Assembly: GCF_004010195.1 (NCBI RefSeq)
Contig: NC_057719.1
Span: 28,188,710-28,252,709, forward strand
Length of the DNA: 64,000 nucleotides
Direction of reading: 5' to 3'
From: Chiloscyllium plagiosum
Taxonomy: Eukaryota
Position 1 is the first letter of the stretch; the number at the start of each line of letters is the position of its first letter. Below, in pieces: positions 1 to 64,000 of the stretch. The translations under genes and the position numbers were made by a program. Below the pieces are notes generated by a model. That model saw nothing but the letters and a program-made list of their open reading frames with translations. It did not search any database and was not told the origin of the DNA.

Positions 1-460
1 AATGCCTGGCTGCCCTCCTGTCTAAATAGGGCCAGTAGGAGTAGTGGCCATTGCAAGGACTGCAGGAAATCTGCTAAGAGGTAATACATTGCCAGATCAG
101 GAAGGAAATCTCGGATCAGGTTGGCAGGCCTCAGTACAACAGAATGGGTGACCAGGAGCTGCAGGTTAGAGGAGAAGGGAACACAAAGGATGGCAGAGAA
201 TTACTTCTAATAGGCACAGGGTGTCCACACAGGAGGGATCCCCTCCTCAGCTTGCAAAAAGCCACCATAATGATCCCACAACTGGATAGAATGCCACATA
301 ACCAGCCTCAATTGGCCCAAGGCGGGAAGCCTCCTGATGCCCAGTTGATGGTTGAATTCCAGGTGAGACAAGTAAACAATATGTACTTTGCCACTGTTGC
401 TGTCATTGTATCTGATTTCACTGTATCCAACAATGGTAATTGTGGGTGGAGAAATAGAGT

Positions 461-467
461 GAAAGAG

Positions 468-513
<46 letters not shown>
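461..513. repeat. (GA)n microsatellite
   Basis: Near-perfect GA dinucleotide run; it produces the ERERER tail of ORF 144..521. Confidence 0.95.
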
Positions 514-539
514 TGTACTAAGGGAGTGGGGAGAAAATG

Positions 540-770
540 TACATAAATTTCCACCAAGGGAAGAATTCTACAAGTTTGCAATACTTCACAAAAAGCTAGT
601 GACTCTGGGTCAGTTGCTAATTTTATATCTGAGATTGACAGATTACGGTAAACCAAAGACATTTTAGGATATGGGACAACGGTGAACATGTGGAGTAAAC
701 TTGCAGATCAACCATGATCATATTAAATGGTTGAATAAGCTAAATAACATTTTACTGTTCCTATGTTTCT
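540..770 (+). mobile_element. Degenerate CR1-type LINE 3' end
   Basis: Contains ...tctgagattgacagatt...gatcaaccatgatcatattaaatgg...ttcctatgtttctt, resembling the CR1 3' ends at 20690-20840 and 54260-54410. Confidence 0.5.
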
Positions 771-2363
771 TAAGAACTAAAATAAATGAAGCCAACTTGT
801 TCAAAGGATTTTACCAAGTAATGTTCAGTTAAATACAGGAACTGTTTTCTGCATCCCTCATTCCGGTACTTTTATTGAACAATGAGATAATGATATTCCG
901 GCTAATAATATAGGAATATTTTTACATGACAATCATTATACATTAAATCCGTGTTCTCTCTGATATTGGCTCAGGTCCAGCAATGATACAGCTGAGTTAT
1001 ACACGTGTACATTTTGGTATTTTTAATGGTCAGTTAATTCACAGTTAATAAAAGAATGAAGTAATTTTGCAATATTTTTCTTAGTAATTTCTCAGATTTG
1101 CTGGATGCACTGCAGCTTGTGTTTTGGTTATAATCTAACAGGTAATTTGATAGAATCAAATACAAAACGGCACTGCAACTTATTCCTATTTTAGTTTCAA
1201 TCTTATGATTTTCACCAGTTTTCTGTGGAAGAAATAAAACTTAAATGTTAGCTCATTAGGGTTATGTAGAAGGATGGCATCTTCAAATGAGGATTAAAAC
1301 AAAAATCCACACACTTCCAAATTGAAGTCTGACTTCTAGACAACTTCATGAGAAATCATCAGCAGTGAACTGGCCAATTCAAAACCAGCTTGCAGCAGGT
1401 ATTGTTCTCAAAATTGAATCAGTGAAATACTTAAATATTTTCATTAAAGCCATGATTTCAATGAGAACCAGGGAAAGAAACAATTGAAAAATGTTAGTCC
1501 ATTAGTCATAAGCCTGGAGTTACGTGTGATAACTGAAAAAAAATGCTACTGATGACTATCTTTTAAACGATTAGAAGAAACGGCTGACCATTAGATGAAG
1601 TTTGAGCACATTTTGTGTGCTTTAACCAAGTGTTAGTCTCAAGTGAATTGTTGTCTACCCGTTGCATACAATCCTATCGAATGTGGTTTTTGTTTCATTT
1701 CTGCTCAACATCCTTTATTTGTGGTGTGGTTTTTATTTACTGCTCTCGGCATACTTTATTTTTGAGATCAGAAGTTGAAACAAATAAAGCTGAAATTTTG
1801 GAAACCGTAGCTCCACTCCTGTAGAATGTCATTATTCAGCAAGCAATATTGAAATTCATTCGACATACATGTCAGCAAAAGGAATGCTTCAGTTCACCAA
1901 GTTTACAAGAGGGACATACACAACCTAATATAAGGAGTAGACCTGAAGATCTGCATTAAATAAAGTTAATTAACAGGCTTCAGTAATAGTGTTAGAGCCT
2001 ATGAAGAAATACTGTCAGCTATCCAGCTGTATTCTAAATCAGGGACACATGGCAAAATGTGTAACATTACAAGGAGTCCTTGGGCAAGTATATTTCTGTA
2101 TAAAAATTATGAGTACAATTAAATAAACAGCCAACACTGACACAGTTGACCACTGGTCTCTTTCTGTGCTTCAGGATTCTATGGAAAGGCATTCTTTACA
2201 CTCCTGAGTACAAATGTTTTCATCTTTCAAACAAAAGAAAAACTCTCTCAAAATGCAATGATATCATGAATCCATTTCTAGAGATTTTGGAACAGAAACA
2301 TTATCCCACCCCACTAGACAATGAAATAATCCGGAACTACGACCAGAATATTGATACTATGAT

Positions 2364-2570
2364 AGTCGAAAAGTGTGGCTCTAGAAAAACACAGCAGATC
2401 AGACAGCATCCGAGGAGCAGGAGAATCAATGTTTTGGGCAGAAGCCATTCTTGATGAAGGGCTTATGCCCAAAACATCAATTCTCCTGCTCCTCGGTTGC
2501 TGCCTGACCTGCTGTGCTTTTCCAGCACCACACATTTCGACTCTGATCTCCAGCATCCTCACTTTCTCCT
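2364..2570. mobile_element. Fold-back PLE terminal-repeat mini-element, family A
   Basis: 2364-2446 is the reverse complement of about 2460-2542. The sequence matches the end of the PLE ORF copies at 25034-25185 and 28440-28529. A decayed HHR (ttgatgaagggcttatgcccaaaacatc) lies at the centre. Confidence 0.85.
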
Positions 2571-2681
2571 ACTACTGCATTTAGAATATTCCTCACGGCC
2601 GGATGCCAAAAAAATCCAGTAAAAATAGATCAGCGATTATTTTTAAGGGCTTATTTGCAAATAATTTGGAAGTGATACAAA

Positions 2682-3095
2682 GAACATAGAACATTGAACA
2701 TAGGACAGTACAGCACAGAACAGGCCAGGCCCTTCAGCCCATGATGTTGTGCCGATCACTGATCCTCATGTATGCACCCTCCAATTTCTGTGACCATATG
2801 CATGTCCAGTAGTCTCTTAAATGTCCCCAATGACCTCGCTTCCACAACTGCTGCTGGCAATGCATTCGATGCTCTCACAACTCTCTGTGTAAAGAACCCG
2901 CCTCAGACATTCCCTCTATACTTTCCTCCAACCAGCTTAAAACTATGACCCCTCATGTTAGTCATTTCTGCTCTGGGAAATAGTCTCTGACTATTGACTC
3001 TATCTATGCCTCTCATTATCTTATATACCTCAATTAGGTCCCCTCTCCTCCTCCTTTTCTCCAATGAAAAAAAGTCCGAACTCAGTCAACCTCTC
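2682..3095 (-). mobile_element. CR1-type LINE 3' fragment
   Basis: Tail repeat aacatagaacattgaacatagg..., followed by a reverse-strand ORF2 C-terminus like those at 10278..10496 and 31661..31963. Confidence 0.8.
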
Positions 3096-4224
3096 AAAGG
3101 TTTGATTAATTCTAACTTGTTCAGGCCAGGATGGCCTGGGCGAGGGAGGATTAACTGATTAGCAGCAGTCGTTTACTCTAAATTTGTTTCATCAGCTCTA
3201 ACACCATTACTGAAGACTGTTAATTCAACATATGTGCATTACAGATCTTCAGATCTATTTGTTACACTGTTGTGTCTATCCCTTCTATGTACAGTATCTA
3301 TGTTACAAATAAAAGACTGTCAAGTTTGGTAGAATTCTTAATGGCTGTATTTATTTGCTGAAGATACGGCAAGCAAGGAAGTAATATTTAATAATAATTC
3401 CATTCCCTTGTTTAACAACAATGTTATGATGACAAATACTAATTATTAGTAATCTACAACTTTAAAATGATCACTCACCCATATGACACCAACTCTTTAA
3501 TGAGATAAATATTTAAATATCCACACCTTGCAGTAATCTCACAATTAAGATTTCTCTTTTAGGATTGAAAACTTATTCAAAAATGCAAACTGGTTAAACT
3601 AAACCAAAACCAATCTCAAAAAAATTCAGTGGTAATATCCTAGAAGTAAATGGCACAATGTAAAAGTTGGATTCACCATAAAGAGACAGGTCACAGCTTC
3701 AAAGCAGAAAATTAGAGAGTTGACTATTTTCAGCAAAAAAGGACCTTATATTCGTAACTTGTTCTGCTAATATTTCAGCTCAAAATGATCTTTTTGTTTA
3801 TTCCAGAGGCTGCACCTCCAAGGAGAGATCAAACAATGTTCTTTTTATCTTAATTAATGGCCCTGACATTGAAATCTTACTTAAAGTCAAGCAGCTTGTT
3901 GGCTTGACTGGCAAATATTTCATGGATATTAGGCAAAGGTTTGGAATTAAAAACTAATGTATTGCAAAAGCTTGATTGAAACAATCCTTGCAGCGTGTAG
4001 CTGTGTAAAATGGTCCATGTCTCCCTTTTCATTGTCTCTTAAATGTATCAGAGCAATTACTTTTTCATGAAATAAACCAATTGCAAGAGTGCAATTCACT
4101 TGTTCTCAAAGTTCATCTCACAGTGTCATGGGATGCTGAAAGGTATGGTCAGATCAGCAACATCATGTTTGTTGCCTATCAGTGCTCTTCAAAGTATCAA
4201 TCAAAACTTTCCTGCAGGGGAGGT

Positions 4225-4324
4225 CCTTCATTCCTGATGAAGGGTTTATGCTTGAAACGTCGATTCTCCTACTCCTTGGATGCTGCCTGACTGGCTGTGC
4301 CTTTCCAGCACCACACTCTTCGAC
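4225..4324 (+). mobile_element. PLE terminal-repeat fragment, family A, with HHR motif
   Basis: ttcCTGATGAagggtttatgcttGAAACGTCgattctcct...ccagcaccacactcttcgac. The core is retained, but stem II is weakened by C>T changes. Confidence 0.8.
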
Positions 4325-5424
4325 ATAGGTGGACAACCCATCTTACAACTCTAACTGCCCCTACAATCATGGAGGGGAGGATAAATTGGCAGCAAAACTG
4401 CTGCTGATGCCAAGGTGGGTCCACCTGCCTGTTTTTCCCAACTGTGGGCAGACTATAAAACTCAGGCCTATGTCTGTCAACAGAAGGATACAGGTACATC
4501 AGTTTTAGGGAAATGTGTTATCATTGTAATTCCTGCCACAATTGTTGAATATTAAGCAATGGAAGGGTAATGTGAAAGCATTTCAGAAGGACTGGGTGGA
4601 CCACTTGATTGCTTCTCACAGACATTCATCCTGACCTTGGTCAATGGAGAAGCCTGTTCTCAGTCACACAGTAGATTGCAACAAAACCAATCTATTGAAA
4701 AGCCACACTGTTCAATTCATTTTTCCAGTATAATTTAAACAGCATGTCTAATGCTAGTAATTTCTTGGATTTTCTGAGAAGCTAACATATGAATTGTGTT
4801 ATAGATCTCTGGCTATTGGAGTAAATACATGAGTTGGAGGCAAGGTTCATCCGTCGTTTTTGTAAGCCTAACTATAACAATTTCAGGTCTGTTCTGGAAA
4901 ATAAACCTTAGTCTGGTTTGGATTATAGCTTTCCCTCACACAATTGTCCGTGGATTCAGCACTGCAGTCACTAAAACAATATGGTGACGTGAAAAGTGAG
5001 GCTGTATTCACTTTTGGTCAGGTCATACATTCCTAAAATTAAATTAATAGGCTGAATTGCTGCCCTGACCACTGAGAGGTAAACTCTCAAGTGAGGGCTA
5101 AATTGGATATCTCCAAAAGGATTGTGGAGGATAGCACTCTGTGAATAATTCATGGCCATTCACTAACGCAGCAACATGCCAACTTTAGTACCTTCCAGTT
5201 AATCGAATGATTGCTGCATACAGCTAACAGTCAATGCATTGTTCATTGGTTGCATGCATCAGCTGGGGACCCAACACTATAATGTGATAGAGCCAATGAA
5301 TGCTAGCCCACACTGCTTCCAGTTACCCTGCCAGAGTTATACAAGCAACAATAAGTCTAGGAGCCAACAGAGGATCATGCCACACACCAAAGCACTACAG
5401 ATGTGAGATATATGAAATGTGCAA

Positions 5425-5682
5425 AGATACCTAGTCAGCATGAATGAGTTCAACCAAAGGGTCTGTTTCCATGCTAAATGTCTATATGACTCTGTGCAAG
5501 TTAGGTGGATTGGCCATGCTAAATTACCCATAGTGTTCAGGGATGTATAGGTTAAGTGCATCAGCCATGGGAAACGTAGGGTTACAGGGATAGGGTAGAG
5601 GGATGCGTCTGGGTGGGATGCTCTTTGGAGGATCAGTGTGGACTCATTGGGCCGAATGGCCTGTTCCACACTGTAGGGATCT
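5425..5682 (+). mobile_element. CR1 3' tail (5425-5492) followed by a 5'-truncated HE1-type SINE (5493-5682)
   Basis: The body gttaggtggattggccatgctaaattacccatagtg and the tail cctgttccacactgtagggatc are shared with the SINE copies at 13604, 24705 and 46837. Confidence 0.75.
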
Positions 5683-6459
5683 TGTGGAAGCACACAGCAG
5701 CTTCACATTCTGTTCTAATGAGCAGAAGTTATATATCAGCCTAATAGTATGTAAACATTTATGTAATACACATAATATGACTGATTTCAATGCAGTGTGT
5801 GAAAAGGAGAAAACTGAAGAGCTTTTAGGCTTTAGGTCAGGCTTTAATTGGATGAGACAGAGACTGGATACAGTAAACTAGGCAAAAAAACAACAGAAGA
5901 TCAGAGAATTATGTTATGTGATATACGGCCTTTTTAGATTGCTAAGGGATAATTACTAATCAAAGACCTGAATAACAAAGAACAGAAAATAGTGAAAACA
6001 GAAAACAAGGGTACCATAAAAAGGGAATGTGTAAAGAAGCTCACAGGGGTTATCAGTATTAAAACCAAAAACATTACATTTCTAGGATTTTTTAAAAATT
6101 ATTAGGAGAAATGGAGATCCTTCGAAAAACAATGGCAGGGATTTTCTCAATGAACATATTAAAACTATCAAGGCATTTGGGACATGGAATCAGTGTGGGA
6201 AAGTTGTGTTGAGATCAGAGATCATGCATGATCAGCGAGGTCAACGGACTGAATGTCCTATTCCTGCTCTTTTGTCCTATATTCCTCCACTCTAAATTCA
6301 AACATGCTGTTTAAATACTTTGAAGTAATTGAAGTTTGAGAAGACATCAGCATGTTGGCATCAAGGAAATTAATACTGCATCAAGGATAAGGTCAAGCCA
6401 AAACTAACATAAGCAAAAGATCAGACATGAAGAAAGTATGGCATGAAAGAATAACAAAT

Positions 6460-7790
6460 CACCAGGACAAGATGGTTTCCATTCAAAGGTTTTAAAGGAA
6501 TTAAGCGACAACATTGCCAATGCCATATAACTAAGATTTAGAGTTTCCAGATTTGGGAGCCATTCCCTTCAATTGGAAAATTGTGTACATCACTCTGATG
6601 TTTAAGTAAGCAAGGGAAATGAAGAAATTAAGGATCAGTTAGTTTGCATGTTTCAGGAAAGTACAAGAGTTTAGCATTAAGTGATTGAATGATGGGCTAT
6701 CTCAAAAATGTTCTGCCAATAAACATCATGGATTTGTAAAGGGAAGGTCTGATAAATCTGATTGAGGATTTTAAGAGAGTGACTAAAGTAGGGAATTAAG
6801 AAATTTCTAGAGATGTGATTTATATAGACTTGCAGAAGAAATTTGATAAATCTCAAACACGGGTGTTAGCTAAAGTTGAAGCTTATGGAAATGACATGAT
6901 CCAAAAATTGTCTGAGAGGCAGTAGACTATGGATAACAGGAGGTTCTCTAATTGGTCATGTAGTACCAGTGATATTCCAGTACGCAAAGTGCATTATATT
7001 TTTTAGTGACTTAGATGATGGGTTGCAATGCCACATATTGAAATTTGCTAATGACTCAAAAGGTTCAGCAGCATTTTAGAAAGATAAATGGAAGCTTAAA
7101 TTTCAAAGAGATATTGATAGATTAAGATAATGAACAAATCTGTGACAAATAGATTTCAATGTTGTTGTGTCACCATAGTCTTACCAGACCATTGTAGTTG
7201 TTCTCTCATTAGGGAGATAGAGAAGCAACTGGTGGTGATCTAACCTGAGGGCCACCAGACCTCAGGTGAGGGGAAAGGTTGAGAAGGAGAGTCCTTCATA
7301 GTAACCTCAAACCAGTGATGGGAATTGAACCCATGCTGTTGGCATCATACTGCCCTAAAACCGACAAGCCAGCCAACTGAGCTAAACTGATATCCTTTTT
7401 CAATGTAGGAATGAAGAGTGGATAAAACAGAACACTTTCCAAATTGCAAAAGCAAATAATTTGATCATAAAAATGGAAATTATTTCCTCTGTTTGGAAGG
7501 TCTAGGGGTAGGTTAAAAAATTTTTTAAAAGTTTAGAATCAAACTTTTCAGGAATAGAAATAGGAAATATTTTCACTCAAAAACTGGCAGAAATTGGGAC
7601 TCACTTTGGCTATTGAGACTAAATTAATTTTTCATTTTAATACTAAAATAGGAAAGTTTGTTTTCAACCAAAGTATTAAGGTATACAAGGCAAGGCTGTA
7701 TGTATGGAGTTAAAGTTGCAGATATTAAAACACAATAGAAACAGGGAGATTGGAGAGCTATACCCAGAGGAATTGGATGCAATGCCACAA
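6460..7790 (+). mobile_element. Old, heavily decayed CR1 ORF2 fragment interrupted by a SINE
   Basis: RT-like remnants (catggatttgtaaagggaagg = HGFVKG; aaatttgctaatgactcaaaa resembling KFADDTK) collinear with the CR1 at 19300-20800. Confidence 0.65.
7163..7397 (-). mobile_element. tRNA-derived SINE (unnamed family, three copies in window)
   Basis: Minus strand starts tcagttTAGCTCAGTTGG...GGTTCAATTCC (A and B boxes). A 9-bp TSD tttcaatgt lies at 7154-7162 and 7398-7406. Confidence 0.85.
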
Positions 7791-8377
7791 GATGTTTAAT
7801 GTACTCACAGGAGCAGTTCCAAATCAATAAATGCAACTTGGTGTGACAAGCTACAGTGAAAATTGTACAATGTGCTTGGATGTCATGATTGAATAACTAG
7901 TAAGGTGTGCAAGCTGTGAGATTATATATTTGTACAATGTGTGAGGGTGAAGTGATACCGATAAACATTAGGCATGAGTATCGACTGACAGGAATTCTTG
8001 GTTGGTGAGTAATGTGGGCGTGTGGTCTAGGAACAGTTTGTCCTGCTGTAGATGGCCTTCTGTTCATTTTCCTCATCAGGCTATATTCCAAGTGGCAGTC
8101 TTACTAAGTATGATCATCTTTGCTTTGTTTTATAATCTTAAAGTCACCAAAATACTCTTCAGCACTTGTGCTCCCTATAAGCATTAGCAATTGAAATTCT
8201 AGAAAGCATCAGGTACTTGTAGAATCATAGCAGCAGCCAGAATAAGTCAACCAGCAACTAACCAGCAAGTGGTTGATAATCTCTTTAAATAATACTGTAA
8301 AGGGTAGGAGGGGTCCTTCCCATTGCTGAATGCAAGTTCGATTCTGTGACGGTTAGGACACATGTGAAGGTGCCATT

Positions 8378-8581
8378 GTCACAAGGGACCATTGGGCTGT
8401 TCTTTCATTAGTGAGCAATGACTGTTGATCGATTAACTTGAGGGTCACCATGCCTCAGGCAAGGGGCAAGATCAAGAAGGTGGGTCCCTTTAATGGTAAC
8501 CTCAGCCATTGTACGAATTGAACCCATGCTGTTGCTGTTGTTCTACATTGCAAGCCAGCTGTCTAGTCAATTGAGCTAACT
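8378..8581 (-). mobile_element. tRNA-derived SINE, same family as 7163-7397
   Basis: Shares gagggtcaccatgcctcagg...gtaacctcagcc...aattgaacccatgctgttg...gagctaac. Confidence 0.8.
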
Positions 8582-9507
8582 TGTTAGAATAGGGTGTTGG
8601 TTAAAGTATTGAGCTGAAAAACGTCAGCACAGGCACCATATCAATGTGGCATGCTGTGTGACAATATGTTCAACATTGTCTTCATTATGGGGATGGTTAC
8701 TGTGGCATTAACCCCTCCCACCCTTTACAGTATTATTTAAAGAGATTATCAACCACTTGCTCAGAACATCTCTTTTACAGTGCCAATATCTCAGAAGTGA
8801 GGGGACAGAAGAGGTTGCAGTAAATATAACTGAGTCAGGTATAGACTGAATGTCCAACATTTCATCCCTACACCACATCTTTCGATGGAAAGCTAGCACT
8901 TCTCTGGAACACAAATCAGCAGGTTCACTGCTATAAGCAAACAATATCTAATTTTAATTTCGGTTCTAATAAGAAAAGCATTCCTCTTGGGGCAGCCCCC
9001 ACTCCCTTTATTCCTCATCAACCACCTGTAAATTAAGCCTCAGACTCAAGAATTCCCACCCTAAACCTTTCCAGTTGTCTGTTATTTAAAATGCTTCCTA
9101 AAAGTTACTCTTTTATCAAGCTTTCAGTCACCTACCCTAAAGTTATCTTCTTTTCCACTGTCAATTTTCATCTATGTTGCCAGATTAAAAGTGCTACATA
9201 AATGCAAGTTATTATTGTATGTGTAGTGGTTTATTTCAAAGTCATTTTGTTCCTTTGAAGTATGTAATAACAACACACCAACAATAACTAAGTAAAGCAT
9301 TGTTGGCATTTCTGTGGTTTCCTGATGTACAGGTATTCACCATGCAAACATCTCAAAGAACCCAGGGATTTACCAGTTAACTGAAAACTGATTGTTACAG
9401 ATTGGAAAAGCTTTTATCTCTTTTCCCCTTAGGCCTCTGAACAGGAAGGTTGTGGGTCATGTTGCCTCCGAGTTCCATGTAGCCAGCACATAAAAACTTT
9501 ACAGCAG

Positions 9508-9685
9508 CCAAAACCAGAAAGTACTGGAGAAACTCAATAGGTCTGACAGAGAGAAACAGTGACGAAGGGTCACTGCATTGGAAATATTAATTCCGTTTTT
9601 CTATTCAGAGACCTGCTGACGTTCTACAGTATTTCTGCTTTTCTTTCTGATTTCCAGCATTCACAGTTCTTTGCTTTTATTTTGA
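9508..9685. mobile_element. Old fold-back PLE terminal fragment, family C
   Basis: aaaaccagaaagtactggagaaactcaataggtctg is roughly the reverse complement of cagagacctgctgacgttctacagtatttctgcttttt. The centre holds a degenerate HHR-like gtgacgaagggtcac...ggaaatatt. Confidence 0.6.
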
Positions 9686-9744
9686 GTTGAAGGGGATGCC
9701 TACTTCATCTAATTGATCATTTGCTCCAATAAAAAAAAACACAT

Positions 9745-10122
9745 CATGGGTTCCAGTCTCACAGTGGATACGAAGCTACGAAGATTGAGGCTGACACTCC
9801 AGTAAAGTACTGAGTGAGTCAGTACTTCTGACAATGATCTTCATGACTTCTTTCAGTTGACACTTTAAACTGAGTACCTCATCTATTTCCTGATTGGACA
9901 CAAAAGATTCAATGTCAACATTTCGAAGAAGAGCAGAGAACTTATTCCTGGTGCTTTCCCCAAAATTTCTATTTCAAATCAAAACCAAAAATACAAAACA
10001 AAATAACTATTTATTGTCTCATTGCTTGTTCCCTGCAATACAATGGAGACGATATACTTCAGAAAGAATGTCATTTGCTGTAAAGTGCTTCTGGAAATCC
10101 TGAAAGGTGCTATCTATAAATA
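9745..10122 (+). mobile_element. Deu-domain SINE (SacSINE1/AmnSINE-like)
   Basis: Motifs ggctgacactccagtaaagtactgag, aaaagattcaatgtcaacatttcgaagaagagcag and the tail gaaaggtgctatctataaat resemble the DeuSINE domain as I recall it. Confidence 0.65.
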
Positions 10123-10240
10123 TAGGTGTCCACTTATCACCATATGGGTTATATTTGAGAAAAATCATAGAAAATTTACAGCGCAGAAGAAAACAAAAAT
10201 AAAAATCAGCCATACAGACTGATTCCATTTTGCAATATTC

Positions 10241-10660
10241 AAAGAACAAAGAAAATTTACAGCCCAGGAACAGGCCCTTAGGCCCTCCAAGCCTGAGCCG
10301 ATCCAAATGTACTGCCAATTCCTAAGCATTTGTATCCCTCTGCTCCCCACCTACTCATGCATCTGTCCAGACACAACTTAAATGAATCTACCGTGCCTGT
10401 CTCTACCACCTCTGCTGGCAACATGTTCCAAATGCCCACCACCCTCTGTGTGAAGTACTTGCCGCGTGTATCCCCCTTAAACTTTCCACCTCTCACCTCG
10501 AAAGCATGACCTCTGGTTATTCAATCCTCCACCCTGGGAAAAAGCTAGTCTCTATCCATCCTGTCTATACCCTTCATGATTTGGTAAACCTCAATCAGGT
10601 CCCCCCTCAATCTCCTTTTTTCTAGTGAATATAAACCTAATCTACTCAACCTCTGTTCAT
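10241..10660 (-). mobile_element. CR1-type LINE 3' fragment
   Basis: ORF 10278..10496 (RGKYFTQRVVGIWNMLPAEVVE) is the canonical CR1 ORF2 C-terminus. Confidence 0.85.
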
Positions 10661-10793
10661 ATGGCACTTGAGGTGCATATCCAGGCACCCCTTAAATGAA
10701 TCCAGAATTTCTGGTAGTAAATTTCAGATTTCACCTGTGGAAAAAAAGAGGAAAATCGTCTTCTTCCTTCTACGTTTTCTACCAATCCATGCC

Positions 10794-10974
10794 AAAAAAG
10801 TGTGGCGCTAGAAAAGCACAGGTCAGACAACAGCTCAGGAGCAGGAGAATCGATGAAGGGTTTATGCTCAAAACGTTGACTCTCCTGCTCCTCAGATGCT
10901 GCCTGATATGCTGTGCTTTCCCAGTGCCATACTTTTCGACTTTGATCTCCAGCGTCTGCAGTCCTCACTTTCTC
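10794..10974. mobile_element. Fold-back PLE mini-element, family A
   Basis: Inverted arms meet at ...ggagaatc|gatgaaggg.... The element is flanked by ctaccaatccatgcc (10779-10793) and ctaccgttccatgcc (10975-10989). Confidence 0.85.
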
Positions 10975-11110
10975 CTACCGTTCCATGCCCCCTAGTCACA
11001 GAGTGCTCTGCTAAGATAAATACGTACTTCTCATCCACTTTATCCAGGGCCCTCACAATTCTGTATATTTCAGTCAAATTTCCCCTCTGCCTCCTTTGCT
11101 CAAAGGACAA
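10975..11110 (-). mobile_element. CR1 ORF2 fragment, host of the preceding insertion
   Basis: ORF 10892..11110 contains RRQRGNLTEIYRIVRALDKVD...TRGH, a CR1 C-terminal motif. Confidence 0.7.
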
Positions 11111-11882
11111 ACTATACTTCCGGAATTACTTCACCTTGCTTTGCATTTTTAAAATGTTTCCAAGACCAATATTAAAATTCTCAAGGCAATCAAATTTATC
11201 TAAAAGTTAGCTCCACCAATCTGAGACACACAGCTGGATTCAATGCTATCCTGCTAACAAAGTTTGATGACAGGCTTGAATATATAACCTGGTGGACAAC
11301 CTGCCTGCCTTTTACCAGCTACCTTTGGTCCCCACTGCAATCTTAATCCCGGAACCAGTGAAATCAAGCAGACCGCATACCAGTCAGCCAACTGAGACCC
11401 CTTAAATGGGTGTTTGTTGTCCCCTTAAGGGCGTCATCCTGTCTCTGTCAGAGTCATAATGAGAACTTTGTAACAATCAGCCCATTTACTGTACTACCAT
11501 ACAGCCTTTGTTGGTGCCTTTTACTCAGTAAAGTGTTCCAAGGGAGTGTTTAATAACATCAATAACATTGACATTAGGTCTTCCCATATTTGATTTTGTG
11601 TACCAAAATGTAGCCTAATCTCTGCTGCTCATACTTTACCTCCAAACATTTTCATCTGACCTTTTCATGCACATGCATCTTTGAGGATCGGGCACCCATT
11701 GTAAGTGCCACAAGAAAATTACATTGCTCCCAAGCATAATGTGTGTGTGCTGAATTAGGAAGCTCTGCAAACACATTCTTTGGAAAGTTCCCCACCAGTG
11801 GGGGAAGTCTGCTGAGGATTGGAAAACATTCTGAAGTGTAAAAAAAAATTGACACCTTCCAATATCCCTACTAGATTGATTC

Positions 11883-12094
11883 GGAGATGCCGGTGTTGGA
11901 CTGGGGTGTACAAAGTTAAAAATCACACAACACCAGGTTATAGTCCAACAGGTTTAATTGGAAGCACACTAGCTTTCGGAGCGATGCTCCTTCATCAGGT
12001 GAATGTGGAGGGCTCGATCGTAACACAGAATTTATAGCAAAAATTTGCAGTGTGATGTAACTGAAATTATACATTGAAGAATTGATTGTCTGTT
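11883..12094 (-). mobile_element. PLE-type terminal repeat, family B
   Basis: ccggtgttggactggggtgtacaaagttaaaaatcacacaacaccaggttatagtcc... recurs at 54870 and 56980 and carries an HHR. No ORF is attached here, so the PLE assignment is inferred from the HHR type. Confidence 0.7.
11967..12001 (-). ncRNA. Minimal hammerhead ribozyme motif, apparently intact
   Basis: Minus strand: CAC-CUGAUGA-A-GGAGC-AUC-GCUCC-GAAA-GCU-A-GUG. It has a perfect 5-bp stem II, a 3-bp stem I, a palindromic AGCU stem III and a CUA cleavage triplet. Confidence 0.8.
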
Positions 12095-12645
12095 ACTTTA
12101 TGTATTGTAATGTCAATCTTCTTAATGCAATGATTAATCCTGGGGATCTGTCCTGTGAAGGTGAGTGGACTACCATTGTGTCAAGCGCGGTCATGCATTG
12201 TGTTACTTTTTCCACTGAAAAGGTGCCATAATAAATTAAAGAAATGCGAAAAAAAAACCATGCTACCAACCTGTGCTGTCAGATTTTGTCTCATCATTTA
12301 AATCAACTGACAACTCTGGCTGTTACCAAAAGAAATCCTGCTTTTGAAAGTTAATAAAACCTCTTCATTTGCTCCTCTTCATTGATTGGACATGATTCTA
12401 TTCTGTCAGTTTCAGACAAAGTCACTGCCAGCTTGAGTAATGACAGCTGTGGTCATTATAACTGCTCGGCTGGACTTCAAACTCTATGTAGCTTCAGCTC
12501 AGTAGATGCTCTATTGGTTCAAAATGTTATTAGATTCTTAGAGGTTTAGTATTTCTTGCCCCCAATAAGATTAATATAATTCCCATTGCTTTTGCATAGT
12601 TCCTAAAAGTATATTCTGGGTGAATGACTATGGAAAGTTGTTTTT

Positions 12646-12985
12646 GATTCATTCAATAGATGTGGGCATCACTAGTTGGGCCAGCATTTCTTGCCCATCC
12701 CCAATTGCCCAGAAGGTAGTTAAGTGTCAACTACATTACTGTGGGTCTGGAGTGATGGGTAGGCCAAACCAGGTGAGGATGGCAGTTCTTTTCCTATAGG
12801 AAATTAGATAATCAGGTGAGTTTTTTCTGACAATCAGCAATGGTTTCAGGGTCATAATTAGACTCCTAATTCCACACATTTATTCCATTCAAATTCCACC
12901 AAATGGATTCGAACCCAGATCCCCAGAACATTACCATGGTCTCTGGGCTAATAATCTAGCCAGAATACAGTAGCCATTGCCTCCC
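12646..12985 (-). mobile_element. tRNA-headed SINE consisting of the 5' and 3' ends of the LINE at 42274-45207
   Basis: Perfect B box GGTTCGAATCC (reverse complement of 12905-12915). 12711-12985 aligns to 44925-45207 and 12646-12710 aligns to about 42275-42329. Confidence 0.8.
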
Positions 12986-13603
12986 ATATATGGGGGTATA
13001 TGGGGATTAAGGGAGGGGGCTGGAATTTGGTTTTCTGAGGGGAGGGGCTGGGGGTGGAGGAAGGGTGGCATGTGGATAAGCCAGAGGAGAAGAATGAGAT
13101 TTAGGAGGCCTTTCAATAAACGATGTAAGGTGAATTGCTTTACTGGAGAATGGAAGTAGGTTTTCTATTCCCTCTGCCTCCCATTCTTTCAGTTTTCATG
13201 CATTTGATTGTATTAAACAAAATACACTGAACTCAATTCCTTTCTAAAAAGGCAAACATGCTGGGCATGGGTTGGGTGCGCATTGTAGAAGACGCAAAAT
13301 GCACTGGTCAGGTTTTCCTGAGTTGCACAAAAATCCAACTCTGGTTTCTCTGACAGATACAATCACCGTTAGATGTACATGTTACATGCTAACAACTCTT
13401 TAGCCAGCTGTCATAAGTATTTAAAAACAGCTCCTGGTGTCTGCCAGTTCTTGGGTGATAAATCAGATGTTGAAAACTAGTCAAAAAAGGATCACAAGTT
13501 CTACATTTTTCCAATTTATTTCAAATATTTACATTTATTTAAATGTCTTGCATGGTCAATTTGACATATTTATTCCACATGCAATATTACAGATATCCCT
13601 AAA

Positions 13604-13927
13604 TCATAGAATTCCTGCAGCATGGAAGCAGGCCTATCGAATGCATAACGACCCTCCAGAGAACATTCCACCCAGACCTCCCCCATCCCTGTAATCCTGC
13701 ATTTCCCATTGCTAATCCACCTAGCTTCCACATCCCTAGACACTATGGGCAATTTAGCATGGTCAATCCACCTAACCTGGGAGGAAAACAGAGCACCCAG
13801 AGGAAACCCATGCAGACACGAGGAGAACATGCGTACTCCACACAGGCAGTCACCCATAGGTGGAATCGATCCTGTATATCTGGCGCTGTCAGGCAGCAGT
13901 GCTCAGCATTGAGCCACCATGCCACCC
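13604..13927 (-). mobile_element. HE1-type SINE, near full length
   Basis: Minus-strand head gggtggcatggtggctcaatgctgagcactgctgcctgacag, V-domain-like body and CR1-like tail. Confidence 0.85.
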
Positions 13928-14029
13928 CAAATGGTTTGATAATTACTTAGTCGATACCTGTACATACATCAATAATTGTGCTACAGTTTCAGAAGCATTT
14001 TACAACCCTGCCACAGAAACAGTAAATGC

Positions 14030-15115
14030 ACAGAGTAGGAGCTCACAATGTACGGGAGTAACATGTTACCAGGGATAGAGGATTAACCAGCTGGCAATAA
14101 ACAGCAAGCACAAATGGATCCTTTCCTGACTGACAGTGGGGTCCCACAGAGGTTTATGCTGGGGCCTCAATATTTTACAATTTTTACCAATGACTTAAAC
14201 GAGAGGAGTGTCGGTATGATAGTTAAATTATAAGGTGACAAATACGGACAGGAAAGCATGTTGTGAAAACAATGAGGAGGTTGTAGACCAATTCAGGTTC
14301 CATAGGTTGGCGTCTGGTAGATGGAATACAATGTAGGAAAATATAAACTTGTTCACATTGGTATGAAGAATTAAAAAACACTGTATTCAATAAAGAATGA
14401 CTGCAGAGTTCCAAGATGAAGAGGAATCGCGGTGTTTTATAGTTTAAAAAATGCTACCATTCAGGTATGGCAAGTAGGGAGAAAGGCTCATGGAATGCTT
14501 TCCTTTATTACAAAAGGAATTTAATATAAAAGTAAGAGCATTGTAATTGAGTAATACAGGACATTGATGAAACCACATCTTAAATATATTATGCAATTTT
14601 TGGTCTCCTTGATGGAGAAAGGATGTAGATGCATTACACGCCATTTCAGAGGAGTTCCACCAGGTAGATAGCTGGTTTGAATGGGTTATGAAATAAGGAG
14701 AGGTTGGACAGGCTGAGCTTGATTCAACTGGAATTAAGAAAAGTGAGGGGTCACTGGATTAAAGTGTATAAGATCCTGACATTCTTGATAAGGTGGAAAA
14801 GTAAAGGACATTTCCTGTTGTGGGTCAGTCCAGAACAAGGGCCATTGTTTTAAAAGTAGGGGTTGGCCTTTTAGTAGTGAGATGAGGAGGTTTGTTTTTT
14901 TTTCCTGGGGTTTTGAGTGACACTAGAACTTTGTCACAGAAGGCAGTGGATCTGGGATCATTGAGTATTTTTTCATGCAGAGGGCGATTTTTGTGAGGCA
15001 AGACAAATCAAAGATTTCCAGGAGTAAATGGAAACGTGAAATTTGAAACTCAAACAGATCAGCCCTGATCTTAATGAATGATGGGGCAATGTCGATGGGC
15101 TGAATGGCCTGAGAT
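14030..15115 (+). mobile_element. Old CR1 ORF2 3' half and 3' UTR
   Basis: Decayed GVPQGSVLGP-like segment (ggggtcccacagaggtttatgctggggcct), tatgcaattttggtctcc and tail gggctgaatggcct. Confidence 0.7.
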
Positions 15116-17796
15116 CATAATATCTTTTGAACCTGCAAAGTGCAAGAGTCACTTTTATACTAGAGTCAGACATAACCCAAGATAAGCTTCTACAGAAACA
15201 AAATATATTACTGGCTTAGTCCACATCCTGTCTGCACATAGCTATTGAGCTCAGTAACCAATATACAGGGGCCTGCAGTTTTCTGGATGTACATTTTGAT
15301 CTCACCAGTACCACAGGTAGCAGATGTTTAGTTATTTCTCTGGTCCTACCCCTCCTTCACTCCGCTATCTCTTGCATTGAATATGCTTGTTTATATACCA
15401 ATGTAATTCCAACTTCCCTTCAGAAACAACGTTTTGAACTTGTGTGACTGGGTTTTTGTTCTTCAATGATATTTTGTTGCTTCTCTAAAAAAAAGCCAAA
15501 GTAAATGCTGAGCAAAACAGAACTGATGGTTTGAGCACAAGTGTGATCAAGGTCGTGATTGCTAATATTATAAAATGACAGGTATTAATTTTCATTTCAG
15601 AGAAGTAAAGAAATTATGCAACAAAATGGTACTATAATATTGTAGACTGCATCTCAATTCTCATACAGAGCTCCAGTTCTAATTCCCATCGAACCCATGG
15701 GCTCCTAATGAGGCCACCCTGAGAAATTCAAGGTAGTGCTCAGAAAGTCTTTAAATGGAGAAGGAGGAGGAGAAGGACGAGGATGAGGCGCCACTGTCTC
15801 AGAGCAATTTGCAAACTGGCTTGCTTTGAATGTAGACTGCTTCAGTCCTGCAACATTGATACTTCTTTATCTGGGCTTCATTCCACACCGTGCTTTTGCA
15901 GCCAAGCCACACAACTGACCTGCACCTCCCTCTGTACAACCCGCCTCTTCTTTCACTCACCTGTGCTTTCCCTGGTTGTTGTGTTGGAGAGATAAGAAAC
16001 TCCACCGGACAATATCAGCACTATCCTTTTTGCTCTGATTAAACATTGGAGAGAATTACGACTAATAACATATCAATGAAATTGAAAAACAAATCCTAGC
16101 TCAGGCTCAAATAAAGAACTAAGGGACCACCACATTGTCACATTTTGGGAGCTTCATCAGCATGCTCAGTCAGATGTGCAAAATCACTATTGCCAGACTG
16201 CAGGGCGGAGAGAACTGACTGTATGACTCTAATTCAGAGAGGAATATGGGCACTGTCTGGTCTCCTAGTCAATGTTATGTAGTATTTGAGCAAAAGTGAA
16301 TCTTGTGTGAAAGTAAATTTCTAACATTTGGCTAAAAATCCTCAACTCGATCGTTCCTCAGTTTTTAAAAAAGTGGAAATTGTGGTCCCTTAGAAATTGA
16401 CTTTTCCTGATATTTACTGTACAGCATGAAATTTCATTTATCAGCTTTTACAGAGTACTTAACTTTCCAAAATTCTAGCATGGGAAAACAAAAGGGAAGG
16501 AATTGTGAGAAACAGAGGTCATGATGCACATTGAACTAATGTCAATAATTTACCTGGTGCTAAATGTACCCAATTATCAAGTGTGTTGTTTTTAAAAGTA
16601 AAATGATTTTGTTTGTAAAAGGAATGAAAATTAATCTGTAAATGGAGGTGGGTAGGGGGCACAACAGACTTTTGACATCATGAGTGAGCATTTCTATGGT
16701 GATTGGACAAAAGGGTTCAGATAATTGACTGACACCAATAACTTGCACCTAGAATCATAACCATGAGCACTCAAGGCAGAGGAGAGTTCTCCTCACTTGT
16801 CCTGAGATTGCAGGCATCATTAGGCAACTTTCAGAGAGCTGACCTCTCCAAAGGCCAGAACCAGACCAGAAGAAGAGGAAGACAACCCAGGGAAGAGTTC
16901 CCCTAGGCTTAAGAGCCAGATGGTGTCCCCCATAAAGTTAACAAGATGGAAACAGTCTGCCCAGCCAACCTGATGATTCACTGATTCCAGAAGACAATCG
17001 CCAATTGTCATGGTGTTATACTCCCTTAGCTTAATGCACTAATTTATCATATCTAAACTGTTGCTGGTTAACAAACATGATAAACTATCAGAAAATTGCT
17101 GCAAATCGTCAACTGCCTACATTAGGTAAGTGTGATCATGAACCCCCTAAAACCAACGCATTGCTGCTCAGAATGATAATCAAAACCACAAATTCAAATG
17201 GAGCCAAATGGAAACAGGCTGACATTTAAGCTAATTATTATATAGTGATAATATGACTAACTGCTGATTTGGGAATTTGAACTGAAGTACATTAATGAAA
17301 ATGGAATGTGTGTCACATAACTGGAATAGTAAGGTATAATAATAATAATACAAAAAGCTTTGGTGGCGGAATGACAAAAGAGGAACACTAACATGGAAAT
17401 AAAACTGGTATTAGTAAAATTTTGATGAAACTCAGCAACATTCACTAAAGTTCTGTCCTCCCTGCAGTCTGGTAAGTTCCTCAGAAGAACGCTTTGGTTT
17501 TTACAGTGAAGACTCTTGGACTGCTTGCATGCTCCCAGAGGGAAGGAGATTCTCCTGGCAACAGGGTGAGTAGCCAAAGGAGTGGCATATGCGAGGTTCC
17601 ACAAGGGAGCAGTAAGTAGAAGGTTCAGGCGAAGAAAGTGTGAGTGGGAGAACCTTCTCCAATATGGAGCCAATCCTGGTGCACAGGGTTCATAGACCCC
17701 TAGATTAAAACACCCTACGATGCAAGTCCTTAAGTGCACTGTGGCACCCAAAAACATACGTGAGTCACAACCCTATGTACAAATCAACTCTTCTTT

Positions 17797-17932
17797 TTTT
17801 AACCCTCAATCAACATCACTAAAAAGAGAGTTTCTGGTCACTTTCAGATTGCCATGTGTGGGGTGTTTTCCTTCCTGACATCAGGTGGTCATGAAAAAAA
17901 AAAGAGTGCTATATCAATGCAGGTCTTTTTTT
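17797..17932 (+). mobile_element. Deu-domain SINE 3' fragment
   Basis: ccctcaatcaacatcactaaaaagagagtttctggtcact...gtgctatatcaatgcaggtcttt. Confidence 0.55.
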
Positions 17933-18599
17933 TCACCCCACAAAAGGTAACAAGAGTTCAGCCATTACTAGAAAAACAAAAGGTTTAGATCTAGTCAGGC
18001 AGGCAATCGTCTATTTCTCCACCCACTTTAATCCAGCAGCTTTTATTTTGTGATGCCTGTGAACTGTGTTGCCACCAAATCCTAGCAGAAATTGACAGTG
18101 CCATTTTTGTCATGAAGGGTTTCTCTCCACTATGTTAAGGAGGTTTTCATCCCAAGTGTACCATGGATGATGTATCACACTCTCTGGTGCCCTGCTCACC
18201 CAATGTTTGCCCAATTCTCCCACTGATGGGCAGAAGTACTTACCATCACCAAGATATCCCAGAATTCCTGGTGCCAACTATTATGCACCCAGTCAGTCAA
18301 TCTGTGGCAGGCTGGAACTGCCCTACATGGTCCATGATATTTGCCCTAGACATCGCTCTTGATGCATGCAACAGTTGGCCTCACCTGCTCTGACCATTTC
18401 AACACCTCACATACTAATCCTGCATGGCCTCTGTGCTGCCATGCTCTCATTTGGGAGACCTCACCACTTCTCCCTCACCTACACCAGCAATCCCAGTTTC
18501 ACCCCCACTCAATCCCTCCCTTTCTTTCATTCCAAGGGGGAAACTGCTCATAAGAAGCCAAAAAGTGTCAGCTTGGATGCAAGTCTGTAGAATTGAGGA

Positions 18600-20840
18600 A
18601 CTGCAAATGTTAAAAAAATGCCATAGTCGAAGTTATGTACAGGCCTGCAAATAGTAGTCAGGAACTGGGGTGCAAGACACACCAGGAGATAGAAAAGATG
18701 TGGAGGAAGGGCAAAGTCACAGTGATCGTGAGGGATTTCAAAGTGACTGGGAAAATCAGGTTGGCCATGGATTGCAAGGAAAGGATTTTGTGGAATGTCT
18801 ACGAGATGGCTTTTTGGAGCAGCTTGTGATGGAGTCCTCTAGGGAACAGGCGATTCTGGATTTAGTGCTGTGCAATGAGGCAGACTTGATCAGGGAGCCT
18901 AAGGTGAAGGAATCCTTAGGAAGTAGTCATCATAATATAATTGAATTTACTCTGCAATTTGAGAGGGAGAAGATAGAATCAGAGGTAACGGTATTACAGC
19001 TGAATAAAGGCAACTATAGAGGCATGAGGGAGAAGCTAGATACAATTGACTGGGAAAGGAGCCTAGTGGCAAAGGCAGTGGAACAGCAATGGCAGGAATT
19101 TCTGGGAGTAATTCAGGAGACACGGCAGAGATTCATCCCGAGGAAAAAGCAACATGGTGCAGGGTCTCTGGAAAATGACACTGAAGAGATAGTAGTGGGG
19201 AACAAGGAAATGGCTGAGGAACTGAGTAATTACATCACGTCAGTCTTCACAGTAGGAGACATGAGTAATATCCCAAAAATTCAAGAGATTAAGGGGGCAG
19301 AGCTGAGTATGGTAGCCCTCACCCAAGGAAAAGGTGCTAGAAAAACTGAATGGCCTGAAGGTGGATAAGTCACCTGGACTATACCCCAGAGTTCTAAGGG
19401 AGGTCATAGAATCAGGGAGGGTCCCAGAGGACTGGAAAATTGCTAACATGACACCTCTGTTTAAAGAAGGAGCAAGGAAAAAGACAGAAAATTACAGATG
19501 AATTAATCTAACTTCTGTTGGGTGTAAGATACTAGAATCCATTGTGAAGGATGAGATTTCTGAATACTTGGAAGTCTTTGGTAAAATAAGGCAATGTCAG
19601 CATGGTTTCATCAAGGAAAAGTCATATCTGACAAATCTGCTAGACTTCTTTGAGGAAATAATGAGCAGGTTAGACCAAGGAGAGACAATGGATGGACTTC
19701 AAGAAGACCCTTGACAAGGTACTACACAGGAGACTACTGAGTAAGCTTATGGCCCATGGTTCAAAGGCACGGTGCTAGCATGGATAGAAGCTTAGCTATC
19801 TGGAAGAAAGCAGATAAAAGGGTCCTTCTTAGGAAGCAGCCAGTGACAAGTGATGTTCTACAAGGCTCAGTGTTAGGACCACAACTCTTCACTTTATACA
19901 TTAACAATCTAGATGAAGGAACTGAGGGCATTCTGGCTAAGTTTGTGGTCGATACAAAGATAGGTAGCACTGAGGAGATGGGGAGGCTGCAGAAGGATTT
20001 GGACAGGTTAGGGCAGTGGGCAAAGAAATGGCAGATGGAATACAATGTGGGAAGGTATGAGGTCATGCACTTTGGTAGGAAGAATAGAGACAGGAACTAT
20101 TTTCTAAATGGGGAAGAGATTCAGAAGTCTTAAGCGCAAATACACTTGGAAGTTCTAGTCCAGGATTCTCTGAAGGGAAACTTGTAGGTTGAGTCAGTGG
20201 TTAGGAAGGCAAATGCAATGATGGCATTTATTTTGAGAGGATTTGAATATAAAAGCAGGGACATACTTCTGAGGTTTTATAATGCTCTGGCCAGACTACA
20301 TTTGGAGCATTGTGCACAGTTTTGGGCCCTATATCTCAGGATTGATGTACTGACCCTGAAGTGTGTTCAGAGGAGGTTTACGAGAATGGTCCTAGGAATG
20401 ACAAGCTTAACATATGAGGAACGTCTGCGTTTATACTCGGTGGTGTTTAGAAGGAAGAGAGGAGTTCTAATTGACACTTGTAGAATACTGAATGGCCTGG
20501 ACAGAGTAGATGTGGGGAAGATGTTTCCATTGGCAGGAGAGACTAGGACCCAAGGGCACAGCCTTAGAGTAATGGGAAGACCTTTTAGAATGGAGACAAG
20601 GAGAAACTTCTTCAGCCAGAGAGTGGTGAATCTATGGGATTCATTGCCACAGAAGTCTGTGGAGGCCAGGTCATTAAATATATTTAAGACAGAGATAAAT
20701 AGGGGTCTTGAGTCTCAAGGGGATCAAGGGTTACTGGGATAAAGAGAGAGAATGGAGATGAGAAACCTATCAGCCATGATTAACTGGTGTTACAGACTCA
20801 CTGGGCTGAATGGCCTAATTTCTGCTCCCATGTCTTATGG
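18600..20840 (+). mobile_element. CR1 LINE, 5'-truncated, ORF2 (endonuclease C-terminus to RT) disrupted
   Basis: ORFs 18670..19368 (FLEQLVMESSREQAILDLVLCNE), 19756..20133 (QGSVLGPQLFTLYINNLDEG, LQKDLDRL) and 20197..20742 (FFSQRVVNLWDSLP). The tail ends tgtcttatgg. Multiple stops and frameshifts. Confidence 0.92.
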
Positions 20841-20908
20841 TAGGTGCCCAACATTCAGCTCCTCACCCGTTGTGATGAAAGGTCCTTGACTCTAGTCAAT
20901 GTATCGGT

Positions 20909-21133
20909 GGGAGAAGAAAAGTGTGGACTGCAGATGCTGGAGAGTCAGAGTCAAAAAGGGTGGTGCTGGAAAAGCACAGCAGGTCAGGCAGCATCTGAGG
21001 AGGAAAGTTGACATTTTGGGCATAAGCCTTTCATCAGGAATGTGAAGGTTGAAGGAGGATGAGAGATAAATAAGGAAGTGGAGGGCGGAAAGTCGCAGGG
21101 AAGGTGATGGGTGGATGCAGGTGGGGAGTAACC
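20909..21133 (-). mobile_element. PLE 3' terminal fragment, family A, decayed HHR
   Basis: ctgcagatgctggagagtcagagtc...gcataagcctttcatcaggaat. The minus strand reads cctgatgaaaggcttatgcccaaaatgtc. Confidence 0.8.
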
Positions 21134-21705
21134 AAGAGCGAAGCATTGAACTTTGCTTTGCCCATCTCCTATTACCCTCATTGACAGTGTTTTGACGTTA
21201 ACCTCTGGTCCTTGTTCAAACACCTTTTTATTGTGTCCTGCAGGTATCACATTACACTCTTTCCTTCGCCTCTGACAAAGGAAACATGGATGCCTCAAAT
21301 GAAACACCAGCAAGAATCTGGGAGTTATTTCACTTCAGGATATTCAATGTCAAATTAGTTTGTATAAATGGCTTAGGTACCAGGTTTTGGATATTGGATA
21401 TGAATCACTCCCCTCTCCACCTCGCGGAAACCCTGACTCCTCTTTGGGGAGCCTGCAGGCAAGCTCTGCATCATTTGGATCTTGTTTTGCCTGCCTGTTG
21501 CTGGGGAGCGACAAGTGAGCTCTAATTACCCACGAAGAGTTTCAATGGATGATGGGGCAGGTAACCATCTACAGGCCTTCCCTCACATGGACTCAATCAG
21601 GTCAAAGGCTTGTAAAGGCCAGGGAAGGACATTAGGTTCTGTCCGATATTCCAATAATAACTGAAGTTCACTAAACACTCAAGCAATTCTTTTTTCATTT
21701 TGCAG

Positions 21706-21758
21706 ATTTGATGAACCTATTGTGCATTTTAAACATAGTGCAGCAGAAATTATGGCTG
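21706..21758 (+). CDS. Candidate 53-nt exon, host gene unidentified
   Basis: Branch-like ctaaac (21671), acceptor ttctttttcattttgcag, donor CTG|gtaata. One open frame reads FDEPIVHFKHSAAEIMA, and the ATG at 21752 has A at -3 and G at +4. Confidence 0.3.
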
Positions 21759-23163
21759 GTAATAACAGCAATTGAATGCTAAACATGCTCATATGACTTT
21801 TCTCTGTCAACTATTAACCCAGTTAAAATAAATGGTGTAATCATGCCCATCACAAGGAAGACACTGGATCATGTTTAGTAAAGATTTTTCTGCTATTAAC
21901 TCCAATTATCATTTCTGTTCTATAATTGCTTAATGAGTCTGTCAAAAATGTTTTATTTTCATGCCCTGGAAATAGAATCCATTGTGTGCTGTAAAATATT
22001 TAAAAACCTAAAATGCATAACACATGGTTTGTAGGAAAGAGGAAGGTGATTTGATGTAACCTCCGGCTGGTGTACAATGTCCAATGGTGAAGGACAACCC
22101 AGGAGGCAAGCAACAATAGGAATGAAGACTTGCTCTCCAACATGACCTCAGTTTCTGGGAAGGCATGAAGATTTATTCATAGTTACACAGCAGAAACTGG
22201 GAACTCAGGAACTGGCAAATAACCCATGTTGTTCAACTACTTGAGCCTGCATATTGTCAATCCAGACTGCTTGTTTGGGATCTGCTAGCAGAATCTCTGC
22301 TTATGTGACACACATGAAATGCTCTCTGAACCTACAGATAGCTGTAATATGTCCTGAAGCCGTGGACTGTATTTTGAGCTAACTGTATCTCCCTTTATTG
22401 TAAATCTCACTTCAATTGTGCCATTTCCTGCTGTAGCTGTTTAGTGTTTTTAGATGGGTTTTTTTTTTAGTCTTCCTTCCCCTTGAGATTTTCTGTTTGC
22501 TTCCCTGAGCACTGACATATGTAAATTTTGCTTGCAGGGGAAATTACTCTGAACCAGTACAGTTCCTGGCACACCTCGTGTTAGAAAGCTAAAGTTCAAA
22601 ATATGTGAGAATGGAAAGCTTCCACCTGATGCAGTGTTTCTACTTGAAATAAATCCCCTACATGCCGGAGGTGAAATGGAGTCATAGTGTACATTATAGT
22701 TGGATCATATGGGAGTTGTTCTGGAAGTGTGCAGAAGTAATTTAACACAGCAACGATTTTACTTGTCTAGTTCACACACAGCTCACTTGGTAATTTAAGT
22801 AATACTTTTACATTGGAACATACATTTCTGTGAGCAAAGCAGTGATTAAACATTACTTTGATAGGAGTCCTTCCAACTTGATTAAAATTACCTTTCTTAT
22901 AAATGAATCTAAACTGAAATTGGAATTTGTAAAGAATTGTTTAAAATTACTAATACCTAAACATCGTACACATTTCCTTACTGTTACTGATGTGAGAACC
23001 CTATTACTCATGGAGAGAGGGTGTTGCGCTATAGTACATTATTTGGACTGAGTTCAGTAGAATTGGGGAATGCACTCAACCTTTTTGATGTTCATGGTCT
23101 GGGAATTGTAATTCTATACGTAAAGCCCTCAAGCCTTACTTTTCTACTCCTTCTATCCATTAG

Positions 23164-23222
23164 CTGTTGTTGATTGTTCAGCTAGGCCGTGGCCTGTCTC
23201 CCACCCTGAATGCAATTCTCAG
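23164..23222 (+). CDS. Candidate 59-nt exon, host gene unidentified
   Basis: Strong acceptor ccttacttttctactccttctatccattag and donor CAG|gtacgt. The phase-1 frame reads VVDCSARPWPVSHPECNSQ. The surrounding DNA is repeat-free and retains CpGs. Confidence 0.4.
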
Positions 23223-23963
23223 GTACGTCCTATGCGTAACGAACAACACTCTGATGCCAAAAACAGAGCCCATTAACAGAGCACGCCCTACACCTGCAGA
23301 AAGGGCAGACATTATTCATTCTAACATCTGGAACAGAGCAAAAGCAAGTCTAAAAAATGATGACGCAAACCCGAACCTTAGATTACCATCTTGTCTGAAA
23401 CTTCTGCCTATAAATAACAGGCCTGAAAAGAAAAAAATCACTTTGATTTAATTTTTCCCGGATTTATGGTTTGTCATTTTGGCAAATTTCCATATTAAAA
23501 TAAATCAAAATATTTTAAATTCATTGCTGGAAATCAACAAACACTCCCTCACATTCCTTGCTATGACAGAACAGCTCAGACCTAATCTGGGTCTATCTTT
23601 GAATATGTGCAAGAATCATTCATGACCCATAGGGACAGTGTTGCGTCACAAGTTTAACAGCTGAATTTAAAACATACAAGAGAGAGAGTGAAAGAGAAAT
23701 ATTGAGAGCTCAGGGAATAGCATCAGCTAGCAGTGTGAACAATCTTCCATTAACTTAATGTTCAGAATTGTTCCCTTTGCGAAATGTTAGAGGGTGTACT
23801 GGTCGGTATTGACATGATTGCTGCAAGTGGTAAATAACATGTGACTCTCTAATTCTGAATGTAAAGTCCCCTGATGATGCTAACTGTATGTCATATTAAA
23901 CCAAGCTATAAGGTCTTTTTATTTTTACTTGCAAGTCAAACAAAATTACATTAAACAAACACT

Positions 23964-24615
23964 TAAGACCATAAGACATAGGAGCAGAAATCAGGCCGTT
24001 CAGTCCATCGAGTCTGCTCCGCCATTCAATCATGGCTGATAAGTTTCTCAACCCCAATCTCCCGCCTTTTCCCCAGAGCCCTTAACAATCAGACTTCTGA
24101 ATTTTCTCCCCATTTAGAAAATAATCCATGCCTCTATTCTTCCTAGCAAAATGCATGCCTCATACTTTCCCATATTATATTCCACCTTACTGTCATTTTT
24201 GTCTACTTTCCTAACCTCTCCAAATTCTGCTGCAGCCTCCTCAATGCTACCTGTCACTCTACCTTTGTGTCATCTGCAAACTTAGCCAGAATTCCCTCAG
24301 TTCCTTCAGCGAGATTGTTAATGTATAAAGTGAAGTGTTGTGGTCCCAACACTGAGCCTTGCAGAACACCATTTGTCACTTGCTGCCATCCTGAGAAGGA
24401 CCTTTTATCCCCACTCTCTGCATTCTATCCAGACTTCTATCCATGCTAGCATTTTGTCTCTGACACCATGGGCCCTTATCTTATTCAGTAGCCTCCTGTG
24501 TGGTACTTTGTCAAAGGCCTTCTTGATGTCCAGGTGGATAACATTCATTGGCTCTCCTTGGTCTAACCTGCTCGTTACTTCTTCAAAGTCTAGCAGATTT
24601 GTCAGGCAGGACTTC
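23964..24615 (-). mobile_element. CR1 LINE, internally deleted (3' tail joined to RT region)
   Basis: Tail taagaccataagacataggagcag. After about 24090 the sequence is the reverse complement of the RT segment seen at 19620-20130. Confidence 0.85.
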
Positions 24616-24704
24616 AGAAAAATAAAGCTTGTATTTATGTAGGGTTTTTCACATCAGGAAATCATAAAGTACTTAAGTATTTTTGAAGTGTAGTCACTAT
24701 AATA

Positions 24705-25015
24705 ATCCTCAAAATCCTACACCACAGAAAGAGGCCATTTGGCCCATTGAGACTACACTGACTCTCTGAAGAGTATCCCACCCAGGGATTTTTACCATGG
24801 CTAACCCACCTAGCCTGTACATTGCTGGACATTACAGGCAATTTAACATAGCCAATCCACCTAACTTGCACATCTTTGGACTGTGGGAGGAAACAAGGAC
24901 ACCCAAAAAGGAAATCCATGCAGATGTGGAGAGAACATGCAAACTCCATGCAGAGTCGGCAGAGGATGAAATTGAACCCAGGTCTGAGGTGTTGTGAGGC
25001 AGCAGCACTAACCAG
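24705..25015 (-). mobile_element. HE1-type SINE
   Basis: gccaatccacctaacttgcacatctttggactgtgggagg...aattgaacccagg...tgtgaggcagcagcactaacc. Confidence 0.85.
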
Positions 25016-25147
25016 TCAAGCAGCTAACTTATAAGGGGTAAAAACAATGACTGCAGATGCTGGAAACCAGATTCTGGATTAGTGGTGCTGGAAGAGCACA
25101 GCAATTCAGGCAGCATCCGAGGACAGGCAAAATCCGAGGATAGGCAA

Positions 25148-25183
25148 AATCGACGTTTCGGGCAAAAGCCCTTCATCAGGAAT
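25148..25183 (-). ncRNA. Minimal hammerhead ribozyme motif, apparently intact, in the PLE terminus
   Basis: Minus strand: AUUC-CUGAUGA-A-GGGC-UUUU-GCCC-GAAAC-GUC-GAUU. Predicted cut between 25152 and 25151. Confidence 0.8.
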
Positions 25184-25704
25184 AAAGGCAGAGAGCCTGA
25201 AGCATGGAGAGAAGGCAGCTGAGAATATAAGTGGCAGATGGAGGTGGAGGTAATGGTGATAGGTCCGACAGGAGGATAGAGCGGATAGGTGGGAAAGGCA
25301 ATGAACAGTTCAAGATGGTGGTGCCGAGTTGGAGGCTTTAGACTGGGATATGATGGGGCGAGGGGAAATGAGGAAACCAGTGAAATCCACGTTAATCCTG
25401 TGTGGTTACATGGTGCCAGGACGGAATATGAGTCACTGTTCTTCCAGGCGTTGGGTGGTAATGGTTTTGCGACGGAGGAGGCCCAGGACCTGTATGTCCT
25501 CGGCAGATTGGGAGGGGGAGCTGAAGTGTTCAGCTACGGGGCTGTTTGGTGCAGGTATCCCAGAGATGTTCTCTGAAACAATCTGCAAGTTGGTGTCCGG
25601 CCTTCCGATGTATAGGAGAGCACAATTGGTGCAATGGATACAGTCAATGACATTAGTGGAGGTACAGGTAAATTGCTGACCGATGTGGAAGGACGCTTTG
25701 GGAT

Positions 25705-26502
25705 NNNNNNNNNNNNNNNNNNNNNNNNNNNNNNNNNNNNNNNNNNNNNNNNNNNNNNNNNNNNNNNNNNNNNNNNNNNNNNNNNNNNNNNNNNNNNNNN
25801 NNNNNNNNNNNNNNNNNNNNNNNNNNNNNNNNNNNNNNNNNNNNNNNNNNNNNNNNNNNNNNNNNNNNNNNNNNNNNNNNNNNNNNNNNNNNNNNNNNNN
25901 NNNNNNNNNNNNNNNNNNNNNNNNNNNNNNNNNNNNNNNNNNNNNNNNNNNNNNNNNNNNNNNNNNNNNNNNNNNNNNNNNNNNNNNNNNNNNNNNNNNN
26001 NNNNNNNNNNNNNNNNNNNNNNNNNNNNNNNNNNNNNNNNNNNNNNNNNNNNNNNNNNNNNNNNNNNNNNNNNNNNNNNNNNNNNNNNNNNNNNNNNNNN
26101 NNNNNNNNNNNNNNNNNNNNNNNNNNNNNNNNNNNNNNNNNNNNNNNNNNNNNNNNNNNNNNNNNNNNNNNNNNNNNNNNNNNNNNNNNNNNNNNNNNNN
26201 NNNNNNNNNNNNNNNNNNNNNNNNNNNNNNNNNNNNNNNNNNNNNNNNNNNNNNNNNNNNNNNNNNNNNNNNNNNNNNNNNNNNNNNNNNNNNNNNNNNN
26301 NNNNNNNNNNNNNNNNNNNNNNNNNNNNNNNNNNNNNNNNNNNNNNNNNNNNNNNNNNNNNNNNNNNNNNNNNNNNNNNNNNNNNNNNNNNNNNNNNNNN
26401 NNNNNNNNNNNNNNNNNNNNNNNNNNNNNNNNNNNNNNNNNNNNNNNNNNNNNNNNNNNNNNNNNNNNNNNNNNNNNNNNNNNNNNNNNNNNNNNNNNNN
26501 NN
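25705..26502. other. Assembly gap (798 N)
   Basis: Run of n. Confidence 1.
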
Positions 26503-27339
26503 GGCGTGGGTGGTGTCTCGAATGTATGTGGGGAGTTCCTGGACTAGGGGGGATAGGACAGTGTTGAGGTAGGTAGAGATGAGTTCAGTGGGGCAGGAGC
26601 ATGCTGAGACAATGGGTCGGCCAGGGTGGTCAGGCTTGTGGATCTTGGGAAGGAGGTAGAACCGGGTAGTGCGGGGTTCCCGGACTATGAGGTTGGAAGC
26701 TGTAGATGGGAGATCTCCTGAGGTGATGTGGTTTTGTATGGTCTGGGAGATGATGGTTTGGTGATGGGGGGTGGGGTCATGGTCAAGGGGGCAGTAGGAA
26801 GAGGTGTCCTCGAGTTGGCGTTTGGCTTCAGCGGTATAGAGGTCAGTGCGCCAGACTACCCCTGCGCCTCCTTTATCCGCTGGCTTGATGGTGAGGTCGG
26901 GATTGGAGCAGAGGGATTGGAGGGCTGCGCGTTGTGAAGGTGAGAGATTGGAGTGGGGGAGGGGGGTCGACAGGTTGAGGTGGTTAATGTCCCGGCAGCT
27001 AACTTATACACAGCAAGATATCACAAATAACAGTGTTATAATGACTAGATAATCTGTTTATTTTGGTGCTGGTCACAGTAAGATAGACAGATCTTTACAA
27101 AATTGTTACAGCACAGAATATTCTGCAGCCAGAATCAATGGAGAAAGAAACCTTTAAAATTATATTTTGGTGACTTTTCACCATAACTAGTGAATATTAG
27201 AGATCCAACACATTTTAAGTAAGCAGAATGGCAGCAAAAGGTGGCCAGGGACAAAGTCATCTTCCATGATAGGATGGAAGACAGGAGTGATGAAAATGAT
27301 AAAAGGAGATGGTCATGTGATGGAAAAGGAGATGGTAAT

Positions 27340-27480
27340 GAAAAAAGTAGAAAACAACAGACGCTGGAAATCCAAAAAAAGAACACAGAATGCCTGAAAT
27401 CTTCAGCAGGTCTGACAGCTTGGAGAGAGAAACAGTTGACAGGTCTATGCCACTTCATAAGAATTGGTAAGAATTATGAA
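27340..27480 (-). mobile_element. Old PLE terminal fragment, family C-like
   Basis: cagacgctggaaatcc...cagcaggtctgacagcttggagagagaaacag, similar to 9510-9560 and 45390-45480. Confidence 0.5.
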
Positions 27481-27694
27481 TGTAATACATTTTAAGCAAG
27501 GGGTAGGTGTGAAAAAAGGACAAAAGGAAAATCACCCTGTGATTGAGCGCAAGACAGAAGAGATTAAATGGCAGGAGGGTTAGTCTTACTAGGCTAAAGA
27601 GAATGATAATAGCCAAGTAAGGCAACAAAAGATGGGTCACAGGGTTTTTTCAATGGAAAATAGAATCATCCCCAACAGATGCCATTCAAACTAG

Positions 27695-28529
27695 GAGAAC
27701 AGGTTGAACAGTTCATTCACTTTACTAACACCTTCCACCCCAACCTCAAATTTACCTGGACCGTCTCAGACTACTCCCTCCCCTTCCTAGACCTCTCAAT
27801 TTCTATCTCGGGCGACCGATTCAACACAGACATTTACTATAAACCGACTGACTCCCACAGCTACCTAGATTCCACCTCCTCCCACCCTGCCCCCTGTAAA
27901 AACGCCATCCCATATTCCCAATTCCTCCGCCTCCGCTGCATCTGCTCCCAGGGGAACCAATTCCACTACTGAACAGCCCAAATGGTCTCCTTCTTCAAAG
28001 ACCGCAATTTCACCTCCGCTGTGGTCGACGATGCTCTACACCGCATCTCCTCCACTTCCCGCTCCTCCGTCCTTGAACCCCGCCCCTCCAATTGCCACCA
28101 GGACAGAGCCCCACTGGTCCTCACCTTCCACCCCACCAACCACCGGATACATCGCATCATCTTCCGTCATTTCCGCCACCTCCAAACAGACCCCACCACC
28201 ACCGATATATTTCCCTCTCCACCCCTATCAGCATTCAGGAGTGACCACTCCCCCCGCGACTCCCTCATCAGGTCCACACCCCCCACCAACTCAACCTTCA
28301 CTCCCGGCACCTTCCCCTGCAACCGCAAGAAGTGCAAAACGTGCGCCCACACCTCCCCCCCCCCCCCCCTCCCTNNNNNNNNNNNNNNNNNNNNNNNNNN
28401 NNNNNNNNNNNNNNNNNNNNNNNNCACTTGGCACACCAGCCTCATTCCTGAAGAAGGGCTTATGCCCAAAACATCGATTCTCCTGCTCCTCGAATGCTGC
28501 CTGGCCTGCTGCGTTTTTCCAGCACCACA
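27695..28529 (+). mobile_element. Penelope-like retroelement fragment (RT thumb, Cys-rich linker, terminal repeat)
   Basis: ORF 27679..27972 (FHPNLKFTW...LPFLDL...YYKPTDSHSYL) and ORF 27982..28608 (PLVLTFHP, PCNRKKCKTC). After a 50-N gap at 28375-28424 comes the terminal repeat with a decayed HHR, cctgaagaagggcttatgcccaaaacatc. Confidence 0.9.
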
Positions 28530-29250
28530 GTATTTATTGCTAATCCCTATTCCTCCTCCTGAAAGTGGTAGCTGGTTTTCTCTTGAACAGCTGAAGTCCA
28601 TGTGGTGAAGGTAATCCTAAAATCCTGTTGAGAGGTTCAGGATTATGATCCCGTGACAAAGGAGGAAGAGGGACACATGCCTAAGCTGGAATTTAGTAAC
28701 TGTTCGAGTAGGTGTCAGAACAGCTTAGATAGAGGTATAGATAGGTCTGGAGCAAAAGGTTTCTGTATTATAGCCAGGATGCTGTTGGACCTTTGCAGCC
28801 TAAGTCCAGTGTACTCAGCTGCTGTTTGATACCATGTGGAGTGAACATAATTGGCTAAAGTCAGGAATCCATGATGGCACCAAGATCAGAAGATGACTGA
28901 AGAATCATCCACTCAGCACTCTTGGTTGACGATAGTAGCAATTCTACACTACCATGAGGATATTCACCAAACCTCCTCCAAACATTCGTTATTCATTTGA
29001 CCATCAACATTTGGACTGCAGGTGGAGTTTTGAACCAATCATTGTACATTGTGGAATTGCCCTCAGTCTACATCAGGTCATTTGCACTCTTTACTGTTCA
29101 CATTGTATGTTGTAACTTCACCAGTTTAGCACTTCATTGTCAGGTAAGCCTGGTGTTGTCCTGGCATGTTCTTCTACAGCAACCAAAACAATTTGGTAAT
29201 GTGCCAGTGTTGGAGGAATGAGCGATGTACCAGACCATGAACCTAAATTT
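28530..29250 (-). mobile_element. Deleted, decayed copy of the LINE family at 42274-45207
   Basis: Segments resemble 42320-42430 (caggattatgatcccgtgac) and 43580-44130 (atcatccactcagcact). Confidence 0.55.
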
Positions 29251-29937
29251 TATAGCGAAATAGACAAAGGAGAAAGCTCCGGCACCATAGTGCATTGCTT
29301 TTAAACAATGCTGTAAACAACTTGAATTGTAACTAGCCTTTAGAATTCTCACTGATTACACTTACACACAGAATGTTAAGTATGTCAGTTGGCATGATGA
29401 TGGTTAAATTAAGCCTGTTCTTCCAGTTTATCAGATGCAACCTAGAATTTATATAATCTACACAATCTTAACTACACATATTTCAAGAGAATCCCCGGTC
29501 AGAAGTATCCACCTATCACTGGGGTTTATTTTACATGAACCTCTGAGGTAAGTGATACCCAAGCTCCTTAGTTACAAGGCAGTCTGAAGAGTAGCCTCCA
29601 AGTTCCCAATGAAATCTTGCTGGTTTGCTTCTTTTAGCCTTCAGTGTGACCTAACACCGCCATGTTTGAAATTACTGCATAGGAATAATTTTAATTTTAA
29701 AACATCACTGTTCATTCCAATCAGTAAAATAGGATTCAAAGAATTTAACTGAGAAAATAAAACACATTTTATAAATGTTGTTACTAATTTGATCTTAAAG
29801 ATGACCAGTTAGATTGTTTTTTAAATAGAAAAGTTATGGATTAAACTTCCAAAGCCATTAAGACAAGAGGAACTGCTGAAGATCGATCCACCAGAAATAC
29901 CTGCTCCTCTCAAGGTGTTCCATTAAAAAAAAATTCA

Positions 29938-30117
29938 CTGTCCTCTCTAATAGGAGAGATGGCTGGGGCTGGTTTAACCTGAGCACTATCACATCTCAGA
30001 TGAGAGGGAAAGTTGAGAAGGAGAGTTCTGTATGGTGACCTCATCAAATGCAGAATTGAACCCATGCTATTGACATCACTTTGCATCACAACCAGCCAAG
30101 TGAGCTAATCAACCCCC
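29938..30117 (-). mobile_element. tRNA-derived SINE, same family as 7163-7397
   Basis: tttaacctgagcactatcacatctcag...gaattgaacccatgctattgacatcac...gagctaatc. Confidence 0.75.
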
Positions 30118-31464
30118 AAGTCAGCCCATCAGTGAGGCTGTCACTTTCCACACAATGTGAAAAATTGCCTAAGTATGTCCTACCCGCGTCAAAAACTATG
30201 AACAAAGTGCTATCAAGCAGCTCTTATTCACAATAACCTGTTCAGAACTCTTGCAGAACTACTCAGTTTCTGACTTCTCCACAACCTAAATTCAGACATG
30301 GAAGGGCCTGTTTCCATGCTGTATACCTCTATGATTCTATGGCTGGGCTGAAAGATAATGAAGGGGAGAGAGTAATTTTCCTCACATCAAAACTTTTTTT
30401 CAACAAGGGTACAAACACCTCTAGAAAAACTGAAGTCAATAGGAATAAATGGGAAAGGTTGAAGTTATACTTGACACAAAATGTCAATGATTGTGACTGT
30501 CATCACAGCCCAGGACATCGGAGTTTGTTAACATGACAATGTTTAGCTGTTCCATTCATGGCTTACTCTCACCACTAGCCAGGTGTGGGGCAGCCCAGCA
30601 TCTATCCAACAACATTCAGGTTCATTCATCATTAAGCAGAATATCAGCCTACGCCAGCCCAAGAAAACACTGAGCCATCATCCAGATCTGGGCTGAGAAG
30701 TGACAGGTAATAGTCATATATTAAGAAGGGTCACCTCTGCACGATCTTTAAATGTGTTACTATTGATGAGTCCCCTACTGTCAACATGCTGGATACCACA
30801 ATCGCAAGAAGCCATTTCAATCTGTTGCCAGGTTCAATCTTTTCCGACGTTAGAATGCTAAATTCATTTAAAGGAAGCACAGCTTTGATCCACACATCAC
30901 TGACGTCAATGGAATGAGAGATACCCTGGCAAAGTTCCAGCTTTAAGGTATAACTACATCGCCGAAATGATTTCTGCTCAACGCATATGGCATATTTGCA
31001 TAGTAATGAAGCAATTTTGTCAACTGCTCCAGAATCTGCAGTGTCGCAAAACCTCCCTCAATTCCAGAAGCCTACCATGTTTTGAAATCACCCTGTTTAA
31101 AGAAAATTACTCAAAGAGAAAAATCCTTGCATATTCACACACCTTTTGCAGGTTAGGCTTTGTCGTCAAAGCAGTATAGTTATAAACATGTACTGCTATT
31201 AACACAGAAATCCTACGAATTCAATAGCTTCAGATTAGCAAATCAGTTCTCACAGTGCCAGAGTACATCACTGAAATATGACCATACTAATATGGAATCC
31301 ATCCCCATTTTCTCTCGGAAAACATTCAGCAAGCATGTTGTCAGTTCATTCACAATTCATTGTAAGTCAAACCAATTTTACTGAAATTTTTGACCAAGGT
31401 TTTGATCAACTGGCCCAGACTTTTCTCATGTAGCTTGGTAAAAAAAAATTTGTTTCATAAAGCT

Positions 31465-32480
31465 TAGAGCATAGAACATTACAATGCAATACAGGCCCTT
31501 CAGCCCTCGATGTTACACCAACCTGTGAAACCAATCTAAAGGCCATCTCTCCTACGCTATTCCAATATCATCAATTTGTTTATCCAATGATCATTTAAAT
31601 GCCCTTAATGATGACGAGTCCACTACTGTTGCAGGCAGGGCATTCCATGCCCTTACTACTCTAAGTAAAGAACCTACCTCTGACATCTATCCTATATCTA
31701 TCACCCATCAACTTAAAGCTATGTCCCCTCGTGCTAGCCATCGCCATCCGAGGAAAAAGCCTCTTACTGGCCACCCTACCTAATCCTCTGACCATCTTGA
31801 ATGCCTCTATTAAGTCACCTCTTAATCTTTTTGCCTCTAACGAAAACAGCCTCATGTCCCTCAGCCTTTCCTCAAAAGACCTTCCCTTCATAACAGGTAA
31901 CATCCTGGTAAATCTCCTCTGCATCCTTTCCAATGTTTCCGCATCCTTGCTATAATGCAGCAATCAGAACTGTACGCAATACAGCAATTACGCCCGGACC
32001 AGAGTTTCGTACAAGTGCAGCATGACGTCATGGTTCCAAAATTCAGTCCCTCTACCAATAAAAGCTAACACACTGTAAGCCTTCTTAACAACCCTATCAA
32101 CCTGAGTGGCAACTTTCAGGGATCCATGCTCATGGACACCGAGATCTCTCTGCTCATCCACACTATCAAGATCATACCAGCCCAGTACTCTTTATTCCTG
32201 TTGCTCCTTCCAAACTGAATCACCTCACGCTTTTCCGCATTAAACTCCATTTGCCACCTCTCAGACCAGCTCTAAAGCTTATCTATGTCTCTTTGTAACC
32301 ATAAACTTTAATGTCATCTGTAAATTTACTAACTCATCCTTCTATGTCCTCATCCAGGTCATTTATAAAAACGACAAAGAGTAGTGGCCCCAAAACAGAT
32401 CGTTGTGGCACACCACTAGTAACTGAATCCCAGGATGAACTTTTTCATTAACTACCATTCTGTCTTCTTATAACGAGCCA
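31465..32480 (-). mobile_element. CR1 LINE 3' ~1 kb
   Basis: ORF 31661..31963 (LERMQRRFTRMLP...[11 protein letters not shown]...TRGHSFKL); tail agagcatagaacattac. Confidence 0.9.
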
Positions 32481-32700
32481 AAGAGAAAATCTGATAGAAA
32501 TGTAAGATATTGTTATGCAGAAGAGATTTGACTGCTACAGCAGCCAATAACTTGGAGGACTGCAACTTTCAAATTTGCACTATTGGACAAAATATACAGA
32601 GATTCACTTAATCATCTCAGGTGAATTATTGCATTAAAATATGGTCACAGGTCAGCACCAAATCTGACAGTGGTTGTGAGCCACACTGGAAGAGAAAACT

Positions 32701-33064
32701 TTATCTCCAACATATTAGAATACAGAGGACTCCAAGTTTCATATGTAACGCAGGTACATGCCAATTGAGAAAATAAAACAGAAAAAATGTCACTCGTGAC
32801 ATTATCAGGAAAGTCCCTCAAGTATCTAGGCAAAAGTGAGGACTGCAGATGCTACAAACCAGATTTTAGATCAGAGTGGTGCTTATCTCCAACATATTAG
32901 AATACAGAGGACTCCAAGTTTCATATGTAACGCAGGTACATGCCAATTGAGAAAATAAAACAGAAAAAATGTCACTTGTGACATTATCAGGAAAGTCCCT
33001 CAAGTATCTAGGCAAAAGTGAGGACTGCAGATGCTGCAAACCAGAGTTTAGATCAGAGTGGTGC
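32701..33064. repeat. Tandem duplication, 2 x 182 bp
   Basis: 32701-32882 and 32883-33064 are identical except for three substitutions found by eye. Confidence 0.95.
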
Positions 33065-33206
33065 TGGAAAAGCACAGCAGGCAGGCAGCAACGTACTGTT
33101 TGTTACCTTCTCCCCAGTTCCACCCCTGCCATTTATCTCTCCACCCTGGAGGCTTCCTGCTCTATTCCTGATGAGGGGCTTTTGCCCGAAACGTCGATTT
33201 TCCTGC
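33010..33206. mobile_element. Short PLE insertion with inverted end, family A
   Basis: 33010-33086 is the terminal repeat in minus orientation. About 33090-33206 is the 3' UTR and HHR in plus orientation. Flanks are ccctcaagtatct (32997-33009) and ccctccagtatct (33207-33219). Confidence 0.85.
33164..33199 (+). ncRNA. Minimal hammerhead ribozyme motif, apparently intact
   Basis: AUUC-CUGAUGA(33168-33174)-G-GGGC-UUUU-GCCC-GAAAC-GUC(33193-33195)-GAUU. Confidence 0.8.
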
Positions 33207-33719
33207 CCCTCCAGTATCTGATAGATTGCATCCAAAACCATTCAGTCCACTACCTGCCCAGCATGTCAACTCTGTCTTTGCTATTTATATTGCCTTCTGA
33301 ATGCCCCCAATATTTCAAATGTTAAAATTTCTCAATAATTTTTCAACATTCTTTCACAAGGTTCAGTTAGCAATATCTCTATCTCCTCATGCCCTACAAA
33401 GTCTCCTGACTGAAATCTTTGTCCTTGTGATTCTGGTTTCTTCTGCATCTACCTGTTTTTACCATACCGTTTGCAGCTTTACATACAGCAAAACACCAAG
33501 CAGTCAGTCTTTCTCCTGAAACACATCTGCTTCTCCATTTCTCTGCCCCTGACGGACACAGTGTCCAGTCAGGGTGTCTTTCATCCAGTCTTACACTGTC
33601 AGCTGGAGGAATACCCCAAAGATTTAACTTTGGTCATTTTTTATTTTTCGTTTAAATGCTATCCCTTAGTGTCACTATTTGCAGTCTTGAGGTCAGACTC
33701 TACGTAAGAGTCGCATTGA

Positions 33720-34420
33720 GAGAGACAAGGTGAATTGAGATCTCTTGAGAATCCAACAAAAGACGAACATCTCTCTTTGGCATCCCTGAAACCCCTAATC
33801 ATCACCTGGACTTTTACCATTGACTAGACACTGAAGTGGATCAGTCACATAAATACTATGACTATAAGAACAGTTCAGTCGCTGGGAATTCGATGGTGAG
33901 TAACTCAGTTTCTTTCTCCCCAAAGCCTATCCATCTACAGGCACAAATCAAAAGTTAATGATAAAATAATTTACTTAGATGAATCCGGTTCCAATAACTA
34001 ATCAAAAAACTTTTCACCATCCAGAACTAAACATTCTTCTTGATTGGCATCTCATCCACTACTATAAAATATTCATTCCTTTCACCATGAATGCACAGTG
34101 ACAACATTGTGCACCATTCACACGATTTTCTATTCATCCAAGGTTTTCTTTGCTTCTGAACCTCTGACTTCTACCACGTTGAAAGGTAATGGCATCATGA
34201 ATGCCCAGAGCATCAATCAACCTTCAAACTACATACTGCCTCACCTTGGAAACAGTATCAGCATTCCTTCAACACAGGGACAAAAAGCTGGAACTTCCCA
34301 ATGTGGAACTATGAGTGTACCTACACCAAACAACAAGCAACAGATCAAAAAGGGACTCACCGATACCCTCCCAAGGACAATTAGTGACCAAAATTGTTGA
34401 CTTTCTCAGCAACAAGAATG
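33720..34420 (+). mobile_element. Old 3' fragment of the LINE family at 42274-45207
   Basis: ggtgagtaactc...ccccaaagcctatccatctacaggcacaaatca is the reverse complement of about 42750-42815. Confidence 0.6.
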
Positions 34421-34529
34421 TACTATAATTGAATATCAGAGAAGAGAGAAATTGCTTGGTGCATTGCCTGAGGACAAAAAGAAAGAAAAGTACCAATGGT
34501 GAAACAATTACAATCACAAATATGTAAGG

Positions 34530-35260
34530 GGTCAGAATTAATTTGATGCAGATATCCTGAAGGGTTGTAGGGTTGGAGGAGTCTGTGGATAGAGGGAGGG
34601 CAATAGCATGAAGAGATCTGAAAGCAAGGATGAGAGTTTCAAAGTTAGGTATATTCTAAACTTCCAGGGTCACTTTGAAGTAAAAAGAAGTAGATTTTGC
34701 ACATGTATTCATAAAGTTACACTAATATTTGTGACTTTAAATCATTCATGAAAGCACCCAAATATTGCAGGGAATTGACATTTACTATATACCTCTGGTA
34801 AAGCAGCATAAATTTCACTGACTCTGTATTCCTGTAATAGTGCTCCCTTTCTTTTCGGTGGCATTACATCTCCTCCATCACACAGAGTCAGCACCCAATT
34901 AGAGGTAATCAGGAAAGGGACTTGCTGGAATAGATGCAGAGAGGCAGCCGATTTGTGAGGCTGGACAAACAAGTAGTGGACAGGAACTAGGTACATGGAA
35001 TTGGAGCTGGTGTCGGACAGAAAGAAAGAATTGGGTAGCAGTGGGTCCTGGGATCCAGTACAGCAGCAGATGAAGGAAATGAGTGGGTATACTCGTGAGA
35101 GAGCAACAGTCTGTAAAGTGCAGGAAACACGAACACTTTATCGTAGGTGAGTAGGGGGAGATTGTTTGCACTGATGTACAGGTGGAGAATGAGGCCATGG
35201 AAACTTCTCACTGTAGACAGGGATTTGCATGCTTCATTTGTTCCAATCACTGCTGGGTTA
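34530..35260 (-). mobile_element. Very old L2-like fragment
   Basis: Purine-rich plus strand. The minus frame HGLILHLYISANNLPLLT is reminiscent of the L2 HxYADDTQLY region. Weak evidence. Confidence 0.35.
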
Positions 35261-36049
35261 GGATGGAGACAATGTTCAACACAAAGATAATCTCTGTGCA
35301 AAGAGGGTACAGCACACACTATAAAATTTACGTACTTGGATTCAGGCAGTACACAGTATTAGTCAGATTTTCCAAGCTTCCTCAGTGCTGCTGCATACAC
35401 TGACACCTCCACAGCAACCAACTTTTGGTTCAGTGCTATTCTCAGTAGCATCTCTTTTTGCCTTGCACCATCGTCACTTTAGATACTCCACCAACCAATT
35501 GCAATCCTCGCCTTTCCATTTTATTGCGCCTGGTCCAAGTTTCTCTGCCTTTATACTTGCTCAAAGCAGCTTATCTCCAATATCTTCCAGTCATCAGACT
35601 GATCTGGCAATACTGTTTCTCTATCTGCTGCACCTGCTGAATATTTCCAACGTTTTTTTTAAATGTTGGATTTCTAGCATCTGCAGTATTCTGCTATTGT
35701 TCTGTATGCATATATTGTATGGTTCATTTGTTAAAAAGCGATGTTTTAGTAATATGCAGACTTCCCTCATTTAAATTTCTGAAACCACTCTGTGGGCCCA
35801 GCATTAAGTCAAGTAGCAACACATTTAAATTGTTGGATTATGTTAATCTTACATGACTCCCAATCTTTAAATTTATGTTTAAATCATTTTTCCCCCATAT
35901 GTGGCAGTTTTTGAGTCAAGTTGTAATATAGCTATGGTGATCTAAGCCAAATTTATTTAACAACAACATTACCTTTGTATAGTGCCTTTGACGATGCCAA
36001 ACCTCTTCACAAGAGTGCAATATTCTGCTTACATGCCAGCTTACTTAGC

Positions 36050-36760
36050 TCATGACAATGCTTGGGCCAAATGTGGATGGGAAAGCAGAAGTCCTGTGGA
36101 GGGTAGAATAATCGCCCTTAACATCAAGGGTAGAATTTGACTGAATATGGCATCAAGAAGCCTGAACAAAACAAGAGCCTACAGGAATCAGGAGTCATAC
36201 TTGGCACAAAAAGATAGCTGTGGTTGTTGGAGGTCAGTCATGCCAGCTCTAGGACATCGCTGCAGATGTTCCTCAGGGTAGTAAACCATTCTCTGTTGAC
36301 CTTCTTCATTAATGACCATCTCGCCATAATAATTGTGGTCCTCAGAGATTCAAGTGCAGCAGCCACTTCCAGAGGCAGAAGACATTCATTGACGCATTTG
36401 ATCAACATGCACCGAGCTTCCCAATGAAGAGAAAATGGTTTTTGCCTAGATGCTACACCAACACAAAAGAAGCTTAAAACCATGCAGGACAAAGCAACCT
36501 CCTTGCTTGGTACCCCTCCACCACCTTCAAAAGAACACTCCCTCCAGCAACAACTCACTGAGGCAGCAGTGTGCGTCATCCAAAAGATGTATTGAAGTCA
36601 CTAGGATTTCTTTGATAGCACCTTTCAAAGTGCTACTTCTATCATATAGAACATTCACCTGACTTTCCCCTGTAAATTCGCCATCCTAACTTGGAACTAT
36701 ATTGCTATCCCCTCACAGTCACTGCGTCAAAATCCTGAAAGCCCTTTCCTAACAGCACCG
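36050..36760 (+). mobile_element. Decayed RT and 3' fragment of the LINE family at 42274-45207
   Basis: tgtggttgttggaggtcagtcatgccagctctaggacat is the reverse complement of about 43081-43119. Confidence 0.65.
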
Positions 36761-37075
36761 ACATCAGATACCTATACCAGACTCCTAGCTGGGATGAAAG
36801 GGTAATATTATGAAAAAATGTTGAACAGGTTAGGTCTATACCCACTGGAGATTAGAAAAATGAGAAGTGATCCTTTGAAAGATAATAGATATTGAGGGGA
36901 CTGCATGGACATCCTGAACATGTTCCACTTATGGGAAAGACAAAAGCTAAAGGACTGAGTTTAAGAATAAGAGGCCACCCCTTTTAATACAGATGAGGAG
37001 TCAAGTTTACTTTCAGGTTTGTAGGATTCCTTTCATTAGAAATTAGTGGGAGAATAAATCTTTACATTTATTCAA

Positions 37076-37698
37076 GGCGAAGGTGGTGTTTAGCATGCTT
37101 GCTTTCATTATTCGGAACATTAAGTATAGGAGTTGAGATGTCATGTTGTGGCTGTACAGGACATTAGTGAGGCCATGTTTAGAATACCGCATACAATTCT
37201 GGTCACCCTTATATAGGAAGGATGTTGTTAAACTCAAGAGGGTTCAGAAAAGCTTTACAAGGATATTGCTGGGACTGGAGGGTTTGAGCTATAAGGAGAG
37301 GCAGAAAAGGCTGGGACCTTTTGTTCCTGGAGCATGGAAGCTGAGGGGTGACCCTATAGAGGTTTATAAAATCGTGAGGGGCATGAATAGGGTAAATAGC
37401 CATAGGGTAGGGAAGTCCAAAACTAGAGGGCTAGGTTTAAGGGGAGAGGGGAAAAATTTTAAAAAGATAGGAAGGGTAACTTTTTCACACAGAGGGTGGT
37501 GCGTGTATGGAATGAGCTGCCAGAGGAAGTGGTGGAAGCTGGTATAACAGCATCATTTAAAAGGCATCTGGATGGATATATGAATAGTAAGGGTTTAGAA
37601 GGCTATGGGCCAAATGGATGCAAATGGGACAAGGTCAGATTAGGATGTCTAGTCGGCATGGACAAGTTGGACCGAAGGGTCTGCTTGACTCTGTTATA
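37076..37698 (+). mobile_element. CR1 LINE 3' fragment nested in an older CR1 (about 36775-37850)
   Basis: ORFs 37143..37547 (LYRTLVRPCLEYRIQFWSP) and 37496..37702 (VWNELPEEVVEAG). Confidence 0.9.
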
Positions 37699-38039
37699 TT
37701 AAATAGTTCTTTACGAGAAAAAGAAGTCAAGGAATAAGGGGTAAAGACAGGAAGGTGGAACTGATAACACATCCAGATCATCCATCTTTTTACAGAATGC
37801 TGAAGCAGGTTTAAAAGGTCAAGTAGCCAGCTCCAACTTCTAAGTCCCATATTGCAAAGTATGGACTGCAACAGTTCAAGGTGGTGGCTCTCCATCACTT
37901 TCTCAAGAACTAGATGTGACCAATGAATGCTGGCTAAGCCAGTGACACTCCATTCTGTGAAAGAATTACAACAAAAACAAAACCAGGTAACATTTAACAC
38001 AAAGCCAAGGAGATATTCTGATCATTGGAATGGGTGGTA

Positions 38040-38400
38040 AAAGCTTAATCAAAGAAGCAAGATTTAAAGACAGTATTTAAAAAGGAGGAGAGGGATGCAG
38101 AGAGGGTTAAGAAGTTTTCCAGCAGTAATGGCCCAGACAGCTGGGAGGTATAGCTGCCAACGATGAATCAGAGGAACTGGGGTTGCACAACAGAGGCTCC
38201 TGAGTTAGAAGAATGGGGTGGATGAAATTATGGAAATAAGGAGTGGTGAGGCCAGAGGGAGATTTGAATGTGAGAAGGAGAATATTAAAACGATGGGTGG
38301 AACAAGAGCCCACTGCAGGTCTGCAAACAAAGGCAATGGACACATCATGGCTACAATAATTTGTTAAACTATTAAATCCTAACAATTTGGGCAGTGTCTT
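38040..38400 (-). mobile_element. L2-like LINE 3' fragment
   Basis: ORF 38107..38385 contains RFNILLLTFKSPSGLTTPYF, resembling the L2 motif FKILLLTFKALHGLAPPYL. Confidence 0.6.
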
Positions 38401-38821
38401 TAATTTGGGGCAACATGAAGTGAATCATGTAAACTGTTCTTAAGGTCAGCCTGACAACAGGTTTGGGTGATGTGGCTGTTAAAGATTAAGGGAGATGTGC
38501 TTGTTCTACTGGGCAAAGATATATGGTGTTCACTCAGAAAGCAATGACAATAGCATATATGCATACAATGATTAAACAGGTAGCTTCCAATATCCCAGGA
38601 AGGTGTTAAGAATGGCAGATTGTAAACAGTTGTATTTAGATGGTCCATTTGGTTTCTAGATAGGATAAACCTGGAGTTCAAAATTTGCTAATTAGTATTT
38701 ATATCTGAATACAAGGTCCATGAGATTCCAATTGCAATAGAGAGGTGTTCTGGGGGCAAGGTGGGATGTAAAGGATAATATTCAAGTGTTTTAGACGTCA
38801 AAAATGATTGTTCCGTTCCAT

Positions 38822-39100
38822 TTGGGGAATGCGGTTTAGTGTGAGAGAGGAAAGGCATAAAAGACACCTAACGGGTCACTTTTTCACACAGACGGTGTTA
38901 TGTGCATGGTATGAGCTGCCAGAAGATGTGGTGAAGGCTAATAGAATTGCAACATTTTAAAAGGGATCTGGATGGGTATATGAACAGGAAGGGTTTGGAA
39001 GGATATGGGCCAGGTGCTGGCAGGTGAGACTAGTGGGTTAGGATATCTGGTCAGCATGGACAAAGGGTCTGTTTTCGCGCTGTACATTTCTTTGCCTCGA
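38822..39100 (+). mobile_element. CR1 3' end
   Basis: tttttcacacagacggtg...gagctgccagaagatgtggtg...ggatatgggccaggtgctggcagg. Confidence 0.8.
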
Positions 39101-42100
39101 TGATAGAACAGTCAAGTCTTGAGTGAGCAGCAGATGGGCTGAGGCAGGGAGGGAGAGAGGCAATTCAGTCAACAGAAGCTACATGAAATCATCTCCAGGA
39201 GGTGCAAGTAGTGCTAAAAGGAGTAAACCTTTCTATAGGAGATTCTTTCAAAACCATCCACTTAAATAATAGAAAGTACTAACGTAACTAGACACATTTT
39301 ACTGATGGCTTTGGCTGGTGCCTACAGTCTAATTGGGTCAATTTTCTGAAGAATTCTGAAGAATTCTCCTGAATAGTCTCCCAGCTAGCGCTGTGTACAG
39401 CAGAGAGGTGAAGAACATATTTTTAATATTGTATGCATTAGGAGCAATCTATTTAGTCACGACTGTGAGAACTCTTCGCATTTGGCTTCCAGTGCTGAGC
39501 TAAGTCCATTATTTGCACAAACCCTGCAGTGGGTGGGGATGTTCCTGACTGTTGTTGCCACATTTGTTGTATAATCCAGTGTTTTCAGTCATCATTTGAG
39601 TAACTTCAATGTCTGTGCTGTGTGCTGAAGTCATTCCCATATAGGAAACTATCAGCTCATATTGATATAAATAATACCCTATAATCACAGGTAGTAAAGT
39701 GAAAAAAAGAACAGCTCCAAGTCAGTTTCAAAGAGCTCACTGTACTGTGCACAAACACAATGGAAACCGCAGAGATTATAGCAACCATGTGGTCAAGCAC
39801 GAACTAGAAGTTTTACATTTTCAGCACCAGGGTTGGTTCAGTACAGACAAGCTTTTGAGTACACACCCATTCTTCAAGTTTACAGGTTTCCCTCCCTTAG
39901 CAGGATGGAAATACCCATGCTCTCTGTCCCCTACACTCCCCTTGAGAACAGCATGAAGGCTGCAAAATAAACTTATCGGTTAGGAACTAAACTATGTTTT
40001 CTATATAACTGTTTTGCATCAACCTGCTCTTACAGTAGTCTCAGAGGTTGCAACATCTGACATTTGTACTTGTGTTTTTATAGATTTAAATACTTTTTTT
40101 ATAAAAATAAGGAAAAGAAACAACATTTTCTTTTTGTGTTGACAAGCAATTGCTTTGTCAAATGCAGTGAAATGTGTGTGGGATAGTTTCATTGCGGGTT
40201 AAGGTGCTGCGCATGTCAGAGCATGCTCAAAATCTAAAGCTTACACAATCGTTACAGAGAAGATGCTTGCATCAGCTAATAGGTGCGATCATTTTCAAAA
40301 ACCAGAGAATTAGAAACGTGGTGCTATCAACCACAAGTTGCCATCTGAAGGAACACTTAGGTAAAGAGCTTTATTCCAGAACATTAAAAGTAGGTTGTGT
40401 ATTTTGTTATACTTTTGCAGCTTTTTAAACAATGATGGGAAAATTTTCCCTTCTTTAAAAAAAGGGTATGGGGATCAGCACGATCAGTGGTTACTGACAC
40501 AATGGCCTCACGAGCAAGCAAATTCAGATTGCCCGAAGTCCCCCAACAGAGGTCTATTCTTCAGGGAATCTAGCTTTAAAGAAGTTTAATTCTCCTTTTC
40601 GCATGGAGAGGGAAGTTGCAGTGGGAATTTAAGGCCTTTTCCCTAACTTGGCATACAGATTTCCATAGGCACCTTAACTGGCCACCTCCGTTCATCTGAT
40701 TTGCTGCTAACAGTTACTTAAGACAAGGCTTATAACGTTGTGTACAGCAAGGGTGAGAGATGCAGTTTAATGTAGTTAGATCAAATGGAGAATTTTGCTC
40801 TAGTCCATTTAAATATGATTACAATGCCCCATTACTGCCACAAAGTCACAGGAAATGTATTCAAAGTCAATCTATACAATAGCATCTACATTATATTGAA
40901 ATATGTACTTAAATTATGTAATGTATGCAGGATTTATAAAAGAGTTAAAGAATTTCAGAACACAGTCAATTATAACTAAGCCTGATAACTAAAGATGATT
41001 CCATTCGGTGCCATTTCGCTGTTCTTCCTCCAAACTCTATATGTTTTCATTTTTCAACTATACCTTCACAACATTGCAAAATCTTCTTCATGCAGCAAAG
41101 AATTAGGATGTGTTAAGTTGGGGGTGGAGGCGGTCGGATGTGTCAGACGAAATTAGATTATGAACTGAAAAGGGGCATTGTGTGCACTTATGGAGGAAAA
41201 AAAGACAGATTGGCACTAGTAAATTGCTCCTTCAGAGAGGCAATGCAGACACAGTGACTGAACAGTTTCATGTGCTATAGCCATTCTGTGATTCAATTCT
41301 ATTCCTCTTTAAAGAGATTTAGACTCTGCTTCCACTAATGTCTGTCAGTCTATAATCTCACAACATAAAAATAGTTCTCCTAATACACCCTTGATGATGG
41401 TAGGTCAATGTGCTCAGATAAACAACATACTGGCCAGTGGAAATCATTTTTTACTCTTTAATTTTACCAATTTTGGAAGCATTTATCCATCCTTACCCTC
41501 ATCATCATTGGTCAAATGGAAAAGAAAGCACCAGTTTCTTACTTTTTTCCTCAAACATTCATCTTTCTAATCATTTCCTTCAGCAGCACTTTCATGATTT
41601 GAAATCCACCTTAAGTTGGGAGCCTACATCTTGACCACAATATTTTAATGTGGTCTATGATGCAATTTATATAATTTAGCATTACCTCTTGTTTTGTAAC
41701 TATTTCTGAAACTCTGAATCCCATATGCTTTTAATAAATAGCTTCCGTCAAATTGTCCTCCCACAATATACCATGTCGCCTGGAAAATGTACACCCACAA
41801 GTAGAAAACTTAATGCATTATTCACACATCCTGAAAGAAATGGGTACAGAAGAACACAAGATTTGATTATTTCAGCTATGAAATATGTACATCTTACCAA
41901 TGCACAATACATTATTTTGTACGGAGGAGGAACTAGTGTATTTTTGCAGGTCCACAATATTTAACTACTAACTTGATCCAGCCAGAGGTCAAAATGAGAC
42001 TAGCTGATCTCTAGATATCCCTAATGGCAATCTCACGGAAATTCCTTTGGTGAAAAGGTTCCATTGTAGATATCTAGCAACTGGGAAATACCCCAAACCA

Positions 42101-42273
42101 TTTCTATTGTCAGTAAAAAAGATCAGGAAATGAGCGACCGGTTTGGTTTTTGGTAAAGGGTGACACAAATTTATATCAGTGATCAATGCACGTTTACGTT
42201 TACATCTGTAGTAAAGTTATGTAAACAAAACATACTTTAGGTATCTGTTACAGACCATTTTGTCACTTTATCT

Positions 42274-45207
42274 TTATTCACTGAAGGGATATGGATATCG
42301 CTGGCTGGCTTGCCTGCTCCTAGTTGCCCTTGAGAAGCTGATGGTTAGCCACATTCCATGTGCTATAGGTTGACCCACAATGTCTTTTGGGAGGAAATTC
42401 CAGGATTTTGATCCAGCAACAGTGAAGGAATGGTGATGTATTTCCAAGTAAGGATGGTGAGAGGCTTGGAGGGGAACTTGAAGGTGGTGGTGTTTCCATA
42501 TATCTGCTGCCTTGTCCTTTGAGATGGCAGTGGTCTTGACTTTGGAAGGTGCTGTCTCAGGAACTTGGTGAATTGCTGAAGTGCATCTTATAGATGGCAT
42601 TAGCTACAGCTACTGACTATTGGCGATGGAGGGAGCAAATGGCTGTGGATGTGGTAATGATCAAGGAGGTTGCTTTGTCCTAATAGTGTCAAGCTTTGAG
42701 TGTTGTTGGAGCTGCACCCATCAGGAAAGTGGGGAGTATTCGAGCACTCACCTGACTTGAGGCATGTAGATGATGGACAGGCTTTGGGGAGTCAGGTGGT
42801 GAGAGTTACCTCACTACAAGATTCCGAGCCTCTGACCTCATTTCGCCAATACTAAATAACTGGTCCAGTTTAGTTTGTGGTCAGTCCAAACCTGGATATT
42901 GTCCAGATCTTGTTGCATTTGAAAATGGCCTGCTTCAGTATCTGAGGAGCTGCTAACGGAGCAAGTATTGTGCAATAATTGGCGATCATCCCCACTGCTG
43001 ACCTTATGACGAAGGGAAGGTCATTGAAGCAGCACCTGATAGTTAGACATAGGATAATACCCTGAGGAATTCCCGCAAAAATGTCCTGGAGCTGAGATGA
43101 CTGACCTCCAACAACCACAATCAATCTTCCTATGTGTCAAGTATGACTCCAACCAGCAGAGAGTTGGCCCTCTGATACCCATAATTGCAGTTTTGCCAAA
43201 ACTCCTGCAATCACAATTGAATATAGCTTTGATGCCAAGGGCTGTCATTCCCCCCTCCCCTCTGGAATTCAGCTCTGTCCATGTTTGACCCAAGGCTGTA
43301 ATAAGGTCAGGAGCTGAGTGGCCCTGGTGAAACCCAAACTGGGCGTCACTGACCAGGTTATTGCTGAGCAGGCGCTGCTTGATAACACTGTTGATGACAC
43401 TGTCCTTCACTTTACTGATGATCTAAAGTAGACTAATGCAGGGATAATTGGCCAGATTAGATTTGTACTACTTTTAGTGTTTGGGACAAACATGGACAGT
43501 TTCCACATTGTAGGGTAGACGCCAGTGATACTGGAAGAGCTTGACCAGGGAAATGGCAAGGTCTGCAGCACAAGCCTTTAGTACTATTGCCAGAACATTG
43601 TAAAGTCTGTAACCTTTGTCGTACCTAGAGCCTCCAATCATTTCTTGATGTTATATAGAGTGACATGTGAATGAGTGAAAACTGCCATCTGTGGTATTGG
43701 GAACCACTAGAGGCGGCTGAGATGGATCATCCACTTGGCACTTCTAGCTAAAGATTAGTGCAAATGCTTCAGCTTTATCTATTGCACTGATATGCTGAGC
43801 TCTTCCATCATTGGGGATGGGGATATTTGTGGAGCCTCATCATCCAATTGATTGTTTGATTATTCACCATCATTCACAAGTGGATGTGGCAGGACTGCAG
43901 AGCTTAGATCTTATCCAATGGGTCTGCATTCGCTTAGCTTTGTCTACCACTTGCTGCTTATGCTGTGTGGAATGCAATTAGTCCTGTTTTTAGCTTCACT
44001 AGGTTGTTAGCTCACCATTTTTAGCTATGCCTAGTGCTACTCCTCGCATGCCCTCCTGCACTCTCCATTGAGCCAAGGTTGATCCCTAGCTTGATTGCAA
44101 TGATTGAGTGGGGGATATTGCTGGGCCATGAGGTCACAGATCCAGCTGGAGTGCAATGCTGCTGATGGCCCACAGCACTGCATGGATACCCAGTCTTAAT
44201 TACTAGATCTGTTCAAAGTCTGCACAATGATAATGCTGGAGAATACAATGGAGGGTGTTCTCAATGTGAAGGTGGGACTTTGTCTCAAAAGGACTGTGCA
44301 GTGGTCACTCTTAGTTATACTGTCATGGACAGATGCCTTTGCGGCAGGCAGATTGGTGAGGAGTTGGAGGAAGATGTTTTCCTTCTTGTTAGTTCCCTCA
44401 CCCTCTGCTGCAGACCCAATCTAGCAGCTATGTCTTTTAGTTGATCCGTAGTGCTGCAGCCAAACCTCTAACCACTCAGTGCTTGCTCCAAATGCTGTTC
44501 AGTTTGGAGGAGTACGACTTCATCAACTGAGGAGGACGGTATGCAGTAATCAGCAGGAGGTTTCCTTGCCTAGGTTTGCACTGATGCCATGAGACTTCAT
44601 GAGCTCTGGAGTCAATGGGAATGACTCTCCCTATCAACAACATAACACAGTGCCACCACCTGTGCTGCTGGTGCTGGGGTGTTGATGTTTGGGGCATGTC
44701 TGTAAGGTAGGATTCCATGACTATGACTATGTCAGGCTGTTGCTTGACTAGTCTGAGACAGCTCTCCCAATTTTGGTTTGAGCCTTCTGATGTCAGTAAG
44801 CTCAACAGGGCCGTGGTTGCCATTTCCAAGGCGTCAGTCAATGCCATGTAGTTCATCCAGTTTCATTCCTTTATTTGAGGCTTTCTCTCGATTGTTACAA
44901 CTGAGTGGCTTGCTAGGCCATTTCAGAGGACAGTTAAGAATTAACATCATTACTATGTGTCTGGAGTCACACATAGGCCAGACCAGGTAAGGATGGCAGA
45001 TTTCCTTCCCTATAGAGATCAGTGAACCAGATGGGTTTTTCCAAAAATTGGCACCATTAGGATTTTAATTTCCAGATTTTTATTGTATTCAAATTCTATT
45101 ATCTGCCACAATGGGATTCAAACTCAGATCCTCAGAACATTATAGAGTCATACCTGGATGTTTGGATTAATAGTCTGCCAATAATACCACTAGGCCATTG
45201 CCTCTCC
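42274..45207 (-). mobile_element. Near full-length, decayed CR1/L2-group LINE with a single endonuclease-RT frame and a tRNA-like 5' head
   Basis: APE endonuclease N-terminus RLVKQQPDIVIVMESYLT (44476..44856). RT motifs SDAQFGFHQGHS (43021..43410) and AGIPQG...NDLP (42870..43124). The 5' end has an A box TGGCCTAGTGG (reverse complement of 45187-45197) and a B-box-like AGTTTGAATCC (45114-45124). Confidence 0.85.
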
Positions 45208-45384
45208 ATCTGCTACATTTAATAAGAGTGATCAAGTCCTCCCAGTTGTCTTCAATTAGTTGGTGCTGTGGCGCAGTCGTTCCTGGCACTGCCAGCCGGA
45301 AGCCTGTCAAAACTGATTTCTCCATTTCCTTGCACCCTCCTGCGGCTTCTCTCAGAACACAGATGGCTCTCCCTGTTCAAAACA

Positions 45385-45960
45385 TCAAGAATAGAAAATG
45401 CTGGAAATACTCAGTGGGTCAGGCATCTGTGGAGAGAGAAGCAAAAAGGTAATATTGTTGGTTGATGACCTTTCATCAGAACTCGGAAAAGTTAGAGGGG
45501 TAGTATGTTTTGAAAGGTGGGACAAGACAACAGAAAGGAAGGCCTGCAATAGGAGGAGAGATTGACAGAAAAAGTTAGTCTCAGGGCCAAACGGCACAAG
45601 AAAAGATGTATCTCGAGTTGATGGTTTTACTTTCTGAAAGCAACAGTGCAGAAAATCCGAAATGTGCAAAGAAAATAAAACAAAATGGAGATATTGAGTT
45701 CAATAATCTGGATGTTGAATCCAGAAGGCTGCCAGCTACTTCATCAAAAGATGAGATGCTGTTCCTGAAGCTGACATTGGACGTCAGTGGAAGAGTACAG
45801 CAGGCCAAGAACAAAGACATCAATGAGAGATGACGTTGTAGAATTAAAACGACAGGCCACTGCAAGCTCACAGCCATGCTTTCAGGTAAATTAGAGGTGT
45901 TGTTTAAAGCACTTAGTCAGTGTTTGGCCTCTCTTAACTAAAGAAGACTACATTAGGACT
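45385..45960 (-). mobile_element. Old PLE 3' fragment, family C-like
   Basis: Terminus aatgctggaaatactcagtgggtcaggcatctgtggagagag. Degenerate HHR on the minus strand (tctgatgaaaggtcatc). The endonuclease-end segment gttgaatccagaaggctg is shared with 58495. Confidence 0.6.
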
Positions 45961-46149
45961 AGTGAACACAGTACTCTGACTAACAGTCTGATACTCAAAC
46001 CTCTCCCTTTCCTGTTGCCATCTGCTATTGTCAAATTCTAGATCCATATTTACAATCATGGCCAAGGAACTGGCTTTAAGCTCTTAAAAGAAGTCTTACT
46101 GTATTTCAACTGAGCACTGCTAGTGCCTTAGGCTTCTTTCCACGTCCCT

Positions 46150-47361
46150 AACTAGAAACTCAGCTATAGTGCATGTCTTAAGAACTGGCAGGCAGGTTCA
46201 TGGGAATGACTGACTATCTTGACACTGAATATATGAATTATAAGATAGTTTTTCTTAGCGTGGGAATGAACAGCAACCTCAGTTCTTTTTTCTATTGCAA
46301 ACTGCTTCTTTCGATTACTGCCCACCTTGATCATTTTAGAAGCAGTTGCAGCTGAGCTTAGTAGGTGGAGGTCACATTGCCCACTTCCCCCACAGGTGTC
46401 CCAGCTCTGACTGCTGAACACATCACTGCAGGCTGTTGATGCTTACATTACAGTCAAACATGGATTCAAACTCTTGTCTATGCTGAAAATACAACAGTTC
46501 CCGTTTGTTACTGAAAAGGCCTACATCCGATTTTGATTTTGCTGATTGGAACACAAACCTATTGGACAGAGGAGTGAAGAACTCAGTTCATTTGGCATCC
46601 TTGCCATATTGTATCCACTACCATACTGAGAAATAAAAGTCCTTCTTAGCAGAATACGGTGTTGTTGTAAACAATTGCTTTAATATACATCCCATTTGAA
46701 CAAAATGAAAGCAACATTGTTCTGTCACTGGAGTAGTTCTTTTCAAGATTATGAATTTCATGTGTCACAATTTATAACTTTTCAGCCTGAAGCACCCATC
46801 AGAGGAGTCATCGTCATGAGACAGTTAAGCATTTATGGGCAGCATGGTGGCTTAGTGGTTAGCACTGCTGCCTCACAGCACCAGGGACCTGGGTTCGATT
46901 CTTGTCTTGGGCAGACTGTCTGTGTGGATTCCTCCCACAATCCAAAAGATGTGCAGGTGAAGTTAATTGGCCATGCTAAATTACCCATCATGTTAAGGTG
47001 TATTAGTCAGGGGGAAATATAGGGTAGGAGAATGGGTCTGAGTGGGTTACTCCTCGGAGGGATGGTGTGGACTTGTGCTAGAGGGGCTGTTTCCATACTG
47101 TAGGGAATCTAATCAGAGGATCCATGGTACAAAGTGAAAATTATGGTGTTTGATAATTCATTAAATGCTGCTATTGTTAAACATAGCTACAAAGCACTGG
47201 CGGAAATTCTTGATTATAGGAGCAACGGATAGTTGTTGAAACTAGAAATTCAGCTATAGTGCTGGTCTTAAAAAAACTGGGAGGCAGGTTCCTAGCAATG
47301 TCTTTCTTGAAACTGAATATATGCATAATAAAATAGTTTTTCTTCGTCTGGAAAGGAACAG
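46150..47361. repeat. Diverged ~123-bp direct repeat pair (46150-46273 and 47240-47361)
   Basis: Both copies read aactagaaa(c/t)tcagctatagtgc...ggcaggttc...actgaatatatg...atagtttttctt...gaacag. Confidence 0.85.
46837..47113 (+). mobile_element. HE1-type SINE with tRNA-derived head
   Basis: gggcagcatggTGGCTTAGTGGttagcactgctgcctcacag...GGTTCGATTCT; tail ctgtttccatactgtagggaatctaatc. Confidence 0.88.
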
Positions 47362-48203
47362 AAAATTGCCATTCCATTTTGATGAGTATTAACAGCTTCA
47401 AACCAAGTAAATAAATTAAAGTTACATGAGCCACTACTTGAAAAAAACCAAAACTCTGGGACTCGGGAACTTTAATTATGCTGGAAAGGAGCCAGACGTT
47501 AAATCTCCATTCCCATTTCCAACAGATCTAATTTTTGCTTTTTGTGGAAAAAGGAGGGGGGTAAAATTCACAAATGGAAATCCAAGCTCAGCAGGAACAT
47601 TTGAATTCAGTGTGAAATCAAATACATCCCATTTGACTGCTGTAAGGATCTTAAGACATACTGGGCAACATATAATGATGGAATAGAAATTGGCTTTGTC
47701 TCAAAAGAAATGTTAGAAATAGTTGACTAAGATGTGATCCATTATTTCAACTGTACTGTGAAACAGAATTGTAGATCAAACAGTAGACTTTTCAGAGTGT
47801 CAGAAGTTCAAAGTCTCCTGCACAGACTTTACGAAGTTGCGTTACACTCAGCAGCAATATACCACCATTGAAAGAAACAGCCAGATGGGAGATCATTTTC
47901 AAAATCTGTCACACCATTAAGTACCAAACCAACATTTATTTTCTACTGAAGCCAGATTTTGGTGCAATGCAGAAGCAAGATCAAAACGCATATGTATCCT
48001 GTACGTTGAAATCTGATACTGTTAGAGGTGTGGGAGTAAGAAAAATGGTGACAGCAAAGGTATGGCAGGAAGTGGGGATGGGGGTGGTGGGTTCAGAGCT
48101 TTATGGAGGCCATTGCTGGTCTGCAGCACACACACCCATTTGGTGTTGACACATCGTTTGGGAAGCCCTGAGGTTAATCACTTATTTTATATCGGTGTTA
48201 GAT

Positions 48204-48439
48204 TGTAAGGGTTGAGGAGCAGACCCGGAGATTGATCCTGAAAGAACTGCAGAGGCGCCAGTGGCCTGTCATCAAGTCACATGTGCACAGTACACTGGCT
48301 GTAGCCAATTTGGAGTCAATTCCTGAACTGAGACTCTGAATCCCATTTCTATTGGTCAGCCAGGGCTTCCCGATTGGGTTTGTTAACCTGAACCAATCAA
48401 GGATCTCGGTCAGAAATCCATCTGGTTCCAATTACTACA
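48204..48439. mobile_element. Possible solo LTR
   Basis: Begins TGTA and ends TACA, 236 bp long, with five CCAAT/ATTGG motifs. There is no clean 4-6 bp TSD, only gat on both sides. Confidence 0.3.
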
Positions 48440-48507
48440 GATCCCTAGTTTTTAAAACTAAAACACGTTTGCCTGCCGTTTGATAGAGAGAGAGATGGAA
48501 TCATTAG

Positions 48508-49050
48508 TAGAATCATAGAGTCACAGAATTAAACAGCACAGAAACAGACTCTTCGGCCCAACCAGTCCATGCCGACTGTAATCCTAAACTAAACTAGTCC
48601 CACCGGCCTCCGCTTGGCCCATCTCTCTTCAAACATTTCTTATTCATGTACTTACCTAAATGTCTTATACACGTTGTAACTGTACGTACATCCCCACTTC
48701 CTCTGGAAGTTCATTCCACACACGAACCAAAAAACAAAATTGCCCCATATCTTTTTTAAAATCTGTTCCCTCTCCTTAAAAATATGCATCCAAGTCTTTA
48801 AATCCCCCAATCAAGGGAAAAGACACCTGATATTCTCCTTATCTATGCCACTTATGATTTTATAAATCTCTATAAAAGGTCACCCTTCAACCCCCTATAT
48901 CCAGCCTCTCCTTGTAACTGAAACTCTCCATGCCCAGCAACATCCTGGTAAATCTCTTCTGAACCCTCGCCACCTTAATATTATCCTTCCTACAAACAGG
49001 GAGACCAAAACCGGACACAGTATTCTAGAAGAGGCCTGACCAATGTCCTA
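48508..49050 (-). mobile_element. CR1 3' fragment
   Basis: Tail tagaatcatagagtcacagaattaaacagcacagaaacagac; collinear with 51546-52110. Confidence 0.85.
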
Positions 49051-49439
49051 TTATGTTAATAATTAATATCATGGAACAATTAATAATATGAAACAAGATA
49101 TTCAACTAAAAGAAATTACAGAAATCTTAAACAATGAGATTGGAACCATTTTACACACTAAATAAAGACACTGCAGATTTAGAATTGATGTCACATTACA
49201 GAGAACAGTACAGTCACTCATTTTTAACTGGCATACAGATTCACCTTATGTGAAGCTGGCATACAAGGTACTGCACTAACAGAATGCTCTAGATTTTCTT
49301 GGAACTCACTAAACCACCATATGTGCAAGGAAGTCTTCAAGTTTTGGACTAAACTGGGGCACCACACAGTATACACTAGGTATAATGACCTCGAGGACAT
49401 ACAGTCTTTGCAAAGCTAATGTAGAAATGAGGACCTTAT

Positions 49440-49870
49440 TTGTTTTCCTTAATATTGTGGACAGGACATGGAGGAATGAGTTTAAGCTGTGCACAAGGAG
49501 GAATAGACTGGGCATCAGGAGATTCCTCTTTTCCCAAGAGCACAGTCAGCCCTTAGATTATGTTCCCAGCTGTTGTTATGTCTGCAGACTCTGCACATCT
49601 TCAAATGGGTGTTGAGCCCAGTCTTGACTGGGGTTGCGTCATGTACAAGATCAGTTGGTTAATAGATAGCACATAATCCATGTACTCTCCCACATTGGAT
49701 AGAATCACCTGAGGAGGTTGGAAAGGACGTTTGCAAGACTATTTTCTTTTCCCAGTCATTGACCCTGGGGTTTTCCCTCCTTTAAGAGCATAGATAACTT
49801 TAGGGAAAAAAAAAGGTGTTGAGTCATGATGATTCAATCATGTGTTTGATCTAGCTGGTCTTTACTTGCC
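49440..49870 (+). mobile_element. Old CR1-like 3' end of a different subfamily
   Basis: ORF 49385..49615 (RTWRNEFKLCTRRNRLGIRRFLFSQ) resembles the CR1 C-terminal TRGHxxKL...RLxxRxxFFSQR motif. Confidence 0.5.
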
Positions 49871-51545
49871 TGTCATTGTTTTTAATGTTTGGATTTTAGC
49901 TGTCATGAACACCATTGAACATATTTAGAGAGAATTATTTCATTATAATTTGGCAACGATGATCACAGCAATCAATCTGCAAAGAAGCCAAACAGAGTGA
50001 CACTGTATATCAGGCACTTAAAGGCTTTGCAGAAAAGTGCATGCTATAATTAAAAATGGAAAAAAATGTCATTCGTGCAAGCACCCACACAGCTATTCCA
50101 CCCACATATTTCTAAGGCAGACTGAGGTGCAGAGTGCTGTTGGTGAATCTTACTTGACTAACTTTGCAACAAAAAAAGTAATTCTTTATCTGAGAAACAA
50201 TGCAGGAAAGTTCAAGAACTATCAAGACTGAGCTGCACGACTCTGTCAAGCATGGCAAATTTGAGTGGGCAATTATTCAAACTAAAGGCACATCACGATT
50301 GTTTAACACTTGAGTGGAAACAAAAAGTGGACCACATGGTGGAAAAAAAATTAACAGACGTAAAAATGAGTAAATGTTTCCCCACAGAGTAAATGATCAA
50401 ATACTAACAAATACCACAAGAACGATCAGTTATTGCTTCAAATCACAGGTGGAAAATTGAACACTAGTGGTATGGCCGAAAATCAACACATGCACAGGAT
50501 CCAGTCACATGTCACACTCATTTCCTGGCATTAATATAAAATTGGGAAGAGATCTCATCCACAGAGTCCCATCAGTTTATTGAAAGTTATTGTATTGAAG
50601 CCATCTGACAGACATGCACATAGAGGTAATTCTTCAAAAGTAACATGTCAACATTCAAATTACTGCAAAGGTTGCAATGCTGTACTGATCTCCTCACAGA
50701 TGCTGAATTTACCACAAAACTGTCCTGTTCAGTGTCATAATGGGCTGTCTTTCCACTAGTGTAGTTTAGGATTCTTCAAAATGGTCTGAATTTGTTGAAC
50801 TCAAGATTGAGTCCTGATAGCTTTTAAGTGTCGAAGTGAAAAAATAGATGCTGTTGCTCCAGCTTGCAATCAAGTGGGCCACTTTGCCCTAGGTGGTAGC
50901 AAGCTTCTTGTCGGTTTTTGGCGCTGTGCTCATCCAGACAAGTGGGGAGTATTCTAACACACTCATGATACGTGCCTTGTAGATGGTGTACAGGTGATGG
51001 GGAGATAGGTGAGTTACTTGCTGAAGAACACTTCCTTTCTTGCATGGTCTTGTAGCCACAGTTTTTATACAGCTGTATTCATATGGCAGTATTGATATGG
51101 CAAGAGTAGAAACTAAATACAGTAACTATAGTGAAAATCATTAGGAAAAGTAATGAGGCCAAAAGCCCATAAATCCCATGGACCCGATGGGTTGCATTCT
51201 AGGATATTAAAAGGAAGTAGCTACAGAGATATTGGATGCACTGGTAATAATTTTCCAGGGATCTATATATTCTGGAAAAGTCTCAGGATTGGAAATTTCA
51301 CAATAAAATACCCTTCTTCAAAAAGGCAGGGAGACAAAAAAGGTAACTATAGGTCAGTCAGCTTTACATTTATCATCAGAAAAATGCTGAGTCTATTACA
51401 AAGGTTGTAATAGCAGAATATTAGAAATACTTTTTAGAATCAAAATCAACCAACATGGCTTCATGAAGGGGAAATCACATCTGACATATTTGCTAAAATT
51501 CTTTGAGGAGGTAACAAATAGGATAGTTAAAGGGGAAGCAGTGAA

Positions 51546-52530
51546 TAGAGTCAGAGATGTACAGCATAGAAACAGACTCTTCAGTCCAACTCATCCATGC
51601 CGACCAGATATCTTAACCTAATCTAATCCCATTTGCCTGCACTTGGCCCATATCCCTCTAAACCCTTCCTATTCATATACCCATCAAGATACCTTTTAAT
51701 TGCAGTAATTGCACCCGCCTTCACCACTTCCTCTGGCAGCTTATTCCATACAGACACCACTCTCTGCATGAAAAGATTGCCCTTTAGGTCTCTTTTATGT
51801 CTTTCCCCTCTCACCCTAAACCTATGCCCTCAACTTCTGGACTATCCCACCTCACAGAAAAGACCTTGCCTATTTATCCTATCCATACTCATCATGATTT
51901 TATAAACGTCTATAATGGTCACCCCTCAGCCTCCGATGCTCCAGGGAAAACAGCTCCAGCCTATTCAGCCTCTTCCTATAGCTCAAATCCTCCAACCGTG
52001 GCAAAATCCTTGAAAATCTTTTCTGAACTCTTTCAAGTTTCACATCATCCTTCAGATAGGAAGGAGACCAGAACTGCATCCAATATTCCAACAGTGGCCT
52101 AACCAATGTCCTGTATAGCTGCAACATGACGTCCCAACTCCTCTACTCAATGCACGACCGATAAAGGAAAGCATACCAAACACCTTCTTCACTATCCTAT
52201 CTACCTGCAACTCTACTTTCAAGGAATTACAAACCTGCACTCCAAGGACTCTTTGTTCAACAACACTTCCCAGGACCTTACCATTAAAAGGTACAAGGCC
52301 TACTCTAATTTACTTTTCCAAAATGCAGCACCTCACATTTACCTCACATTAAACTCCATCTGCCACTCTTCAGCCCATTGCCCCATTGCATCAAAATGCC
52401 ACTGTACCCGGAGGTAACTTTCTTCACTGTCCACTAGAGCTCCAATTTTGGTGTCATCTGCAAACTTACTAACTATACCTCTTATGTTCATATCCAAATC
52501 ATTTATATAAATAACTAAAAACAGTGGGCC
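51546..52530 (-). mobile_element. CR1 3' ~1 kb, nested
   Basis: ORFs 52339..52569 (YINDLD...KFADDTK), 51900..52127 and 51623..51814. Confidence 0.9.
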
Positions 52531-53029
52531 AAAGGACATAAAACTAAAGAATCTTGAAAAGGCATTCAATAAGATACCACAGATTTAGGTACTTAATAAG
52601 GGAAGAGCCCATAGTATTAGAATGGATAGATGATTGGCTAATGAATAGAAGACAGAGTTAGGAGAAGAGGGGCACTTTCAGAATGGCAATCTGTAACTAG
52701 TAGCATGTCACAGGGATCAGTGCTGGGGCCACAACCTTCATTAATGACAAGAATGAGGGAAGTGAATGTATAGTCACCTAGATTGCAGGTGACAAAAAAA
52801 AACAGACACGAAGGCATATCATGAAGATGACAGAGTCTGAAGAGAAATATCAACTGGTTAGGTGAATAGGCAAAAAAAAAACTTAACTGATGGAATATAA
52901 ATGAGATTATGCACTTTGGTAGATGGAATGGAGGAGCTGAGTATTATTAAATGGGGAGATGCCGCAGAAAGCTGCAGCACAGAGGGCTTTTGGGGTCTTG
53001 GTGCACACATTTCAAAAAGCTAGCAAAAA

Positions 53030-53452
53030 AGTTGCCAGGTTTGGAGGGTTTGAGCTATAGAGAGGCTGAATTTCCCTGGAGTGTCAGAGGCTGAGGGTAA
53101 CATTATTGGGGTTTATAAATTCATGAGGGCCATGGATAGGGTGAAGAGCAAAGGTCTTTTTTCCAGGGTGGGGGGGGGGGTCCAAAACTAGTGGCCATTG
53201 GTTTAAGATTAGAGGGGAAAGACTGAAAGAGTTCTTAAGATGCAACCTTTTCTACACAGAGGGTGATGCATGTATGGAATTAACTGCCAAAGAAGATGGG
53301 AGGCTGGTACAATTGCAACATTTAAAAGGCATATGGATGGCTATATGAATAGAAAGGGTTTAAGATGGATATGGGTCAAATGCTGGCAAATGGGACAGGA
53401 TTAGTTTAAGATATTTAGTCAGCATGGACAAAGAGTCTGTTTCTATGATTCT
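53030..53452 (+). mobile_element. CR1 3' end, nested
   Basis: ttggagggtttgagctatag...cacagagggtgatgcatgtatggaattaactgcc...ctatgattcta, like 37270-37698. Confidence 0.8.
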
Positions 53453-53489
53453 AAGTTAAGCTGGCAGTTAGGAAGGCAAATAGAACATT

Positions 53490-53793
53490 AAGACCATAAG
53501 ACATAGGAGTGGAAGTAAGGCCATTCGGCCCATCGAGTCCACTCCGCCATTCAATCATGGCTGATGCGCATTTCAGCTCCACTTACCAGCGTTCTCCCCG
53601 TAGCCCTTAATTCCTCTAGACAACAAGAATCTATCAATCTCGGCCTTGAAGACATTTAGCGTCCCGGCTTCCACTGCACTCCGTGGCAATGAATTCCACA
53701 GGCCCACCACTCTCTGGCTGAAGAAATGTCTCCGCATTTCTGTTCTGAAATGACCCCCTCTAATTCTAAGGCTGTGTCCACGGGTCCTAGTCC
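53490..53793 (-). mobile_element. Young CR1 3' end, nested
   Basis: ORF 53573..53797 (TRTRGHSLRIRGG...FFSQRVVGLWNSLP). CpGs are retained, and acatt flanks both sides (53485-53489, 53794-53798). Confidence 0.9.
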
Positions 53794-54409
53794 ACATTGT
53801 CCTTCACTGCAAAGCGAATGGAATATAAAAGGAGTGGGACCTTGCTAAAACTATATAAGGCACTAGTCAGACGACAGCAGGAATAGTATGACAGTTTTTG
53901 GCATTAAGGTGTATTGATTTGGGGACAGTCGATGGTGTTACCATCACTGAATCCCCCACTATCAATATCCTGAGTATGAAGGGACTGTCATCTAAGGATA
54001 GGTCAAATTGATTGGGTGGGTCTTACTGGTATTGAGAAGGAGTGGAGTCCTTATTGAAGGATAGACGACTCTCAGGGGGTTGACAGGGTAGATACAGAGT
54101 AGTAGTTTCCCCTGGTGGAAGTGTATAGAACCAGAGGACATAATCTCATAGTAAGGCATTAGGACAGAGATGAGGAGGAACTTACTATGTCAGTGGTAAT
54201 AAATGTGGAATTCTTTACCAGAGGGCTTTAGGTTATTAGAAGTATTCGGGTTTTAAAAGGAGGAGATAGACAGATTTTTAATCAGTAAGGGAATCAAAGG
54301 TTATCGGGAAAATGCAAGAAAGTTGGAGTTGATTATCAAATCAGCCATAATTTCATTAAATGGTGGAGCAGACTTGATGGGCAGAGTGGCCTACTTCTGC
54401 TATATCTTT

Positions 54410-54860
54410 TGCCTGCTTCAGTTTAACTGCTGGTCAATGGTAACCCACAGATTGTGGGTTGTCTGGGATTCAGAGATAGTTATGCCATTGAACATCAAGG
54501 GGAGATTGTTAGATTCTCTCTTGTGAAAATGATCATTGCCTGGCACCCATGTGGCATGAATGTTATTTTCCACTTCTCAGCCCACATCTGGATGTTGTCC
54601 AGATCTTGCTGCCTTTGGAAACAGACTGTTGAGTGCCTGAAGACTGGTTAATGGTGCTTGCACGCACATCTGAAAATTCTTCACTTCTGACCATGCAATG
54701 GAGGGGAGATCACTGATGAAGAAGCAGAAAATGGGCCTATGACACTCCTGAAGAACTTTTGCTTTGATCCTTTGTGATTTAGTGAATTGACCTCCAATAA
54801 TCCAGCCAATATCATTTGAGCTAGGTAGGACTCCATCCAATAGAGACCAAATCGACAAAT
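54410..54860 (-). mobile_element. RT-region fragment of the LINE family at 42274-45207
   Basis: tggatgttgtccagatcttg (54589) matches 42894; ORF 54577..54903 contains FISDLPSIAWSEV. Confidence 0.6.
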
Positions 54861-54869
54861 GTCTCATTG

Positions 54870-55018
54870 TGTGGAGGAGCCAGTGTTGGATCAGGGTGGA
54901 CAAAGTTAAAAATCACACAACACCAGGTTATAGTCCAATAGGTTTATTTGGAAGCACTAACTTTCAGAGTGCTGCTCCTTCATCAGGTGATAGTGGAGTA
55001 TAAGATCGCAAGACACAG
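54870..55018 (-). mobile_element. PLE-type terminal repeat, family B, decayed HHR at 54955-54989
   Basis: Matches 11883-12030. The minus strand reads cacCTGATGAaggagcagcactctGAAAgttagtg, with a mismatched stem II. Confidence 0.75.
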
Positions 55019-56979
55019 ATCACGTCACATCAGTATCTGAGAAGTGGCAAATGATACAGACCATTCCGCATTCAATAGTGAACATACCCACTTCTGAAGA
55101 AATGTCATAAAATTATGATCATTTTAAATCAAACCATGATTGCAGGTCAAGGAAATTAGTTAGAAATGGTGCAATGGAATGTTAGGAAGGCACCTCTCAG
55201 GGAATAGTACCACATGTTACAACACAAAGCAAAGCCAATCAGTGAGAGATAGGACTGGAACTTGGAACAACGAAGTGTAATCTGATGGAAACAACCAATA
55301 TCTGAAGGAACTCGACTGGGATAAACTGAGAGGTTGTTACCTCTCTGCCTTGGGAGATCTACAGCATTGTGTGGATTCATAGTGAGCAAGGACAGCACTC
55401 AGATTCCATAATGCCACCCTGAATTGCTGCTGGAGGCAGTCAAAGGCAAACTTTTCTCTAATGATGGAACAAAAAAAAACAAACCCTTGCTGCTGTCAGA
55501 TGGTTGAAGAGGTGAACCAGAATATTATGTCCTGGTTTGGAATACTGTAAAAGTAGCTTCATGATTTAACCAGGTCAGGAAAAGTTTCCACATTTGCTGA
55601 TTCATCGACGTTCTGTGGTGTAAGCCCCAAGCCCCTTGCACACTTTTCCCAAGCATTCTCAATTGCATCACCCCTCACAGCCATTTAATATACACTATGC
55701 CCTTCACATATCCATTCCCCTTCACGGTCACTCACATTTACACTTAAACTTGTCTAGTTGTCATATTCATTAATTGTACTTTAGGTGATTGTGTAACTTA
55801 CAGTTCTTGCCTCCCCCTCCGTCTTGCAGTGGAGAGCAAATACAAAGGAGAGGTTTCCATAAATTCTACAGCTCACAGATACAAAGGAAGAGCTCACAGA
55901 GAATAAACAACACGTTGATGTGCCTCCCAATCAGTGATGGAGATTGTAGGAACATCCAAGTAATTGCATTAATAATATCCTTGATAGGCACACCGGATTT
56001 ATTCTATCACTGACTGAATGATGAAAAGCCGAGTAACGTCAAGATTGTTACTTTTCTACAGCAAATTTGTATCTTCTTTTATCTGCTAGGAACATAGAGC
56101 AAGTAGAGCAAAGAGTGTGCAGACATGTCAATAGTAATTGCTCAAAAGGCCTCATTTCTACAGAGGGTGCACAATCACAGAACCTCCAGCCTTGCACTAG
56201 CATAGATGCTTCCACTTCTGTTGCTCCAGTTAGACTGTTTTTTGGGTTTTCACTTGCTGGTTTGCAATTCAGAAGTGAGCAAGGGTGCATACTGCTATCA
56301 GAATCTGTAAACCTCCACAAAAGAAACACAATCCAGAAAGTAGATAATAGAGTAGAATAGGAACTTTATGGGGTATAAATAAAGGCAATCTGCCCACTTG
56401 CCACTCACTCCAACAAGCTGCATTCACTTTCAAACACTCATGGTTGCTTCCACAAATTTAGCAAGCTTCACCAAACTTTCAAATGCTTGGTTCCTGCCCA
56501 ATAAAATTAATTGAGTGGTTAGTCTGCAACCAAGACAAATCCAACTTACAGATTTGATCTCACCTGAAGCATTAATAAATTCCCAATGTCATTAAACACA
56601 ACCAATGCCAAACTTTTCAGGTTGGGCAAACTGGCAAACAACAGAAGAGACAGATGTAAGAGAGCTCCAAACATAATAAAGACATGGCTTCCTGTTGGCT
56701 AAGTAATGCAACAGGACAGGTTGAAGTTGAGGGAGGCCAACTTGTGCTGAAGATGGAGGAGCAGTTTCATGGGGAGGGTGGAGATGGAGGTTTAGTGAGT
56801 ATGGTATGAATTGAGCTCACAGGGTGATTGCAAACACAGATTGGGTGGAGAGGTGAAAAGAATTCAGTGATTGTGGGCAGCAATTGTTCAGTGCTCAGGA
56901 TGGGAAGCTGATTAACTTGGGGAGATGGCACAAATTGCTAATTCATCTCTTGACCCACAAGCAATGCTAGAAAACCATG

Positions 56980-57144
56980 ATGTGGAGGAGCCGGTGTTGG
57001 ACTGGGGTGGACAAAGTTAAAAATCATACAACACCAGATTATAGCCCTCAGGTTTATTTTGATGCACTGGCTTTCCGAAAAGCTGGTGCTTCCAAATAAC
57101 CCTGTTGGATTATAACCTGGTGTGTGATTTTTAAACTTTGCCTG
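56980..57144. mobile_element. Fold-back mini-element, family B
   Basis: 57012-57075 is the reverse complement of about 57077-57140. Flanks are agaaaaccatg (56969-56979) and agaaaatcatg (57145-57155). Confidence 0.85.
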
Positions 57145-58479
57145 AGAAAATCATGTAAACTTTCCACACAATGATCCTCACCTTCCAGGATTCCCACAAC
57201 TGGCCAGGGGTAACCCAAAATGCAGGCCATGCACAAACCTCATTAAAATATTCAAATGACCAGTACTCCCCATTGGAACAGTTTGGTTGCACGCTGACTA
57301 TTAATGCTAGAAATCCAAATCTCTCCAATTTTGGAAACTACAAATTTCCTTCAAATTGTTAAAGCTGGATTATGTTACAATATGGCAAAGTTTTCCCAAA
57401 TATATCTGCAGGTCTACAAGCAATGGTTCACTAAGGAGCTTAGGAGAGGATCATTATTTAAAGAAAACTATGGAATTATTATCAGTCATGAAGCTAAGAT
57501 TTGGAATAAGGAAAAATATTGGGGATTCAATTTGATGCCTTCTTTATGATCTAATTACCTTGGCCATTTGCTGTCTTACCTAGCTAGTCAAGAGCAAAAA
57601 ACCAGTAGCCATTGAAGCTTTTCACTGCATACAAACATTGCAAAGATTTGAGATATTCAGCAACTTAGAATAATCAATGATTATATCATCATCCCAACAC
57701 ATACAAGTGCAAAGCCAACCAAAGAAAAGGGATGCAATGTCTCCCCTAATAAATGCATTTCTTTTGTGGACATGCTAAAAATATCCTCTATCTGGCTGCA
57801 ATGTATCATGTATAAAAGACTGGGCTGTGAGTTTGTATATTCTTATTTATTGAGCAACCAGCAAGTGCTTTTACAGCAATTTTCCAAAAAAGTGACACTG
57901 ACCACATCAGCCTCCCTGAACACACCTACCCACACAATTCATACATATTCATGCCATAACAATATGTGGTTCCAAGGACTTGCAAGCAACATAGTTTTGG
58001 GCTCATGTTTCGACGTGAATAGATAGGATCTACAATTATTAATACAAATGGAACTCTTTAGTCATTTGCCTACAAACCTGTGGTTCACTGGAGCCAAAAA
58101 CAGAACGTTCCTAATCAAAACATTTGAGTTTAAAACTACAGAGCAATTTTAGGTTAAATGAAACAAATATTTCAAGTAAACAAGAAAAGTTCATAACACT
58201 CTTCAAAGTATAATTATGAAAGGTGTCAACATGTGAATTTGCTACATTGAGGATTTCCTCCAGTTTGAAATTCCACTTATAACTAACTGTCTGTGCAGGG
58301 CAGGATTTGCTTCCTGCTGCAGCACATTAGCTTTCCACAACAAGGAAAGTTGTTCAATATAGTGCAAGGGAGTTGCAATATATACACTAATGGCAACATG
58401 TCTGAAAGCAAAAATATGATTAAGAACAATCAGCTGGCAAAAATATTCAAAATTTGGAAATAGAGTTTATGGTTTAGCT

Positions 58480-59400
58480 TTGTTAAACTCAATGTTGATT
58501 CCAGAAGGCTGTAAAGTACCTAGTTGGGAGATATAGTTGCTGTTCCTTGAGCTTGTACTGAGCTTCTCTGGAACACTGCAGTAAGTCAAGGGTATATTTT
58601 AGGCGATTCAGCAATCAACCAGAGCATCACAGAACGAGGAACCCTTCAAATGCCGATGCAGGAGAGGAAGATCGGTTTGACTGTGGCATCATGCTGCAGA
58701 TGGCGGAAATGGCAGATGATGATCCTTTGAAAGTGTTGGCTGAGGGTGAGGAAAGTGAGAACATGGGGAATCCCATTTTTCTTCTGAGGGGAAGGAGTAG
58801 GGCAAGAACAGAGAGTGGAAAACAAGTTGAACACAGAGGAAGGCCCTGTAAATCACAATAGGGGATGGCGTTCTGTGGAGGGAAAAAGGAAAATATGTCA
58901 GAAGTGCTGTTGAGGAAGGATGCATCAGAGCAGATGCAGAGAAGGAAAATGGGGAGTCCTTGCAGGCAACGGGATGTGAGGAAGGGTAAAACAAAAAAGG
59001 AGATATGGAATTTTGTAGGTTTACAATATTTACAAACCTATCGCCAAAAAAGAAGATGGACAAGTCATGGGAGGGAAGGGAAGTGTCATAGAGTGGACCA
59101 GCTGAAGATGGGAGAAGGGTGACAATTTGAAGCAAGGTTGAAGTAGTATTTAAGCTTGAGCAGATGTTGGCATCAATGAAATCAAAGTATGGAAAAAGGT
59201 TTCAGGCAGAGGTACCCAAGTCAGACTGCAACAATGAACTTCCACAAAGCCATAAAAAGGCAGATATAGATATGATTCATGTGAGGACCCATAGCAACCA
59301 TTTATTTGGAGGGAGCGAGACAGACTAAAGGAGAAATTGTCCAATGAGAGAACAGGTTTAGTTGGGTAGGGCTGGATGAGGACTGGTTGTTCAAATGACA
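58480..59400 (-). mobile_element. Old PLE ORF fragment
   Basis: ORF 58646..58834 (IPHVLTFLTLSQHFQRIIICHFRHLQHD) aligns with PLVLTFHPTNHRIHRIIFRHFRHLQTD of the PLE at 27982. Confidence 0.75.
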
Positions 59401-59963
59401 AAGACCATCTGGATTTCGTTAAACTTAACCCCCATTTAGGAATCTCTCAGGTGGAAAAAAATTGAAACGCTGTAAGCATTTCTAATCAAATACTCTATTA
59501 GTTTGCCAAAAAAATCAAAATTCTTTAGGGAGCTTTTTATATCTCTCTGCTTTATCTCAAAGCTCTTCACACACAAGCTTGAAAAGCACCGACTTGTTTT
59601 ATGTCCCACTTGTTTCTGTTGCAAGAAACAATCTTTTTGGTCTCTTCAATAATGATCCACTGAGCTGCCTCAATTTCCACAGCCTGTTCCCACCAACTGT
59701 TCTCAGTCCACCCTGTATCTCAAATCCTCTACAGCATCTCCTGTATCTCTACTGCAGTCCTTAACTCTTCCAGCTTATCCACTTCACATTCTCTTGGCCT
59801 AACTATTTCTCCTTGACCCAATGCTGCCCAATTTTGTTAACTTCTCCCTTTCCTCTGGCATAGTTTCCCTTATGAAAATTGTGATCACCGCCCTACACTT
59901 AATCCTACCATCCTTCTCAAAATATCTCCCTCATCTCCAGCGTCTTTTTTCTTCTCAAAAAGA

Positions 59964-60122
59964 AGAGTGTCATGGAGTCATACAGCATGGAAACAGAACT
60001 TTTGGTCCAATTAGTCCACGCCAACCATGTTCCCAAACTAAACTAGTCTCATTTGCCTGTATTTGGCCTATTTTCCTCCAAACCTTTCCTGTTCATGTCC
60101 TTATCAAAATGTCCTTTAAAGG
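59964..60122 (-). mobile_element. CR1 3' tail
   Basis: catggagtcatacagcatggaaacag...aaactaaactagtctcatttgcctg, like 48510-48670. Confidence 0.75.
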
Positions 60123-63100
60123 TTACGAATTATTGTCACCAACCACTTTCATGCCTACATGTCCCTGTTTTAATCCCTTCCAGTGAATGTCACTAATGAC
60201 ATTCTATATAATGTGACCATCATGTGTTATTCCTCTCCTTTCCTTCAACTTTCTTACACTTTGGAAACAGTCCATCACATCATCCTTCAAAACTGAGATC
60301 TGTGTGACAATACATTCTCATAATTCTATCGTACACGATATACACTACGTCACCTGCAATGATTTCTTTCTAAATGGTCACCTCTAGTGTGTCAAAGTGT
60401 CATATTTGACATATATTATTCTTCACGTGTATGTGCCTCCATAGATGTATCTCTCTAAACCAGAGACTGAAGAGCTTAAAAGTATCATTATTCAAATTCA
60501 TACAAAGTTTAATATTCTAAAATAGCTAAAATGCTATTACCTAAATGCCATGAATAATTCAATACAAGGGAGGCAATTTTCAACAACATTTAAAGGTTTT
60601 TTTTCAAAAAATGATGTTAATTGAATGAAACATTTGCAGAAGTATAATGTTAATAAACGTTTGGAAAAAAAATTAATTATCAGAATGATAATCAAGGATG
60701 GGAGTCATTAATGATCTAACCATTTTACTTACAAACATTGAAGTATTATTGTTCCATGACTGCCTCCATCTTCCATTTGGCATCACATTATGTGACTTTG
60801 GGTCTAATCCCATAATAGAGAAGATGAAACATTTTCTAACCGAAAATTAGCGACATGAAAGAGAACCCATTTGTGCCCCTGCAAAAACTGCATTCCCTGG
60901 ATCCATTTTGCTTCTGTGTAAACTGAACCAAACTCAACCCAACTCAACCACAACCACATCAACCCTGTGCTGGGCTTAATAACTGACATATATTCCATTT
61001 ACAAGGCTGCCACTACTATCTCAATGCTGCCAACTCCAGTTCTACCTCGTTGCATATATTAAATCCCCATCTTAACCATCGTCACTTCCGATCCCCACTT
61101 TTCCAATGCCCCTTTACTGACTTGCTAAGCCCCAGCCCACATTAACTTTAACTCATACAGAAGCAGACTACCCACAATCTATTGCTACCTTACCACACCA
61201 CCCAGAATAAAATATCATACACCTATTGGATAGGCCAAGCATTGAAACACATGAAAGGAATTAAATTGTGCTATTTATCCTGTAGGTACTTCTTTTTCCA
61301 GCATAAGTGGTGGTTAAGACTTGTCCATTCAGATGATGTGATCTTTTTAAAAAATTCACTAAATCTTAACTGCTGTCACACAAGCTCAAAAAAAAGTGAA
61401 TGTGGTGTTCAATTGCAGAATTTCATTCCTTCAGATTGTACTTACTGTTCATGATCTTTTCAAAATTATTAAAATTTAATAAAAATGCTTCTAAATTTTT
61501 CTTTGTCTCTTATTTTGTTTTCTCACATTTCCTTATTTATTTCCCTCCCTTTACTTTGCTTTCACTGCATGGTTTTACAGTTTCACGTTCATTTCCTGGT
61601 TTAAAATTCCACTTGCCTCTGACTGATAGAAGAAAGATTTTGTTGTTGCTTGTCCTGTCCACAGACTGCCTGCAGAGAATACCATGCAATCACAGACTCC
61701 TGCGCAGTAGCCCAAAGATAAATTCTATGGCATTTATTATCATGAAACAAAAAAAAAATCAAACCTGCAAATTCTAGGTCAATATCTTCAAATGTTAGAG
61801 CAGGGCATGCACCTCAAAAAAGGTTATACTGCAGGGGGTTGAGCAAAATTACATTGTCTGGTTTTAAAAACACAGACTAACAAACAGTTCCTGCTGAGCA
61901 AATTTATTAACAATGCATATGGAGAATGGAACCTCGTGTTAGATGGCATTGAGTCATGCCATCTGCTGCCAAACTTCAAACAACCCAATCAAAAATGAAA
62001 CTATATTGTATACACTTAAATATCGTGAAACTCCTAACAGTGATTACAGTTCATTGTTTCTAACAACGGAAATCCGTGAAAACATTCTTCAGTCCTGAAT
62101 AATAAAACTGTTTATCACCCTGACAAAAATATATTCTGATTCATACAACATATCAAAAAGATGACAGTCTCTAGAAAATAACAATAATTTTCTTGGGGAA
62201 AAAGCTGGGTGAATTTTGTTTGTGCTCTCTCACTGGGGAATCTGTGCTCAAAGGTTTCCTTACAATTGTTACAATCCATATCAGCGTTGAGCACTCATTT
62301 GCTTAAAGCCTCATAGGTTTCCTCTGATTTTCTCATCTACTAGTGCACAGTATGCAAAACCATCCAGACATCTTGCCAAAACAATCAATCAATCTTTGTA
62401 TGTTTGCTTTGGACAGTAAATGTAGCAGTCAGTGCAACTCAAAGAGAAAGGGACACAATAGTCAAACCAAGTCTTCTATTCATTCAGTCACCAGTCACAC
62501 GTTTTTCCTTGCCCTGTATCAGCAGAGATCAGCTAATTTAGCAAGGCTCTGTGTTTGAACCCAACGGGAGAATCTCATGCCCTCCCCTCCAATGGGTTTG
62601 GTGATGGATCACAATTTAATCTGGCAGGAGAGGGACAGGTAGGGACCCCTGCCATCTCCCTGCCTCCACTTTGATTAAGTCAAATGGTTGAGGGCAGTTA
62701 ATGCCTCATGCCACCATGTCATGTGTTAACTCAACTGAGGACTCAACATGTGGTAAGTACAACAAGCAAACCCATGGGGTGGGTGGGTAGCCCTTTGTTG
62801 AAACGGACAAGAGACTCAGCACTGGGGAGAGGGCTTCCACTGAGAGTCACCCCGCAGCTTTGCCATCAACCTATCTCAGCACTCCAGCAGCAGCCACGCA
62901 CAATCCACTCCCCACCACTCACTTCTGGCCTTATATCCAGTGCTGATCCCAGGTCTCTGTCGTATTGGCAGTGTCACCACCTCCACACTGGTACTGCCAC
63001 TCAATACAGCTGTCACTCAATGATGGCTTGATTAGTGGGGAGGAAAGAGGATTTTCCCCTCAGGACCCTTGATCCCGAGGGAAAACCTATTCCTGCTCTG

Positions 63101-63259
63101 ACAAATTCTGTGTAGAACAAAATACCTTCCTCAAAGAAAGAAAAAAAACAAAGAGGTGAGGGGTTTTGGCTGGCTGTCCAACCCACAACTGAAGTTGCCT
63201 CAGAGAGATATTTTGGGTTAAATAGCCACCATCACAAAACATGGGTCATTTGTTGAATG

Positions 63260-63670
63260 GTATCACTCACCTTGGAGCAGAAAAGCAATTAATTCAAACA
63301 CATTGCAGTATCTGGAGTACATAATGTAGGCTGATAATTGAGTGCAGTACCAAAGGAATGCTGCAATGTCAATGTTCAGGAGAAAGTGAGGGCTCCAGAT
63401 GCTGGAGAGTCAGAGTCGAAAAGTATGCGCTGGAAAAAGCACAATAGATCAGGCAGCATCCAAGGAACAGGAGAGATGAAGGGCTGATGCCCAAAATGTC
63501 GACTCTCCTACTCCTTGAATACTGCCTGGCTCGCTGTTGTTTTTCCACGCGATAGGTTTTGACTCTGCAATGTCAATGGTGTCACACTTAAGTGAAATCT
63601 TAAATCAAGACCTTCTCTGTCCTCTTAGGAGTGTAAAAAAAAATCAAATAGTAACTTTTCAACAAGAGCA
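63260..63670 (+). mobile_element. Deu-domain SINE 5' part interrupted by a PLE fold-back
   Basis: taggctgataattgagtgcagtacc...ctgcaatgtcaatg[insert]gtgtc...ttaaatcaagacc...ttttcaacaagagca resembles 9785-9935. Confidence 0.55.
63375..63564. mobile_element. Fold-back PLE mini-element, family A
   Basis: Inverted arms meet at ggaga|gatgaagggctgatgccc. An exact 14-bp direct repeat ctgcaatgtcaatg lies at 63361-63374 and 63565-63578. Confidence 0.88.
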
Positions 63671-63724
63671 AAACAGGTTAAACAATCAATGTTTACTCTT
63701 CAACCAACATCACAAGGAAATTTC

Positions 63725-64000
63725 CCATCCAAGGACCTGTTCAAATGTCTTTTAAATGCTGTAATCATATTCGCCTCTACTAGTTCCTCTAGCACCTCAT
63801 TCCATATTCACAGAACTCTGAAAAAGTTGCCTTTCAGGACCCTTTTAAATCTTTCCCATCTCACCTCAAACCTATGCTCTCTGGTTCTGAACTCCCTACC
63901 CTGAGGAAAAGACCTTCGCTATTCACCTTATTTATGCCCCTCATGATTTTACAAACCTCTAGAAGATCACCCCTCAGCCTCCTACACTCCACTGAAAACA
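63725..64000 (-). mobile_element. CR1 3' fragment, running off the window
   Basis: Collinear with 51680-51950 (aaaagttgcctttcaggacc...tcacccctcagcctcc). Confidence 0.8.

Follow-up and report, generated by a model that had tools for sequence, protein, structure and literature searches.

The insertion at positions 63361-63578 of the window (the whole 64,000-nucleotide stretch of Chiloscyllium plagiosum DNA analysed here) is made up of two ends of a Penelope-like element (PLE) placed head to head inside an exact 14-bp target-site duplication (TSD), one of them with a tail of about 36 nucleotides and the other without. We consider it probable, at roughly 0.6, that such a hairpin represents two PLE ends formed in a single event: both strands of the nicked target would prime on uncut RNA, to be copied at most up to its capped start. 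The layout is already published; the insertions here differ from the published ones in that most lack an element body, the arms share a single sharp inner limit and an extra G is found at that limit. How PLEs integrate, why inverted termini form and what hammerheads do are the questions on which these hairpins bear.

The hairpins of the window and their parent element

The features of the insertion and the other hairpins of the window are collected in Table 1, with element coordinates relative to hammerhead residue C17 (position 0), the first base past the predicted cut being +1. Core residue C3 is located at -27 in family A, -28 in family B and -29 in family C, using a core numbering (C17, C3, U4) that we assume to hold for these pLTRs. 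The original prediction of opposed PLE termini between exact 14-bp repeats, joined within the hammerhead, is borne out by the repeat and by a split alignment of the arms. The first three nucleotides of the TSD are identical to the next bases of the element, and the GAAA core of the hammerhead remnant, read against the family core, is AAAA. The same architecture had been proposed at 2364, 9508, 10794 and 56980, across three terminal-repeat families; all four are hairpins, and families A, B and C are confirmed. Flanking TSDs, proposed for the hairpins generally, are present at 63361, 10796 and 56977, while that at 2364 is not convincing and 9510 has none. The arm reaching -105 in the hairpin at 33010-33210 means that not all inversions lie within about 20 nucleotides of the core, as had been supposed.

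Table 1. Coordinates of the 63361 insertion and of the other hairpins in the window
Feature	Position	Strand	Details
TSD, left copy	63361..63374	.	14 bp, exact repeat
Spacer between TSD and tail end	63375..63377	.	3 nt; filler or diverged element end
Tailed arm, PLE family A pLTR	63378..63474	-	+99 to +4 relative to C17; tail about 63378-63414; split alignment
Head-to-head junction	63474..63475	.	insert-free, single best split; spanned by a contig of 55 nt from run X15
Minimal type-I hammerhead remnant	63475..63500	+	-25 to C17 at 63500; C3/U4 missing, GAAA core altered; predicted inactive
Tail-less arm	63475..63567	+	-25 to about +64/67; final 3 nt overlap TSD
TSD, right copy	63565..63578	.	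14 bp
Family A hairpin	2364..2570		junction 2445/2446; inner ends -17/-32; TSD not convincing
Family C hairpin	9510..9682		junction 9559/9560; inner ends +5/-28; left arm weak; TSD absent
Family A hairpin	10796..10976		junction 10851/10852; inner ends +1/-25; 15-bp TSD with 2 mismatches
Family A hairpin, absent from the original prediction	33010..33210		inner ends +18/-105; 13-bp TSD with 1 mismatch
Family B hairpin	56977..57140		junction 57078/57079; inner ends -10/-6; 11-bp TSD with 1 mismatch

Contigs from other runs cover the 63361 locus. The 55-nt contig extends 25 and 30 letters to either side of its junction (the bridging threshold being 31 letters), contigs of three other runs continue from the right arm into its flank, and one does so on the left. 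Among the contig joins listed for these runs, none is an empty-site join at this locus.

Several other repeats are present in the window. A 51-bp inverted repeat (8264-8314 and 8711-8761, 98% complementary and 396 nucleotides apart) is probably a MITE or a DNA-transposon derivative of young age and without relation to the PLE ends. Older inverted repeats at 1910-2005 and 3188-3283, about 1.3 kb apart and 78% alike, enclose the hairpin at 2364 and possibly belong to a DNA transposon that received it. A 183-bp tandem duplication (32701-33065, 98% alike) contains family A tail pieces and overlaps the hairpin at 33010, and a family A copy at about 28310-28530 consists of a cysteine-linker coding piece, an N gap and then a pLTR end.

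For family A, the family examined in this respect, a pLTR was found linked to a single open reading frame encoding RT followed by a GIY-YIG endonuclease. This frame, in locus L205, is 893 amino acids long, matches RVT_1 with an E-value of 6e-08 and GIY-YIG with one of 3.5e-04, the latter slightly below the Pfam cut-off, and is followed by the pLTR. A C-X4-C-X2-C linker, present in L205 and L156, fits the CX2-5CxxC motif described for endonuclease-bearing (EN+) PLEs (PMC8557442), as found in the Neptune type; the linker motif also occurs in Nematis. Judged from its sequence, the parent of family A is an endonuclease-bearing PLE, assigned to the Neptune type by its cysteine linker. The L205 copy is long and truncated at its 5' end, where, at oriented positions 4460-4900, a unit of about 120 bp occurs four times in tandem and the frame stays open throughout.

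Inspected by eye, the pLTRs of all three families contain a hammerhead core, a stem II and a palindromic stem III, while an Rfam scan gave no hammerhead match, only sub-threshold miRNA and snoRNA matches. Together, the family A frame and the hammerhead cores uphold the assignment of the hairpin termini to PLEs with minimal hammerheads in their terminal repeats. The sampled hairpins also have the inverted 5' pLTR, the one-sided 30-40-bp tail and the TSD of EN+ PLEs. In copies that carry a coding region, the pLTR continues beyond +98 into the frame, with an ATG near +135 (by eye). Such ORF-linked copies account for 14 of 30 loci; six of the 14 have their start between -35 and -21, an inverted tail-less arm being present in two of the six. 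The mini-hairpin is therefore the shortest form of the insertion that the element ordinarily makes.

To place the window in its genome, 140 evenly spaced 10-kb stretches were added to it, giving a sample of 1,464,000 bases, 44,172 of them N. This sample contains 360 PLE-end elements: 119 simple head-to-head pairs (75 of family A, 24 of B and 20 of C), 219 solos and 22 tandem or complex elements; simple tail-to-tail pairs are absent from the 360. Extrapolation gives genome totals of about 180,000 (A), 58,000 (B) and 48,000 (C) hairpins, about 280,000 overall. Clear TSDs (score of at least 9), mostly 13-17 bp long, flank 39/75 hairpins of family A, 7/24 of B and 1/20 of C, compared with 1/150 random positions; for solos the numbers are 14/105, 7/32 and 4/45. 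Single-ended events may lose target bases in the family A solos (L031-L170). Loss of target bases is attributed to truncated L1 insertions. A tail is present on exactly one arm in 59/67 family A, 24/24 family B and 14/16 family C hairpins; these counts, and those of junctions, omit hairpins with an arm score below 40 or near the end of a stretch (8 of A, 0 of B and 4 of C). The outer end is about 36 nucleotides longer on one arm in 97 of 107 hairpins. With arms so unequal at their outer ends, the hairpins have no symmetric, MITE-like shape with matching terminal inverted repeats, which corrects the original description of them as MITE-looking. A second, smaller sample of 11 hairpins came from 250,800 bases flanking search loci.

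The inner limit of the arms

When breakpoints are plotted relative to C17, a check that the original prediction had proposed, they are non-uniform and concentrated near the hammerhead. The furthest-5' arm end is located between -40 and -21 in 65 of 91 hairpins of families A and B, and in 8 of 11 in the second sample; a uniform spread would place about 4 of 102 longer-arm ends there. Counting all 204 arms, 103 end between -37 and -21, 23 between +1 and +9, and 18 upstream of -40. The solos (n = 158) include 64 that start between -37 and -21 and 68 that start upstream of -40.

The boundary base is an initiator-like A, at -31 in subfamilies A1-A3 and at -33 in family C; in family B it is an A at -36 that lacks a strict initiator match. 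About 30 nucleotides above it, at -62 to -68, a TATA or TATA-like word is present in each of the three families, which are distinct in sequence; in family A the word is non-canonical. The arrangement of a capped Pol II start, TATA some 30 nucleotides 5' of an initiator A, is thus found as a motif match. On these motifs, the sharp limit of the arms is likely the start of a capped PLE mRNA, just upstream of the hammerhead. Since the arms run about 30 nucleotides beyond the cut site, most templates would have been copied through an uncut hammerhead. RNA reads, which do not come from a 5'-end library, have loose ends listed at -31 and +98/+99, and neither starts nor ends of molecules are listed; the reads over PLE ends most likely represent host transcripts containing copies.

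Transcription from the pLTR has been described (PMC6765202), and for Adineta Pen2a a pLTR with a TATA and an initiator has been noted (PMC3846280, PMC8557442, PMC2377424). Penelope of D. virilis has a TATA-less promoter and an intron preceding the hammerhead (PMC2377424, PMC4209133), so the TATA/initiator layout is not universal among PLEs. A splice-acceptor boundary, as in D. virilis, was considered and rejected for families A and B, which have no AG just 5' of the boundary; family C has an AG at -33/-32, yet many of its copies begin at the A of this dinucleotide. The family A sequence from -37 to -18 is nearly palindromic across the start of the core. It renders some junction calls ambiguous, and could fold as a stem blocking the core in RNAs that start further upstream.

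The copies often carry an untemplated G at their 5' junction. Genome-wide, in young family A copies that begin at A(-31) and follow an A or a T, the preceding base is G in 2,030 cases and A in 554, where the template has C. This ratio of 3.7 lies above a genomic expectation of 0.94:1 and also above one of 2.1:1 if the preceding base always came from the opposite, antisense arm. By-eye counts on the first 100 rows listed for each family point the same way, the expected share of G being 26%. In family A, G precedes A(-31) in 64/100 rows, and in flank-type contexts in 22/36, compared with 4/29 one base upstream (Fisher p 1e-4). Family B has G in 72/100 rows and in 15/26 flank-type contexts; in family C it is found in 34/84, after 16 upstream-templated rows were set aside, a modest excess. 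Many of the G neighbours of the boundary can also be accounted for by the opposite arm. A genomic subfamily with G at -32 was rejected as the source, there being no recurring upstream-templated context among 100 rows listed. An extra G at full-length L1-driven insertions has been read as the mRNA cap (PMC11702581), and the G seen here is likely also the mark of a reverse-transcribed cap, as the base ratios suggest. Alternatively, it could have been added independently of a cap, as might happen wherever an RNA has a sharp end; on both accounts, the boundary base is where the RT ran off its RNA. Several hairpins are perfect palindromes in which both arms reach the start base and are joined directly or by one or two added bases (for example G000:C1:18547209-18547254).

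Origin and joining of the two arms

The two arms of one hairpin are 90% alike, compared with 83% between hairpins, and at eight non-CpG diagnostic sites their alleles disagree in 9 of 269 pair-sites, where about 106 would be expected; as they share subfamily alleles, both arms come from one source or one event. Microhomology between TSD and element averages 2.0 nucleotides at the tail end and 1.5 at the tail-less end (n = 24 each, of 36 hairpins listed), against a rough null of about 0.74. At the inner junctions, 0-4 nucleotides of microhomology or short inserts are found, with inserted bases in 30 of 67 family A junctions. Added together, the inner-end positions of a hairpin give widely scattered sums that are not pinned to the stem axis. 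The tail-less arm reaches further 5' in 37 hairpins of family A and 14 of family B (51/83), and the tailed arm in 20 and 8 (28/83).

These data bear on several ways in which a hairpin might form. Snap-back of a single cDNA, which would leave the RNA start, fold on itself or on the hammerhead stems and copy the second arm, accounts for the alleles common to both arms and for microhomology hot spots in the stems and the core palindrome; by eye, short-arm ends near +4 to +6 fit stem I. We regard it as unlikely, however: in 37/59 family A and 14/24 family B hairpins the 5'-shorter arm is the one that bears the tail, and folding back would give no tail to a cDNA that started at +62, so that two primings are needed. 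With the tail-less arm shorter in 28 of the 83, simple snap-back fails unless a second template is used, and it also sits poorly with the priming-like microhomology at both outer ends, the spread of inner-end sums and the inserted bases. The idea that the self-complementary stems of the hammerhead drive the turn survives as junction hot spots of 1-4 nucleotides of microhomology, while the architecture is not set by them. The same head-to-head shape would result if an antisense transcript primed itself at a palindrome, as Arkhipova (2013) proposed when invoking antisense templates for the inverted PLE termini of rotifers (PMC3846280); the near-palindromic core region and the RNA reads on both strands are in line with this, but host transcripts in which copies are embedded should give such reads, the sharp boundary fits a sense-strand TATA and initiator together with a sense-strand extra G, and solos without any inverted arm share it, all of which makes this origin distinctly improbable. 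Cleavage by the hammerhead, creating an RNA end at which the RT switches or folds back, was the turn originally favoured. In the first sample, 22 arm ends fall in +1 to +9, an interval fixed before the second sample was counted, compared with 29 in the 37 positions flanking it (scan-corrected p 0.003); in four hairpins neither arm ends outside this interval, and the tailed arm of the 63361 hairpin stops at +4. The excess is absent from the small second sample of 11 hairpins (1 vs 6), from the solos (4 vs 11) and from the first 100, in genome order, of 2,585 exact hairpins with a partner arm that reaches -31: their short arm ends in +1 to +9 in 32 cases by eye, with 29 expected (p 0.29). Most arms pass the cut by about 30 nucleotides and stop at the initiator-like A, 103 of 204 ending in -37 to -21 as against 23 in +1 to +9; this end point is common to solo and ORF-linked copies, and cleavage was unnecessary in vitro (PMC11167929). 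A turn dictated by the cut end is accordingly very unlikely. The first-sample excess and the arm ending at +4 leave some templates that may have been cut, and hammerhead cleavage may supply a minority of templates, without setting the architecture. The function of hammerheads in PLEs was termed unclear in PMC8557442.

Had the hairpins been non-autonomous masters, copied as units in the manner of retrozymes or MITEs, families of near-identical hairpins with shared inner structure and linked changes would be expected. In favour of masters, 21 of the 30 top matches to one young hairpin have its junction, 16 of the 30 share one arm-specific change, and the hammerhead core is intact in 40 of 99 hairpins. 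The arm-specific change, however, is a transition at a CpG that the query itself carries, and was therefore selected for by the search, and the hairpins sharing the junction belong to three or more subfamily backgrounds, both of their arms being altered together. The same junction on differing backgrounds speaks against master hairpins and for a hot spot of joining. For the 63361 hairpin, the 29 best relatives are 78-82% alike and have many different junctions, and tandem hairpin arrays are absent save for one adjacent pair, so that propagation as a retrozyme-like class, a possibility raised originally, appears highly improbable. Two observations leave room for occasional copying of hairpins: the loci G000:C1:51526667 and C1:62632567, 11 Mb apart, have an identical internally deleted junction and are candidates for a hairpin copied as a unit, and the adjacent hairpins L007 and L008 (G000:C31:24015825-24016185), 98.9% alike, represent an entire hairpin duplicated locally in tandem. 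It is scarcely credible that the hairpins are long inverted PLE pairs later shortened by deletion, or collapsed in assembly, two outcomes that would have undone the original prediction. The 18 arms of 204 that are long, ending upstream of -40, and the N gaps that frequently adjoin PLE copies are what such a history might leave; deletion, however, would not stop at one base with an extra G, young hairpins that are 95-97% alike are already short, and the independent contigs support the junction and flanks at 63361.

Under the preferred reading of two primings in one event, the PLE mRNA would start at the initiator-like A, 4-8 nucleotides 5' of the hammerhead core (at -31, -36 and -33 in families A, B and C, respectively), and span the hammerhead, both sites of RT initiation (about +62 and about +98), the frame (ATG at about +135) and a second pLTR. 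The copies do start sharply at that A, often with an untemplated G. The endonuclease would nick both target strands 13-17 bp apart, for which another PLE offers in-vitro support; one 3' end would prime at +98 and give the tailed arm, the other at about +62 and give the tail-less arm. If priming took place in the 5'-end copy of the mRNA, only 90-130 nucleotides would be copied before the RT left the cap, and the two same-sense cDNA ends would be trimmed and joined head to head, through short microhomology or the addition of a few bases, while the stems of the hammerhead would only bias where the join falls. Copies that are long and truncated at the 5' end, but bear this same inverted arm, would result from priming in the 3' pLTR. 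The hairpins would then be dead-end products and not a self-propagating class, and the suggestion that they are a stereotyped by-product of PLE integration is supported. The scarcity of clear TSDs in family A solos is left unexplained by two-strand priming.

More generally, the chances are about even that PLE integration is a concerted two-strand reaction, carried out by a paired RT-endonuclease from two fixed sites on capped, uncut RNA; with RT start sites 90-130 nucleotides from the start of transcription, the tiny hairpin would be its commonest product. If this is true, the roughly 280,000 hairpins would be an in-vivo record that places the PLE promoter at single-base resolution, one mechanism would account for both the tail and the inverted pLTR, and the hammerhead would mostly leave the copied RNA uncut. 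This large natural data set leads to base-level predictions: a capped start 4-8 nucleotides before the core, uncut templates and two-strand, two-site priming. For annotation, the hairpins resemble MITEs or microRNA hairpins, as in the weak Rfam miRNA matches, but are by-products of PLEs.

Comparison with known systems

The possibility that the hairpins were undescribed, which the original prediction left standing, has to be narrowed, as the layout of an inverted pLTR with a one-sided tail is in print. Neither two-strand priming as the origin of PLE inversions nor a cap mark in PLEs was found in the searched literature. EN+ PLEs with an inverted pLTR, a one-sided tail and a TSD, as seen here, have been reported (PMC3846280, PMC8557442, PMC2377424, PMC8969392), and in the first three of these accounts the inverted 5' pLTR is 5'-truncated, the tail is 30-40 bp long and the pLTR contains a hammerhead, again as in the hairpins. 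Compared with the insertions described there, most of those in our sample have no frame or body, and the arms have one sharp inner limit with an extra G.

The closest biochemical counterpart is Poseidon of Anolis carolinensis (PMC11167929), a predicted dimer that uses uncut RNA and cleaves and extends both target strands, as is proposed here. Two internal RT starts, about 60-100 nucleotides 3' of the hammerhead, bound its tail, which is the same arrangement as in the hairpins. The Poseidon frame begins in the hammerhead, whereas here the frame has its start near +135 and encodes a cysteine linker of the Neptune type; inverted arms and the start of transcription are not addressed in the parts of that work concerned. 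In L1 twin priming (PMC11702581), the second strand primes internally and gives an inverted segment and a discrete TSD, and full-length copies gain a 5' G. The segments of L1 twin priming are different parts of one RNA, while the two arms of a hairpin are copies of one and the same stretch, each from a fixed start of its own, which requires two templates or the sequential use of one.

Non-LTR retrozymes (bioRxiv 10.64898/2026.07.22.740005) are, like the hairpins, non-coding, derived from PLE pLTRs and equipped with type-I hammerheads. They are arranged as head-to-tail tandem units with intact ribozymes, while the hairpins are head to head and single, their core is intact in 40 of 99 and not in 59, and that of the 63361 hairpin appears dead. 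Finally, in Schistosoma mansoni dual minimal hammerheads lie on opposite strands, about 100-700 bp apart, and are tied to truncated PLEs (PMC4209133); in the relevant part of that article they are mentioned in one sentence without analysis of junctions or TSDs, and in the hairpins described here the two cores abut or overlap.
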